From: Lingula anatina
Taxonomy: Eukaryota > Animalia > Brachiopoda
Direction of reading: 5' to 3'
DNA length: 64,000 nt
Assembly (NCBI GenBank): GCA_051362555.1
Contig: CM120640.1
Location: forward strand, 36,661,967 to 36,725,966
Position numbers and translations under genes: made by a program. Below are positions 1 to 64,000 of the stretch, one piece after another; the first letter of the stretch is position 1, and every line of letters starts with the position of its first letter. The notes beneath the pieces are model-generated. The model saw nothing but the letters and a program-made list of their open reading frames with translations. It was not told the origin of the DNA and made no database searches.

Positions 1-3000
1 GCCTCCATGAGGTTATGTATGGGATCACGCAGAGGCTTTATATGTCGAATGCGTCTTGGAGCCATTCAAGTGGACACCATGACCACAAGTCATGCCATAC
101 GACTGCGCCAGAGGAACTCGCTAGGGCCCTCTGGTGACGGGCACCAGTATGCAGTGGTGCATATCACAGGCTACATCAAGAACTGGCCTCCTGCAGGTAA
201 TTTCAGCAGAGGTAATTGATGTTACTCTTTGCTGTATGTCACATGAAAGTGGTTGTCTCCAAATTATATTTAACAAATAACTGGTTTATGCAAAGTGTTA
301 TGGATTAAGAAGTTTGTTGAAAGTGTGGTTTTTATATTTTAACATAAAAATCTTACTGTTAAATGTAGGTTGTATAAAACATCCTTGTTTAAAGCTATAA
401 TTAATTTATTCATTTAGAATATGAATTTTCGTGTATTCTTATTCATTTTCAACAACCCACTATTAAGCATTTTATACAAAAGAAACATTGTCATACTTTT
501 ATTTTACAGGAGTGCAAATAGAAAGAACAGAGACAGATGAGCCCCATAGTGGCAGCCATTGTTGTCTTGTGGCAATTGGTCGACTTCAGGTCACGGGCAC
601 ACCAAATTGCAGTGATTTGATTGGTCCTAATGCTACGTCAGAGTTCATATCTAGACATAGTATTGATGGAAAATTTACATTTGCAGATCAGAGGTACAAT
701 TGTGTTAGACAAAGTCTTGCTTCATATTTACTATTGGTTATTAAGTAATTTTTTTTTTTCAAAAGTCAAATTTAAAATGTTCTGTTTAAATGAGACTGAT
801 GTAATTTCCTAATTCACTAACTTTCCGTCATCCACTAATTGTACATTATCCAGAAATATTGAAGATATGGATGTTTTGGGTCAAACGCAATCCTGTGAAT
901 TGGATAACAGTGAGAGCCTCAAACCTCGAGTTAAACATTAACTGTACAATCAAACTAATTTGAGATAGAAGTTTTGAAAGACCTTTGAAATGGGTGCATT
1001 CACATGCACACACATGTATATTTGATTAAAACAATTTATTTGTAATGTACTTTTGCTCTATTTGTTTCAGAGTGGCCAACTTATTGGGCTACCAGCCTGT
1101 TGACCTGTTGGGCAAGTCTGCCTATGATTTCTACCATCCTGAAGACAAGGGCCACATGAAGGACAGTTTTGAACAGGGTACACCATGCTTTTACTTAACA
1201 GAGACTTTAATCACATCAAGTCATATAAGACAAGTTATCCATATGGAATTGTGTAGATATTTGTTCCCTGATGAATGATCTGTATATTATTATTATTATT
1301 ATCTTAGATATTACCATTTTACCTTAAGAAAAAACCATATCCAGAATTACCTTTATATAGTGAATGTTGAATAATGTTTTCATATTGACATTTTTATTAT
1401 ATTTTTCCAGTGCTAAAACTGAAAGGACAGGTGATGTCCATCATGTATCGCTTCCGGGCCAAAAATGGAGAGTGGGTGTGGCTGAGAACCAGCAGCTTCA
1501 GCTTCCAGAACCCATACACAGATGAAGTAGAGTACATTGTGTGCACCAACAGTTTAGCCAAGTAAGAACAGAAAATATCCCAGTGGGAGTTTAGTTGGTA
1601 AATGAATCTCTGTAAGAAGAGTACAGTAGATAATTCTTCTGATGATTATTTTGTAAATGTGAGGATTTTTGTTCACCAATTGTTGAACACAGCAGGACAC
1701 AGAACATTCAGCTTTTGGAGATGGTTAATGCATAACATTAAAACAGGTTACAATGTACTTTAAGGAGAAAGTTTATGCCCCAAATGTTGTACCAAGCAAA
1801 GAAAAAAAAACTTTTAGCTGTTTAAGATTGTAAATGTCTATCTTTAAACCGGTTACAATGAACTTTAGGGAGAAAGTATGTGCCCCAATTGTTGAACCAA
1901 GCAAGAATGGTGAACTTTTAGCTTTTTAACATGGTTAATGTACATCTTTAAATGGTCTTAGAATACAGTGTACTTTATAGGAGAAATTATGTGCCCCAAC
2001 TGTTGAACCAAGCAAGAGTGGGAAACTTTTAGCTTAAATGGTCTAAGAATACAATGTACTTGACTGGAGAAATTATGTGCCCCAGCTTTTGAACCAAGCA
2101 AGAACAGAGAACTTTAAGCATTTTAAGATGGTTAATGTATATAATTAAATAGAATATCCAGAATATTACTGTATATTTTTGAGAAATTGAAAGTATTTAG
2201 GTTTTCCAAATGAAGGCATCTCAATACAGTGTTACCTTTTTGCCTGTAAATTAGATCTCCCATTAAATTTTAGGGAATGAATGAAATATTGAGCATTTAA
2301 ATCCTAAAAATTCAACATACTTTAAAGTTTATCAATTTTTTTTTTAATCACTAGGTTTTTGGTCCGAGCTTTAAATGTGAGATTTTAGGGTGTAATTTTG
2401 ATTACTATCGAATTTTCCAGAAGCTCACAACAACAGAGTGCTGGTCAGGTAAGCCCTGGTGACCAGAGCACAGACCCCACCCCCACCATCAACACCTTCG
2501 CCTCTCCCCACCGCGGCATGGGGGCCTCGGAAGGCATCAGCAGCATGGCTCAAAATGCCGGGGACAGTAGGTACACAGGGGAGGTGTACCCGGGCATGGT
2601 ACCTGGCAGTTACAGTTACAACAGGTCCCCCGTCAAGTCTTATTCCAACATTCCCCAAAGTTCCACACAGATTCCGTCAACTAGTCAACAGGGAAGCTGG
2701 CCCTCACAGGTTTTATATAGGAGGGTAAGTTGAAGGATTTTTGTTCATGGTATTGATTTAGTCCTTTGCACTAGGTCTGCTTTCAGTTCTGAATGGCTGG
2801 ACTCTGTATTACACCTTTAATAGAGTGTTTTGAATGGGTAATATCACCCTTTATAGTGTCATCTGACATTTATATGAGGATATGTCCTAGGATCCATTCC
2901 AAAAGGATCTTTTCAGATTATATTTTTTGAAATAAGTTATTATTTGCTGTCCCTTGGAATATTGCTGGAATTCCAAATTGATATTTCACATAGGGTTACA

Positions 3001-3961
3001 TATTATTTCTCAACATCCATCAAATCCTCTTTGATGAGTCTGAATATGTTTTAAGGGTTTTTTCTTTCTTGTACTGCATGCATTTTTGTTTGTTACAGGG
3101 TGGATCAGAATACAGTGGCAGTGCAGGCTACAGCCAGATGAGTCCAAGCACTTCTCCAGGTAACACAGGCCACATAAACCTATATTACTTAATGTATTCT
3201 ATATGTATAATATAAGGTAATAATGAAAGCCTTTGAGAGTACACATTTAGCTTTATGATGCTATTCCTATATGCACTTTAGTTATGTATGTTTTTCTGAT
3301 GACATGTTATAGATCTGGTTTTATTATCCCCAAAGGCAGGATATTTATCATCATCATCAGCTTGAATGTAAATTAGTTGTGAAGTGAGTGTAAAGTGAGC
3401 TATAATAGTTTGAAGTCACTGTTGTGATTATGCCAGAAGAGGATGTAATAACTGATGTCTGTATATACACTGTATTTTACCCACAGAATTTCACTAAAGA
3501 TAAGGTTTTTGAAGTTTTGAACTCCAATTTGAACACCCACACACTGTAATGTGTCTTTAGTTTAGTTGTTTAGTACATTGTACATCTTTCTGAATCGATG
3601 TTTGCAGCTTTCGGTTGTGAAGCAGTGGTATCTCTCTGGGAAACATTTGAAGAATTGTCATCATCACAATTGTTTCACTTTTGCAGGTGGTCCATCATAC
3701 ACCCAGCTGAGCTCGGGACAGCGTCCAGCCACATCGCAGGACCCTAGTTACCAAGGCTCTGGCTCTTCCACCGCCTTGTGGCAGCACTGGCAGGCAGGCA
3801 GCGAGGCAGGCGCTCAGCAGACTGCCACACAATCAGCACAGGCACAACAACAGCAGCCACAGCAGCAACCTGAGGAGCTCGGGGAGGTGTTCCGCATGCT
3901 GGAGCCCACTAACCCAGAATTTGGGGACCTGTCTGGGATGTTCAGTACCTTCACAGAGTAA
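1..3961 (+). CDS. ARNT: Aryl hydrocarbon receptor nuclear translocator (bHLH-PAS), 3' part; exons <1-196, 510-693, 1071-1177, 1411-1561, 2421-2724, 3099-3159, 3687-3961
   Basis: [54 protein letters not shown] and [24 protein letters not shown] are ARNT PAS-A/PAS-B/PAC motifs. All introns are GT-AG and phases are consistent. The C-terminus is Q/S-rich. Confidence 0.95.
1720..2140. repeat. Intronic degenerate tandem repeat, ~4 units of ~80-120 bp
   Basis: Recurrent unit TACAATGTACTTT..GGAGAAA..ATGTGCCCCAA.TGTTGAACCAAGCAAGA...ACTTTTAGC near 1748, 1854, 1963 and 2049. Confidence 0.85.
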
Positions 3962-4386
3962 ATCTAGGTGCTGGAGTGTTGGGGTTGGGGGTGTTAGGAT
4001 AATGTAAGGTCATTTTCTATGAAGAGCAAAGATACACCTAAAGAGAATCTTTAAGTAGTTCCTGATGACATTTTTAACATCATGTATTGGATACAGAAAT
4101 AGAAAGGATCTGAAAGACACTGAGAGGTTAAAACAATTGTATATTTCTCATTTCTCGACAACCTGTTTCCAAGGTTGCTGCTATATATATATACATAACA
4201 TATTATGAGATATTGTGTAGGTAGAACTATTTTGGTAATAGTTGCATAATTACACAACTTATATATTGTATGTCACCACAAAGCAGTCTTTGAAATTGAT
4301 TGCTTTGTTGAATACAGCCCATTCATATAATATTGAGGTGAGAGGGTTATTGTTATTTTTTCATGGTTGTCAGATTAAACTGTTTG

Positions 4387-4417
<31 letters not shown>

Positions 4418-6155
4418 GGAAATTGTACATTTTATCTAATTTTATGTATTCGCTGTTTGTCCAACTCTTAATATGGTGCATTTTTAATCTGTCATTTTAT
4501 CATGTACAAATCCTTTGTGTGGGTGCATATATATATTATGTACAGCTCTCTTTTTATTGGCAGCATCTGCCATAAACATGTTAATGCCATCATTGACAAA
4601 TAGCATTTCTACGTTTCTTTTCATTTGCCAGGGCTGCCTGTTATGTCAAAGTTATTATCAGAAAAGTTCTTGCAATTACAACTGACAAGCCAGGTCTGTT
4701 TTGTCGAGCCACAGGGCAGATGAAGATTGCAGTTAGTAACAGTCATGGCTTTATTTTAGTTTTGTTCACCCACACCTCAAGATGTTGTGGTGAATTTTGG
4801 GAAAAGCCAAAGATACCTTCCCATATAACCTTCCTTACTAGTGTGAATTCTTTAAAAACAGCTGCTTATCCAAAATAAATATCCAATAGTTAGAAAAATG
4901 GGCAACTAGCATAATTTTTCAGATATTTGTGATTTACCATTGTAGATTTTCTGGTCTTGAAATGTCAGTTATCATGGAAAATGATAGACTTATCTATGAT
5001 TTTGATGTGATATTTTTCATTTGTGAAAAATATAAAATATCAAAATCAATGATATTGATTTGATGTTTTTCATTTTTGAAAAATATGTCAGCATGCTGTT
5101 ACTGTCATTTTAATTTTGAATTTTTTATGTTCGTATATATTAATATATGCCAACTGTGGTGTCTATTTCCAGATTATATATTACACATAAAGGCATTTTA
5201 GCATAATCTTGCTGTATGTATTTTATGAAAAATCAAGAGAAAGCATATATACAGTTTTGTGTGGTCTTTAATGCTTCCTGTATTTAAATTTAGTATAAAC
5301 AACGAAAGTAATCAGGAGATCACATTTTTTGAAATGTGCTATTACATATTGATGGAACTGTGTATCATTGTTGGACGTGCATGGTGCAAATGTCTATTTT
5401 TACAAGTCTTGTTCTGGTATTGTACCAATTGTACAGGTGGTTAATACTGGTAGTGTTTGTACATCATGGTGTGTACACCTTGGCATTTTCATTGCTGATA
5501 CAGCATAAATGAAACTTCTTAATTATTATAAGACTAGGGATTGTCTACCTACGTAATTCAAGAAAGATGGCAAGGTGATGTTTGAATTGGTCGTAGACTA
5601 ATTTAGCTATCAATGATTGCATCATGTTAAGGGTCAATTTAAGAAATGGTATTGATAAGTTCAGGTACCATGTCAAGCAATAAAATGTTGTTTTTTTTTT
5701 TTTTTTGGGGGGGGGGTGCCGGGGGAAGTGAACTATTTATAATTGCCTTGTATAAATTGCTAGTCATTTCTCTTGGTTCTTTCTTTTTCCCTTAAAATAT
5801 ATATGTTAAATTTAAGAATTGATGACAAGTTTTTTGTTGTCCAAACAACAATTATGAATTATGAAGTAGTTGATGGGAGGGAGGGGGTATTCGAGCACTT
5901 ATTTGAGCACTCGTAAGGGTGCTGTATTTTACATCTCAATGCCATTTTCTGAAATATTTCTTGTAAAATGCTGCATTTAGGTACAATTTAAAGTGATTTT
6001 GAAAAATGAGATAGGAAATATTTTAATAGGATTATGGAAGAATTAATCAAAGGTTGTGAAATAAACTATCATTAAAACTAGTAAACTATATTCTGCACAG
6101 CAGTAAAATATTTGCTTTGAAAACTGTAAATGTGTAATGTTGTAGTTGTTCTATA

Positions 6156-6161
6156 AATAAA
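6156..6161 (+). terminator. Probable ARNT polyadenylation signal (3'UTR ~2.2 kb)
   Basis: AATAAA followed ~15 nt later by GT/T-rich TTTGTGTTGTTTTATTTT. Confidence 0.5.
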
Positions 6162-6952
6162 TGTGTCAAACATTTGTGTTGTTTTATTTTTCATCACTGA
6201 ATTCTGTCACTCTGAAATAACAGACAATTTGCACAGTTTTTAAATTAAGTTTTTAAAAGTTTTTAAAAATGTTAAAATCTATGCTAGGCCACCACCAGAT
6301 GAAATCTGTGTTAGAATTGTAAATTGTCCACATTTTTGGTTCACATTATTTATTATGAACAAAATTATTCCCAAGGTGAAATTTTATTTATTATTAATGA
6401 AAAAGTTGGAAAGGTCATAAACGTTCTTAAATTGTGCAAATGTATGTCTTTTATGGTGAAGTAAAGAGATTTTGCCAGGTTTCTGAAATGTATGTCTGTC
6501 TCTATAGGACTCGGCTAAGCACACTGTGCAGGTAGGAAGGAGCTTCAATATTCTTAAAAATTAGAACTCACAAAATTTTCTCAAATGTCTTCCACAGCTT
6601 CTGTAGAGTGTGTACAGTACCGAGTGGAGGCTTAGCATGTTTCAGGTGAAAATGCAGCTTTTTCATCTCCAAAGTACCACAGACAAAGCAATAAACTTAA
6701 GTATTCCAACTCAAACTTCCATGTCTGTCCAAACTTTGTTCTCCCACAAGTTATTTAACCCTTAAAACAAATTTTGAGCATGAAAAAAGGAATAAACAGT
6801 GAAAAATTAAAGCTAATGATAGTTTTTGGAGATGTAAAAGCTGCTTTTTCTTAAATGCTAAAATACAGAGATATAGATACATGCAAGTTTTTTTCCAAGC
6901 TTTATATTGTCTGCTTATGTATGAGTGCCTGTATGTTTATGCTTGTTTATAC

Positions 6953-6953
6953 T

Positions 6954-6986
<33 letters not shown>

Positions 6987-7070
6987 AAGAGAAGAGACAG
7001 AGATAGAGGAGAGAGAGAAAGAGAAGAGACAGAGAGAGAGAGAGAGGAGAGAAAGAGAGAGAGAAAGAGA
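6953..7070. repeat. (TG)n/(GA)n microsatellite; its counterpart in the other arm is (CT)n at ~17535-17576
   Basis: Visible dinucleotide runs at mirror positions of the inverted arms. Confidence 0.9.
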
Positions 7071-7114
7071 GGAACATTACCAACAACAACAATATATGGT
7101 GAGTGACAAAATAT

Positions 7115-7120
7115 TTTATT
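7115..7120 (-). terminator. Polyadenylation signal of orphan gene copy A
   Basis: AATAAA conserved in both arms (17483-17488), followed by GTCACTCAC and a GU-rich TTGTTGTT element. Confidence 0.6.
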
Positions 7121-7512
7121 TCATATTTTAGTATTGTTCTGTATTACAATTGACAAGAAAATCTGATTGTAAAAATTGTTCCTTAGAACATGAAAACAGT
7201 TGTATATATACAAATCACAAGAAAATGACTGTGTGGAAGATAGATTTTAATAAAGTTCAGGAGCATAATATTAACATGTAAGAATGGAGATTTATCAAAA
7301 TACTGCATACCTGTGGAACATTATTGGCTTTATACTCTACTTATTATGCATGATTCAATTTTTTCAGATAAATTGCAATATTATGGAGAAAGAAATTTAA
7401 AAAGCAATTATATTCTTCGCACATTAATCAGTTCTGACCTTACATTTAAAACTTTCTCATTATTTTCACTAATAAACAATAATTGAGTGGACAATGTTTT
7501 CTTTTTTTTTTC

Positions 7513-7795
7513 CAGAGTAAATGATATAACTGGTGATGATAGACCTACATACTCACACTTCCAGAGGAATATAGCAGTGTTGGTGTTGATGGGGCCCTAC
7601 ATCAACACAAACACATGCTATGATGAAAAGATCATGACCAATGACCTTACAGATTTGGCCAAAATCAATAAGGGTTGATCATGAACTTTCCAAATGTTCC
7701 TGTCAGTGTGGCCAGCACCAACAAGAACATAATCCTCCTCAGAGATGTTCTAATGAGTATGTAGTCAATGATAACCAGAAATAACATAAACACTA
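7513..7795 (-). other. Structured 3'UTR RNA element (four-way junction, three GGCC-loop hairpins), copy A
   Basis: Only three differences from 16693-16975 in 283 nt, while the flanks are clearly diverged. It folds into an outer stem plus three hairpins. Confidence 0.8.
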
Positions 7796-8540
7796 CATGT
7801 TACTTCATGAAACCAAAATGATCTTATTTGATAAAGGAGATAAACATTAATGTGACAACTTTTACTTCTTTATTCATACTTCGAATTCTGTTTCATGATT
7901 TTCATTGTTTTTCATTAATTTTTAGACTTTTATTTAATTATCTATTTATTTACTCATTTCTTTCTTTATGTATTTATTTATCTATTTTGCAGAAAGAATT
8001 TCTTTTCTTATTTTTATTTCAAATTTTATTTCAGGGTTTTCTTTATTTTTTCTTTTGTTCACTTTTTTTCAAACTATTTGTTTATTTATTTAGTTAGTTT
8101 TATTATGGATCCTACTGCATTATATGATCATAAATTCTCCAGTATGTACAATATTGTTTTTGCTGTTCATCAAAGATGATAAAAAATCCAATTCAAAAAT
8201 AATATTTAGCCAGTAAAAGTTTTTGTTTTAAATGCCCTTTTTTTCTAAAATATTTGTTTAAGAGATTTGATTAAAAAATAGAAAGTCTAAAAGTTTTATG
8301 CAAAGATATCCAAAATATTATATCTTCCACACAGTCATCAAAGTGTTTACAAAGGAAGTTGTATACAAATGTAAGGATTGAATTCGTAAAAAGGTTGCCA
8401 GAAATCTTTCTGTATAGAATTCTAAAAATATTGAAATTGATAATGTAAATTTGCAAATGTTCTCTCTAAACAACTAAATGCCATAATATATATATACAGT
8501 AGAAAAGATATATACAAACAGGGGTATTTGTACTAACATA

Positions 8541-9182
8541 TTACCCCATACCAAATATTCTCAATACAAATCTAGTAAAGGCTGAGCGCCTTTTAGAAGA
8601 GGGTGCAACTTTTGCCATGTCTTTCTTACTTTTACTTCCCATAATTCTACCAGTTCTACTGGGATGTATAAACTCACTACACAACTTAGCGGTGCCATAC
8701 AACTTTGTCTTTTCCAAAGCATCGGCAACACTTCTTGAAGTGTGCCTGTAACTGATAGGGTGCCAAGGAGAACGCAAAAGAGATCTAGGCATAGGTGTTT
8801 TACGAGCACGCCTACCCCTCATCCTCCACAGAGGATCAGCCACAATAATTTCCCCCCTTTCGTTTCTCCCCTCACCACCACCATACAAAGCTTTAGTAGC
8901 AACAGGAATACGACTAGGTTTATGTATTCTTTGGATTACAACTACTGGGCAGTGAGCCCTCACAGTAGAACGGAGACACCCGTTAACTGCTACAGGGATT
9001 CTAGACCTAACCGTAGGTTTTTCTAGAACATTCTTAGCAAAGGTAAACAGCGTTGAAGCCATAGTGGCTAGCTTTGTATTTGATACCTTAGTTTTGGATC
9101 TTAATATGCCACCACATCCACATGGGCAATAAAATGCGTGGTAGTGGGTCCTACAACGGGTGGATACAGTGGAAGTACACAT
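8541..9182 (-). CDS. Orphan basic 213-aa protein, copy A (N-terminal Cys/His cluster, 2x SRIP motif)
   Basis: ATG lies 2 nt after the acceptor TTGCTCCTTTCAG (exon 2 starts at 9184). Intron 9185-9549 has a GTGAGT donor. The ORF is intact in both arms. The two SRIPVA repeats use different codons (TCT AGA ATC CCT GTA GCA vs AGT CGT ATT CCT GTT GCT), which indicates protein-level constraint. Confidence 0.75.
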   Translation of the reverse strand: MCTSTVSTRCRTHYHAFYCPCGCGGILRSKTKVSNTKLATMASTLFTFAKNVLEKPTVRSRIPVAVNGCLRSTVRAHCPVVVIQRIHKPSRIPVATKALYGGGEGRNERGEIIVADPLWRMRGRRARKTPMPRSLLRSPWHPISYRHTSRSVADALEKTKLYGTAKLCSEFIHPSRTGRIMGSKSKKDMAKVAPSSKRRSAFTRFVLRIFGMG

Positions 9183-9421
9183 GTCTGAAAGGAGCAAGAA
9201 TTATCTTTGCTGTACATAACTATTTGTTGATTCTTATGTCATTGTAAATGTACAGAGACGTGCATGTGAGATGTAGTACATGTTCGGGCATAATTGTTGG
9301 GGTTTTATTTACCTCTCACTAAAATGCGAGAGTTAGCAAAAAATGTTTCACCCAAATAAAAATCCAACAGATCAAAGGTGAGTCTATCAATAAAATAAAC
9401 AAATGAGAAAAAATTCTCTCC

Positions 9422-9454
<33 letters not shown>

Positions 9455-9549
9455 AAAACAGAAATAAGACATGGTCAGAAAATCAAAAAATCAAATTTCT
9501 AAAAAAATGGAATTTTGAATACATAGATCTAATATGCAGAAAAACTCAC

Positions 9550-9714
9550 CGATATCTCTTTCAAGATACAGTGGTGAAATGATGTAGAACAGGTGAAAGC
9601 CTGAGGCTACTGACAGTTGAAACTGCTTAGAAATTCGCTGTGAAGTGACGTAAGTCTGTTCACTGTGCAAGCTCGTTGTCAACTGACGCTCGTGGAGCGT
9701 GCTGGCTTTATATA
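9550..9714 (-). promoter_or_regulatory. TATA box + initiator + non-coding exon 1 of orphan gene copy A
   Basis: TATATAAA (9714-9707) and Inr TCAGTT with A+1 at 9684, exactly 30 nt downstream. The exon ends at 9550 before GTGAGT. Confidence 0.75.
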
Positions 9715-11052
9715 CTATGGCGTAATAATCTGTCAGTAACCTTGACGATATCCGAAAAACAAAATAGTCTCTCGCTTTCATTTCTTTTTTAGATAAATGT
9801 TTCAATTGAAAATTTTGTGAAATAACAGAAATAATTCGGAAAACCAAAACTCAGTATTGTTGTCATTGATAGAATACTTGATTACTTAGTTTAGTTGGAT
9901 ATGAAAAATATTTTAAAGAGACGTGCATAGGTCTGTTGCCAAAACAATTTTACTGGCAAAATGCCAACCAACGTCATCTACTGACGTGAGCATTTGGCAT
10001 TTAGCCAAAACAACGTTGTCTACCTCACAATTCAACGTAAATGCAACGTAATTTTATGCTGAAATTTAAAACCAAAAATACTACAAATTTATATTTCATT
10101 CTTAGAAATCTGTTTTAATCGTAGATAAACCTTATTATGTATTTATTTCTTCTATGGAACGACCGAAATTTCGTATATGCACAGTAAGCTTACCAGTAGG
10201 CCTACCAGGCTACTTAAATAATTTGAAGGCATTAGTCTATAGTGATTTGATGCATTAACCTTTGACTGAAATTGTGCTGCAGCTTTGGTATGGACCAAGC
10301 ATACAAATAGAAGGGAAAAAACTTCAAAATATGTTATACATAGGCCTACATGCGTTCAACCTATTGTTTTTAAAATCTAATCCAACATATGCTAGCCCAC
10401 CCCACCCCCCTCTCTCTCTCTCTCTCTCTCTCGGATGCATCATTGATAACATTATCATAGCATGTTGATTTAAAGTGTAGGTTCGTAAAAGCGACTCCAC
10501 CACGAGGTATATTTAGCAAGCTAGCTTTTACGTTTCTCTGACACTCAGGGTAGCCTACTACCGTAAAGACTGAACCATCTTATATAGGCCTAAATGCTTT
10601 TCTCACCATAGGCCTAAATGTGTTTCTTTTGTGATGATTGATGTTTCGATAACCATCGGTTTGTGTATCCCCACGATCAATCAGATTAGCATTTCTACAG
10701 CAATTTTGTTCAGCTTTCTGAGAATGCCTATACAAAAGGACGACTATTTCATTGGAAGGACTAAGACACTTCTATTACGATTTTCACGCAGACAAATTAC
10801 CTTCTACCAGTGCCACAGATGGATTATGTGACTTTTCTCACAATTTGAGAGAAGAGTCATGAATTAGGGCCTAGCGAGCGACATAGCTGTGGATAGTGAA
10901 AAATCAATCTATCGATCGTGCAGGGTACAGACTATATATACACATGGGCGGATCCAGGATTAATTTAAGGGGGGTCCTCGGATTCGAAATCGCTTTGTTT
11001 ATGTGTTCTTATCATGCATCTTCATCTGTATTGAAAGGGCGTTCCTTGAGTG

Positions 11053-11831
11053 GGTACGTACGGATAAAATTTAGTCCCAAAATATTACACGTCCCTATAC
11101 TCCCGTTACCGATAGATACATAAAGGAAAAACGGAAAAAACGTCTTTTTAGATTTAAATACCGATAGATCCGATTTTTTTCTGCTGTCCTATATATTTGC
11201 GTTCCTATAGATATGACGTCCTCATAAACCCACGTCCTTTAAATCCGCATACCTATAGATCCACGTATTTTTAGATCCAAATACCGATAGATCCATTACA
11301 GGTACACTATTGCTCGATATGGTTGGTATACTACTCAGTACATAAAATGCACTTCTTTAAAACGGCAGTACGCAGTCAGCAATATATTATTCTACTAGAT
11401 CGTTTTCACATAATACTCAGTGAAAGAACATAAAAAGAACAAAAGTGTGTTCTATATTTCACAACGCTTAATTACTGTTCTAGCGTCAGAACACTGTTTA
11501 AGCGTTCTCAAAATGCAACATTCGAACACGTAAAAAGTGTTCTGAATTTACATGTAAATGTGTTCTAAACAAAACAAAACAAAAAAGAACATAAAAATGT
11601 GTTCTAAATTTCACAACGCAAGTTGATATGGGCCTTTTAGCCGATTACGATGTCAGATAGATGGATCTAGCGGTACCTGGATCTAAAGATACGTGGGTTT
11701 ATAGGAATCTGTTGGTGGATCTATCGGAACGTAAATTTAACGAGACGTAAATCTATTGAGACGTGTGTGTATAGAGACGTATCTATCGGGGCGAATATTT
11801 TATTGGGACGTTTATCTATATGGCGGACCCC
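11053..11831. mobile_element. Non-autonomous foldback/Mutator-like element with long modular imperfect TIRs
   Basis: Flanked by the 9-bp direct repeat CCTTGAGTG (11044-11052, 11832-11840). Left CCGATAGATCC/CCACGT modules are mirrored as GGATCTATCGG/ACGTGG on the right. Internal AAAGAACATAAAAA..GTGTTCT repeats. Confidence 0.7.
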
Positions 11832-12130
11832 CCTTGAGTGATATAAATTAAAGTGAGACTTTCGACGTATGAGATGGTTTTGTATCGCTATGAGGTATAA
11901 TCTAGCTCTGGTTTTATGACCAATTTTATAACCTACAACAGGACACATCAATACTCTGTCACCGTTAACGTTTGTAAAATCACGTTTCACAAATAAAAGA
12001 TAAAAAGTAATAAATGAAATTAAATATAAGCAGCTCGTATATATGTAGACTTGCGAGACACAATTTTAGACGACTAATTTGGCGAGTAGAGTCCACATAA
12101 GACTTAATTCTGACAAAAGGGCACAGAAAT

Positions 12131-12996
12131 ATGATGAAGATCACGGTAAGACTGCTGAATGCGGTGATAATGAGTGGTTTTATGGCTCATAATGTTCTTT
12201 CTTTTTCAGTTGCCAGTTAATATGTTGTTTATTGTAAATCATAACGATTTTGATTAATATCAAATTTGATAGGCCTACTTTACTTTTTTGTATTGTTTCT
12301 GATTCGTTCACTAAAGATATGCGACAAATCAATTTTGAGCAAATTTTTCTGGGAACAAACCTAAGATAATGCTAAGAATAGCCTACTAAGCTCGTCTATG
12401 GATTTCTTGTGCGTCACCGTACATTTTCTTGTGCTAACTGGCTACAATTGCATTTATAGTTTTCGCAAAATAATAATAATAATAATGATAAAGATAAATA
12501 ATGAAATAGAAAAGTGAACTGATAAGAAAAAATATAGGTTTTAAGCTGGGATAATTATTGATTCTTTTGATAATGATGTTACCTGTATATCTCGTACAAG
12601 ATATGGAAAAGAAATATAAAAATACATATACAAAAGCGCAAAAACAGGCAATAGCATTTTACAAACATTTCAGGTATTTTTCATGTTTGTTTCCAGGTGT
12701 GTCTACTTCTGTTCACCGGCTTTCTTGGGTTAGTTTGTGCCCGACATGCGTTCCCTCCCCGGTTTTCCTTCAGCTGCAGACAACGCGCGGATGGTTACTA
12801 TGGTGACAAGGCACGCTTGTGTCAGGTGTTTTACCGCTGCGTCCGCCAGCAGCGTTTTCAGTTTGTCTGCCCCTACGGCACGCTGTTTGACATGAGACTG
12901 AGAATTTGTAGTCACCGGAGTTTAGTTAATGAGGACACTTGTAATGACCCGCAAATTATGGACAGAAGTGAAACTGATATATATAGTATAGACTAA
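12131..12996 (+). CDS. Small secreted chitin-binding peritrophin-A (CBM14) protein; exons 12131-12145, 12697-12996
   Basis: ATG ATG AAG ATC ACG|gtaag ... ccag|GTG TGT CTA gives a signal peptide MMKITVCLLLFTGFLGLVCA. It is followed by C-RQRADGYYGD-C-FYRC-C-PYGTLFD-C-C, the six-Cys CBM14 spacing. Confidence 0.88.
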
Positions 12997-14008
12997 TAGA
13001 ATTCTCGCCTAAAGTTTATACAAGGTCCTATGACAAGGCGTGCTAAGTTGAATCGGCATTGATCAATTAATACAGCACTAACAGTACATGGAACTGACAC
13101 TAATAATATTATCACTGAAATACTCTTTTTAAATATACGACAAGACAAGATCCATGGGGGGAAAATACCCATACGACATTTAAATCAAGATTTTGTCAAT
13201 CAAAAGTGCTGCAGAGTAATAAGGATGAATTCAGCATTTGGGGCGGAACTAAGTGAAGAACGTCCCCCAACCGAAGGGGAAAAAAAACATAAAAGCTGTA
13301 TAATTATTCAAAATTCAGATGCAATAAGCAAAGTCAGACATAGTTTTATAAAAATATGGTATGAGGAGTTCCACGTATCAAATGGATTTGTAATGGAGAT
13401 TTAATCTAGACAATTTTTATAACCCATTCGAGAACCTACTATAGGACACTTTGATAATCACTGTCACCGTTAACGTCTATTAAATCACGTTTCACAAATA
13501 AAAGATAAGAAGCAATAAATGAAATTAAACATAGATCTAAGCACACGGAGATTGAATAGGCCTACTACAGGTTGGTACAGTATTAGACTAGACCACGTTT
13601 TACATGACGTACTGTGCAACAAAAACGCAATCGGCAATCCTCGGCTGATTCCGCAAGAATGTCAGGCCAGACATGGCAGATTACGTTATACGCTGAAATT
13701 GTGACGTAGATGGATAACGTTGTTTGGCAAGTTGCCAAATGCTGACGTCAGTTGCTATTTTACTAGTATCTTTTTTGTTTTGGCAACAGACCCATTCACA
13801 TCTTTTTTAAATTATTTTGATATCCAACTAAACTAATTAATCAAATATTCTATCAATGATTATAATGCTGAGTTTTGCATTGTCTAATTATTTCTGTTGT
13901 TTCACGTATTTTTTCAATCGAGGAATATGTAAAAAATTGATATGAAACTAAAAAACTATTTTGTTTTTCGGATATCGTCAAGGCAACAGACAGATCATTA
14001 CGCCATAG

Positions 14009-14173
14009 TATATAAAGCCAGCACGCTCCACGAGCGTCAGTTGACAACGAGCTTGCACAGTGAGCAGACTTACGTCACTTCACAGCGAATTTCTAAGCAG
14101 TTTCAACTGTCAGTTGCCTCAGGCTTTCACCTGTTCTACATCTTTTTACCACTGTATCTTGAAAGAGATATCG
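14009..14173 (+). promoter_or_regulatory. TATA box + initiator + non-coding exon 1 of orphan gene copy B
   Basis: TATATAAA 14009-14016, TCAGTT Inr with A at 14039, donor G|GTGAGT at 14173/14174, and an upstream TGACGTCA (CRE) at ~13743. Confidence 0.75.
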
Positions 14174-14406
14174 GTGAGTTTTTCTGCATATTATCTATTC
14201 AAAATTCCATTTTTTTTTAGAAATTGGATTTTTTTATTTTCTGACCATGTCTTATTTCTGTTTTCGAAAAAAAAAAAAACGGAAAGAATTTCGATTTTTT
14301 TTCATTTGTTTATTTATTGATAGACTCACCTTTGATCTATTGGATTTTTATTTGGGTGAAACATAGAAAATATATATTTTTTATGTCTGACCAGAGTAAG
14401 ATGCAG

Positions 14407-15097
14407 GGGCCGGTTTCACAAAGCAGTAGTTAGTTAGCGATCGGTAGTTAGCCTCTCGCTAGTTAGAGTGCCGTTTCACGAAGCAGTCGCTAGTTCTCTC
14501 GCTCGTTATTGTCTCGTTGTTGCCTTGGATATTTAACGACTGGTCAGACCAGTCGCTAACTCTAGAGTTTCATCGTACGCATGCGTAATGAGTGAAATAA
14601 AAAGGTTGCTTAGTTACCGTTGTCTGTCGTTTGTCTTTGTATCCAATATGGCGGCTACCTGTGTTTCTTGCTAACCGTACCGCCAGACGGCAACGTAGAC
14701 TACGACGTTTTCATGAAAGGCAGAATCTATTAGAATATACACACGATGATGCAATTTACGAGAGGTTGCGCCTAGCTGTGACAAAAAGAGCGGCAAAAAG
14801 GTGGTGGAGATCCTTTACGACGACCTCAAAGCAGACGTTCTTATGCATTTCCAGCCACCAAAAATTGGAGAGTTAGTGCTTTCGTGACACTTTTACGCAA
14901 GAGTTCCACTTCCGGTAGACGGTTTCGAGACTACGGTGAGTAACGAGAGAACTAACGACCGAACTTTACGACTGAACTTAGCGATGAGTTAACTACTGCT
15001 TCGTGAAACACCCCTCGAAAATCGCTAAGTTTGCCCGTTAGCGAGGTAGTTCAGTAGTTAGTTGTTCTAACTAACTACTGCTTTGTGAAACTGGCCC
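14407..15097 (+). mobile_element. Non-autonomous PIF/Harbinger DNA transposon in the intron of orphan copy B
   Basis: TIRs GGGCCGGTTTCACAAAGCAGTAGTTAGTTAG / CTAACTAACTACTGCTTTGTGAAACTGGCCC, with a 3-bp TSD CAG. The internal remnant RRFHERQNLLEYTHDDAIYERLRL resembles the Harbinger transposase N-terminus. Absent from the left arm. Confidence 0.88.
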
Positions 15098-15307
15098 CAG
15101 GAGATTTGAGTGAATTTTGACCAAACTTCTAGAAAGACCAATAAAGATTTTTACTAACTCTCGCATTTTAGTGAGAGGTAAATAAAAACCCTACAATTAT
15201 GCCCGAACATGTACTGCATCTCACATGCATGTTTCTGTACATTTACAATGACATAAGAATCAACAAATAGTTATGTACAGCAAAGATAATTCTTGCTCCT
15301 TTCAGAC

Positions 15308-15949
15308 ATGTGTACTTCCACTGTATCCACCCGTTGTAGGACCCACTACCACGCATTTTATTGCCCATGTGGATGTGGTGGCATCTTTAGATCCAAAACT
15401 AAGGTATCAAATACAACGCTAGCCACTATGGCTTCCACGTTGTTTACCTTTGCTAAGAATGTCATAGGAAAACCTACGGTTAGGTCTAGAATCCCTGTAG
15501 CAGTTAACGGGTGTCTCCGTTCTACTGTGAGGGCTCACTGCCCAGTAGTTGTAATCCAAAGAATACATAAACCTAGTCGTATTCCTGTTGCTACTAAAGC
15601 TTTGTATGGTGGTGGTGAGGGGAGAAACGAAAGGGGGGAAATTATTGTGGCTGATCCTCTGTGGAGGATGAGGGGTAGGCGTGCTCGTAAAACACCTATG
15701 CCTAGATCTCTTTTGCGTTCTCCTTGGCACCCTATCAGCTACAGGCACACTTCAAGAAGTGTTGCAGATGCTTTGGAAAAGACAAAGTTGTATGGCACCG
15801 CTAAGTTGTGTGGTGAGTTTATACATCCCAGTAGAACTGGTAGAATTATGGGAAGTAAAAGTAAGAAAGACATGACAAAAGTTGCACCCTCTTCTAAAAG
15901 GCGCTCAGCCTTTACTAGATTTGTGTTGAGAATATTTGGTATGGGGTAA
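15308..15949 (+). CDS. Orphan basic 213-aa protein, copy B
   Basis: Acceptor CTCCTTTTCAG|ACATG at 15305/15306. Six amino-acid differences from copy A and several synonymous changes, with no indels or stops. 41 K+R vs 8 D+E. Confidence 0.75.
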   Translation: MCTSTVSTRCRTHYHAFYCPCGCGGIFRSKTKVSNTTLATMASTLFTFAKNVIGKPTVRSRIPVAVNGCLRSTVRAHCPVVVIQRIHKPSRIPVATKALYGGGEGRNERGEIIVADPLWRMRGRRARKTPMPRSLLRSPWHPISYRHTSRSVADALEKTKLYGTAKLCGEFIHPSRTGRIMGSKSKKDMTKVAPSSKRRSAFTRFVLRIFGMG

Positions 15950-16692
15950 TATGTTAGCACAAATACCCCTGTTTGTATATATCTTTTCTACTGTATATAT
16001 ATATTATGGCATTTAGTTGTTTAGAGAGAACATTTGCAAATTTACATTATCAATTTCAATATTTTTAGAATTCTATACAGAAAGATTTCTTGCAACCTTT
16101 TTACGAATTCAATCCTTACATTTGTATACAACTTCCTTTGTAAACACTTTGATGACTGTGTGGAAGATATAACATTTTGGATATTTTTCTGATAAAATTA
16201 GAAGAAATTTTAAGTTTATTAAAATAAATTCCTTTTTACACTGCAGCAAAAATTATGGTTATTTGAAACAAAAATTTCCTACTGCCTTAATATTGTATTG
16301 GATTTTATTCTTAAACAGCAAAACCTATATGCATTGTGCAATTTATAGTGATCTGTATTGGGAAAAATACAAGGTACCTTGAAAAGATATAAATAGAATT
16401 AGTTTGAAAAATAAGTTAAAAATTAAATAAAAAATAAGGATAATATCATAATACAAAATAAATAAGCAAATAAATATAAAAATATATTTAAAAATAAGTA
16501 AAGAACATGATAAAAATTCTCACTTGAAAATAAATTGTTTGAAGAAAAATAATTAGAAAAATTAAATAGATGAAAAACAAAAAAATCATAAAATTAAAAC
16601 TGAAATGTAGATTTAAAAAATAAACAGAAATTCCCACATTTATATTTATTTCTTTATCAAATTAGATAATTTCTGTTAAATGTAGTATCATG

Positions 16693-16975
16693 CAGTGTTT
16701 ATGTTATTTCTGGTTATCATTGACTACATACTCATTAGAACATCTCTGAGGAGGATCATGTTCTTGTTGGTGCTGGCCACACTGACAGGAACATTTGGAA
16801 AGTTCATGATCAACCCTTATTGATTTTGGCCAAATCTGTAAGGACATTGGTCATGATCTTTTCATCATAGCATGTGTTTGTGTTGATGTAGGGCCCCATC
16901 AACACCAACACTGCTATATTCCTCTGGAAGTGTGAGTATGTAGGTCTATCATCACCAGTTATATCATTTACTCTG
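16693..16975 (+). other. Structured 3'UTR RNA element (four-way junction, three GGCC-loop hairpins), copy B
   Basis: Outer stem 16693-16734/16933-16975; hairpins 16758-16794, 16796-16864, 16867-16917. G-U wobbles work only on this (mRNA) strand. Confidence 0.8.
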
Positions 16976-17482
16976 AAAAAATCCGTATTGTCGTCTCAGC
17001 ATTATTAATGAAAATGATGAAAAAGTTTTTTTAAAAATTATTAATATCTAAAAATATTAGGTCAGAACTGATGTAAGTTAAATGATTTATTTAATGGTTC
17101 ATTTTCGAAAATATTGCAATCTGTCATAGAAAATTTGAATCATGCATAATAAGCAGAATTTAAAGCAATAATGTTCAACAGGTTTGCAGTGTTTTGATAA
17201 ATCTCTATTCTTAAAGTGTTAATATTATGCTTCTGGATTTTATTACAATCATTCCATAATGATATGTATTCAGTTTTTTTTTTTTTTTTTTTTTTTTTAC
17301 ATAAGCCCTTTTCTGTAGGTGTTTAAAACATCCCCCCCCCCCAAATTTGTTAAAATCATTCTTCCACACAGTCATATCCTTCCAACTTGTATATTCATCT
17401 GTTTTCTTATCCAAAAAGAAAATTTTATATTTTCAAGTCAGTATATCTTTTTAATTGTAATATCTTGTAATATCAAATATGA

Positions 17483-17488
17483 AATAAA
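17483..17488 (+). terminator. Polyadenylation signal of orphan gene copy B
   Basis: AATAAA conserved with 7115-7120, with downstream TTTTGTTGTTTTTTGG. Confidence 0.6.
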
Positions 17489-17531
17489 AGACTTAGTCAC
17501 TCACTATATTTCTATATTTTGTTGTTTTTTG

Positions 17532-17579
<48 letters not shown>

Positions 17580-17883
17580 CACACCAGCACAAATATGTTT
17601 GTATACACACACAGAGGATTAAAAACCTGTTTAAAAACACACAAAGAATCAGACTGATAAAACTTTATTTCTGATTTAACTAACTAATAGAAAATTTATT
17701 ATTACTTACATTAATGGAATCAAGTATATAAATATCAGAATATCTTATATCAGAAAGATATTTCAAGAGAAGTAATACAAACTCTGTCTATAGATCTTTA
17801 CTATAACATTCAAGTAAATGTCATTTCTTTCAAAAACTTACAATTTTAGCTTAACTCTTACTTTCAATTCCTGGTCAGTGCTC

Positions 17884-17923
<40 letters not shown>

Positions 17924-20329
17924 AGATTTGATATCTTGCCAGAGAGCAGAAGACATGAACTAACATTAACATTAGCAATAACATGCCAATGGAGGTTTCA
18001 GTGGATATGCCTATGTTTAGTGTGTGTCTAACTGCTGCACTCATGGAGATGAAAAGGCTGCTTTTTTGTTGACAAGTGATTGACAGAAGAATACCCCTCC
18101 CTCCCTGCTACATTTTCACGATGTGCTATCTCTATTAATGCTTGGACTGAGTTTCCACTCAGAGCTGTAGATTTACACTCAAGCTACTCTATGGATGCTT
18201 TTACATAAATTTTGAGATTTTTTACACTGCAATATTGAATTTATTGAAACAGATACCCTTGCATTTCTTCTTTACCTAGACATCATGGTCAGCTGAAGCC
18301 AAAATGAATGACATAAACTTTGCTTATCCTACTTTATTGTATTATGAAGATCTCACCTTTAGTTACCCACAAAAACAAGCATTCTCACATTAAATTTGAT
18401 ATTTGGAACTTTTAAATCATTTTACATTATAACATGTAAAATATTGCCTGGGAAAAATATTTTTGTTCATAAGTTTTGTTCATAATAAATGAGCATTGTA
18501 AAGTACAAAATTTACCTGGACAATATATAAAAGCAACATAGATGTACTCTGGTGATGGCTTAGCAGAGACATGGCATTTCAACTGTGCAAATTTTTCATA
18601 GTAACAGAATACAATAGAAAATTAAACATGACTGCTTGACACATTTATTTATAGAACTACTACGTCATGACACATTTACAGTTATACAAAGCAAATATTT
18701 CACTGCTGTGCAGAACATAGCTTACTAATTCTTTTTATGATGGTTACATTTCACAACAATTGATAAAATTCCCATTGTCCTATTAAAACATTCCCAATCT
18801 GGTTTAAATTACTTTCACTTACCTAAATTCAACATTTTGCAAGATATATTTAAGAAAACATTATGGGTGAAGTGCAGCACACAAAGGATTCAAAGAAAAG
18901 TCCGCTCTAACTAATTAAAATTACATAATAAATATTTGTTCAGACACCATGTTACTGGTCTTTTTTTTTCGCATGAGATAGTACCTGAACTTATCAATAA
19001 CATTAATTTCTAAAAATGACTCAAAGCATGATAGCTTAATTAGCCTACGACTAAATCAATTAATCAATCAGAGAATCATGTCGACCGCAGTCGACCATCA
19101 AAATACTCAATTAAGCATCATCATAACTAGATTTCCAGACCCTGTGGTCCCCCACAAGACAGGCAAGCTCAGTTGTGTTCTCCAAACCGGTGTCCTCAAG
19201 GACAACCTGGACGCAAGGAGTTGCTGGTCGTAAGTTTTGTTTTGTGCACCCGATGATCCACGTGTGGGTACCCAGAGCAGAAATCAATTACGAATTCAAA
19301 CGTCACCTTAATATCAACCTTGAGAAATATAGGTGAACATTCCTTATGTTTTAAGGAGACTTAATCTTGCAGTATCAACAATAAAAATGCAAGGGTGATT
19401 GTACACCTTTTTATGAACCTTACAAACACGATTGGTATGCACCACGTTTGCAACAATTAATTTTATTCCAACACTGGTCCTCAAAAATAAATTGTCGACC
19501 ACGCCTGAAAACATCATTGCCGTTGCGAATTCTACTTCTTTATTAAAAGTTGCAGTTCGACATTAGATCCTTTGTATTAACATATCGAACCCCCTGTCAA
19601 CATACTGTAATTGATCAATATTTAGTTTGTACTGTCCACGCGTCTTTCGAGTTGTTCAATCCATTATCTCCAGATTTTCTTCAACCAGCCAAAGGAAAAC
19701 AAAGTTTGTCTGCAAAACCAGTCTCTAACGGGTTTTTCCCTGTTCCCATGACATCTTACAAACATCCTCAACCTCTACCTGTTGTAACTTTGACTCACTA
19801 TTGTATCGTTTTGATATTACAGCTCAGCTCGATCTGCATGGATTGCGGACAATAGAGGCTTATCCATGCTGCTTACTGATCAATAGAGTGCAATAGAAAT
19901 CTCTATATAGACTAAACACAAAGCCAAGTGTAATTACGTGGCCACAAACATATATTACACTACTGCAGCAGAACTTTAAGGCCAGTGCACTGTCCGGGAT
20001 ACTCATATATAGATCTACAGTAGCCGCTGGTCGTACGGAAGGTAGGTTAAATTTTGTCACTTCAAAAATCTTGAAATATTTTTACATTCACGCGTTCAGA
20101 TGCTCAGGTATCAGGCTGTCTTGCTAGGTAGGTTCTTCGATTACGTAATTCGACCTTCCAACTTCTATATGAAGGGTTTAGTCTGACGTCGCCATTTCGT
20201 TCTAACTTCAAAACCCCAGCGTTGTTCGATGGGCCCTGGTATTTCATGATGAACATAGGAACTTCTGTTCAGTATTGTTCGTTGGTCATTGGGTCAGTTG
20301 GAGGGTGGGGCAAGGGAGGGGCTGCTACC

Positions 20330-20497
20330 CAGGGGCGGATTTAGGCCGTCTTCTGGGTCTTCCAGAAGACGGTCAGATTTTCAAGTTTACACTGAATGGT
20401 ATCTATCTTTTTCTGTCGGAAGACGGTCAAAAATGGAGGATGGATCCACAAAGATAATTTGGAAGACTATCAGAAAATATCTCTGGATCCGCCCCTG
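20330..20497. mobile_element. MITE with CAGGGGCGGAT TIRs and 6-bp TSD
   Basis: CAGGGGCGGATTTAG...CTGGATCCGCCCCTG flanked by GCTACC (20324-20329, 20498-20503). Related GGCGGAT ends occur at ~10946, ~40772-41100 and ~41253-41578. Confidence 0.8.
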
Positions 20498-21324
20498 GCT
20501 ACCATAGGGCTAGGTCGCGCTGCCTATATCATAATTTGGTCACATATGTTCTTTCACATTTATCACAATAACCATTTCATGAACCACATAGCCGTGCCTT
20601 CGAATCTTTGCTGGGTCGCGTGATGAAGACTCAGTTTGACCATGGAAGTTTGCCAACCAGCAACTAGGCTAGCTCCAACTTGTGATGGCACTAGAGCAAG
20701 ACCGGTTTGTCGTGAATACCGATACTTGAGTTGTATCATAATTTTAACGCTTCCACTTTTTTTCTAGGGGTCCAGTTCGTTCAACATGAGCTTTGTGCAA
20801 ACAGTTTGTGACCTTCATCTGTGCTTGTCGCATTTACAGATATTTTCCTTTGGTAGACATTTCATCTTATTTTATCGCAATTTACAAGACCGAGCAAATA
20901 AAGCGTGGTTTTTAAAACTACTCTACTAAAATATCTTAATTGGGATCTTGTCTATTACGTTTTATTCTTTAAACGGTTAAGAAAGTACGTTAAGAAAGTA
21001 CGATAAGTGTTAACTTAAATTGCTTTACAAGGTTTAAAGTCAATCTCGCTTTGGGTGCCTGTGAGCTCTACGTGGTCATGTTTCATCATTATCTTACCAA
21101 TAGACTGTTACAGGCACTTCCGTGTCTGCAGTTTTACCGAGAAAATTGTGTGGAAAATCGTTCATTGAAAATAGTTATAACATTCGTTAGCTTGACAGAG
21201 TGGCAAAAGAACGTGAGTGGATAAGAAGAGTCATTTCAGGATCAGAGATTTATTCTCTTTTGCCTCTAAGAAATTTGCTAGAATAAGTGCACGTGACATT
21301 TACTCACTTTATCAATTTCAGGCC

Positions 21325-23175
21325 ATGGCGAGACGCAAGAGGAACGCCTACTATACCTGCACCGTGTTGATATTTTCTATTTACCTTTTTCTAAAAATGC
21401 AAATTTTCCAACAGAGTTCCACCTCTGACACAAGTGAGGATATTGACTACTTTGTTATTCAAGATTCTCATAAAAGTGCGGATAGAGTGAACCACACCCA
21501 ACACCAGTTCAGGTCCGACTGCCGCAGATTATTAGAGGGAGATCGAGAAGAAATTCTTTACGCCAAAAGCCGAGTAAAGATGACCAAACCAAAATTTATT
21601 TCAGATCACGCCTTTGGAGAATTGACGTCAAATTGTGATACCTTTAAAAGGACGCGTGGGTACGTTTTAAACTCACTAGAAGAAGAGGAGCAATTTCCTA
21701 TAGCATTTAGTATTCTACTATACAAGGACGTGCATCAGACAGAACGTTTGTTACGTGCAATATACCGTCCTCAAAATACGTATTGTATACATGTTGACGC
21801 TAAATCATCTGACTCGGTGCATATAGCTATTCGAAACATTGCCAAGTGTTTTGATAACGTTTTTATAGCGTCTAAACTAGAGCGCGTAATCTATGCTGGT
21901 TTTTCTAGACTCAAAGCAGAAATTAACTGCATGCATGATTCCTACAAAAGACCAGAACAATGGAAATACTATATTAACTTGCCTAGTCAAGAATTCCCTC
22001 TGAAAACTAATTATGAAATGGTCCAGATTTTGAAATTATACAACGGTGCTAATGACATCGAAGGGATAACAGGGCGACGCTTGAGTGGAATAGCCTACAG
22101 ATTCAGGTATCACTGGGACATACAAGAAAAGAATGGGAAGCGCATTTATAATAATACTCGGATTCTGAAGAGCAAGCCGCCAAATAATATCACAATAATT
22201 CGAGGCAGTGCATATGGAATTTTCAGTAGACAGTTTGTGAGGTTTATTTTAATTAATCCGTCGGCCAAGGCTTTGTTAGAATGGTCCAGGGACACTTACA
22301 GCCCCGATGAATATTACTGGGCCACGTTAAACTTCTTGAAGTACAACCCGCACTTGAATACTCCTGGGGGTTATGACGGTGAGTATCCCAAATACTTGTA
22401 CATTTTTTTTATTGGAGAAAGTGCGCGAATTAAATTGTGTGGCTTAAAAATGTGTTTTGCCATTGATGGAAAATACATGACTGAAGTATACCGCGTTTCA
22501 AATGACAAAGCTTCGTGAGTTCTGAAAAAATGTCTGGTGAAACTATCAAAAAAATTATACAAATTAATATAGAATTTGAAATAAACATTCAAACGTTTAG
22601 AGGAAGTATAAATATCACAGTCATAATACGTCTTTCACAATTATTCCGAGGGATATTTCGTCTACCTTATTCTAATTGTCTTTTACGTGTTTTTCGAAAT
22701 CGTGTATAGCATGTGAATGCTCGACGTTTATGCGAACACACAAGTAGATTTCTGACGAGTGAGCGTAATATATGTATAGCTTTCTCACTGCTAAACAGGT
22801 GCGCCAGTAGTAACACCATTCAAAATAAAGATTTTTGGTGTAAAATGATGATTTTCATAACACCATTATCTTTGATATTTCTGTCTGACAGGTGTGCCGG
22901 ACTCCAAGCCTTGGTTGGCGGTATGGGCTGCTTGGAAGGGCGTGGACAAATGTTACGGCAAATGGCAACGGGGGATATGCGTTTTCGGTGTCGGAGATCT
23001 TCAATTCATGATAGAGAGAAAGGAATTATTTGTTAATAAGTTTCTTTATGACTATGAACCACTGGCTCTAGAATGCGCCGAGGAATGGCTTCGCTATAAA
23101 CAAATGGCAGCATTACCAATTGACTTAAGTTATTATCGAAATTTGACTTTTTTAAGAAAAGAAAAGAATTTGTAA
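21325..23175 (+). CDS. Core-2/I-branching beta-1,6-N-acetylglucosaminyltransferase (GT14, GCNT1-like); exons 21325-22378, 22892-23175
   Basis: Type II TM near the N-terminus; EEEEQFPIAFSIL, LLRAIYRPQNTYCIHVDAKS, WKYYINL, EFPLKTN, DTYSPDEYYWATL, C-GKWQRGICVFGVGDL and LFVNKF are GCNT family motifs. Phase-1 GT-AG intron. Confidence 0.93.
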
Positions 23176-24128
23176 TTTACATTTAATTCATTTGTCATCA
23201 TCATCATCATCATCATCATCAAATAAACACATACGAATGATACGCATTTTGCGTGAACTTCATATTTTGATACCCATAACACATACATGTTATTAAGGGA
23301 TCGTTTGTATGTGTTTAATTATCTACGTGTAGTTACCTTTTTTTCGTTTTCAAATGGCCTGCATTCTTACTTAAATATTGGTATTTTGAAATTTAAGCTT
23401 GACAAGCTCCAATGATCCCTCTGAGGAAAAATGTTACAGTTAACAAACCTCTAAGCTTCTAAATCCATATCCATGCTCTGAATTAAATATTCATAATTCC
23501 ACGACAAAAATGCACAAGAAATTCACCGTTGTACATTCGATGTAATTCCCTCCCAAAAAGACGCCTAATCCTGACTTAGGCCTACTAACAAATTTCCTTT
23601 GATTTTACACCAGTAATCCATACGAGCTTAAGAATGAATTAAATGAAACAAACTGTATCAAGGTAAAGATCGTAAAAATGTCACGAGTTGTCTTCAGGAC
23701 ATAAAAATATATTCTTATATTCTTTAGTGCACCAGTGCAGTGACGCCAAACTGGTACCATTTCTCTACCAGTTATTATATGAATTATTTTTCATCTCTCA
23801 CGTAATCGACTAAAACATGTAAATGTAAATAACGTTTATTGTATTTATTGATATCGAAATATCTCGATACCGTTTTTTTAACAATTTAAAAAATATATTT
23901 TCCATGTTCAATTATAATGAAAACGAACAAGAATACAATAAATTGGCAGATGAAAATAATTGGGCCTCTGTAAGAAAACACTTCTTTGGTTCTCAAACGT
24001 TTATAACACGTCTGTATCCCGTGATGTCTCGAAAAGAGCAACATATGTATAGCTGAAGTTATTTTAGCCCGTTACCCATACATCTGCACCAATAATAAGA
24101 ATGGCATAAGCATTCTTTCGTAGTTTCT

Positions 24129-27100
24129 TTAGTTAGACCTAAGCCTGGGCCTTGATCGAAATTTCAACATCATTCGCATCAGTATTAGTGTCATTAAGAC
24201 GTTAAGCCCAAGAAACACTCCTTGGTATGCTGCGCCATAGCCGTTCCATGTTTTACCGCAGTAGTCCAGAAGAGCAACAACAGGGGACGCCACTCGCTTC
24301 CTCTTGCCATTTTTCCAATGATATTTGAGGCTGTTCGCGAAGGACTTGCAGTAGCCACCCCACTTATGAAATGGCTGTGCCGGAATTCCTCGCCTGGAAG
24401 TTGAAAACACAATTGAAATCAACATTCAAGGCTGAGAATTTTTTTGTATCGATATGAAAGAATTATTATTGGCGTGTAAAATGAGGTGAAAAAAAGATAC
24501 CGGACAGGAAACCCGTCATTTTTTCCAAGTTAGATAATAAAACTAGTATGAAAACAGACAGCACTGCGTTTGTTTAAAATTGAATTTCAAGGGAAAATAT
24601 TCCACAAATTTAGTCTGCTGGTACATCTTTTCACAAATTAATGATGTTGTACAAATACACTCAGATCACCCAAGTGATAAACGTCGCCCGAATTTACACG
24701 CTGTGATCGCTGCCTACCTCACCATCCTACAGCGGTGTTCCATAAGGCGAGATTCCGTCTGGTAGTCGAGGGTCGTCTCCTGTGGACTCCACAGCCGCTC
24801 TGCGGTGGCTGATGCACGGGGCCTAGGGTACACAAAAACGGACATAAGTAAATCGACCAAAGGAGAAAAATGGGATACATTCCTAAACTAGACTATTTCC
24901 ACATAATTTCCACATAATGTTGCCGTTAATAACCGTCACTTTTACTGTTGTTAAACATGGCCCTAAAAGGGTGTGTCCTTTCTAATCATTCGAATTTTGA
25001 GAGTTGCTTACATTTAAATAACCCTGTTACCAAAGAAAATATAGGCGTTTTATAATCTGTAGATGTCTCGTCGTTTTGTGGACTGGTTGCTTTGGCTTCA
25101 GTCTTTATCTTAAAAAGGCCTTTATACTTACCACAGTCTTGCTAAAACGTTGGTCTCGTCAACATATTCGGACCAGAGGCACGCTTCTCCGCCTATAACC
25201 CTATTAGCCTGTTCTTCTGTACCTATGATAAATAAGACTATGAGTTACGAGGGAATTTCAGACCCGAAAAACAGATGATTCAATGAATGAATTTTTTCAG
25301 ACAAATAACCACTCTTAAACGAATAATATGAGGCCAGGATACAGTACGGAAACTATATAGGTCTATCTATATATATTTATGAAATGTAACCACTGTAAAG
25401 ATGAACATCGCCACTCCATGCAGTGTCTGAAATTACCATAAAAGAATCGTGGATTCAATGGGTCGCACGCGTAGTAGGTTTTCCAGTCTTCCCCATAAGA
25501 TATGTGGTCTAAATACCAACAAGATGCGAATATCGCTCGGTGGCCCTCACTAGTCACTTGAACTAGATAGTCTTCAGGGCTCTTCCATACTTCAATTATA
25601 GTGGTGTTGGGTACCTGAGTAGAAAATGACATCTTAGAAAACCAATGACTTGAATATCGGAGAGAGAGAGAGAGAGAGAATAGCAGTCACTAGGAAACCT
25701 ATGTGAGAAATTTCAATTCAACAATAATTTAAGCAAAGTTTTGTAAAAATCGTTTCAAAAAATTGAATTACGACAGGTCATTCATTGTATGTAGTAGGTC
25801 TAATACATTAGCCCAAATATCATATTGTATATCATCACAAATACTTAAAATCGGCTTTCTTTAGAATATATACTTTGTTCATTGCCAAATGATGGTTATG
25901 ATCATTAAAAAGACACAAGTCAAAGTGTATGATGCAGTGGGTGATACCTTATTTCTATTGTCAAACACCTCCTGCCACACAATATAATCTTTCTTATTTT
26001 TTTCCGGTACGACCTCGGCCAACGTGCGTAAAAATCTGAAAGTATATGTGAGAATATAAGTCTTGTTTCATAAAAGAACTCAAACCAAAGTTGGTCTTGG
26101 CTCAGACTGCTGAGAATCTTATCTGATCGAGGTGTGTTTCACAGAGACCCTGAAAAGCCGCATATATTTCCCCATTAAACTAAGCCCCTAACAAAGTTTT
26201 TGTTGGCTAAAGACTGCTTTTTACGTGTTTTTATATATGTGAAAGTATATCGTGGGCCAATCGTTCGTGAAGTGTTTTTCGAATTATATTACTAGGTTGA
26301 CTTTATGTAGTCAGACGAGCAAGGTGTGGTCAAAAATATTGCGCCCTTTTGATGTCCTTGATCCACCAGTTTACCGCTAAGGTGGTACTGTGTTACTTTG
26401 GTCTGATGTATCATAAAGCAATAAAATGAAAAAAACATAATTTAAAACTCTCCCTGCCCCTCCCCCCCCCCCCCACTCACTTGTCTTAAATGCAGTATTT
26501 TCTATAATCAAATAGTGCAGCTTGCTTTTACGACCCTTTACTGATGATATTGTGTGAGATGATTAAAGTACATGTAATACATAATTATTATTATACTTGT
26601 TTATACATTTGGCGACTTTTATTGTGCAGCCCAGTTTAACAAAATAGTTTCAATTATTCACAGCAATCCAAAACATTCATAATGTAATCATTTTCCACAA
26701 TTCTGTGTCAACTTCATCGTCATATTATTAAGTGATATTTGAAAGCAAAGGAGGCGATTTTTAGAGGCGAATTGCACCTTCAAAACTGATTCGATGGCGT
26801 TGTTTTTTTCCCTCTTAATGACCAATATCAATTTTACTTTTGAGCCACATTTATCAATCACAAACAATAAGACACAAAAAATCGCCCCCTTTGTCTTTTA
26901 CATATTTCAAAACAGAAACAAAAATAAAACAAACTTAAAAACATTTCTCCAAATAATAAGGACCATTTCCGCATTAATTTTCCCCAAATTATTATACAGG
27001 AAAAAAATTCCCCACTGTCCATCACTCTTTTCACGCTTATTCTATTCTAAATAAAAATTAACACTTCACCCAAACAAAAGTTATTACACCCCGATCTTTA

Positions 27101-29403
27101 ATGGTATTGCCACGTGCACGGTTCCCCATATATCCACTTATCATGCAAAACTCAATCCAAGTAACATGCACATATCAAAAACTGGCGCACCTTTGTGATA
27201 TATCTTAAAGCTGCGTATAATTCTTCTTCTTCACACGTTTGAGGAAATAAAGCCAACTGAAATGTTATATTTTTCACTGCCACTATGTTTTTGTTTCTTT
27301 AATGGAACAACGTACATATTTCGCGTAATTGGCATGGCCCAAGGAAAATGTAACTCTTTATCTTTGTTCTTATCTTTGTTTTTGATTCTTAGCTTAGATT
27401 TAATGCATGAAAAGGGAAAATCATACTTCAACGGATGCATATATTCACAATGGAAATACTTTGCTACGTGTTTCCGCTTACATCTTATCCTTTCACTTTG
27501 ACGCGCATATAAATCAGTGTCCATGACTGACACATGAAGAGTGTTTTATTTTACTAGTTTTTGTGTTAAATAAAAAAAGGTTTTGCGACCCGTAAAAAAA
27601 CTCCTTTGGTTTCTTGACTTGTGAGGCATCATTAATTATTTGAATATCTGTAATTAAGCGTGTTGACAAGCAATTTGGCAGATGGTAGTAAAATTCCTTG
27701 AAATAAATGATGTGAATAAGATTAGGGTGATGTTTTTCTCAATAAAACATCGTCCAAACTACAACTAGATAGCATGCAGTCCATCCCTTACCCACCACAA
27801 TCCAGCCAGTACACCTTGTCCCAAATAGATAACGACTTACTTTTTAAGATAAAGCTCCTGTAAAACAAACCAATCCGACAGGCGTTTAAGCGCCATGAAA
27901 TTTTGAAAAAACGGGTTGCTAATCCTGCGAAGGAAGAGAATTGACAGATGTTTATTAGATGTCATTATAAACTTATCTGTATTGTCAGCGCTTTTTTACA
28001 TGAGCGGACGCCCTCTTTACAGTTATAATTCGGCAAAAAATATTTTGAATGAGACAGAAGAAGTTATAATTTAGGCAATGATTGCAGTTGAATGTGAACA
28101 ATGCATCGTATCATAAAGAAAGGTACATGTACAGAACAAAAAGAAGGTGCAAAAAGAGAAGCATCAAATAATGTTATTCATTACATAAAAGAACATACCA
28201 GCACTGAGTATCAACTTCGTCCCCGCCGAGATGTAGATGTTTGTCGGGAAAAACAGCGGTTATCTCTTTGAAGAGTTCCCCGAGGAACTGGTAGGTGCTG
28301 TTCCTGAAGGGATGTATGGGACCATGCCCGGTCAAATGGCCCCAAGGACTGTAGCATTTCGTAAGCAAGCCTTCCTGTCCCCAGCCCCAAGATAACGTGT
28401 GGCCTAAAGGTCAAAGAATAAGCCGAAGGTGATAGATATAAGTTTTAAGCTAGGATCCAAAATATTTTGGATCCTAGTTTTAAGCTAGGGGTTCCGATTC
28501 GATGTTTACAAATTAAACACATTTCAGTTGTGTTCGTATGTGTGTAATATTTTCGGTTTAAAATAGGTTAACTAAAATGACAAAGAAATAATAAATGAAT
28601 ATATAAAAAATAAAAGAGTTATAAATAAAAAAATAAATAAATAAACACCAAATAGACTAAGATCAGTACAACATAACGCATGAAGGCCCTATCTTTAAAT
28701 CCGCCAAACCAATGAAATTGAAATAGCTTTTAAAAAATAATTTTCATTATTTAAGTTAACTGAAGGTGATTTCAATAAAACCTTGAAGTCAGCAACTTTT
28801 GTTGCATTATTACCTGGGGTGTCAAATTCAGGTATGACACGAATGCCTCGAAGTCGGGCATACTCTATGATTTCTTGGACATCTTTGGGAGTATAAATAT
28901 GGGTATCAGGATCATATGCGCCCTATAGAGATTATACAATAAGTCTCATTGCAAAATAAAAAAAACAGGCATTATCGTACAACATTACTATACAAATTAT
29001 ACATTTCAAGTGACATTCATCTATCATTCTATCATTCATCTATCATTCATTCATAAATCGTATTCTTTTTCTTTTTCTCACTCGTCTCTCCCCCCAGGAA
29101 AATTTTTAAAGCTTTACAAACATTAAAATGCATGCAAGCAGTTCGTATGGCGTGTGTTCTATTCACTGCCATATACAGAGGCAACCCCATTAACAATCAC
29201 GTCTACTCTAACCACCTCTATAATAACACATTTTGGGCCACCTTTCACACGTTTCAGACCTTGCTCTCACCTACACTGAAAATATGAATCGTCTCAATTT
29301 TCACACAGGTTCTATCTCTAAACTGAAAGTTGTGTCACAGTGACAAATAACTTTTACTGGGCAAAAGAAAAAAAACGTATACTGAACTTGAAGTTCGCAA
29401 GTG

Positions 29404-29457
<54 letters not shown>

Positions 29458-31502
29458 CCAGGATCTGTATTCGTAAGATAATGATAGTCATGTCAAATGA
29501 TGCACGTGTAACGCCTTACTCATGGTACTTCGTGGTAAAAAGGAATTTGGGGTGTCACGAGAAATCGCATATCAGTTTTTTTAATGTCGGTATTCCATGA
29601 TGTCCCTGATGTCCTAGAGTTAAGGTGAGACTGTGCAACCTACCTTTCTGCTGAGGTTGGGAAATGCTGTGCTGTAGTATGGGAACGACTGGTCATCAAC
29701 TATGTGCCAGTGGAACACGTTCATCTTATTATACGCCATAGACTCCTAAAATTATTAAATTTATTAAAGCAGTGGCATATGTCCACATCCTTATTATAAA
29801 GTGCGCGTTTTTAAAAATGTTTTGTTTTCGGAAAAGGTGAAATGGTACTCTCTCTCTCTCTCTTCCATTTTTGCACTCTTCCATTTTATATCATTGACTG
29901 ATCTCCGTCGATTTTTTGTCTGCTTGTGTCGTCGCCATAACTTCCCGACACAGAACGCGTAGATCTATCACTTGGAATCAAACATGAACAAAGTGACTTA
30001 AGACAATTGATCAGGGACTTAAAAACTAAATTTACTGTTCATTTCTAAAACACCATCAAAACTTTTAACCCTTGCAGCTAAATGACTAAATGTTGGAACG
30101 ATGCGCATTTCATTTCAGTCGAATGCGACCACTTGGGATACACAACACTCGTGGCGCACTTTTTTCCAGCGTTTTGACTTCAAGACCCCGTTTAACATCA
30201 ATTTGAAACTTAAATTTACGTAACAAATTCTTTCAATCCCCGCCCCATTTATTTTAAGCATGTCCGAAGCTAGGTAGAGGCAGAGGGTGGCACGTGACTA
30301 GAATTTCTCCAGATATATTTTCCAGATAAGGCGAGTGGTTTAAAAAACCAAGGGTGATTAACCTTGTCTCTTTTTTATCTGTTTTTATCTGTGTGCCGTT
30401 GTTAGTTATGTGGCCCCTCCCTTTTTGTTGAGAATGTTATTTGCTTAAAAAACTTCTTTCCTATCTTCGATAGTCATGCAGTCTAAATTTCCCTTTTAAT
30501 CACTCGTAAAAGTTTTTTCAATTAATTTTTTTTCATTCTGGCGTCGACTCCAGATAAGCTAAATTACTTCCGTCATGATTACGACTGTATAATTTGTAAT
30601 TAAACTGAAGACAATTATAAAAAAAAAACATCTTAAGTTTACGTGACTCACCAGCACTTGGAAGATGATTTCCTTTGGAATGTAGTGTCTGGCCGTGTCT
30701 AACAGGATGCCACGGTGTGAGAAGCGCGGGGAGTCCTTCACGCGAACTTCACCTATTTGAAGCTAAAAACAAACATAAAACCCGACATTTATTACCATGT
30801 CTAAATAGGTCAGAATATCAATGTAACCTGTTTAATTTGCGATGTATTAACGCAGAGATTTGTAATCTCCGTCCACAAAGTATACGACCTTTTGCAACAT
30901 AAAAACATATCATGTTCTGTCTTGTGGTTTTCTTGTCTTAGTACAGTCAGTATGATGGCGGGACTCTATGCATCATCATGCATCTTTTACACCCGTTGGT
31001 ATTGCTTATTAACTGCAAAACCTGACAATTGCAAGAAAATTCTTATTGTCTGTATACTCTCAAATGAATGAAAACACGTAATGACTGTTCGATTGTTACA
31101 TGTCCAACGATATACTTCCCCCTTTTTAGGAATCAAAATGTATACCTTATTCTCGTACTTACTTTTGTGGTATCAAACCCTCCATATTTGTTTCTGACTC
31201 GAAGACGATGTATATATATTCACAATGCCTTGAGAGAAAACATGAAAACGTTGTGTCGTAAAACTTAAATGAATGGGTACATCTTGATACGTGGAGTATT
31301 GCTGGATATCAGGCAATACTGATGATAAAGTGTGGGCGTATGGTGCACCGACTTCGAGTGTCAGTGTTATTACATAATACTAGTCCAACAGGCTCTTCGA
31401 GTATCTGGTATCATGGGACTTGTATTAATAGTGAAAAAGCAATCTTCAATATATCTGGTCTTGACAAAGGCTTTGTGTTGTTGTTGTTGTTGTTTTGTGT
31501 GC

Positions 31503-31533
<31 letters not shown>

Positions 31534-33663
31534 CTTTTGTGTGAACTGATCAGGAATTACTTAAGGATATTAGGCCTACACATTCGTGTTCTCTCCGTAG
31601 GATTTTCACCTTGACTGGTGTGTGTAAATTAAAATAGCCTGTAATTTTAAATATGATTTACCGATATGTGAGTGTGATAAGCGGACTACGGGTAGCACTC
31701 TGGTGGGTACATTCTGACATTTTGACTTGACACAGGCGTGGTGACAATGCCCGCAAAATATATGTCTGTTGAACTGAACTTGACCATCCATTAAGACATT
31801 GTAGCCTTAGAGCAATAGATGTTCACAGCACGACTTTAAGTCCTATTCTCTTTTTTACCGAATTCGATTACGTTTTTCAAAAGCCGTGTCACCGTATTTT
31901 GCAATATATAAATGCCGAGGTATATTGATGCTCTAAAAAACCCAGGGAGCACGTGTCAGAATCATATTTCTCTATTGAAAACAATGTTGTCAGGATTTTA
32001 GTAGCAATGGTGGTATTAACATCACATTTTTTATCATTTAAACGGAATTCAAACATCAGCACAAAACAGTATAAAAATAATGCTTATTTTTCAAGAGTGT
32101 TAAATCCTTTTTACAATGGAGAATAGTAAGGGAAGTGTTCAATTATGTTGTCTCATGGACATTCAGAGATGCAAATTATTAGATTATCTTACCGAGTTTG
32201 GCGACACTTCGTAGACTAGCTGACTGAAAGTTTCCAAGCCTCGCAAAATTCCCCACACACTTTTGGAAATAAGGAGGGCCCCACGGGAGTTAACCGTCAG
32301 TTCATCTGAAGTTAAGATACACAGCATCAGGCGTATAAATCTGAGATATAACACGTAGATGATAAAAGTTTGTTAATGATTCAGAGAAATATGTTAACAT
32401 TATTAAAATTTAAAACTTTCACATTTTACACTATGATTAAGAATGGGAAATCATTTCCCTATCATACGTCTAAGCGTACCGACAGAGGCACGCACTTCCC
32501 TCTCCTTCACGCGTGCACACACACACACACGCACACACACACAAACACACACACACACACACACACTATCTTTAAGCTGGATAATCTTACAAGACTCGTC
32601 CATTCCTAGAGATGGGTATTCTTCGCACTTGGCTAACAAAGTGACATTCAAGCGTTTCAGCACAACTTCTGAACGTCTTTGAAAAATGGATTCGTTGCCC
32701 GGATTTTTCGTTGTCACATCGATGACAGTGTCAAGAATGATACTCGTGTAGCGTTCTCTGGCTTCTTCTATAATTTTACACGTTTTTCCGGTGATATATA
32801 TTCCAAAATTTTCTGCGTATATACTGTAGACTCCAGTTCCCTTGATATACATTTTGGGCATAGGCCAAGGCTCTCCTTTCGTTTCTATCGCTGGAAGTAA
32901 TTCGGACCTCATAGGTGATGGGGGCGGTGGTCTTTCTTGAGACTGAAATGGTGGTTCAGTATTACGTTGAACAGGTGCCCGTGGGCCGGTGTTTCCTTGT
33001 CCATGGTGTTGGTGATCTACAACGTTTACCTTCAGCGTAACTTGAGGTCCGGTTTTTTGTTGCTGCTGCTTCCGTTGCTGCTCCTGCTGCTGTAGCTGTT
33101 GTTGTATTTGTAGCAGATGCCACTGCTGTTGTTGGTTTACAGGCTGTTGTAAAAATTGTTGTGTATGTTGTATTTGTTGTTGCTGCTGATTTGAAGGTTG
33201 TTGCAATTGCTGCTGTTGTTGTAATGGCTGTTGTGGTTGCTGCTGCTGCTGCTGTAATGAGTGTTGAGTAGGTTGTATTTGATGTTGCTGTTGCTGTAAT
33301 AGTTGTTGTGGTTGCTGCTGCTGATGCTGTAATGACTGTTGTGTATGTATTTGTTTCTGCTGTTGTTGTAATGGTTGTTGGGGTTGCTGTTGTTCTTGTT
33401 GTAATGGTAGCTGTGGGTTCTGCTGTTGCTGTAATGGTTGTTGCTGTTGCTGTTTCTGTAATGACTGTTCTGGTTGCGGTTGCTGTTGTAATGACTGTTG
33501 ATTATGGTTTAGCTGTAATGACTGTTGCTCTTTATGCTGTAATAATTGTTGCTGTTGCTGCTGCAATGGTTGCTGATGTAATGGCTGATTTTGCTCTAGT
33601 TGTGGCTGCTGCAATAACTGTTGTTGCTGTATTGGCTGTTGTTGTTTCTGCACTAATGGCCTC

Positions 33664-33731
<68 letters not shown>

Positions 33732-34064
33732 CTGTTGTATTGACTGCTGTTGTCGTGGATTCCTATGGTTACTGTACTCTTGCTGCTGCTGCTGCTGCAA
33801 ATGCTGTGGAACAATATATTTATCAGCTGAATGTTTCGGGCCAGTTTGCGGTTGCACCTGCACATTTTGTCTTTGTTTGCCTTGAACCACATGTTTTTGT
33901 TGTTGTCCGTCGAGTTTTACATCCACAACTGGGACGATATGCTTGACATTTGCGCCTTGGCCTACTCGAACATAAGTTACCTGCTCCGTTTTTCCTCCTA
34001 TGTGAAAATGCATGAATGAGGTTAAAATTAGAGAAACTAGCGACGCCCATTTCGACGACGACAT
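24129..34064 (-). CDS. Beta-hexosaminidase (GH20, HEXA/HEXB-like) with Gln-rich insert; exons 34064-32591, 32305-32193, 30762-30652, 29745-29644, 28922-28814, 28403-28199, 27924-27841, 26035-25948, 25614-25437, 25222-25132, 24822-24718, 24393-24129
   Basis: [78 protein letters not shown], catalytic [18 protein letters not shown] and [13 protein letters not shown]. Splice phases are consistent across all 12 exons. Confidence 0.95.
33055..33800 (-). repeat. Coding CAG/CAA-rich polyglutamine low-complexity tract
   Basis: Long (CAG)n(CAA)n runs and repeated QQPLQQQQ units within hexosaminidase exon 1. Confidence 0.95.
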
Positions 34065-35845
34065 TATTTTTTTCCAGCCTGAATATTAACGTCCGTGATT
34101 CCTTATCGGTGGTGCATTCATGGCCGACCAGCTAAACTTAGAACAAAACCTGTGACACGCTTACAAAGAATCATAAACTGAGCCAGCTGTGTCCTCCGTG
34201 AAGGCATTTGTTTGTGTGAACATATGGATCTCTGTCATCGAACACATCCCCTCCAAGTGGAAACAGCAGGCTTCCCTTTGCGATGGCATACGGGCTTGTA
34301 TATAGCTTTTGCATACCGCAAGGCGTATCATAATGAGATCGGAGGGGTCCGCGGGCGAAACATGTTATTTAGTCGCGGAAAGATAAATGTCAGGGAGGTC
34401 ATCAAAGACGGACCACGTGAGGAAGTACTTTATCATGTCATGGTCAATGGCATGATACGCACGCTAAAAGTTGTAAAACATGATAATTGGACGCAAATAA
34501 AACGGTCTCCCCCTTTACTTTCAGTTTATTTATATCCTTCAATATATCACAGGGCAATTAAATTTCATTTTTCGGTTTGCTATTTTATGTTATGGTTCGT
34601 ACAAAGCGTTGTATACTTGCGACTCGCGATCGTGATTTTAAAGTAGATTAGATTTAGACTGATTAAATAAGAAAAGTGATAGTTTAAATTAACCTGCCTT
34701 GGCATAGCATATTAAATACGTTTGAATATGCAGAATCCTCCGATGCAGTGCCTGGAATTGAGGAAATAATTTATAGTCCAAATTCCTGGCATTACGAGAC
34801 ATGACTTGAAGATTGTCATTAAAAGGTATGAAAACACTACATTTGTCCTACTTTTACGAAGCGTTATTAGCGTTAGAGAAGTAGAATTATATAGGGGTTT
34901 CAAACGATTTCTTAGTATCACCACCACTGTTCACAAATGGGGAAAAAAGGAATCACCGTCCAACTCCAGAATATGAACATAGATACAGCAAGTTGCATGT
35001 TTTATTTTCACAAAAAAAGGGAGACTTAGCACAACGTCCACTGAGTCACCATCGTTGACACATGTTAAAAAGTCAAATGTGCCCTTTGAGGGAATTCGCC
35101 ACTAACACAGTTTCTGTGCAGTGTAAGGCAAAATGAGAACTTGCGTATGCAGCCCTGAAGGAAAATCTAATATGGAAAATATAGTTATTAGAGCTTCTTT
35201 ACAGAAAAAAGAGTAGCCCTATAATTATTACATTTATCATTATTATTCATAGTGTGCTCTCACGCCTGGTACTCAGTGGAACCGTTTTTTAGCTAAATGA
35301 AAATAAAGAAAAAGCTTTCCAACATTTTATCAGTTTGAACTAAACATTGCATATAGGTTTTTCTTAATATTTTTAAAAACCTGATCCATCGGTGAAAACA
35401 TCTATTGAGGACTGTTTGTCAAAATTTAAAAAAAGTGATCTATTTATCGACACTACTTTGAACGTTCGAAGTTGTAGCTGTATCACAGTGCCACTGCAAC
35501 CGAGCTTACATCTCTCGGTGAAAAAATCGATCCTGCATACAATCTGGACCCCAGAGATAAAAACGAACAATACTGTTTTAATTCCTATGATTCACGTTTA
35601 ATACCATTTAGTTGGGACACAGAACGTCATTTAAAAAAGAGCACTTCAGAAGTGCGGCCGTTGCGAAGGGTCATGAAGGGAACTAAAAAAATAATAGGGA
35701 AAATAGCAGTTTATTACTCTGCAATATAAAAAGTCAATTAGAACAAATGCCTACATTAACAGTTAGTTTACTTTTATAGAAAAATGACCTAGTAGTACTG
35801 ACCAAACTTTATAGAGGCGGAAAATAGGACAGATATTCAAAGAAG

Positions 35846-38800
35846 ATGAAAATGCTCCAGGGGTGTTTTCTTGCGATGTTTATTTTGTTAAAGCTGCTCG
35901 GCACCGGTCACGGTTTTCGTGACGTGACTCGCGAGGACCGAGGCAGGGGCACAGAGGTGGTGGAGGCCGTGGTGGACCTCATCCAGAGCTCGTGCATCTT
36001 CCCTAACGACAACATGCTGCTTAGACGGATCGCCTGGGTAGAGACAAAAGACGGTACAAGGAACGACACTTTCACTCCGCGACACGGTCACCCGCACCTG
36101 GGCGGCATATGGCAGGTAGATATCACCATAAAGTGTGATAAGTGAAATAATAATTGTGATTACAATTGATAAAGTGAATTGGTGTTTTCTTATGTCAGAT
36201 AACATCATCGATGCCCAGACACTTTGTCCGCTTCAAAGAGGCGACAGAGGTGAATTTTGATGCTGCATTGTGTGTCTCTGTTAGATGAAATTATGCGAAA
36301 GGGCCGCAGTAGATTAAAATCATTTTTGGATAATGATTATGGTATCATTTGGTGCTTAGAAGAACGTTTAATGTTTAGAGGAATTTAGTGCTGTAAATAA
36401 AAACTTGGTCCTTGCATGCAATCTCTGAATACAAAAAGAGATGATAGACACTATATAATTTAAAGATATGAGAAGGTGAGACACATGTAGCAATAAACCC
36501 ATACCAGTACGCAGCTTAAGGATTGGGCAGTTGATTTTAGGACTAACCAAAGTAGGCAAAGTCAAGTTAAGAGCCTTTTGTGATATGAAAGTAGGAATTC
36601 GGCAGCTTACATTTGTGATTGGTGTGTCATGAATTCAGATGTTTGTCATAATTTTCATGAAAACACTTTGTGCACACGCTTTTAGATATATGGTCACGGG
36701 GGATTTATTTACATCATTTTGTCAATTAAGAGTATGAACTGTATGGTCCATTACTAAATGCTGTGCATCTTATGCCACTGCCTGCCTTGACTGTAGGCAA
36801 AATGAAACCTTGGCTGTTTTAAATTAAAATTCAAACTCGCTTTCCAACTCTCCAGGGTTTTAATAGTGTTGAGTTAGATGGCACCCTTCATGGGATTCAC
36901 ACCACTCCCCTAGACCTCCTTTATCTGAAACACTCATCAGGAGCCTTTCTGGACGAGACAGGGTTCCTCTATTAATATTGGTGCATGTGTAGCCATCAAG
37001 CTTATAGCCAGAGTATGTAAATGGAGGAATCAATTTATAAAGTGCTTGGGCGTGAATATGTTGGGTTTATCAACCTTTCTAAGTACATAAGGATAGTAGT
37101 GTTTGAGATCTGTTTTTAAAAATAGATGCGAAATAGATTGGAAAGTCACTGCCCTGGATCAAAATTCGGTCTAGGTACTATGCCGATTTTCATCTAGGGT
37201 CAAACAAGGTGGTAAAAAGGTCTATTATTTTTACAAGAAAAAATCCATTTCCTTTACAATTACCAGCTACTGGTTTGATAACCCTTTTTCACCTTTTAAT
37301 ATAACTGATGCTTCAAAGTCAAAGTGGTGACCCTTCTGTTTAACTTAAAAGCATCCGTGTTAAAAAATGTGATGAATAAATGGAGAATCGTTTTAAGTGG
37401 AATTCCCTGAAAATGAGTATGGAATTCCCATGCATGTTCCTAATGGATTTGGCTTCAAATTACAAAGCGCCAAAAGCTGCAACTGTTTTCTCGCCCTAGG
37501 TTACCAAGTCTGCATTCAAAGACACTAAAAGCGATCCCAATCTGGCTTCCTTGCGATCTGCCGTGGAAGAACATTTTCTCGTGAATTGGACATCTCTCAG
37601 TTGGAGAGATTTGGGAACACCCCTGTATTCGGGTCTAGCTGCCCGCCTGAGGCTGGCACAACATTCCCGTGATCTTCCTCGCGACCTGGAGGGCCAAGCC
37701 ATGTACTGGAATACACATTATCGAGCGGGAGCTCGTTCCAGGAAAAAGCATTTTATCAGAGCAGTGCAAGAGCTTCTGAACAATACCAGTGAGTCAGAAC
37801 CGTTTTGTTTTATAGAACTGATAGTTAGTAACATCTAGAGTAGAAATAATGCAGTTTAAACAGATTTGCCTACTCTGTGCATTGACGCACGATTCGTGTA
37901 TTTTTTCTTTATTGATTCTAATTTTGGTTTATCGAATATTCATTTTGAAACCTTTATGTTATTGACCCCTTTGTTACATTTCAAAGCATTATATGACTAT
38001 CTTTAATATCGTTAATGTATAAGTAAAACATATCGAAGCATTTCATAATATTTAATGTGCTGTTTGATCTCTGAATGTATCTGACTGGACATCATATTAT
38101 TTTCAGGGTGTCAACTCCCTAGAGCCGACGTTGTATTTGTATTGGACTCCTCCGGCAGCGTTGGTTTCAGTAACTTTCGCCTCGTTCTCCAGTTTTTAAC
38201 CAGCGTGATCGAAGGGTTAGATATAGGCGAGGATAAATTCCGTGTCGGAGTCATCCAATATGCGCGCTTCTCACAGACCGAAATCCGCCTTGGCGAACAC
38301 AACACGAAGGCCAGTCTTCTCGATCACATCAGAGAAATACGCTACCTCGGCGGGCCAACAAGGACAGATTACGGTTTAGTCGGTTTGGAGCAACTTCACA
38401 AAACACAAAGCACGTTAAGGGAAAAGAACGGTGAGACAATTAAGTCTCCTAAGATTGGAGTCGTTATAACGGATGGCAAGTCCACCGAGCCCCAGTGGAC
38501 TCTTAGAGCTGCCCGCATCCTTCACGATTCCGACATCACCATGCTTGCTATTGGGATATCTAACGCCACAGAACAAAAAGAACTGGAGGCCATAGGGAGC
38601 TGTCCCTCGTGCCTTCATGTTTTTAACTTGGACGATTTTGGCGAAGTCACTTCTCTTAGAGATGAGATTGAAATGAGAACGTGTAAAGGTAGGCGTTACT
38701 TAAGAATTTCGCAAAAGATTTCAATTTTTGTAATACTGTAGCCTAGAGACGTTGAACGACACAATTAGAATCCATATGCTATAGGAATTGAGATTATTTA

Positions 38801-39737
38801 TAAGTTTGTAGTGGATTGTATAGTCTAAGTAAAAGAGAACCTTATTCCCTTTTATATCATTTCAAATATTTTTCTGTAAGCGTCATAAATGCGACTTTTT
38901 CGCCCCGTTACATCAGTTTGTATTTAGTTTACAAGTAAAAGCTCAATTTTCTTCCTATCCTTTCCAGCCAGCTTAGGTGTGACAGCTAATATCAGTGGTA
39001 AGCTAGAGTATGGCCAGGTTCAGTACCTGAGGTTCAACGTCCCCACGGATAACCTCACCCTAGTGGTAAGTTCCTTGCTCTTTGGAGTTGAATATGATTT
39101 CACCTTTTGAATTTGGTTGAAGATTAGTCGATTTTTTATTCTTGTTAATGATTGCATTTTGTATACCTTTGGGTAATACTAATCACTGTCATCATCAAAA
39201 CTTATAGGATATCCAAGGAAAATACTTTTTAATAAAGTAAGAATATATATATATATAACTTGGAGTGTTTTTTAAAGCTCTGTATCATCTCTCATGAAAA
39301 TGCGCATCTGGTTGCAGGTAACTATGACGAGCGGCAGTGCCTCCCTGTACAGTTCTTGGGCAGCCCGCTACCCGAGTCCTTCCATCTACGACTATCAACT
39401 TCACTGTGACACTCAGTTGCCTCATTTCAAAATGCACGTGCCATACCCCGCCAACGCCTCAACTCCCAACGCACCCCTCTATTCGGCAATCTACGGCACC
39501 AGTCTCAACTCGACATCCGACAACTGCTTCCAGCTGACAGCTCACCCAGGAAAGGCTTTAACTGTTGAACTGAATGATAGCGATGTTGAGGAAATTTTAG
39601 TTATATTTAAGGAGGATGGTCACGACAGCGAGGTCACTCGGCTTTTAATGATACTAGGTGTTCAGGCGGGGGTATATTTGATACTTGCTGCCAGTTGTTA
39701 TGTGTGTATGGTCAAAGGGTCAGACCTCTGTAAATGA
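35846..39737 (+). CDS. Signal peptide + lysozyme-like domain + von Willebrand factor A domain + probable beta-rich domain + C-terminal TM; exons 35846-36115, 37500-37788, 38107-38688, 38968-39065, 39318-39737
   Basis: VWA MIDAS DVVFVLDSSGS, GGPTRT and VVITDGKS. N-terminal LRRIAWVETKDG...GGIWQV...PLYSGLAARL...QAMYWNTHY. Hydrophobic C-terminus LLMILGVQAGVYLILAASCYVCMV. All junctions are in phase. Confidence 0.85.
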
Positions 39738-40713
39738 AGAAATACCGAAAACGATGATCCCAATATTTGGAGAAACTGTGCACAGTTTTGTGACTTTTTA
39801 AAGATAAGTCTATCATTTAAAAACAGTTGTCGAATTCTTCGAAATAAACAAATAAATAAAGAAGAAAGTAATAATGTTTATCTCTTATAAAAAGCAACTA
39901 CTGTTTAAACATTAAGAAATTAACGTCGTTTTTAGTTGTATTTCATGTATGTAATTTTTTTCTTTATAAAATAGACTCTGCTAATAATTCAACTACCAAC
40001 CTTTTTTACTTCTATTCGTGTCAAAGTCACCACTGACGAAGAGACATGCACTGATTTTCTGATTTCAATTTTTTAATTTAATTAAAATTCGAACCAACTG
40101 GAATTCGAAATTTGAGACAAAAGCATTGGGATTGAAAGTTTTTAATTAATTAATAAATGAAATTGCTCTCAGAGAGAAAGGTATCGAAAACACAATTATT
40201 AAATATGTTTTTAAGGAACACTTCACAACATATTTTAAAATGCTTACTATAGGGCTTATATTATGATTTTAAAAGTAAAATTTCCTTTGTAAGAAAAAAA
40301 TTATTAAAACAAAAAAAAGAGAAATAGATCTCGAGCCGCGGGTTTGTGATTGCAAACGCCAAACAAACGACTTAAAACGCGATTTCATGGTGCGAACGCA
40401 AAAATACATATCGCAAGCACCGCGAACGATTTGGTCTCTCGCTGTTTACATACGGGTTCCAAGATTCCTGGAACTATTTTCAATATGGCGGCAGATTTGA
40501 GAACGCGCACGTAGGGCTTTGAGATGAAAGTCAAGTCGAAAAAGAGTAATTGTCTATCCTTCCTCCGTCCATAATGAAAGAGATGGGATTCCTAGCGTCT
40601 GCAACAAGGCCCAGTAAAGTTACTCGATGTTCATTGACGGAATTTTAGGAGGAGTGTGATATTAGTTGCAAGTAAATATTTTATCACTTTTAGTTGAAAT
40701 ATAGCGTCCTTCT

Positions 40714-41660
40714 AATTTAAGACAAAGTCATTATTTTTATGTTTTCTGTCCAGGAATATGCATTTATCAATGGCGGATTTGGGGTAGGGGTTGGGCGCAG
40801 GCAGGTTCTTACCCTCCCCCCCCCCCCCCCCCCCTTCGATATATGAAAAAAAAAAATCACACCAATATTCCCCTTTTGATATTAGAATTTTGACTAGATG
40901 AATCGTAGTTCTAAACCGTACCAAATGGCAACGTTTGCCCCCCAAAACAACAATTTTTTCTTGGTTCTTGAGCAGGCCATGGTGAGGGTCGGCTTCACAT
41001 CTATCCGTCTACTTCATACCAGTATTGGTGTCTATAGACGTACATGAACAGATACAGATACATCAGAGGACCCCATTCAAATAATCCTGGATCCGCCCCT
41101 TTTTATGAGATACCTAAACAATAGAATTTTGACTTGAGATGTCTATTGTTTAATTCTAATAGTAATAATCTATAATTTTAGAATTTAAGAATTTAATTTA
41201 AGACAAAGTCATTATTTTTATGTTTTCTGTCCAGGAATATGCATTTATCAATGGCGGATTTGGGGTAGGGGTTGGGCGCAGGCAGGTTCTTACCCTCCCC
41301 CCCCCCCCCCCCTTCGATATATGAAAAAAAAAAATCACACCAATATTCCCCTTTTGATATTAGAATTTTGACTAGATGAATCGTAGTTCTAAACCGTACC
41401 AAATGGCAACGTTTGCCCCCCAAAACAACAATTTTTTCTTGGTTCTTGAGCAGGCCATGGTGAGGGTCGGCTTCACATCTATCCGTCTACTTCATACCAG
41501 TATTGGTGTCTATAGACGTACATGAACAGATACAGATACATCAGAGGACCCCATTCAAATAATCCTGGATCCGCCCCTTTTTATGAGATACCTAAACAAT
41601 AGAATTTTGACTTGAGATGTCTATTGTTTAATTCTAATAGTAATAATCTATAATTTTAGA
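40714..41660. repeat. Near-perfect tandem duplication (~470-480 bp unit) containing a GGCGGAT-type MITE
   Basis: 40714-41180 and 41195-41660 appear identical apart from the poly-C run length. Confidence 0.92.
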
Positions 41661-43704
41661 ACATGGTCTACAAAATGTTTTTCAAGGCTTAAGGTTTGAG
41701 AAACCTCTGTTAATTACTTTCTTTTTTCCAGAATAAGGACAGATGACAGTATTTATGAAATGCTCAACAGTTCTTTATACAATGTAAGTCCAGATGGAGT
41801 TTTTGATGATGCTTGCTACAGGCTGTTTTTTCCTGGAAGATTTCTGAGACTTGCCAATTCCTCAATTTGAAATGCTTTCACCACAAGACACATTTTATCA
41901 TCGTAATATCAAGGGATGTTACGTAAGGGTAAGACAAGATGACTCAAGACTGACAGATATGTGCCAAAGGTAACTGAAGGTAAATTTAAGGTAGTTTTAT
42001 GTGAAAATCTAATGAACAGTAACACTTTATCTGCTTTAAAAGAAGACTTTAAAAGTTTTTCAGAGAAAACAATATCTGTGATAATGTTGACCAAAGCAAT
42101 TAAATTGGGCCTCTCTGACAGATTATCCAAACGATTTAAACTGACCATACTTCACTTTTTACGAAATAAGTGTTTGAGACCAGACCAGTTGAGTAATCTT
42201 CTGCATGGAAACGGAAAAAAGCCAGTTTAGTTAAGTATGGTTACATTTTCCAGGAATGCTTGGCAAACCATAGTTATGCTGGGGCTTGTGCTTTTTGTCT
42301 GAAGAATCTGTTGGCCTTGATGACTTCAGTGTGCCCCATTTTCCTGGGAGATTTTTAGACTTGCCAGTTCGGCAATTTGAAATGCCTTCACCACATGAGA
42401 CCCACTGACTGGGACAGAACATGGACATTTGGAGAATGTGAATTCCACTTCCAGATCAAGTGGGGAGATGCCTCACTATGATACCTGTAAGGATGGAGAT
42501 TGACTGAGGCCATTTTAAATGGAATGAAAGAAACAACTAACTTTGACTCAACATAGTCTAACTTCACATTGGCTATCCCAGTCACAAATTGGTTACAGTC
42601 ATATCAACCAAAATGGTATTTGCTCATATTGTAAAATTATAAGCAAAAAAAATTTTCCAGAAAGCTTTTCCATCTTGCTGATTTCAGAAAGTAACCTACC
42701 TTTTTACCAAACATGTTAGTGATTTGTAACTTTATGTAAGATCTATTAGACAAGGTGGCATGTTTAAGTTTTTTCAGAAAAGTTGCAATCCTCTTTCCCT
42801 CTTTTTTTCAGAATGTCTTCACGATAGAAAAACCCAAGGATTGGAGAGAAATGTTTTAACCTATGAATTGTAGTTAACAGAAGATATGCAGTTAATTATG
42901 AATAAGAAGCCGATGACAAGTCAAAGGTACATACAATGGACTATAAGATCTCAGCACATGCCTGTCAGACTGAGCTGGTTTGAACTAAAACAACACTAAA
43001 ATATACCCATATAATGTTACAAAAATATATGCCATATTATATATAAAGATGTGAATAATGTAAAAGTATGAATTAACATTAATATGGTATCAATTCTTAA
43101 TCACATAACATGTAAAACATGCTGTTGAGGTTCTTACTTCCGATAAACTACATTCTCAACACCATGACGTATGCTATCATTTTCACTCACACCTTTATCC
43201 CATAACTCCCAGTAGTAGTTTGAGAGTTCAGTTGTTTCTTTTATTTTGCTGGAATTGTTGAGTGAAGTTTTGTGATTTCTCCAGCGAATTTGAAATCTTG
43301 TTCTTTATATATTATGTATTCTGTCAAGCTGTCACCATAATGGGACACTCCTCAGAGTTTCAGTATTTGTAGGTACCGGCTGGAGTGTCAGGCTTTTTCA
43401 CAGTAGCTACTGACCCCCTGTTGCTCATGCAGCCCTACAATACTTACTCTGTATTTCTGTTGAAGATCTTATGGTAGGGGTAACCTTTAGGAAATAGGAG
43501 GTCAATTAGTTGAAGAAACTGTCTACTGATATTGATGGTAATGTTTTGATCAAATGGGGTCTCGGGTGTTTAACCAAATGATGGTGCCCTTGCATTTTTG
43601 TTTTGCCTTGGCACTCTGTGCGAATGGAGGCAAATGTAAGATTGTAATTAAAGCTGCTTTTCTTGAGAGCAGTTTAGATCTATCAAACTTTTAAAATTTT
43701 ATTC

Positions 43705-43985
43705 CATAGGCAAATTTTCGCTGCTCAAGCAACAGTCTGATGATTGAAAAAGGACGCCACATGAATATAGAAAAAGACCGTAGATTTTGCCCATATTGTT
43801 TGACTCAGAAAGTTTATACTGTAGAAAACGAGATACACTTTCTACTACTGTGTCCGTTGTATAATGACTTGAGGGAGATATATTTCATAACACAATGGAC
43901 AAAACACAGTAAAAATGAACGATTGTTTGGATTATGTCTGACATTTGTACGGATGGCATATTCTCATGAGCAAGATTTTTAACTA
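43705..43985 (+). mobile_element. 5'-truncated LINE ORF2 C-terminal remnant
   Basis: ANFRCSSNSLMIEKGRH...RRFCPYC...VENEIHFLLLCPLYNDLR is the typical non-LTR ORF2 C-terminal Cys/His motif. Confidence 0.8.
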
Positions 43986-44154
43986 CTGCACTTGCAATGC
44001 AAAGAAAAGATTAGTTGCTATTGAAGTGAGTTTAATTCACAGCGTTGACTAAGAACATGACTATTATAGCATTTACAATCATTTAAAATCTTCAGAATGA
44101 GGACTATTATGAATGTATGTTTTTTTTTTATTAAAAAATTTTTTTTTTTAAAGT

Positions 44155-44895
44155 TGTGAACGATCTCCCGCCTCCCATCTGGGTAGTGCACCTCCCTTTC
44201 GTGGAGTAGGGCCACTCGATCAATTTCTCCGTCCTACTCCTTAGCTTCCCTCACTACGCTGGGTGGTTCCTCTTCTTCAGAAGAGCTTAGGTGTTCCGCG
44301 GGTTCAGGGGGTGGTCCTATCTTCAATCTCTTTCCCCCTGCAGTTGGTCTGGGGCTGGCCAAAGGGGACAGGGCAAGTGTAAGCAGGTGATAAACAACAC
44401 TAGGTTTTACAAATATATTTATTCTTTGGAGATAAAAATAAGGCTTCCAGACATACCTGTAAGAAGCAACATAGAATCATAATAAGTAATAAGAAACTAC
44501 AAGAACGACAGATATTGTTTAAAAGATTTTGGGAATAAATCAGCGAATTGCACTTACTTTAAAACAGAATAATTGTAGGCAACAAATAATCCCCGCTCAC
44601 GGAACATCAAACCAAAACAAAAAAACTCCAACATGCAAACAACAACGAGAGCGTCATGGCCTCACCAGTCCACACTTGAGCAACATCATAGGCCGCGCAT
44701 GTTGCTGCACATTGTCAGTGGCAACGACGTGTAACACGTTACACAAGGATAGCCTCCTCCCCAGGCGTAACATCCACCAACAGTGGGGGCTCCTCCAATA
44801 GGTCTGGGGCAAGGGCCGCTGGCCTCTTCCTCTCCTACTCTGTCTTGCAGGCAGGTTTACATTTGAAATGTTCCGCTAGTATGCGGTTCTTCACA
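44155..44895 (-). mobile_element. Probable solo LTR
   Basis: GC-richer 741-bp block bounded by TGTGAA...TTCACA. Flanks AAGT/AATT could be a 4-bp TSD with one mismatch. Internal AATAAA on the minus strand at ~44417-44422. Confidence 0.5.
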
Positions 44896-45299
44896 AATTT
44901 TAGACCACAGTAACAATTCAGGCAACTTCACTCATGCTGCTTTCTGTTACTACGATCTGAAAAAGTCTTCTTGCAATAAAGACAGCCTGGCATGTCTAAA
45001 AAAGAAAGTAGGAGTAGATTACTGGAAAGCTGACCCAGCAAATCTGGGGGGATAATAGAAACAAACAATAGAAAACAGTAAATCTGGAATACGTGAATTT
45101 GTATGACTGGGGTAAGTCTCGTAGTCGAGACTCTACAATGAAAGCGTTTCCGAAAGAAAGTCGGTTACTCTCGGTACAAAAAATATATTTAAAAAGTCAA
45201 AATGAGTCACATAATGTTTGGAATGGTTAATTATTTGTCATAAATGTTTTCACCTCTTTCAGTTATTTTTTTATTTTTTTTTTCCAGCACTGTTTTTTT

Positions 45300-47850
45300 T
45301 TCCATACTTTTGTCAGTATCTTCATATTGCGCAATATTCCTGCTGCTTCTTAGCCTTAAAATTAAGATTTAAGATTCAAATCTGCACAGCTCGATCAAAT
45401 TTTTAATTACTCTTCTGGCTCTGAATCCATTTTCTTCATTCTAATTTTTTATAGAGGATGAGTTCATCTTTGTTCTTCTATTCCTTTTTAAAGCAAGGTA
45501 TTGTATGCAGATTGCATTATAATACTGGTAAGCTTTCTTTTTTTCATTAAGGTTTTTAAACTAAAGATGTTCATATATGATGTTATTAGATTTTTTTTAA
45601 ACCAAAGATACATGTATACATGTTAAACCATATTCATTTTATTACTAACTGATTCTATCATTTCATACTATTGAGAGATGTTACATGAATGACTCTGATT
45701 ATGAATGGTTTCAGGTCCCACTCTGTTTTTGATGGTATAGGGGTCACAGCAGTAAGGCTGAATTACAATACCATGACATAAACAGATAGGAAGTTAACAA
45801 TTTGATGAGTATAAGCCAAAGTCAAATTATTAAACAAAGACAGTAAATAAATAACCAATAAAGACCAGCCTTTCATATACTTTTACTCTGAAGTGGTCAT
45901 TACCAGACATCGCATCTACACACACAGTCACAACCCACACTTGCATCAGAAATGTCTGATTTTTGATTAGTTTCAGGAAGTTCTTTGTCACATTGTCCAC
46001 ATCTATATGCAGGTGTGTCAAAAGAATATTGTTTGTTCTTATTGCTCCAGGGCAGAATATTAGGTACTATAAATTGCTTAAAAAAACTAACACAAGCAGG
46101 CAATAATTTTCTTTGGCAAAATTTATCATTATATCTAACCTCAATCACCATCATGTCAACATTTGTCCAAATTACAAATTCACATCTATAAAATATGTTT
46201 CCCTTGCACTGCATTCTTTTTCATCATTCCAATTTACTTTACTTTAAGGAGTGGGAAGACCCTAAATTTTCCACTCCCACATTTTTCAAAGTGTTCTGAG
46301 CAGGTGGTGTTTCGCACACTTTGGTCTTTCACCTGCTGTTTATGAACTCAAATTTATCTATCTATCAATCTTTTTTAGTTTCTTTGAATTTTCCACTGTG
46401 TTATGCAGTTTCATCTTCCATACTTTTGTCAATATCTTCATATTGCACAATTATGAATATTCCTGCTGGTTCTTAGCCTTAAGATTAAGATTTGAGATTC
46501 AAATCTGCAAGACTCTCTCAAATTTTTAATTACTCTTCTGGCTCTGAATCCATTTTCTTCATTCTAATTTCTTTTATAGTGGATGAGTTCATCTTTGTTT
46601 TATTCCTCTTGAAACCAAGGTATTGTATGCAGATTGCATTATAATACTGACAAGCTTCCTTTTTTTCATTAGGTTTTTAAACTAAAGATATGATATATAA
46701 TGTTATTAGATGTTTTTTAAACCAAAGATACATGTATACATGTTAAACCATATTCATTTGATTACTAACTGATTCTATGGGTATATGATATGGGATGCCT
46801 TGGGAAGTATCAACTCACCTTTGATGTCCATATCCTGTGCTCCCCAGGAGCACTTCACCATCATGCTGTCCAGAGAGGTTACCCTAATTACTCTGTTTAT
46901 ATAGGGTTTTGGCTCCCACACTATGTTTTTATAGGCTTCATGGCAGTAGGGCTGAATTTCAATACCATAAATATACCATACTCATAAACAGATAGGAAAG
47001 TAACAATATGATGAACATTAGCCAAAATCTGATGAGCAAACAATGGATGTTTGATAACTGAAGAAGAACTGATTTTCATACACTTTTCCACTTAAATGTT
47101 CATTGAAGTAGAAAAATGCTCATGATAAAATACATTATAAAATGACATTTCTTTTAAATTAAAAATCAATACCTAAAACATAGTCTAGAACATGATGACA
47201 CATTTAACTTCTTTTCAGTATGTTTATTACTGAACTAAATTGGTCGCACCAGCTGAAATTCAAGTTCTGAAACCTTTGATGCCAAAAACGCAACCCCGTT
47301 GCATTGCATAATATCATTAATCCAATACATTGTCTTTGCATATGTGTTAATGATTTATATTAATCATATTTTCAAAACCAGTAAGTTCAACTAATTTACT
47401 TAATATACAGATAGAAAGAATGTCTCTTCTCAGAATTAACTCCTTATTCATGTTTTACATTCTTAAATCATTGAGGATCGAGAAGCTATATTGGTGATGT
47501 TAGTTATAATAAATTGATAAAACAGATAATTATTTTCAGCTATATGGGATTCTTTAGAAAGTATCGACTCCCCTTTGATATCCATTTCTAATGCTGCCCA
47601 GGAGCACTTTATCATCATGGTATCACATGACGTAGCTTGAACAATCCTTTTTATAAAGAGTTTCGGCTTCCATTCTATGCTGGCATACGGGTCACAGCAG
47701 TAGGGCTGAATTACAATACCATGAAATAAACATATTGGGAGTTAACAATATGATGAGCGTAAGTCAAAATGAATGATTGAACAAAGAAAGCTAAATTAAA
47801 TTATTAAAAAAGATCAACCTTTTGTATACTTCGACTTTAAAATGGCCACT
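45300..47850. repeat. Degenerate local tandem duplications (45300-45660 ~ 46420-46780; 45700-45900 ~ 46900-47100 ~ 47660-47850), possibly decayed LINE sequence
   Basis: Shared blocks such as TTTTAATTACTCTTCTGGCTCTGAATCCATTTTCTTCATTC and GCAGTA.GGCTGAATT.CAATACCAT. One frame resembles the LINE 'YGSEVWG' motif, interrupted by stops. Confidence 0.7.
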
Positions 47851-48579
47851 AAATAAAAAAAGTGACAAAGCATCTAACTGAGTATCTCTTTAAAACTTTA
47901 TCTGTAATATTTATTTTTAACTTCTAAATCTTGTCTAAATCTCACTTACATGCAAAGGTTGCACCTGCCCACAATGTGACACTCATTCACAGCTCCTCTT
48001 AATTCTCTCTTGAGCTGTTTGCCTCTTTGGTGGTCCCAGTTTCCTAGAAACACCCCTTTGCCCACTCTTTTTACAATACACCATTGATATTGTTCTCCAC
48101 CAGGATGATGTGTGCAGTGGCTTTTGGAATATTACACAATTCTCTTAAATCAGTTTTTAAAATGCTTCTTTTTTTCTTACATTCTTAGTGCCTTAATGGC
48201 CATAATTATCTACCTTCATTAAAATGCATTTTAATTCTTAAAACTTTCAATGAATGCCAATTGTAAATCTAATCTAATAAGGCAGACCTTTTTCTGAAAC
48301 ATTGGCGTTTCTTTTGAATCCAGTGGACCCACCTGGATATAGCTTTGTGACATGCACAAAAATATGCATGTTCACACTGCACAAACACGTGCAAAATGCA
48401 CATGCACACTTGTATAGCTTGTGTGTACTGTTGTTTTTTGTATCGACATTTTCCGTATTCATCTGAAAAAATGGATTTCTATAACAATAGAATTTTTGCT
48501 CTTACTTTGACATTGACGAATTTGAGGTTTGTGTGTGTGTGTCTAGTTCACTTCTTAAGATGGGCATATAAGTCACTAA

Positions 48580-49065
48580 TTAGTAATTATTATTACTTAT
48601 TTTGATATAACGGGAGTCATAAGCTGCCAGTGTTGTCTTGAACCCGTCAGATACACCATTGAAGGCGGGGTCGTCCTTGTGCATCTCTATGATTTTCTGG
48701 GTTGTGGCATCTAGCGATAGAGCAGGAGCTCCACCCCCAGTCTTGGCACTGTGGCTGTGTATGCCACAGTGTGCTTTCTTGACCGCAGTCACCAGCTGCC
48801 TCCATTTCTCTTTGCACTCTTCATGGGTTCTGCGAGCTGCTCCAACAGCAGTGATTTTACTGCTAATCTTGTTGTCCAAGCTTGATGTGTGCTTGTTTTT
48901 GATGGTACTGCGGTCTGCCTCTACCAGTTCCACCAGTAAAGTTTGTTCACTGACAGACCAGTTTTGTTTCCTGCACCTCTTTTTCTCGGATATTGACATT
49001 GCCAAAGTACATTAAAGCAGACAACACAAATGAACGTGCTAAACGTCCTTTATAAAACCGGGCCC
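48580..49065 (-). mobile_element. Harbinger-derived Myb/SANT-like (MSANTD/NAIF1-type) ORF remnant with a terminal TIR
   Basis: RKQNWSVSEQTLLVELV...RRTHEECKEKWRQL...KTGGGAP, with the central 'AW' helix apparently deleted. TATAAAACCGGGCCC+AG at 49051-49067 resembles a Harbinger TIR. Confidence 0.75.
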
Positions 49066-51216
49066 AGAATTATAATTATATATGCAGTTTTATCTTATGG
49101 TACTGGTATATGCTTTTTGAATAAGCTTAGCTGTATATTTTATTTCTTCTTTAGACGAATCATAAGTCAGTTTCCTATCAGTGCTCAGACGTGAACTTTT
49201 GAATACCTTGTGCTAGTTAGTTATTTATTTATTTATTTATTCAGATGTGAGCATATTTTTCAGTTACTATTATCTCACTAAATACAGTTAAGCTATTGTA
49301 TCAAAAATATATTAAAATTTACAAAGATATTTATTAAGATTCTTCTCAAACATAACACCATTACTGTATAATCAGATGCATAGGTTAACTAGGTGGTATT
49401 TGGTTCCGAGTATTTTTTATTGTTGCATAATTTGCTATACTGTTATAGAAGTGTTGTCTTTCTGGTGAATAAAACAAACAGTTAAACAATAAATGTTTTT
49501 TTGTCTGTCTTTTAAGGGAGGGCAAAATCTTTTTTTACTTCAAAATTCCGATATTTGAAAGCAAAATAGCTAATGAGGTAACATATTGTGCCTAAACAAT
49601 CTATGAAATCTATGGATTGGGGAATTTTTTATTAAAAAGAAACAAATATGCCCAAAACATGAGTTTTCACTTGCAGTGCCTCCTCAGTTGCTAGATTGGC
49701 ATGCCAATTTTTGTTGGGATTTTATTGGTTGTTCCTCCATAGTCGCTGAAACTTTTACCACACATCTGTGATTGTGATTACAACACTAGGGCTAAGTGTG
49801 TTAGGGAAGACATTGTGAAGACATTGTCTTCCCTAACACGATTAGCCCTAGTTTTATAAATATCATGGCCATTGCAGTATATAAATTGAATAGATTTAAA
49901 CTAATTTTCAAATATCATATTTTATTTACAATAATATTAAAATTGTATATGTACAACTTGCATATGTATATATACAGTACAATTATTAAATAACTGGAAA
50001 TAATATGCACTGGCAATTTTAATCCATACTTACTGACTGAACATAACCACTACAATTCACTTAGGGTAGAGAAGGAAGGGAAATTGCTGGTCGAAAGTCC
50101 TAATTTAAAAACTAAATTCCATGATCAACAATTATTGCTTAAGACCAATATGCACCTCACCAACCTCTTTTCAGGGTCAATTTTAAGTAACTCGGCCTTA
50201 TAAGAAACTAATGAATTAACAAAATTCAGAAAAATGTTACTTCACAGTACTGATGGATTTGAAAGTGGGCAATTTTACACTAGTCATTTTCAGCTATGAA
50301 CCTGCACATGAGTAGAACTGAAAAAATGAGATTAATAAGATAGCTGTAAAACTAATCCCACAATCAGTTGTACCCAAATGTGACTAATTTAAATGTGTTG
50401 TTGTTTGAAAAAAGCAGTGGTAACTAACTTTGAAACCCTAAAGAAATCCCACTGTTAGTAGCATGAATAGACTCACTTACTAATCTAGCATGAATCAAAT
50501 GTCTTCCAGTTGAAGTTATATTACATTTGCAAAAAATATACAACATATAACTTGTGTCATAAATTATACCTTATAAAATATATTACAACGATGGATGCAG
50601 GAATAACCTCCACTCTTCCTCTACCAAAGGTGGAGAAATGAAACAAATGTGTGAAATGAATATACTGTGATTTAATATGACACACCATTTTTGATGCTAC
50701 ATCAATTGTTTTGTACAGCAACAGTTTCCATACTAAGACTTAATAGCTCTTGTCTGTGAGTTTGGGAGTTCATTGGACCTAACCTCTACTGTGAGCTCCA
50801 GCAATTCCCAGTGTACTCTGAAACTCGGGGTCAGTAAGTCACATTAAGTCATATCAAGCAGGTAGATGTGTCTTAGTGAACACCAAATAAATACTTGTTT
50901 AAGGGGACTTCTATAATATAATTGCAAGAAAGCCCTTCGTAACCAGGTTCTTCATGTACTAATGCCCCTACTTGTTACAACTGAGCACAATGTGTTACTT
51001 TATAAAACTGTTATAACAATTTTAACCAAATCATGCTCCAAAGAATGTGAATTTGCATGATCCAGACTACACTTTATACTGCTCAGAACCTGCTGGCTCA
51101 AATCAATAAAGTTATCAAACCAACAACAATACTTTTGACCCAAGAAATAAGTCATAATCCGTGTCTCTGAACTGCTATTCCTGTGTTAACAGCAGTGTCG
51201 TGTGACTCAGGAGCTG

Positions 51217-54200
51217 TCAGCTGCTCTTTCTAGCTATAGCCTCTCTGATTTGCCTGTCCAGCTCCGCTATGATCCTGTCCTCGTGTGTGTACACACCAGT
51301 CCTCAGCAGTGCGTCCCTCTCCTCTATCAGTCTAGCAATCCTCTCATCTATGGTGGTGTCAGGGTCAGGCTGAAGAGGGGTGTACTGGACACTGCCTCCT
51401 GGGGATGTACTGGAAATATCTGCTTTGTGCAGAGGCTGCTGCTGCTGTTGTTGTTTCTGATTTTCTTGTTCTTTTAGTCTAGAAATGACAAAACCACAAT
51501 TTTATGTTAATGAATATACCACTAATCTGTTTTGTTGAATGACAGTTAATAACATTTGCTTATTTATATTTTCTTATTTGCAGTAAGAGCTTCATTTGTC
51601 ATTTGTCAGTAAGAGCTTCATCTATGAATATGTTTGCTTATGTTTTTAAACATTTAAAAAATGATTGCTGTCTCTTTCAGTTAACACTTAGTGACAGAAA
51701 ACATTATTTTACCTGTTAACTTCCTGCTTAATCTCCTCCAATTCTAGTTTTTCTGCCTTTACCACCTCTTTCTCCTCTGCAGCCAGGTAGCGTAGCCTCA
51801 TGTGCTCCAGCTCCTGCTGCTGTTTGCGGAGCTGTCGTTTTGCAACTGCTTGCTCCTTCTCCTTCATGCGGGCCAGCTCTTTCAGTGCCCGTCCCCACTG
51901 CTGCTTGTAGTGGACTTTAGACTTGGAAACAGAGTCCAACTTCCTCTCAAGTTCAGCCTGGATTTTAACACGTATACAATGGTGAGTAGATTTAATACTA
52001 TATAAGGCCTTGCTCTACCTCTACATCCCTACAGATAGCCTAGGCTTCCTGGCCTTTATCCAATTATATATCATAATAATCTTATGCCAAGCTCAGTTAC
52101 CACAATACTTAAATCTAATGTGAATTATTTGACATGAGTGGAGGTTTTATTACAAATTATGTATCTATGCATTGAAATAATGAGGACATACAAACATATT
52201 GACTAAAATGTGCCTGAATTCAGAATATTTGGATTTGATACAGCATCCCTACCTTTTCCAGTGTCAGCAGATTAATTTCAGATTGAAGGCGAACCTCGGG
52301 TTTGCTGCTTTGCTGCTCTTTGTACACACTGAAATCTCTCTCCAGAGACTGGACTTTGTTCTCTGAGTTAATCAACTACATAAAACAAATAGGGTAAATT
52401 TAGCATAATATGCAGATTTCATTGTTGTTATTATAATGGTTCATCATTTATTGGCAAACATGTTTTCCTGTTGATATTAAATTGGGTTTTAAATATTTTC
52501 AAAGCATATTTTGACAAGTAGTGTTACAAATTGTGAAAAAGAAACTTGACAGAAATTGAATCACATTCCAGTTTATCCAGTGCTTTTGGCATATGAGCAG
52601 TTAAAATGAAGTGTCCTTAGTTACCATATGTTTACATTAAGAAAAAAATCATTTAAAAGACAAGTATATATGTATCCCTTACCTCCTGTTTCAACCTTCC
52701 TAACTGTTCCTCTAACGTCTGAGTCTTTGTTCTAGAACCACAAAAATGGTATATATGTCATACCTTTAAATGAAACTGTTAACTAGCTATTCTATCATAT
52801 GAGCAACAAGCTAAAGCTGAGAGTAAAGAAATTTTAAAGAAAGAGAATAATGTGTAAGTTTGCCTAAAGTGTAATGTAATGTATATGCCTTTCCCTCTTC
52901 TTTTTATAGTCCTGTAGTTCAATGCTTCATGTACACTGATAAAAGATAACAAAAACACTTTTATCTACCCAATATGTTTCATCATAACACACACCTCTCC
53001 AGCTGTATCTTATGTTCACAGTCTTCCTGCATTCTTCTGGAGGCTTCCCTCATCTCATGTAGCTTGTATTCATGTTCACGCTGTAAGTCTGCTTTTATCC
53101 TGGTTATCTATATAACAGAGAGATACAAGAAGAGAGTAAAAGAATGTGCATGCATAATGATCTTTCAAATATTTAATATAATGCGTTCTAAATGATGACT
53201 GAAAATCAATTTTTTTTACAATTAAGTTAGACACAGCCTTGAAGCATTTATTGTGCCCATAAATTTGTGATACTACTTCAACAATAATTTTTTTTACTGA
53301 AAATAAGGCATAAGTAAGGATGTCTTAGTTGTAGATTAGTATATTAATTTTTTTCTTTATAATTTAGTTTTTCTTTATGTTAACATATACAAGCATTAAA
53401 ATTGTAGATGGACTGAGGTCAAAATTTGCCAAAATAATAACAATAATAAGAAACTGATGTATTCATACTTCATTTTCACTAGATTCCAACTGCCTCTCTC
53501 TTCTGTCTAAATCAGCCAAGGTTTTCCTTAATTGTTCCTCTAGATGTGAATACTCTGATATCTAAAAGAGAAAAAGACATATATTTAATTCAGGTAAAAA
53601 GCAGCCAATAAAAAAAATTAAAATCAATATTATAATATGTTAAAATATACAATTTAGGGTATATCTTGATAGACCAAAAACTTGCAAAAGAACAAACAGT
53701 AAACAGCTCTCAGTACAATGTTTACAACTATCTAAAGAAAAGATGAAATAAGCTTTGTGATGATTATCTATTTGGATGCATTCCCAATGCACTATATTTC
53801 TACACAGATCAATCTAACTCTGTCAGGACACTGGCTGAATGCAAACAGATTTACTGAATGACACCCTCCTCGAACAGATAAGAGGTGATTAACTTTCCTG
53901 TATGTTTGGACGCAGTCAAAAAAAGAAGTGAATGCTTCCAGAAGCTGAGGGTACATGAAAGATCTGCCTTAGGAAGAAAATTTTTGTCAATTAAGCAACT
54001 GTAACACCAAGCAGTAAAAATTGTTCACCTTTTTCTGAACAAGAAGTTCTCTCTCTTTGTCTCTTCTCTTCCATTCTTCAGCAAGGGCCCTTAAATGGTG
54101 GAGTTCCTTCTCTTTCAGCTGTAACATTCAGAATAATATCATCAAAGCTCCACCAACAAAAAGTTTAAGCAACCCATAGATAATACTTTGATTGTGATAA

Positions 54201-57200
54201 CACTTTGACAAAGGTCTTTTTTTTTTTTTACAATGTAGTTTACACATTTGGGAGTTACAAACATCACTGATGTTATGACATCAAATTTGGAAGTATTCAT
54301 GACCAAAAATGCACAAGATTGAAGATATGAGCTACAAACTGAAAAGAGTGGTATTTAAAATACATGTGTTAAGACATCTTACCTGTGTCTCAAACACCTG
54401 CTCCTGTGTGTCCTTCCACATCTCTAACTCCAGGGCAGCTTTATATTCAATGGTCTCCCTGGGCTCTGGCTGAGGTGGGACAGCAGGGGGCGCTGGGGGA
54501 GGGGCCATAGTGGTACTACTTTCATCTGTAGCATATACCTATAATAAAACCAGCACTGATATCATTATGTTGGCTAAATCAATGTGAATTTACTCATTTT
54601 TCATTTGTTGGTGTTTTCTGATAAAATGTCACTTAATAATCAGGAAAGTATGTGGAGTGGGCTACATTGTTGAAAATAGTCAGTCACCTTGAAAAATTTT
54701 GGTCAAAAACCATTTTGTTGATTTCTTAAATTCTGTCAGAAAAATTAAATGGAAAAAATTCCAGAATATTCTAGCAACCTGTTTTTGACCAACCAAATAA
54801 TTCTGCCCTGACATTTATTGCAAGAGAGGATATTACCTGATGTGCCATGTGGTTGTATAAAACAAGAATTACAAAAAGAGATTTTACTCAACAATTCACA
54901 AATGACCGCCAACCAGAAAACAACTGTATATACTACTACTTTTGTAGTTGCTATGATGCTTTTTTGATGCTAGTATCCTACTTCATACTGTAGTTCTTTT
55001 GACTGATATTTATAATACACTAAAATGTGAATATTTTCTATGTAATGCCCAAGTATAAAAACCAGTGTTGTTAAAAAAATGCTGTCAAAGCATAAATTTT
55101 TGAGTACTACCAATATGTTTTACCTGTGGCTTGTGCTGCTCATTGTTAACATAGACATGCTGTGTGCTAATAAGCCCCAGATCTTCTAAACTCAACACTG
55201 CATGGAGTTCTCCCACCCTCTTTCCAGCTCTGAAACACAATGACAAATCAGGTAGACAACTTCAGTTACCCACAATAATTTTTAACGGGAGAAACATAGG
55301 CTACTCACTTAAGAATTTGCTCTTGACTTTTTCCAATTTGAATAAGCTGAGACAATAAAGTTTGGACAAAAGTGCAGAGATTACCTTAAACAAAAATACA
55401 ATACAGAAGTCCCATACTTACCCATCCACAGACATCAGAGGGCAATGTGTGTCATAAACTTGCCTCCAACCTACAGAGTTATCACTCTTCTAAAAGATAA
55501 ATAGATCTAACATCAGTCATTGTAACGCAGACAAAAAACAACTACCTCTTTTTGTTCAGTTGTTCATTCATCCCATTAACAAAAATGAAAGTTTACAACA
55601 AAATGCAACATGTCAGGCTCGATTTTTTTCTTAATTAAACATTTTATCGACAGAAACCTGGGTAACCTATGTGTCAATTTTCTAATATATTTTAACTACA
55701 AATCAACTTAACAGTCTGTGCAAAAGATTTTTTAAGCTACTTTGACACACCAAGATTAAAAAAGTCACTGGCCCAAACCAGAAACAGTAAACATTAACTA
55801 AACAAATTTTACAAAATATATCTGGCCCAACTTAATGAAATATTGAAGACTGATTACATGAGTGCACTTTAGGCATAAGAATGTGAAAAAGGATCTCACC
55901 ACCACCCGAGACTGTTCAGCTGCTAACAGGTGTGCCATTGAAATTCTTGTTACTCCAAACAAAGTATCCTGAGCTTTATTCTTGTCTCTGTCCCACACTT
56001 CCACCACCAATGGGACGCTGACAGATCCATGAAAATATTATTTATAATTATTACAATAAATCAATAATAAAAAGCACCATCTTTTTGTGCTTTAAAAGCA
56101 AATATCACTAAAGCACATCAAACTGTTGGCATTTCAGTGTAGTCCTATGTGTCTAATTGAAAAAAAAAATGAAATATTTCAACAAGGTATTTATGTAAAA
56201 TCTGTATACATATATAAGTACATATAAAATAATATGCAAGTAATTGAGCTTCAGATACCTACATAACATGATATGTAACATGCAGCCTATGTTTCCTATT
56301 TGTATAATTTTCAGAGAGTAAAAATGTTTCATACAATACATATACATATGTCTACATATGTAAAGCAATATAAAAATTATGTGAAATAATCTAGAGATGC
56401 TTACGTCATGAATGTTTCTTGCAGCTGGTGCAGAGTTGCAGCAAAGTCAAAAGTGCAAACTCCCTGGGGTAAGAGCACCTCTCTACCTCGCTGCACCTCC
56501 ACTGCAGGGTGGCTCACTTTGGGGGCGGCGCTGCCAAAAAAGGCATATGTGTACCTGGAACATAGAGGAAACATGAGGGGACATTCACAAGTAGTGAAAA
56601 GACTTGCACGTATTAACGCATTTCTTTGCATGAAAACACCATAGGACAGTTATACAAGGAATTAACACCAGAAATCATTTTTTCAATAAACAGTAATGCA
56701 TAATTACTTTAAACTAAAAGTTCAAAATAAAATAATTTAAGTTTGTTTCATGATTATGAAGGTTAAAATAAAAGAGCATATCTGGAGTTCGGATGGGCCA
56801 AAGACCAAAAACATTTTGTAACTAAATATAAAGCTCAAATTCCCTGTAAAACTTTGGTTTCCCCAATTTGATAAAAACTTATCCTTCCTCATAACATGGC
56901 GATTCAAGATCTTGCTTTCTTATTACCTCACATAGGCATTTATGTATGAATCTGCAGCAAGGTCCCTTAAGCTCCTCAAGTCTACAGTGACACTAAAATG
57001 TCTTGACTGTGGCGGGATGGCGACATAACCTTGTGTAGTTGTGGAAGTACTGCTTGATACTGTCGGCTGTGCTGGAGCCACCCTGGCTGGCTGCTGGGAC
57101 GGAGGTGAAGATTCTGACTGTTTTTCTGGCGTGACTGTTAGGGATTTAGATCTCTCATCTTCTCTTTGTGAAGCAATTTCTTTTTTATCTAATGTTATGA

Positions 57201-60200
57201 AAAAAAAAGAGAAATCTCACATCAAATATACTAAATGATTGGTCTATCAACAAAACCAAATGGAATTGTCACTCTGCTTTCAATACATTTTTTCAACTGT
57301 CATTTTCTACAGCAGTGACACTTGCACAATTCAGCACCTTACAAAGACCATGAAGAATACCAGTGGGTGACCATCAGTGGGTGATAACCAATGGATTATA
57401 TACACAAAAATTAATAAATATTGGGCGACTACCAGTGGGCAGTAACCAAGGGTGATAACCAAAGGGTGATAACCAATAGCCAGTGGGTGATATTCTAAAG
57501 GGTGTTAACCAATGTCTGACAATCAATACCTTTGTCTCTTTGTTCCTTTTTCTCCTCTTCCAGGCTACTCACACTGTCACCAGTTGCCTCAGCAAATGAA
57601 TCTGTATACTGTTCATCCTGAGGTCTGTGTTTCTTTTTGTCTGCACTCTTCCCTTTCTGCTTTTTCGTTTCTTTGATGTGATCCTCTGGCACAGGAGGAG
57701 TGTCTGTGCTATCTGTATGCTGCTTGGACGGCGTCACTTGAATCTAGATAATTGAAATTGAGACATTTGTATTCTGATGTATCATTCTCATCTGTTATAA
57801 TTATGGTATTATGTTTAAAAAGAGTAAATAAGTCCAGCTGCAAAAACAAAACAACAAGAACAACATCAAAGACTTCAAATTATTTTCTCTTATTCAACAG
57901 TATTGTTCTATTAAGCAACCGTTTACATTAAATACAAATCCTAATGTAGGTTTTTTAACCACTTTATCTTAAAAATAATAGTCATTACCTGTTCTTCTTT
58001 CCTCATGGTAACAGAGACCCCCACTGCAGGCCTCATGTCCTCAGGAACAGGAGGTAGTTGTTGCTTGGTTCTATTTGGTGGAGATAACTGGAAAACAGAC
58101 AGGAATGTATGGTAACAATGTAGAAACAGACACAAAGGTTTGGTAACAAAGCAAGAGAATCAAACAAAGGTCTGATAACAAAGCTGGAGAAACAGACAGG
58201 GATATTAGGCAACAGTAATGGAGAAGAATACAAAAACACAAAATAACCAACACATTTCATACTGTTCAACTCTAATAAACCTATATGTGTTCTGAAGCTG
58301 ACATTTTTTTTTTTTTTTTTTTTTGTGAAAATATCAGCGAAACAAAGCATATTTTTTAAAGATACTCTTATATCACACTTTGTTCACTTTAGCATTCACT
58401 ACACACACATTTCTTACTGAACACTGTCAGAGTAAAAATACCCAGTACAGATCATAATGGATAATTTAGTCTGCTTTTTAAAAATTGATTTTGGAAGACC
58501 TTCTGCTTGGAAGACAAGAACCGGATATTGGGTCTGCACACGTGGATGCCCTAGAATCTTTTGAGGTACTCACATGAAAGACTCCTTCCATAATCACTGG
58601 TCTCATGTAGATTTCATTGCTGTCTTTCTTTAACATAGAGTTGAGTGGTACCTCTGCACTTCCAAGAGATTGGTCTCCGCAGCATAAGTGAATCTAAGAC
58701 ATTCAATGCACATATATATTAGACAGCAAAAGCTCTCAGATGTGCAGTCGTGCAAAAAGACTGTAGTTAACAAGGTAAAAAGGTCAAACAAAGAAGAAAG
58801 CTAGTCATGTTTTTGTATATATCTCTACTTTGTGTGTGTTTGGATGGGGGTTACAATAGTTTTTTTTAATTTCACAAAATACCTGGGGTACATATATTTT
58901 GCTAATTCACAACAATAAATAAATAAATAAATCTTGCAATATGTACTTGTATTCCTGGTTGCCTCTCAAGAAAAAGTTGTAAAGCCTCAGGACTGCTCCT
59001 TAGCCTCACTGAAGCCCGTTCAATAGGAAATGACGGGTTCAGCAGATCATAGAATGTAGCATTGGTGACATCATTCCCAAACAAGGCATAGTAGAAGAAA
59101 TAACCATTAGCACTGGCTGGGAGAGGCATGTTTGTGGGTATCAGCTGGAACAAAAACATTGCATGTACTGTATAATACTGTGCTATTAACTTAACAATAA
59201 TCTTGTAACAATTTCACAAAAATTAAAAAATGACAGGCGCTTTTGAGCTAGATTAACTATAATACAGTGGCATTTTAAAAACAATTTTTCCTAGTTCAAA
59301 ATAGTCTATATTTTTGTCTTAAAGAAAAAAAACCCAACTATTGACTTGGTGCCCTTTACCTGTGGTAGATTTGTGGCAAATGAAATGGTAACAGACAGCA
59401 TAAAGTGCTCATTGCATCTGTCCTCAGGTCCCAGTTGGTAGTATCCTTCTGCTTCATTCAAGACTGGCTTCAGGTCATCCAAACTGAGCTCTTTCAGTGG
59501 TACTGAAAAAATATACGGGTCTTCTTAGTTCAGTCAGTTTTTTAATTTACCATCCATCCAACCGAAATCATTTGATATTACACACTTATGGATTGAACAT
59601 ATATATATTTTTTATAATGATAATGTACAAAGATTTACAACTCGGATATAAAAATCTTAGGAGTTACAGCCTGCAGAACAATGATGGCACCCTTATTTTG
59701 CAGCATTAGAAAAATTTGGACATTTAAAAAATCTATGATCTTTTCTTAAAATAAAGACAAACCTGAAAATTAAACATATAACATCTGTGTAAATTAATAT
59801 AAAAGAATCTTTATAAATGTCAAACAGAAAAAGTCAAAGTTAAAATCTTTATACTAGCAGAGTTACAAAGCACTATTTTAATCAATTATAACTGAGAAAA
59901 ATTTATGGTCACTTTAACATCTGCCATTTCAGTTCTTTTCCACTGTATATAAAGAGAGAGCATGGCATTCAAACTATTCTAAACTTTTTACAGGACAGAA
60001 TAAATTTGAACTCCTGTGAACCACTCACTCTGTCCTGCCCTGGCTGGAGCATCTTTGGCTTTGAATCCAGTTTGACCTATCTTCTTGTCATCTTCCACAT
60101 AAATCCCAAGACGCATTTCTGGCTTTGATTTGGAATATTTTGGAAGTAGAAGCTGGTACCATTTTGAAGTCTGAAAAATAAAACATTAAATATATATATT

Positions 60201-60978
60201 ACTCGATATATATTTATATATATAATTCTACTTCCCTCAAACCCAAATTCTTCAGCTCAAAGTAAAATCTATCAAATATCAAAGTCAATATTGTCACATG
60301 AACATTAAATTACATGCAAAACCAAATACAAGACTTCAATTTATTGAAAATTCATCTGACATGAAATTTAATTCAAGTTTGTCACAAATTCAAGACAATT
60401 TTTTGATTTACAAATATATGTGCTAATATGTTCAACAGTTTTTAAAGGATCAATATGACAAATAAATCCATTATTACCTGTTTGTTTTGAGCAGACCTTA
60501 AATCTAAGACAATGTATCCTAAGTTTTCCCTCATTGTGCTCAATGGATCATATGCATAGCACTGTACCCTTATTGAAGAGCGTTGCAAACGATGTTGATA
60601 AAGACCCTTCTTATCTAGCTCCCAGGCTAGTTCTTGAGTAAAATCTGGATTCTCCACATGATCAACAGGATCTGTTGATAAAAGTTCTCCATCGAACTTA
60701 GCATCGACAATAATTTTGTGTTTAGGTCTTCTGGGGAAATTTCGACCTGAAATGTCAATGTTTTTCTTAGGTATGTGACAAAATTCACCCTTTCACACAG
60801 GGTTGAAATAGTTCGTAATCTTAATAAGTGTCAGTCATGTTATTTCATTAAAATATTAGTGTTGCGATCTATTATAATGTTATGTTGTTTACTTGCAATT
60901 ATCAATAATATTATTAAATTTGTAGTATTTACCTTCTAAAACTGCCACAACAACAAGGTATTTTCCATTCGTTACCAT
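51217..60978 (-). CDS. CEP120: Centrosomal protein of 120 kDa (three C2 domains + coiled coil), ~21 exons (first 60978-60933, second 60747-60478, last ~51478-51217)
   Basis: [133 protein letters not shown] and [22 protein letters not shown] match CEP120. Confidence 0.95.
57360..57510. repeat. Short intronic minisatellite (CCAGTGGGTGATAACCA-like units)
   Basis: About 7-8 degenerate copies of GGGTGATAACCA. Confidence 0.75.
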
Positions 60979-61089
60979 GTTTATCAGTGATAACACACAT
61001 CTGTAAACAAACACTAAAGATTTTCACAGACAACTAAACATGGTATCTACATGCGAATAATTATAAATAATTTTCACAATATAAAATTT

Positions 61090-61400
61090 ACTGAGGTTTT
61101 GAAAACAGCCGCCATGTTAATTTCACTTCCGATCATGCTCAGACTCACCGGATATGACATAAAAGCACCACTGATTGACGTCACACGACAACAAATGTTT
61201 TCTTTCAATAACCAAGGTGTTATTTGCAACGATTTTTTAATATAACAGGAAGCAGTGAACCTGTAAGAAAGTGTTGATGTAAAATGTACAGGCGCACGAT
61301 GCTATTTATTAGGGTTGCTATGTGTCTCGTCTAAGCCGGTTTGTAAGGTGTACGCCCTGTTGCGGATTTACCTTGACCTCATTAAACAGCCTTGACGTAT
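61090..61400. promoter_or_regulatory. Bidirectional promoter between CEP120 and CSNK1G
   Basis: YY1-like GCCGCCATGTT 61108-61118, ETS CACTTCCG 61124-61131 and CRE TGACGTCA 61176-61183. The two start codons are 940 bp apart, head-to-head. Confidence 0.7.
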
Positions 61401-61917
61401 AGCGCATTTGTAGAGTTAAACTAAATAGTTCCAACCAGTGATATAAATATATTATAGTTTCCCTTGGAATTTAAAAATTCTTAAGAATAAAGAAAGCTGT
61501 TGACTTTTTATTCAACAATGTCTGATGCATTGGATTTTACGCAAGTTTAGGACAAAATATTTTATCTAGGCGCAGTGATCCCATAATTTGACCATTTTTC
61601 TCTGTGTAAGATCGAAAGATTTCGTTTTGAGGGCACCACAACATAATTTGGCCCAAAATCAACGCCGGTTCGTGTTCCATAGAACAGCTTTTGTATTCCT
61701 TGGATGTAATTGTCACTTTTGGGATAAATTGGAGCACAAATGGAGGAACTCCATCCACGATCAAGGACTAAATAGACGCAGGAGACTGCGATGTATACCG
61801 AGGCATGACACAGCTCTGTGATATCAAAGACAGAAATCAGATTTGAAGCCTCTTTTATTGTTTAGTGTAGGGTGGCCAATCTGGCTCCAAAAGCCCTATT
61901 AATCCGTATCCACACCC

Positions 61918-62107
61918 ATGAGTGGCAATCAGAGACGTGATCGGGACCGCGATCGAACCGAAGAACAACGACGGGTTTCTAAAGCAAGCGCACGAGGCAT
62001 GCACAGCAACCGGACTAGTAGCAGTGGGTCTGGGGTGTTGATGGTGGGGCCCAACTTCAGAGTCGGAAAGAAAATAGGGTGTGGGAACTTTGGAGAACTG
62101 AGGCTAG
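61918..62107 (+). CDS. CSNK1G: Casein kinase I gamma (gilgamesh), first coding exon; continues beyond the window
   Basis: [30 protein letters not shown] is the CK1-gamma N-terminal signature. Donor G|GTAAGG at 62107. Confidence 0.93.
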
Positions 62108-64000
62108 GTAAGGTATTCAATATAATTAATGAAGCTCAATTTGAAGGGATGAAATTCAAATGAAAACAAAAAATTTGATAATTTAATATTTTGTAAAATT
62201 AATGAAATGTCATAAAATTAGTTGCATGAGCCTGCTTTAGTGCCAATTTTTGGTCAGTCCACATCTTTGACATTTTAATTTATTTTGATTATTTGTTAGA
62301 AACAGATGTCTCCACCACAGTAGAAGTCAGAACTGTACTAGACCATTGTTTGCTGTCCTGCTTTGCAAACTTAACCAGATTTTTTACCACTCTTGCTCAC
62401 ATATATATATTTTTGCCCTCTATTAAATAAGCAAAAATTTTTCACTGCAAATATTGGGGCATATTATTTCTAAGTAAATGTTTTATCTTGTCTCGCTGTG
62501 ACAAACCTATATTTATTCAGCACTCGTAAACTTGCTATTCTGTGCCACAGAAGTTAATCAGCTATGGCCTCTGTTGTTTGGCTAGCACAGCCAGTAAAGA
62601 TGAAAATATCAAATGTAAATACATAAAATTTGGGCTATTAATGTACATGTCTATTAATGTACATGTGACTTTGAATAAGGTAACCACCTGAACAAAATGA
62701 TAGGTGGGTCATACTATTGTGTAAAGTGACATGAATTGACGTAAAATGGATGTTTATCACTTTAAATCAAATAATAAACCTAATTTATAAATGAAATATT
62801 GGAATTTCCAACCAATAAAAATGTTTACCGTTAAATTTCATGAAAGGGATATATTCACAACTATTGATAAAAAGAAATGCTTTTGACGGCTTTTTGGAGT
62901 TGAAGAAAGCCTATCTATAAAAGGAAGTAAGTCCTGTTGTCAGAGTCAACAAAATGTACTTAAAAGCTTCCTTATATCTGAATAAAATCATTCAGATGGT
63001 TAAGGTAAGCTATTTTTGGTGTAGAATCCATCGATTGGGTTTATGAGGTCTAATCTACTAATCAAAATGAACAGTTTGTTTTATGTCGTGCCCTTTTGCA
63101 CTTAAGATGGGCCAGTTTGTATAGGTCACAGGTAAAGAGACGCAGGAATGAGTAACCCTATATCATATTATTAACGGTTTGATGGTTTATCTCTGTGGAA
63201 TCCTCCTTGTCTTTGGTCTTAATATAATAAAGGCACCTAAAATGGTGACTAGATAGGCCTGTAGCTAGCAATTTCAAGTGAAAGTGGGTTCTTTTCCTAA
63301 AAAAATATGACCCTTTTTACTGACAGCCTTACGTGTGTTCATAGAACCTGGATCAAATTTTGATTCTGAATGGACTTTTTCCTCTACCAAGATGACGGTT
63401 CATTTGAGCTCCTTTGCCTTCAGGTCTGATACAGTCAGAAAAGCAATCCAAGACCCTGGTCTGTCTGAAACTGTTTTGACACAACCAGGGGATACGAAGT
63501 CAGTTAGCGTCTTCTCAGTCCACTGAACACTCAAACTAGTAGGCCGCAGAAAATTGCTAGTCTGAGACGAAATTTACTGGTCCAAAGATGAAATTTATAG
63601 ATAGTGCAAACATTAATCTAGAAATCTCCACTATTCCAATTGGACTGGTAACTTCAAAAAGTCCTTTATTTTATCTAGTCCAGTGTCAAATCTACCAGTC
63701 AATTGTCTCTGACCAGTGTAGGCTTGTGTCACAGATTGCATGGGTACCTCCGTAGAAAATATCACTGTAACTTATAAGACATATATATGAAGACAGGTCT
63801 ACAGGGAAGCCTCTTCTTACAGCAGTTACTATGAAGGGGCTGGTTCATTGTGTCCAAAAGTAAAAATGATAGAAGTTCATTACAACTTAAGTCCAGTTGA
63901 TTTAAGAACAGTTTCAGGGGGTTCTTAAAACATTGAATTAGAAAGCTTTAATTCACATTCTGGGAGTTGGGGATCCCCTGAAAGGTTATGCTGTATTAAA

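Follow-up and report, generated by a model that had tools for sequence, protein, structure and literature searches.

The stem-loop SL2b/OES of the Drosophila oskar 3' UTR exposes a GC-rich 6-nt palindrome with pyrimidine flanks (PMC11567897, PMC13549266, PMC7357161), and this loop is described as needed for granule assembly (PMC11567897), together with Bruno, Staufen and high concentration (PMC13549266). Single-stranded three-arm RNA nanostars have been engineered from consecutive stems of ~15-20 bp, with distinct sequences and short linkers, that end in palindromic 6-nt kissing loops; such stars condense, three arms are the lowest valence for condensation, and replacing one loop stops it (PMC11289419).

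The element described here, which we call the star, is a 283-nt sequence in the predicted 3' UTR of a gene of Lingula anatina, present in two copies within the window, the whole stretch of 64,000 nt that was analysed. It is predicted to fold into a four-way junction, with an outer stem and three hairpin arms (H1, H2 and H3). Like the oskar element it has GC-rich 6-nt palindromes with pyrimidine flanks, predicted to be exposed and to lie in a 3' UTR, but oskar has one loop (CCGCGG) and draws its valence from proteins and loose pairing, whereas the star has three related loops of two kinds on one junction; we claim no sequence relationship. The star shares its arrangement of stems, linkers and palindromic tips with the engineered nanostars, which unlike it are designed and carry identical 9-nt HIV-type loops (PMC11289419). 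In the star the loops measure 7-8 nt and are of two types, the arms are bulged and differ in length, and a long fourth stem would tie it into the mRNA.

Retroviral dimer signals (HIV-1 DIS, MoMuLV, FIV) also place a palindromic loop on a stem able to form an extended duplex (PMC7357161); the FIV palindrome contains the star's hexamer UGGCCA (PMC2987497), and the MoMuLV leader has several kissing motifs (PMC7357161). Unlike the star, they lie in the 5' leader or gag and end in a defined dimer (PMC7357161, PMC2987497), and the gene around the star was not retroviral in Pfam, protein and viral-contig searches. Domain III of the 3' UTR of bicoid, a localised mRNA, and phi29 pRNA can give trimers and larger assemblies through loop-loop contacts, but do so with two complementary, non-palindromic sites joined head to tail, a valence of two (PMC7357161). 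OLE, GOLLD, ROOL and manA are natural RNAs with several intermolecular kissing loops (PMC12286853; bioRxiv 10.64898/2026.07.01.735769), with GGCC in a symmetric kiss in OLE L9.3 (PMC12286853); unlike the star they are prokaryotic, tertiary-folded RNAs that make closed cages or set-size dimers, and they neither sit in an mRNA tail nor repeat one hairpin three times. In a search of largely open-access literature, no natural mRNA element turned up in which a single junction bears three palindromic loops, and nothing on the host gene. The initial annotation, made from the DNA letters, had known of no described natural element with this architecture; it had missed the known natural RNAs with multiple kissing loops (MoMuLV, manA, GOLLD, ROOL), though none of those considered here is a three-palindrome star in an mRNA.

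The features of the locus are listed in Table 1. A recheck confirmed the sequence, coordinates, loops and three copy differences that the initial annotation had given.

Table 1. Features of the star locus, by position in the window.
Feature	Position	Strand	Description	Basis
Star element, copy B	7513..7795	-	H1 7730-7694, H2 7692-7624, H3 7621-7571; 3 differences from copy A	
ORF B	8541..9182	-	213 aa; 13 codons differ from ORF A (7 synonymous, 6 non-synonymous)	
Core promoter, gene A	14009..14042	+	TATATAAA at 14009-14016, TCAGTT at 14037-14042, 30 nt later; kept in copy B	sequence
Predicted non-coding exon 1	14039..14173	+	donor GTGAGT at 14174	sequence; LOC106181127 model reads through same junction
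ORF A	15308..15949	+	213 aa, pI 11.4; acceptor AG at 15304-15305	
Long-range helix around star, 5' strand	16152..16167	+	perfect 16 bp; copy B has 19 bp (8339-8321/7242-7224)	
Candidate proximal poly(A) signal	16619..16624	+	AATAAA, ~70 nt upstream of star, U-rich sequence after it (7874 in copy B)	
Star element, copy A	16693..16975	+	four-way junction closed by the outer stem and bearing hairpin arms H1-H3	fold prediction
Closing stem, 5' strand	16693..16753	+	partner 16919-16975; breaks mainly U-U mismatches	
Arm H1	16758..16794	+	15 bp, 3 G-U; loop CUGGCCA = C + palindrome UGGCCA (16774-16779)	
Arm H2	16796..16864	+	~28 bp with bulges; loop U + UGGCCA (16827-16832) within 10-nt palindrome 16825-16834	
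Arm H3	16867..16917	+	20 bp; loop UAGGGCCC = UA + palindrome GGGCCC (16891-16896)	
Closing stem, 3' strand	16919..16975	+		predicted pairing
Long-range helix around star, 3' strand	17360..17375	+	16 bp; unchanged in copy B, where the surrounding region is 75% identical	
Candidate distal poly(A) signal	17483..17488	+	AATAAA, U/GU-rich sequence after it (7120 in copy B)	

The initial annotation had proposed that the fold of both strands be compared with shuffled sequences. The star was far more stable than its shuffles: its minimum free energy (MFE) was -114.4 kcal/mol, whereas the shuffles averaged -70.2 and 0/200 were as stable (z -8.39). The antisense strand folded too (MFE -97.0, z -7.66), as did the element as single-stranded DNA (z -7.27). 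When both strands of the 64-kb window were scanned with a 140-nt step, the most stable 283-nt segment was one overlapping the element. Nearly all base pairs of the arms had pair probabilities of 0.8-1.0. The inner connector (16740-16753/16919-16931) was weaker (0.39-0.71), and despite this the junction is predicted to be closed by 16725-16735/16932-16942, with linkers of 4, 1, 2 and 1 nt. In the MFE structure the H2 loop is UGGCC, becoming U-UGGCCA if the last U-A pair (probability 0.83) opens. The predicted fold was unchanged at 20 C, and the loops were predicted to remain open in the wider context of 16500-17510. The working principle of a nanostar, at least three stems from one junction with a self-complementary loop at each tip, is thus present in the predicted fold. 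The outer stem (16696-16721/16947-16972) has a break every 2-5 bp, mostly a U-U mismatch and the same in both copies; such breaks could let so long a helix escape double-stranded-RNA sensors, or could make up a protein site.

The GGCC palindromic loops of the initial annotation occur in all three arms, but the palindromes are 6 nt long and of two kinds. In each loop the palindrome directly adjoins the 3' strand and is preceded by 1-2 spare nucleotides (C-UGGCCA, U-UGGCCA and UA-GGGCCC), and the palindrome bases are predicted to be unpaired with probabilities of 0.96-1.0, except for the last A of H2 (0.16). GGCC was found in 5 of the 2376 other predicted 5-9-nt loops of the window, and a 6-nt palindrome with a GC-only core in none of them, against three of three star loops. 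The oskar-type form, in which a stem-loop exposes a 6-nt palindrome with a GC content of 50% or more (PMC13549266), is seen in the prediction in full for H1 and H3, and with five of six bases exposed for H2. The outer pair of the palindrome is U..A in H1 and H2 and G..C in H3, so that it is changed on both sides. As these bases are predicted to be unpaired within the H1 and H3 hairpins (probabilities of 0.96-0.97), a loop-loop helix would best explain the double change, which is one event in three sequences. Double changes of this type accompany proven symmetric kisses both in OLE RNA (GGCC/GAUC/AGCU; PMC12286853) and in umbraviruses (PMC10484742).

Duplex energies were -12.5 for GGGCCC, the strongest of the 64 six-letter palindromes, and -9.1 for UGGCCA, compared with -10.7 for oskar CCGCGG and -7.9 for HIV-1 GUGCAC; cross pairing of H1 or H2 with H3 gives 4 bp only. 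Several points count against kissing. At 67% GC, UGGCCA lies at the 66% GC threshold below which palindromes failed to dimerise (PMC13549266), and an HIV loop of 66.7% GC, when placed in oskar, dimerised less and formed no higher oligomers (PMC11567897). HIV-1 DIS is described as needing flanking purines, and the DIS-type definition has purines on both sides of the palindrome (PMC7357161); the 7-8-nt star loops have none, with C, U and UA as 5' flanks and no 3' flank. The idea that spare nucleotides on the 5' side favour kissing geometry found no confirmation in the accessible text of PMC2602780, and we do not count it as evidence. Few fly mRNAs expose a GC-rich palindrome (60 genes, 1.4%, with 9 in 3' UTRs; PMC13549266), germ-granule mRNAs conceal GC-rich palindromes by folding (PMC12398620), and few RNAs dimerise in cells (PMC9104694). 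Three palindromes predicted to be exposed on one junction are the reverse of this default concealment.

A finding beyond the initial annotation is that the three arms prove similar when they are superposed at their tips, and that every comparison of two arms holds 3-4 compensatory pair changes. Aligned from the tip without gaps, H1 and H3 have 20/30 letters alike (p 0.004 when pair order was shuffled with composition and orientation kept) and the three comparisons together 47/90 (p 1.3e-4); the register was chosen after the sequences had been viewed, which makes these p values optimistic, and the comparison is one of three sequences. Other pairs of hairpins in the window reached 20 in 14 of 7503 cases, the top four being true duplicates. 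Across 15 positions, the pair changes were 3 compensatory, 2 one-sided and 1 broken for H1/H3, 4, 3 and 5 for H1/H2, and 4, 1 and 6 for H2/H3. The breaks in H2 fall mostly past position 11, where a bulge shifts the register, and the likeness of H2 spans ~11 positions. When neutral decay was simulated to the H1/H3 distance, at least 29 of 30 pairs were intact in 72 of 200000 runs. This covariation is between the arms of one element and not between species, and the two nearly identical copies carry none. A single kissing hairpin would have been triplicated to give the arms, or a shared constraint would have made them converge.

The mismatches also carry a strand bias. In the fold without G-U pairs, the 20 positions opposed within small symmetric loops were 10 U-U, 6 G-U, 2 U-C, 1 C-C, 1 A-A and 0 A-C, so that 19/20 were of the sense-strand type (p 2e-5). 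In a decaying DNA inverted repeat each mismatch type would equal its complement, and the bias is as expected for RNA on the sense strand; the U-richness of that strand (100/283 letters) accounts for part of the U-U excess, and G-T also stabilises single-stranded DNA. The initial annotation had spoken of an mRNA strand, and the mismatches favour the sense strand, while the label itself rests on the predicted 3' UTR. Compensatory changes between arms, the outer-pair covariation of the palindromes and the strand-biased mismatches together support selection on the RNA structure of the sense strand and on self-complementary loops. The annotation, which had none of this evidence, is to that extent partly supported; the multimerisation, condensation and localisation that it proposed are putative functions of the element.

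In alignment, the outer stem sets the limits of the near-identity between the two star copies. The copies differ only at 16693, 16757 and 16844 (280/283 identical), i.e. at 3/283 positions inside the element versus 46/166 ungapped flank columns, and the initial annotation was right that the conserved block matches the structure between diverged flanks. The copies belong to an inverted head-to-head whole-gene duplication (13689-19397 vs 10039-5476), in which the block 15148-16188, taking in intron as well as synonymous sites and 240 nt of UTR, likewise reaches 98% identity. In 60-nt bins, the intron end, ORF and first 220 nt of UTR (15150-16170 vs 9342-8320) were 95-100% identical, and the adjoining spacer 57-68% with gaps. 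The gene copies have been homogenised block by block, probably by gene conversion, which the annotation's reading of the copy identity had missed. Given that the ORF/intron/UTR block is also 98% identical, the 99% identity of the star is inflated by homogenisation and is not pure evidence of selection; the sharp coincidence of the identity block with the structure is still suggestive of it.

Two further non-coding blocks are kept between the duplicates, 17110-17250 (~90% ungapped) and, beyond the predicted gene end, 18581-18858 vs 6238-5945 (78% ungapped); no strong fold common to both copies was found in the downstream block 17040-17260. The intron of copy A alone has an insert (14365-15147) holding a MITE-like element at ~14407-15097, which we take to be Harbinger-like; GGGCC opens its long terminal inverted repeats, and CAG is apparently its target duplication. 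A 73-nt direct repeat (11956-12028 / 13461-13533) lies between the two promoters.

The host gene is a Lingula orphan, and its basic product is predicted to be a microtubule-tip protein. We take the motif at 14009 to be a TATA box and TCAGTT at 14037-14042 to be initiator-like. The ORF protein has 41 basic and 8 acidic residues, and in ORF A two SRIP (SxIP-type) motifs at aa 60 and aa 90; at least two SxIP matches occurred in 0.17% of 100000 shuffles of the protein. SxIP binds EB1 at microtubule tips. The protein starts with a Cys/His-rich stretch (aa 2-24), and a second ATG in strong context at codon 42 is followed by ~60 residues without any acidic residue. Its sole relative, among 83 candidates and also among 1.84 billion representatives, was the Lingula anatina record LOC106181127 (98% identical), and it formed a cluster of 1. 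No Pfam family matched, the best PDB match had E 0.31, the Atlas gave no usable match, and no relatives were seen in 374 metagenome stretches or 20 viral contigs. A single-sequence fold had a pLDDT of 35.7, i.e. no confident fold. Seven of the 13 changed codons between the copies are synonymous (p 0.018 vs the synonymous share of sites), an excess which weakly supports the ORF as a real protein.

The star starts 744 nt past the ORF stop, within the predicted 3' UTR. The initial annotation had missed the AATAAA ~70 nt upstream of the star, present in both copies. If the distal signal at 17483 is used, the star would be included in the mRNA, and if the proximal signal at 16619 is used it would be excluded. 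The A-rich spacer contains further AATAAA hexamers, which could likewise end the mRNA before the star but have little U downstream, in a scan that covered all but one short part of copy A. A second short helix around the star (16024-16032 with 17400-17408) is kept in both copies. The bracketing 16-19-bp helix and the distal signal are as expected for a long 3' UTR that includes the star. Mapping of 6-26% of each of four sequencing runs, out of nine whose content of the organism is presumed from the species label, onto copy B only (7080-9400) gave 3, 0, 0 and 5 reads; among these species-label reads none fell on the ORF, and depth was ~1 over H1-H2 in run X8.

A search of Rfam 15 at the gathering threshold, also proposed in the initial annotation, gave 0 matches in the window, and the star matches no family; the segment 15950-17520 gave two matches at chance level (E 3.2 and 4.2). 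No homologs of the star beyond the window were found in Rfam or in viral and metagenome sequences. A degenerate pattern of the H1/H3 tip matched four times in the window, always within the two star copies. The 1 viral and 30 metagenome loci matching this pattern were rejected as chance, with alignments to the element of at most 34 nt and three GGCC loops in 0/31. A microRNA cluster was also rejected, the arms spanning 37, 69 and 51 nt on linkers of 1-4 nt; microRNA hairpins have ~33-bp stems with single-stranded flanks. SECIS, H/ACA and parvovirus-telomere readings were rejected by eye on the features of these classes.

The arms may be repeated protein-binding hairpins whose palindromes are incidental, a reading we think improbable. 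H1 would then be a Smaug/SAM-domain element, H2 and H3 weaker copies or sites of another protein, and the stems would recruit carriers of the Staufen or Egalitarian type, by which the message is repressed, localised or degraded with no pairing between RNAs. H1 does match the Smaug recognition element, in the best-performing variants of the CNGGN0-3 consensus (the preferred CUGG and a G just 5' of the loop; PMC4053848), an optimal site that the initial annotation had overlooked. The window holds four Smaug-type hairpins with stems of at least 8, two of them the H1 copies themselves, and the 15-bp stem of H1 is the longest; all three star loops begin Y-N-G-G, and a common protein site would also account for the likeness of the arms. 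However, the invariant first position is a U in H2 and H3, which do not match the Smaug consensus, and Smaug, described as requiring no palindrome, ignores the 3' side of the loop (PMC4053848), yet all three loops complete a palindrome there, as does 1 of 109 other YNGG hairpins with loops of at least 7 in the window. UGGCCA also supplies the NGG itself, and the C and G before it would arise by chance in an estimated ~1 in 16 cases. The Smaug-hairpin and kissing readings can combine as a switch. We give little weight to a kissing interaction with a bounded product, whether a closed, high-avidity dimer of two molecules (H1-H2', H2-H1', H3-H3') or an H1-H2 kiss in one molecule that leaves H3 for an oskar-like simple dimer. 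The hexamer common to H1 and H2 and the separate one of H3 fit the wiring of a closed dimer, and there are precedents in the MoMuLV leader, where four motifs and crosswise SL1-SL2' kissing yield a dimer, and in the full bicoid 3' UTR, which makes dimers only though domain III alone makes trimers and tetramers (PMC7357161). Against this, arms of 15, 28 and 20 bp on 1-2-nt linkers seem poorly matched for a kiss in cis, and closing three unequal arms demands a particular geometry, which branching does not.

That the element acts outside the mature coding mRNA is very unlikely in our view, either as a separate non-coding RNA, made when transcription reads past the first AATAAA site, or as a structure that masks the U/GU-rich sequence downstream and so influences which poly(A) site is used. 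AATAAA precedes the element in both copies (16619 and 7874), and the element's 5' strand is U/GU-rich and paired; but the element has no Rfam match, conserved helices link the UTR near the stop codon with sequence beyond the star, and palindromic loops are unnecessary for hiding poly(A)-signal sequence. We regard as highly improbable a DNA-level relic, in which fold-back or transposon-end sequence from template switching left arms palindromic by origin and gene conversion kept the copies alike. In its favour, the arm tips are all perfect palindromes around GGCC apart from an insertion of 1-2 nt, as fold-back would produce; stable folds are predicted for either strand and for DNA, homogenisation has affected the gene pair block by block, and the ends of the MITE-like intron insert start with GGGCC. 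GGCC, however, makes up 2.5% of the 4-nt palindromes in the window, the mismatches are strand-biased 19 to 1, the arms have diverged with compensation, and the 64 kb hold two copies only, both in the same gene context. Nor does the element have the clean terminal inverted repeats and target-site duplication of a MITE or fold-back element: the outer stem is 77% complementary with U-U mismatches, no duplication was seen by eye at its ends, and the arm stems look unlike MITE ends.

We prefer the reading, on balance an even call, that the star loops pair between mRNA molecules and cross-link messages into multimers or granules, as in oskar but trivalent. H1 and H2 would pair with H1 or H2 of other molecules through UGGCCA, and H3 with H3 through GGGCCC, with six base pairs in each contact. 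Three stickers on stiff arms of 15, 28 and 20 bp with 1-4-nt linkers would be the lowest valence able to branch, and double-stranded-RNA-binding proteins would stabilise the loop contacts, as Staufen does for oskar. The likely purpose would be to store or localise a silenced, probably maternal, mRNA for the predicted microtubule-tip protein; this setting, suggested by the Smaug site and by analogies, is the weakest step of the explanation. In snail embryos mRNAs aggregate at microtubule centres via 3' UTR signals (bioRxiv 10.64898/2026.10.05.756875), and the cleavage of lingulids is radial (bioRxiv 10.1101/2024.05.28.596352), so spiralian centrosomal sorting need not apply. More speculatively, Smaug might cap one arm by binding H1, which would free the message to be degraded, and a star-less isoform might come from processing at the proximal poly(A) signal. 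A bolder form of the explanation, which we hold tentatively and think doubtful, is that a natural nanostar, born as a triplicated kissing hairpin, alone builds an RNA-scaffolded condensate, that Smaug drops its valence from 3 to 2 and so dissolves the condensate, and that poly(A)-site choice sets which messages carry the star.

The question to which the star speaks is whether specific RNA-RNA pairing builds RNP granules in cells, for which there is essentially one worked animal case, oskar, where a single loop leads to a dimer only and proteins supply the rest. If the preferred reading of intermolecular pairing is true, the RNA itself would hold enough valence to branch, matching a design so far known from engineering. 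The star would also give a search image for other genomes, namely repeated hairpins with palindromic tips.

Elsewhere in the window we noted a Core-2/I-branching glycosyltransferase exon (PF02485; 21325-22518, +) and, at 32451-34064 (-), a 537-aa ORF without a Pfam match, with a signal-peptide-like start and a very long Q-rich region, whose C-terminal part presumably resembles a beta-hexosaminidase N-terminus. A Myb/SANT-like ORF (PF13873) lies at 48580-48999 (-), of a type that we take to be typical of Harbinger elements. Tandem repeats of 86-111 nt occupy 1694-2149, and a degenerate repeat with a period near 1.1 kb occupies 45292-47785. A tandem duplication at 40713-41593, with a period of ~480 nt and 100% identity over 119 and 300 nt, is either very recent or an assembly artefact.
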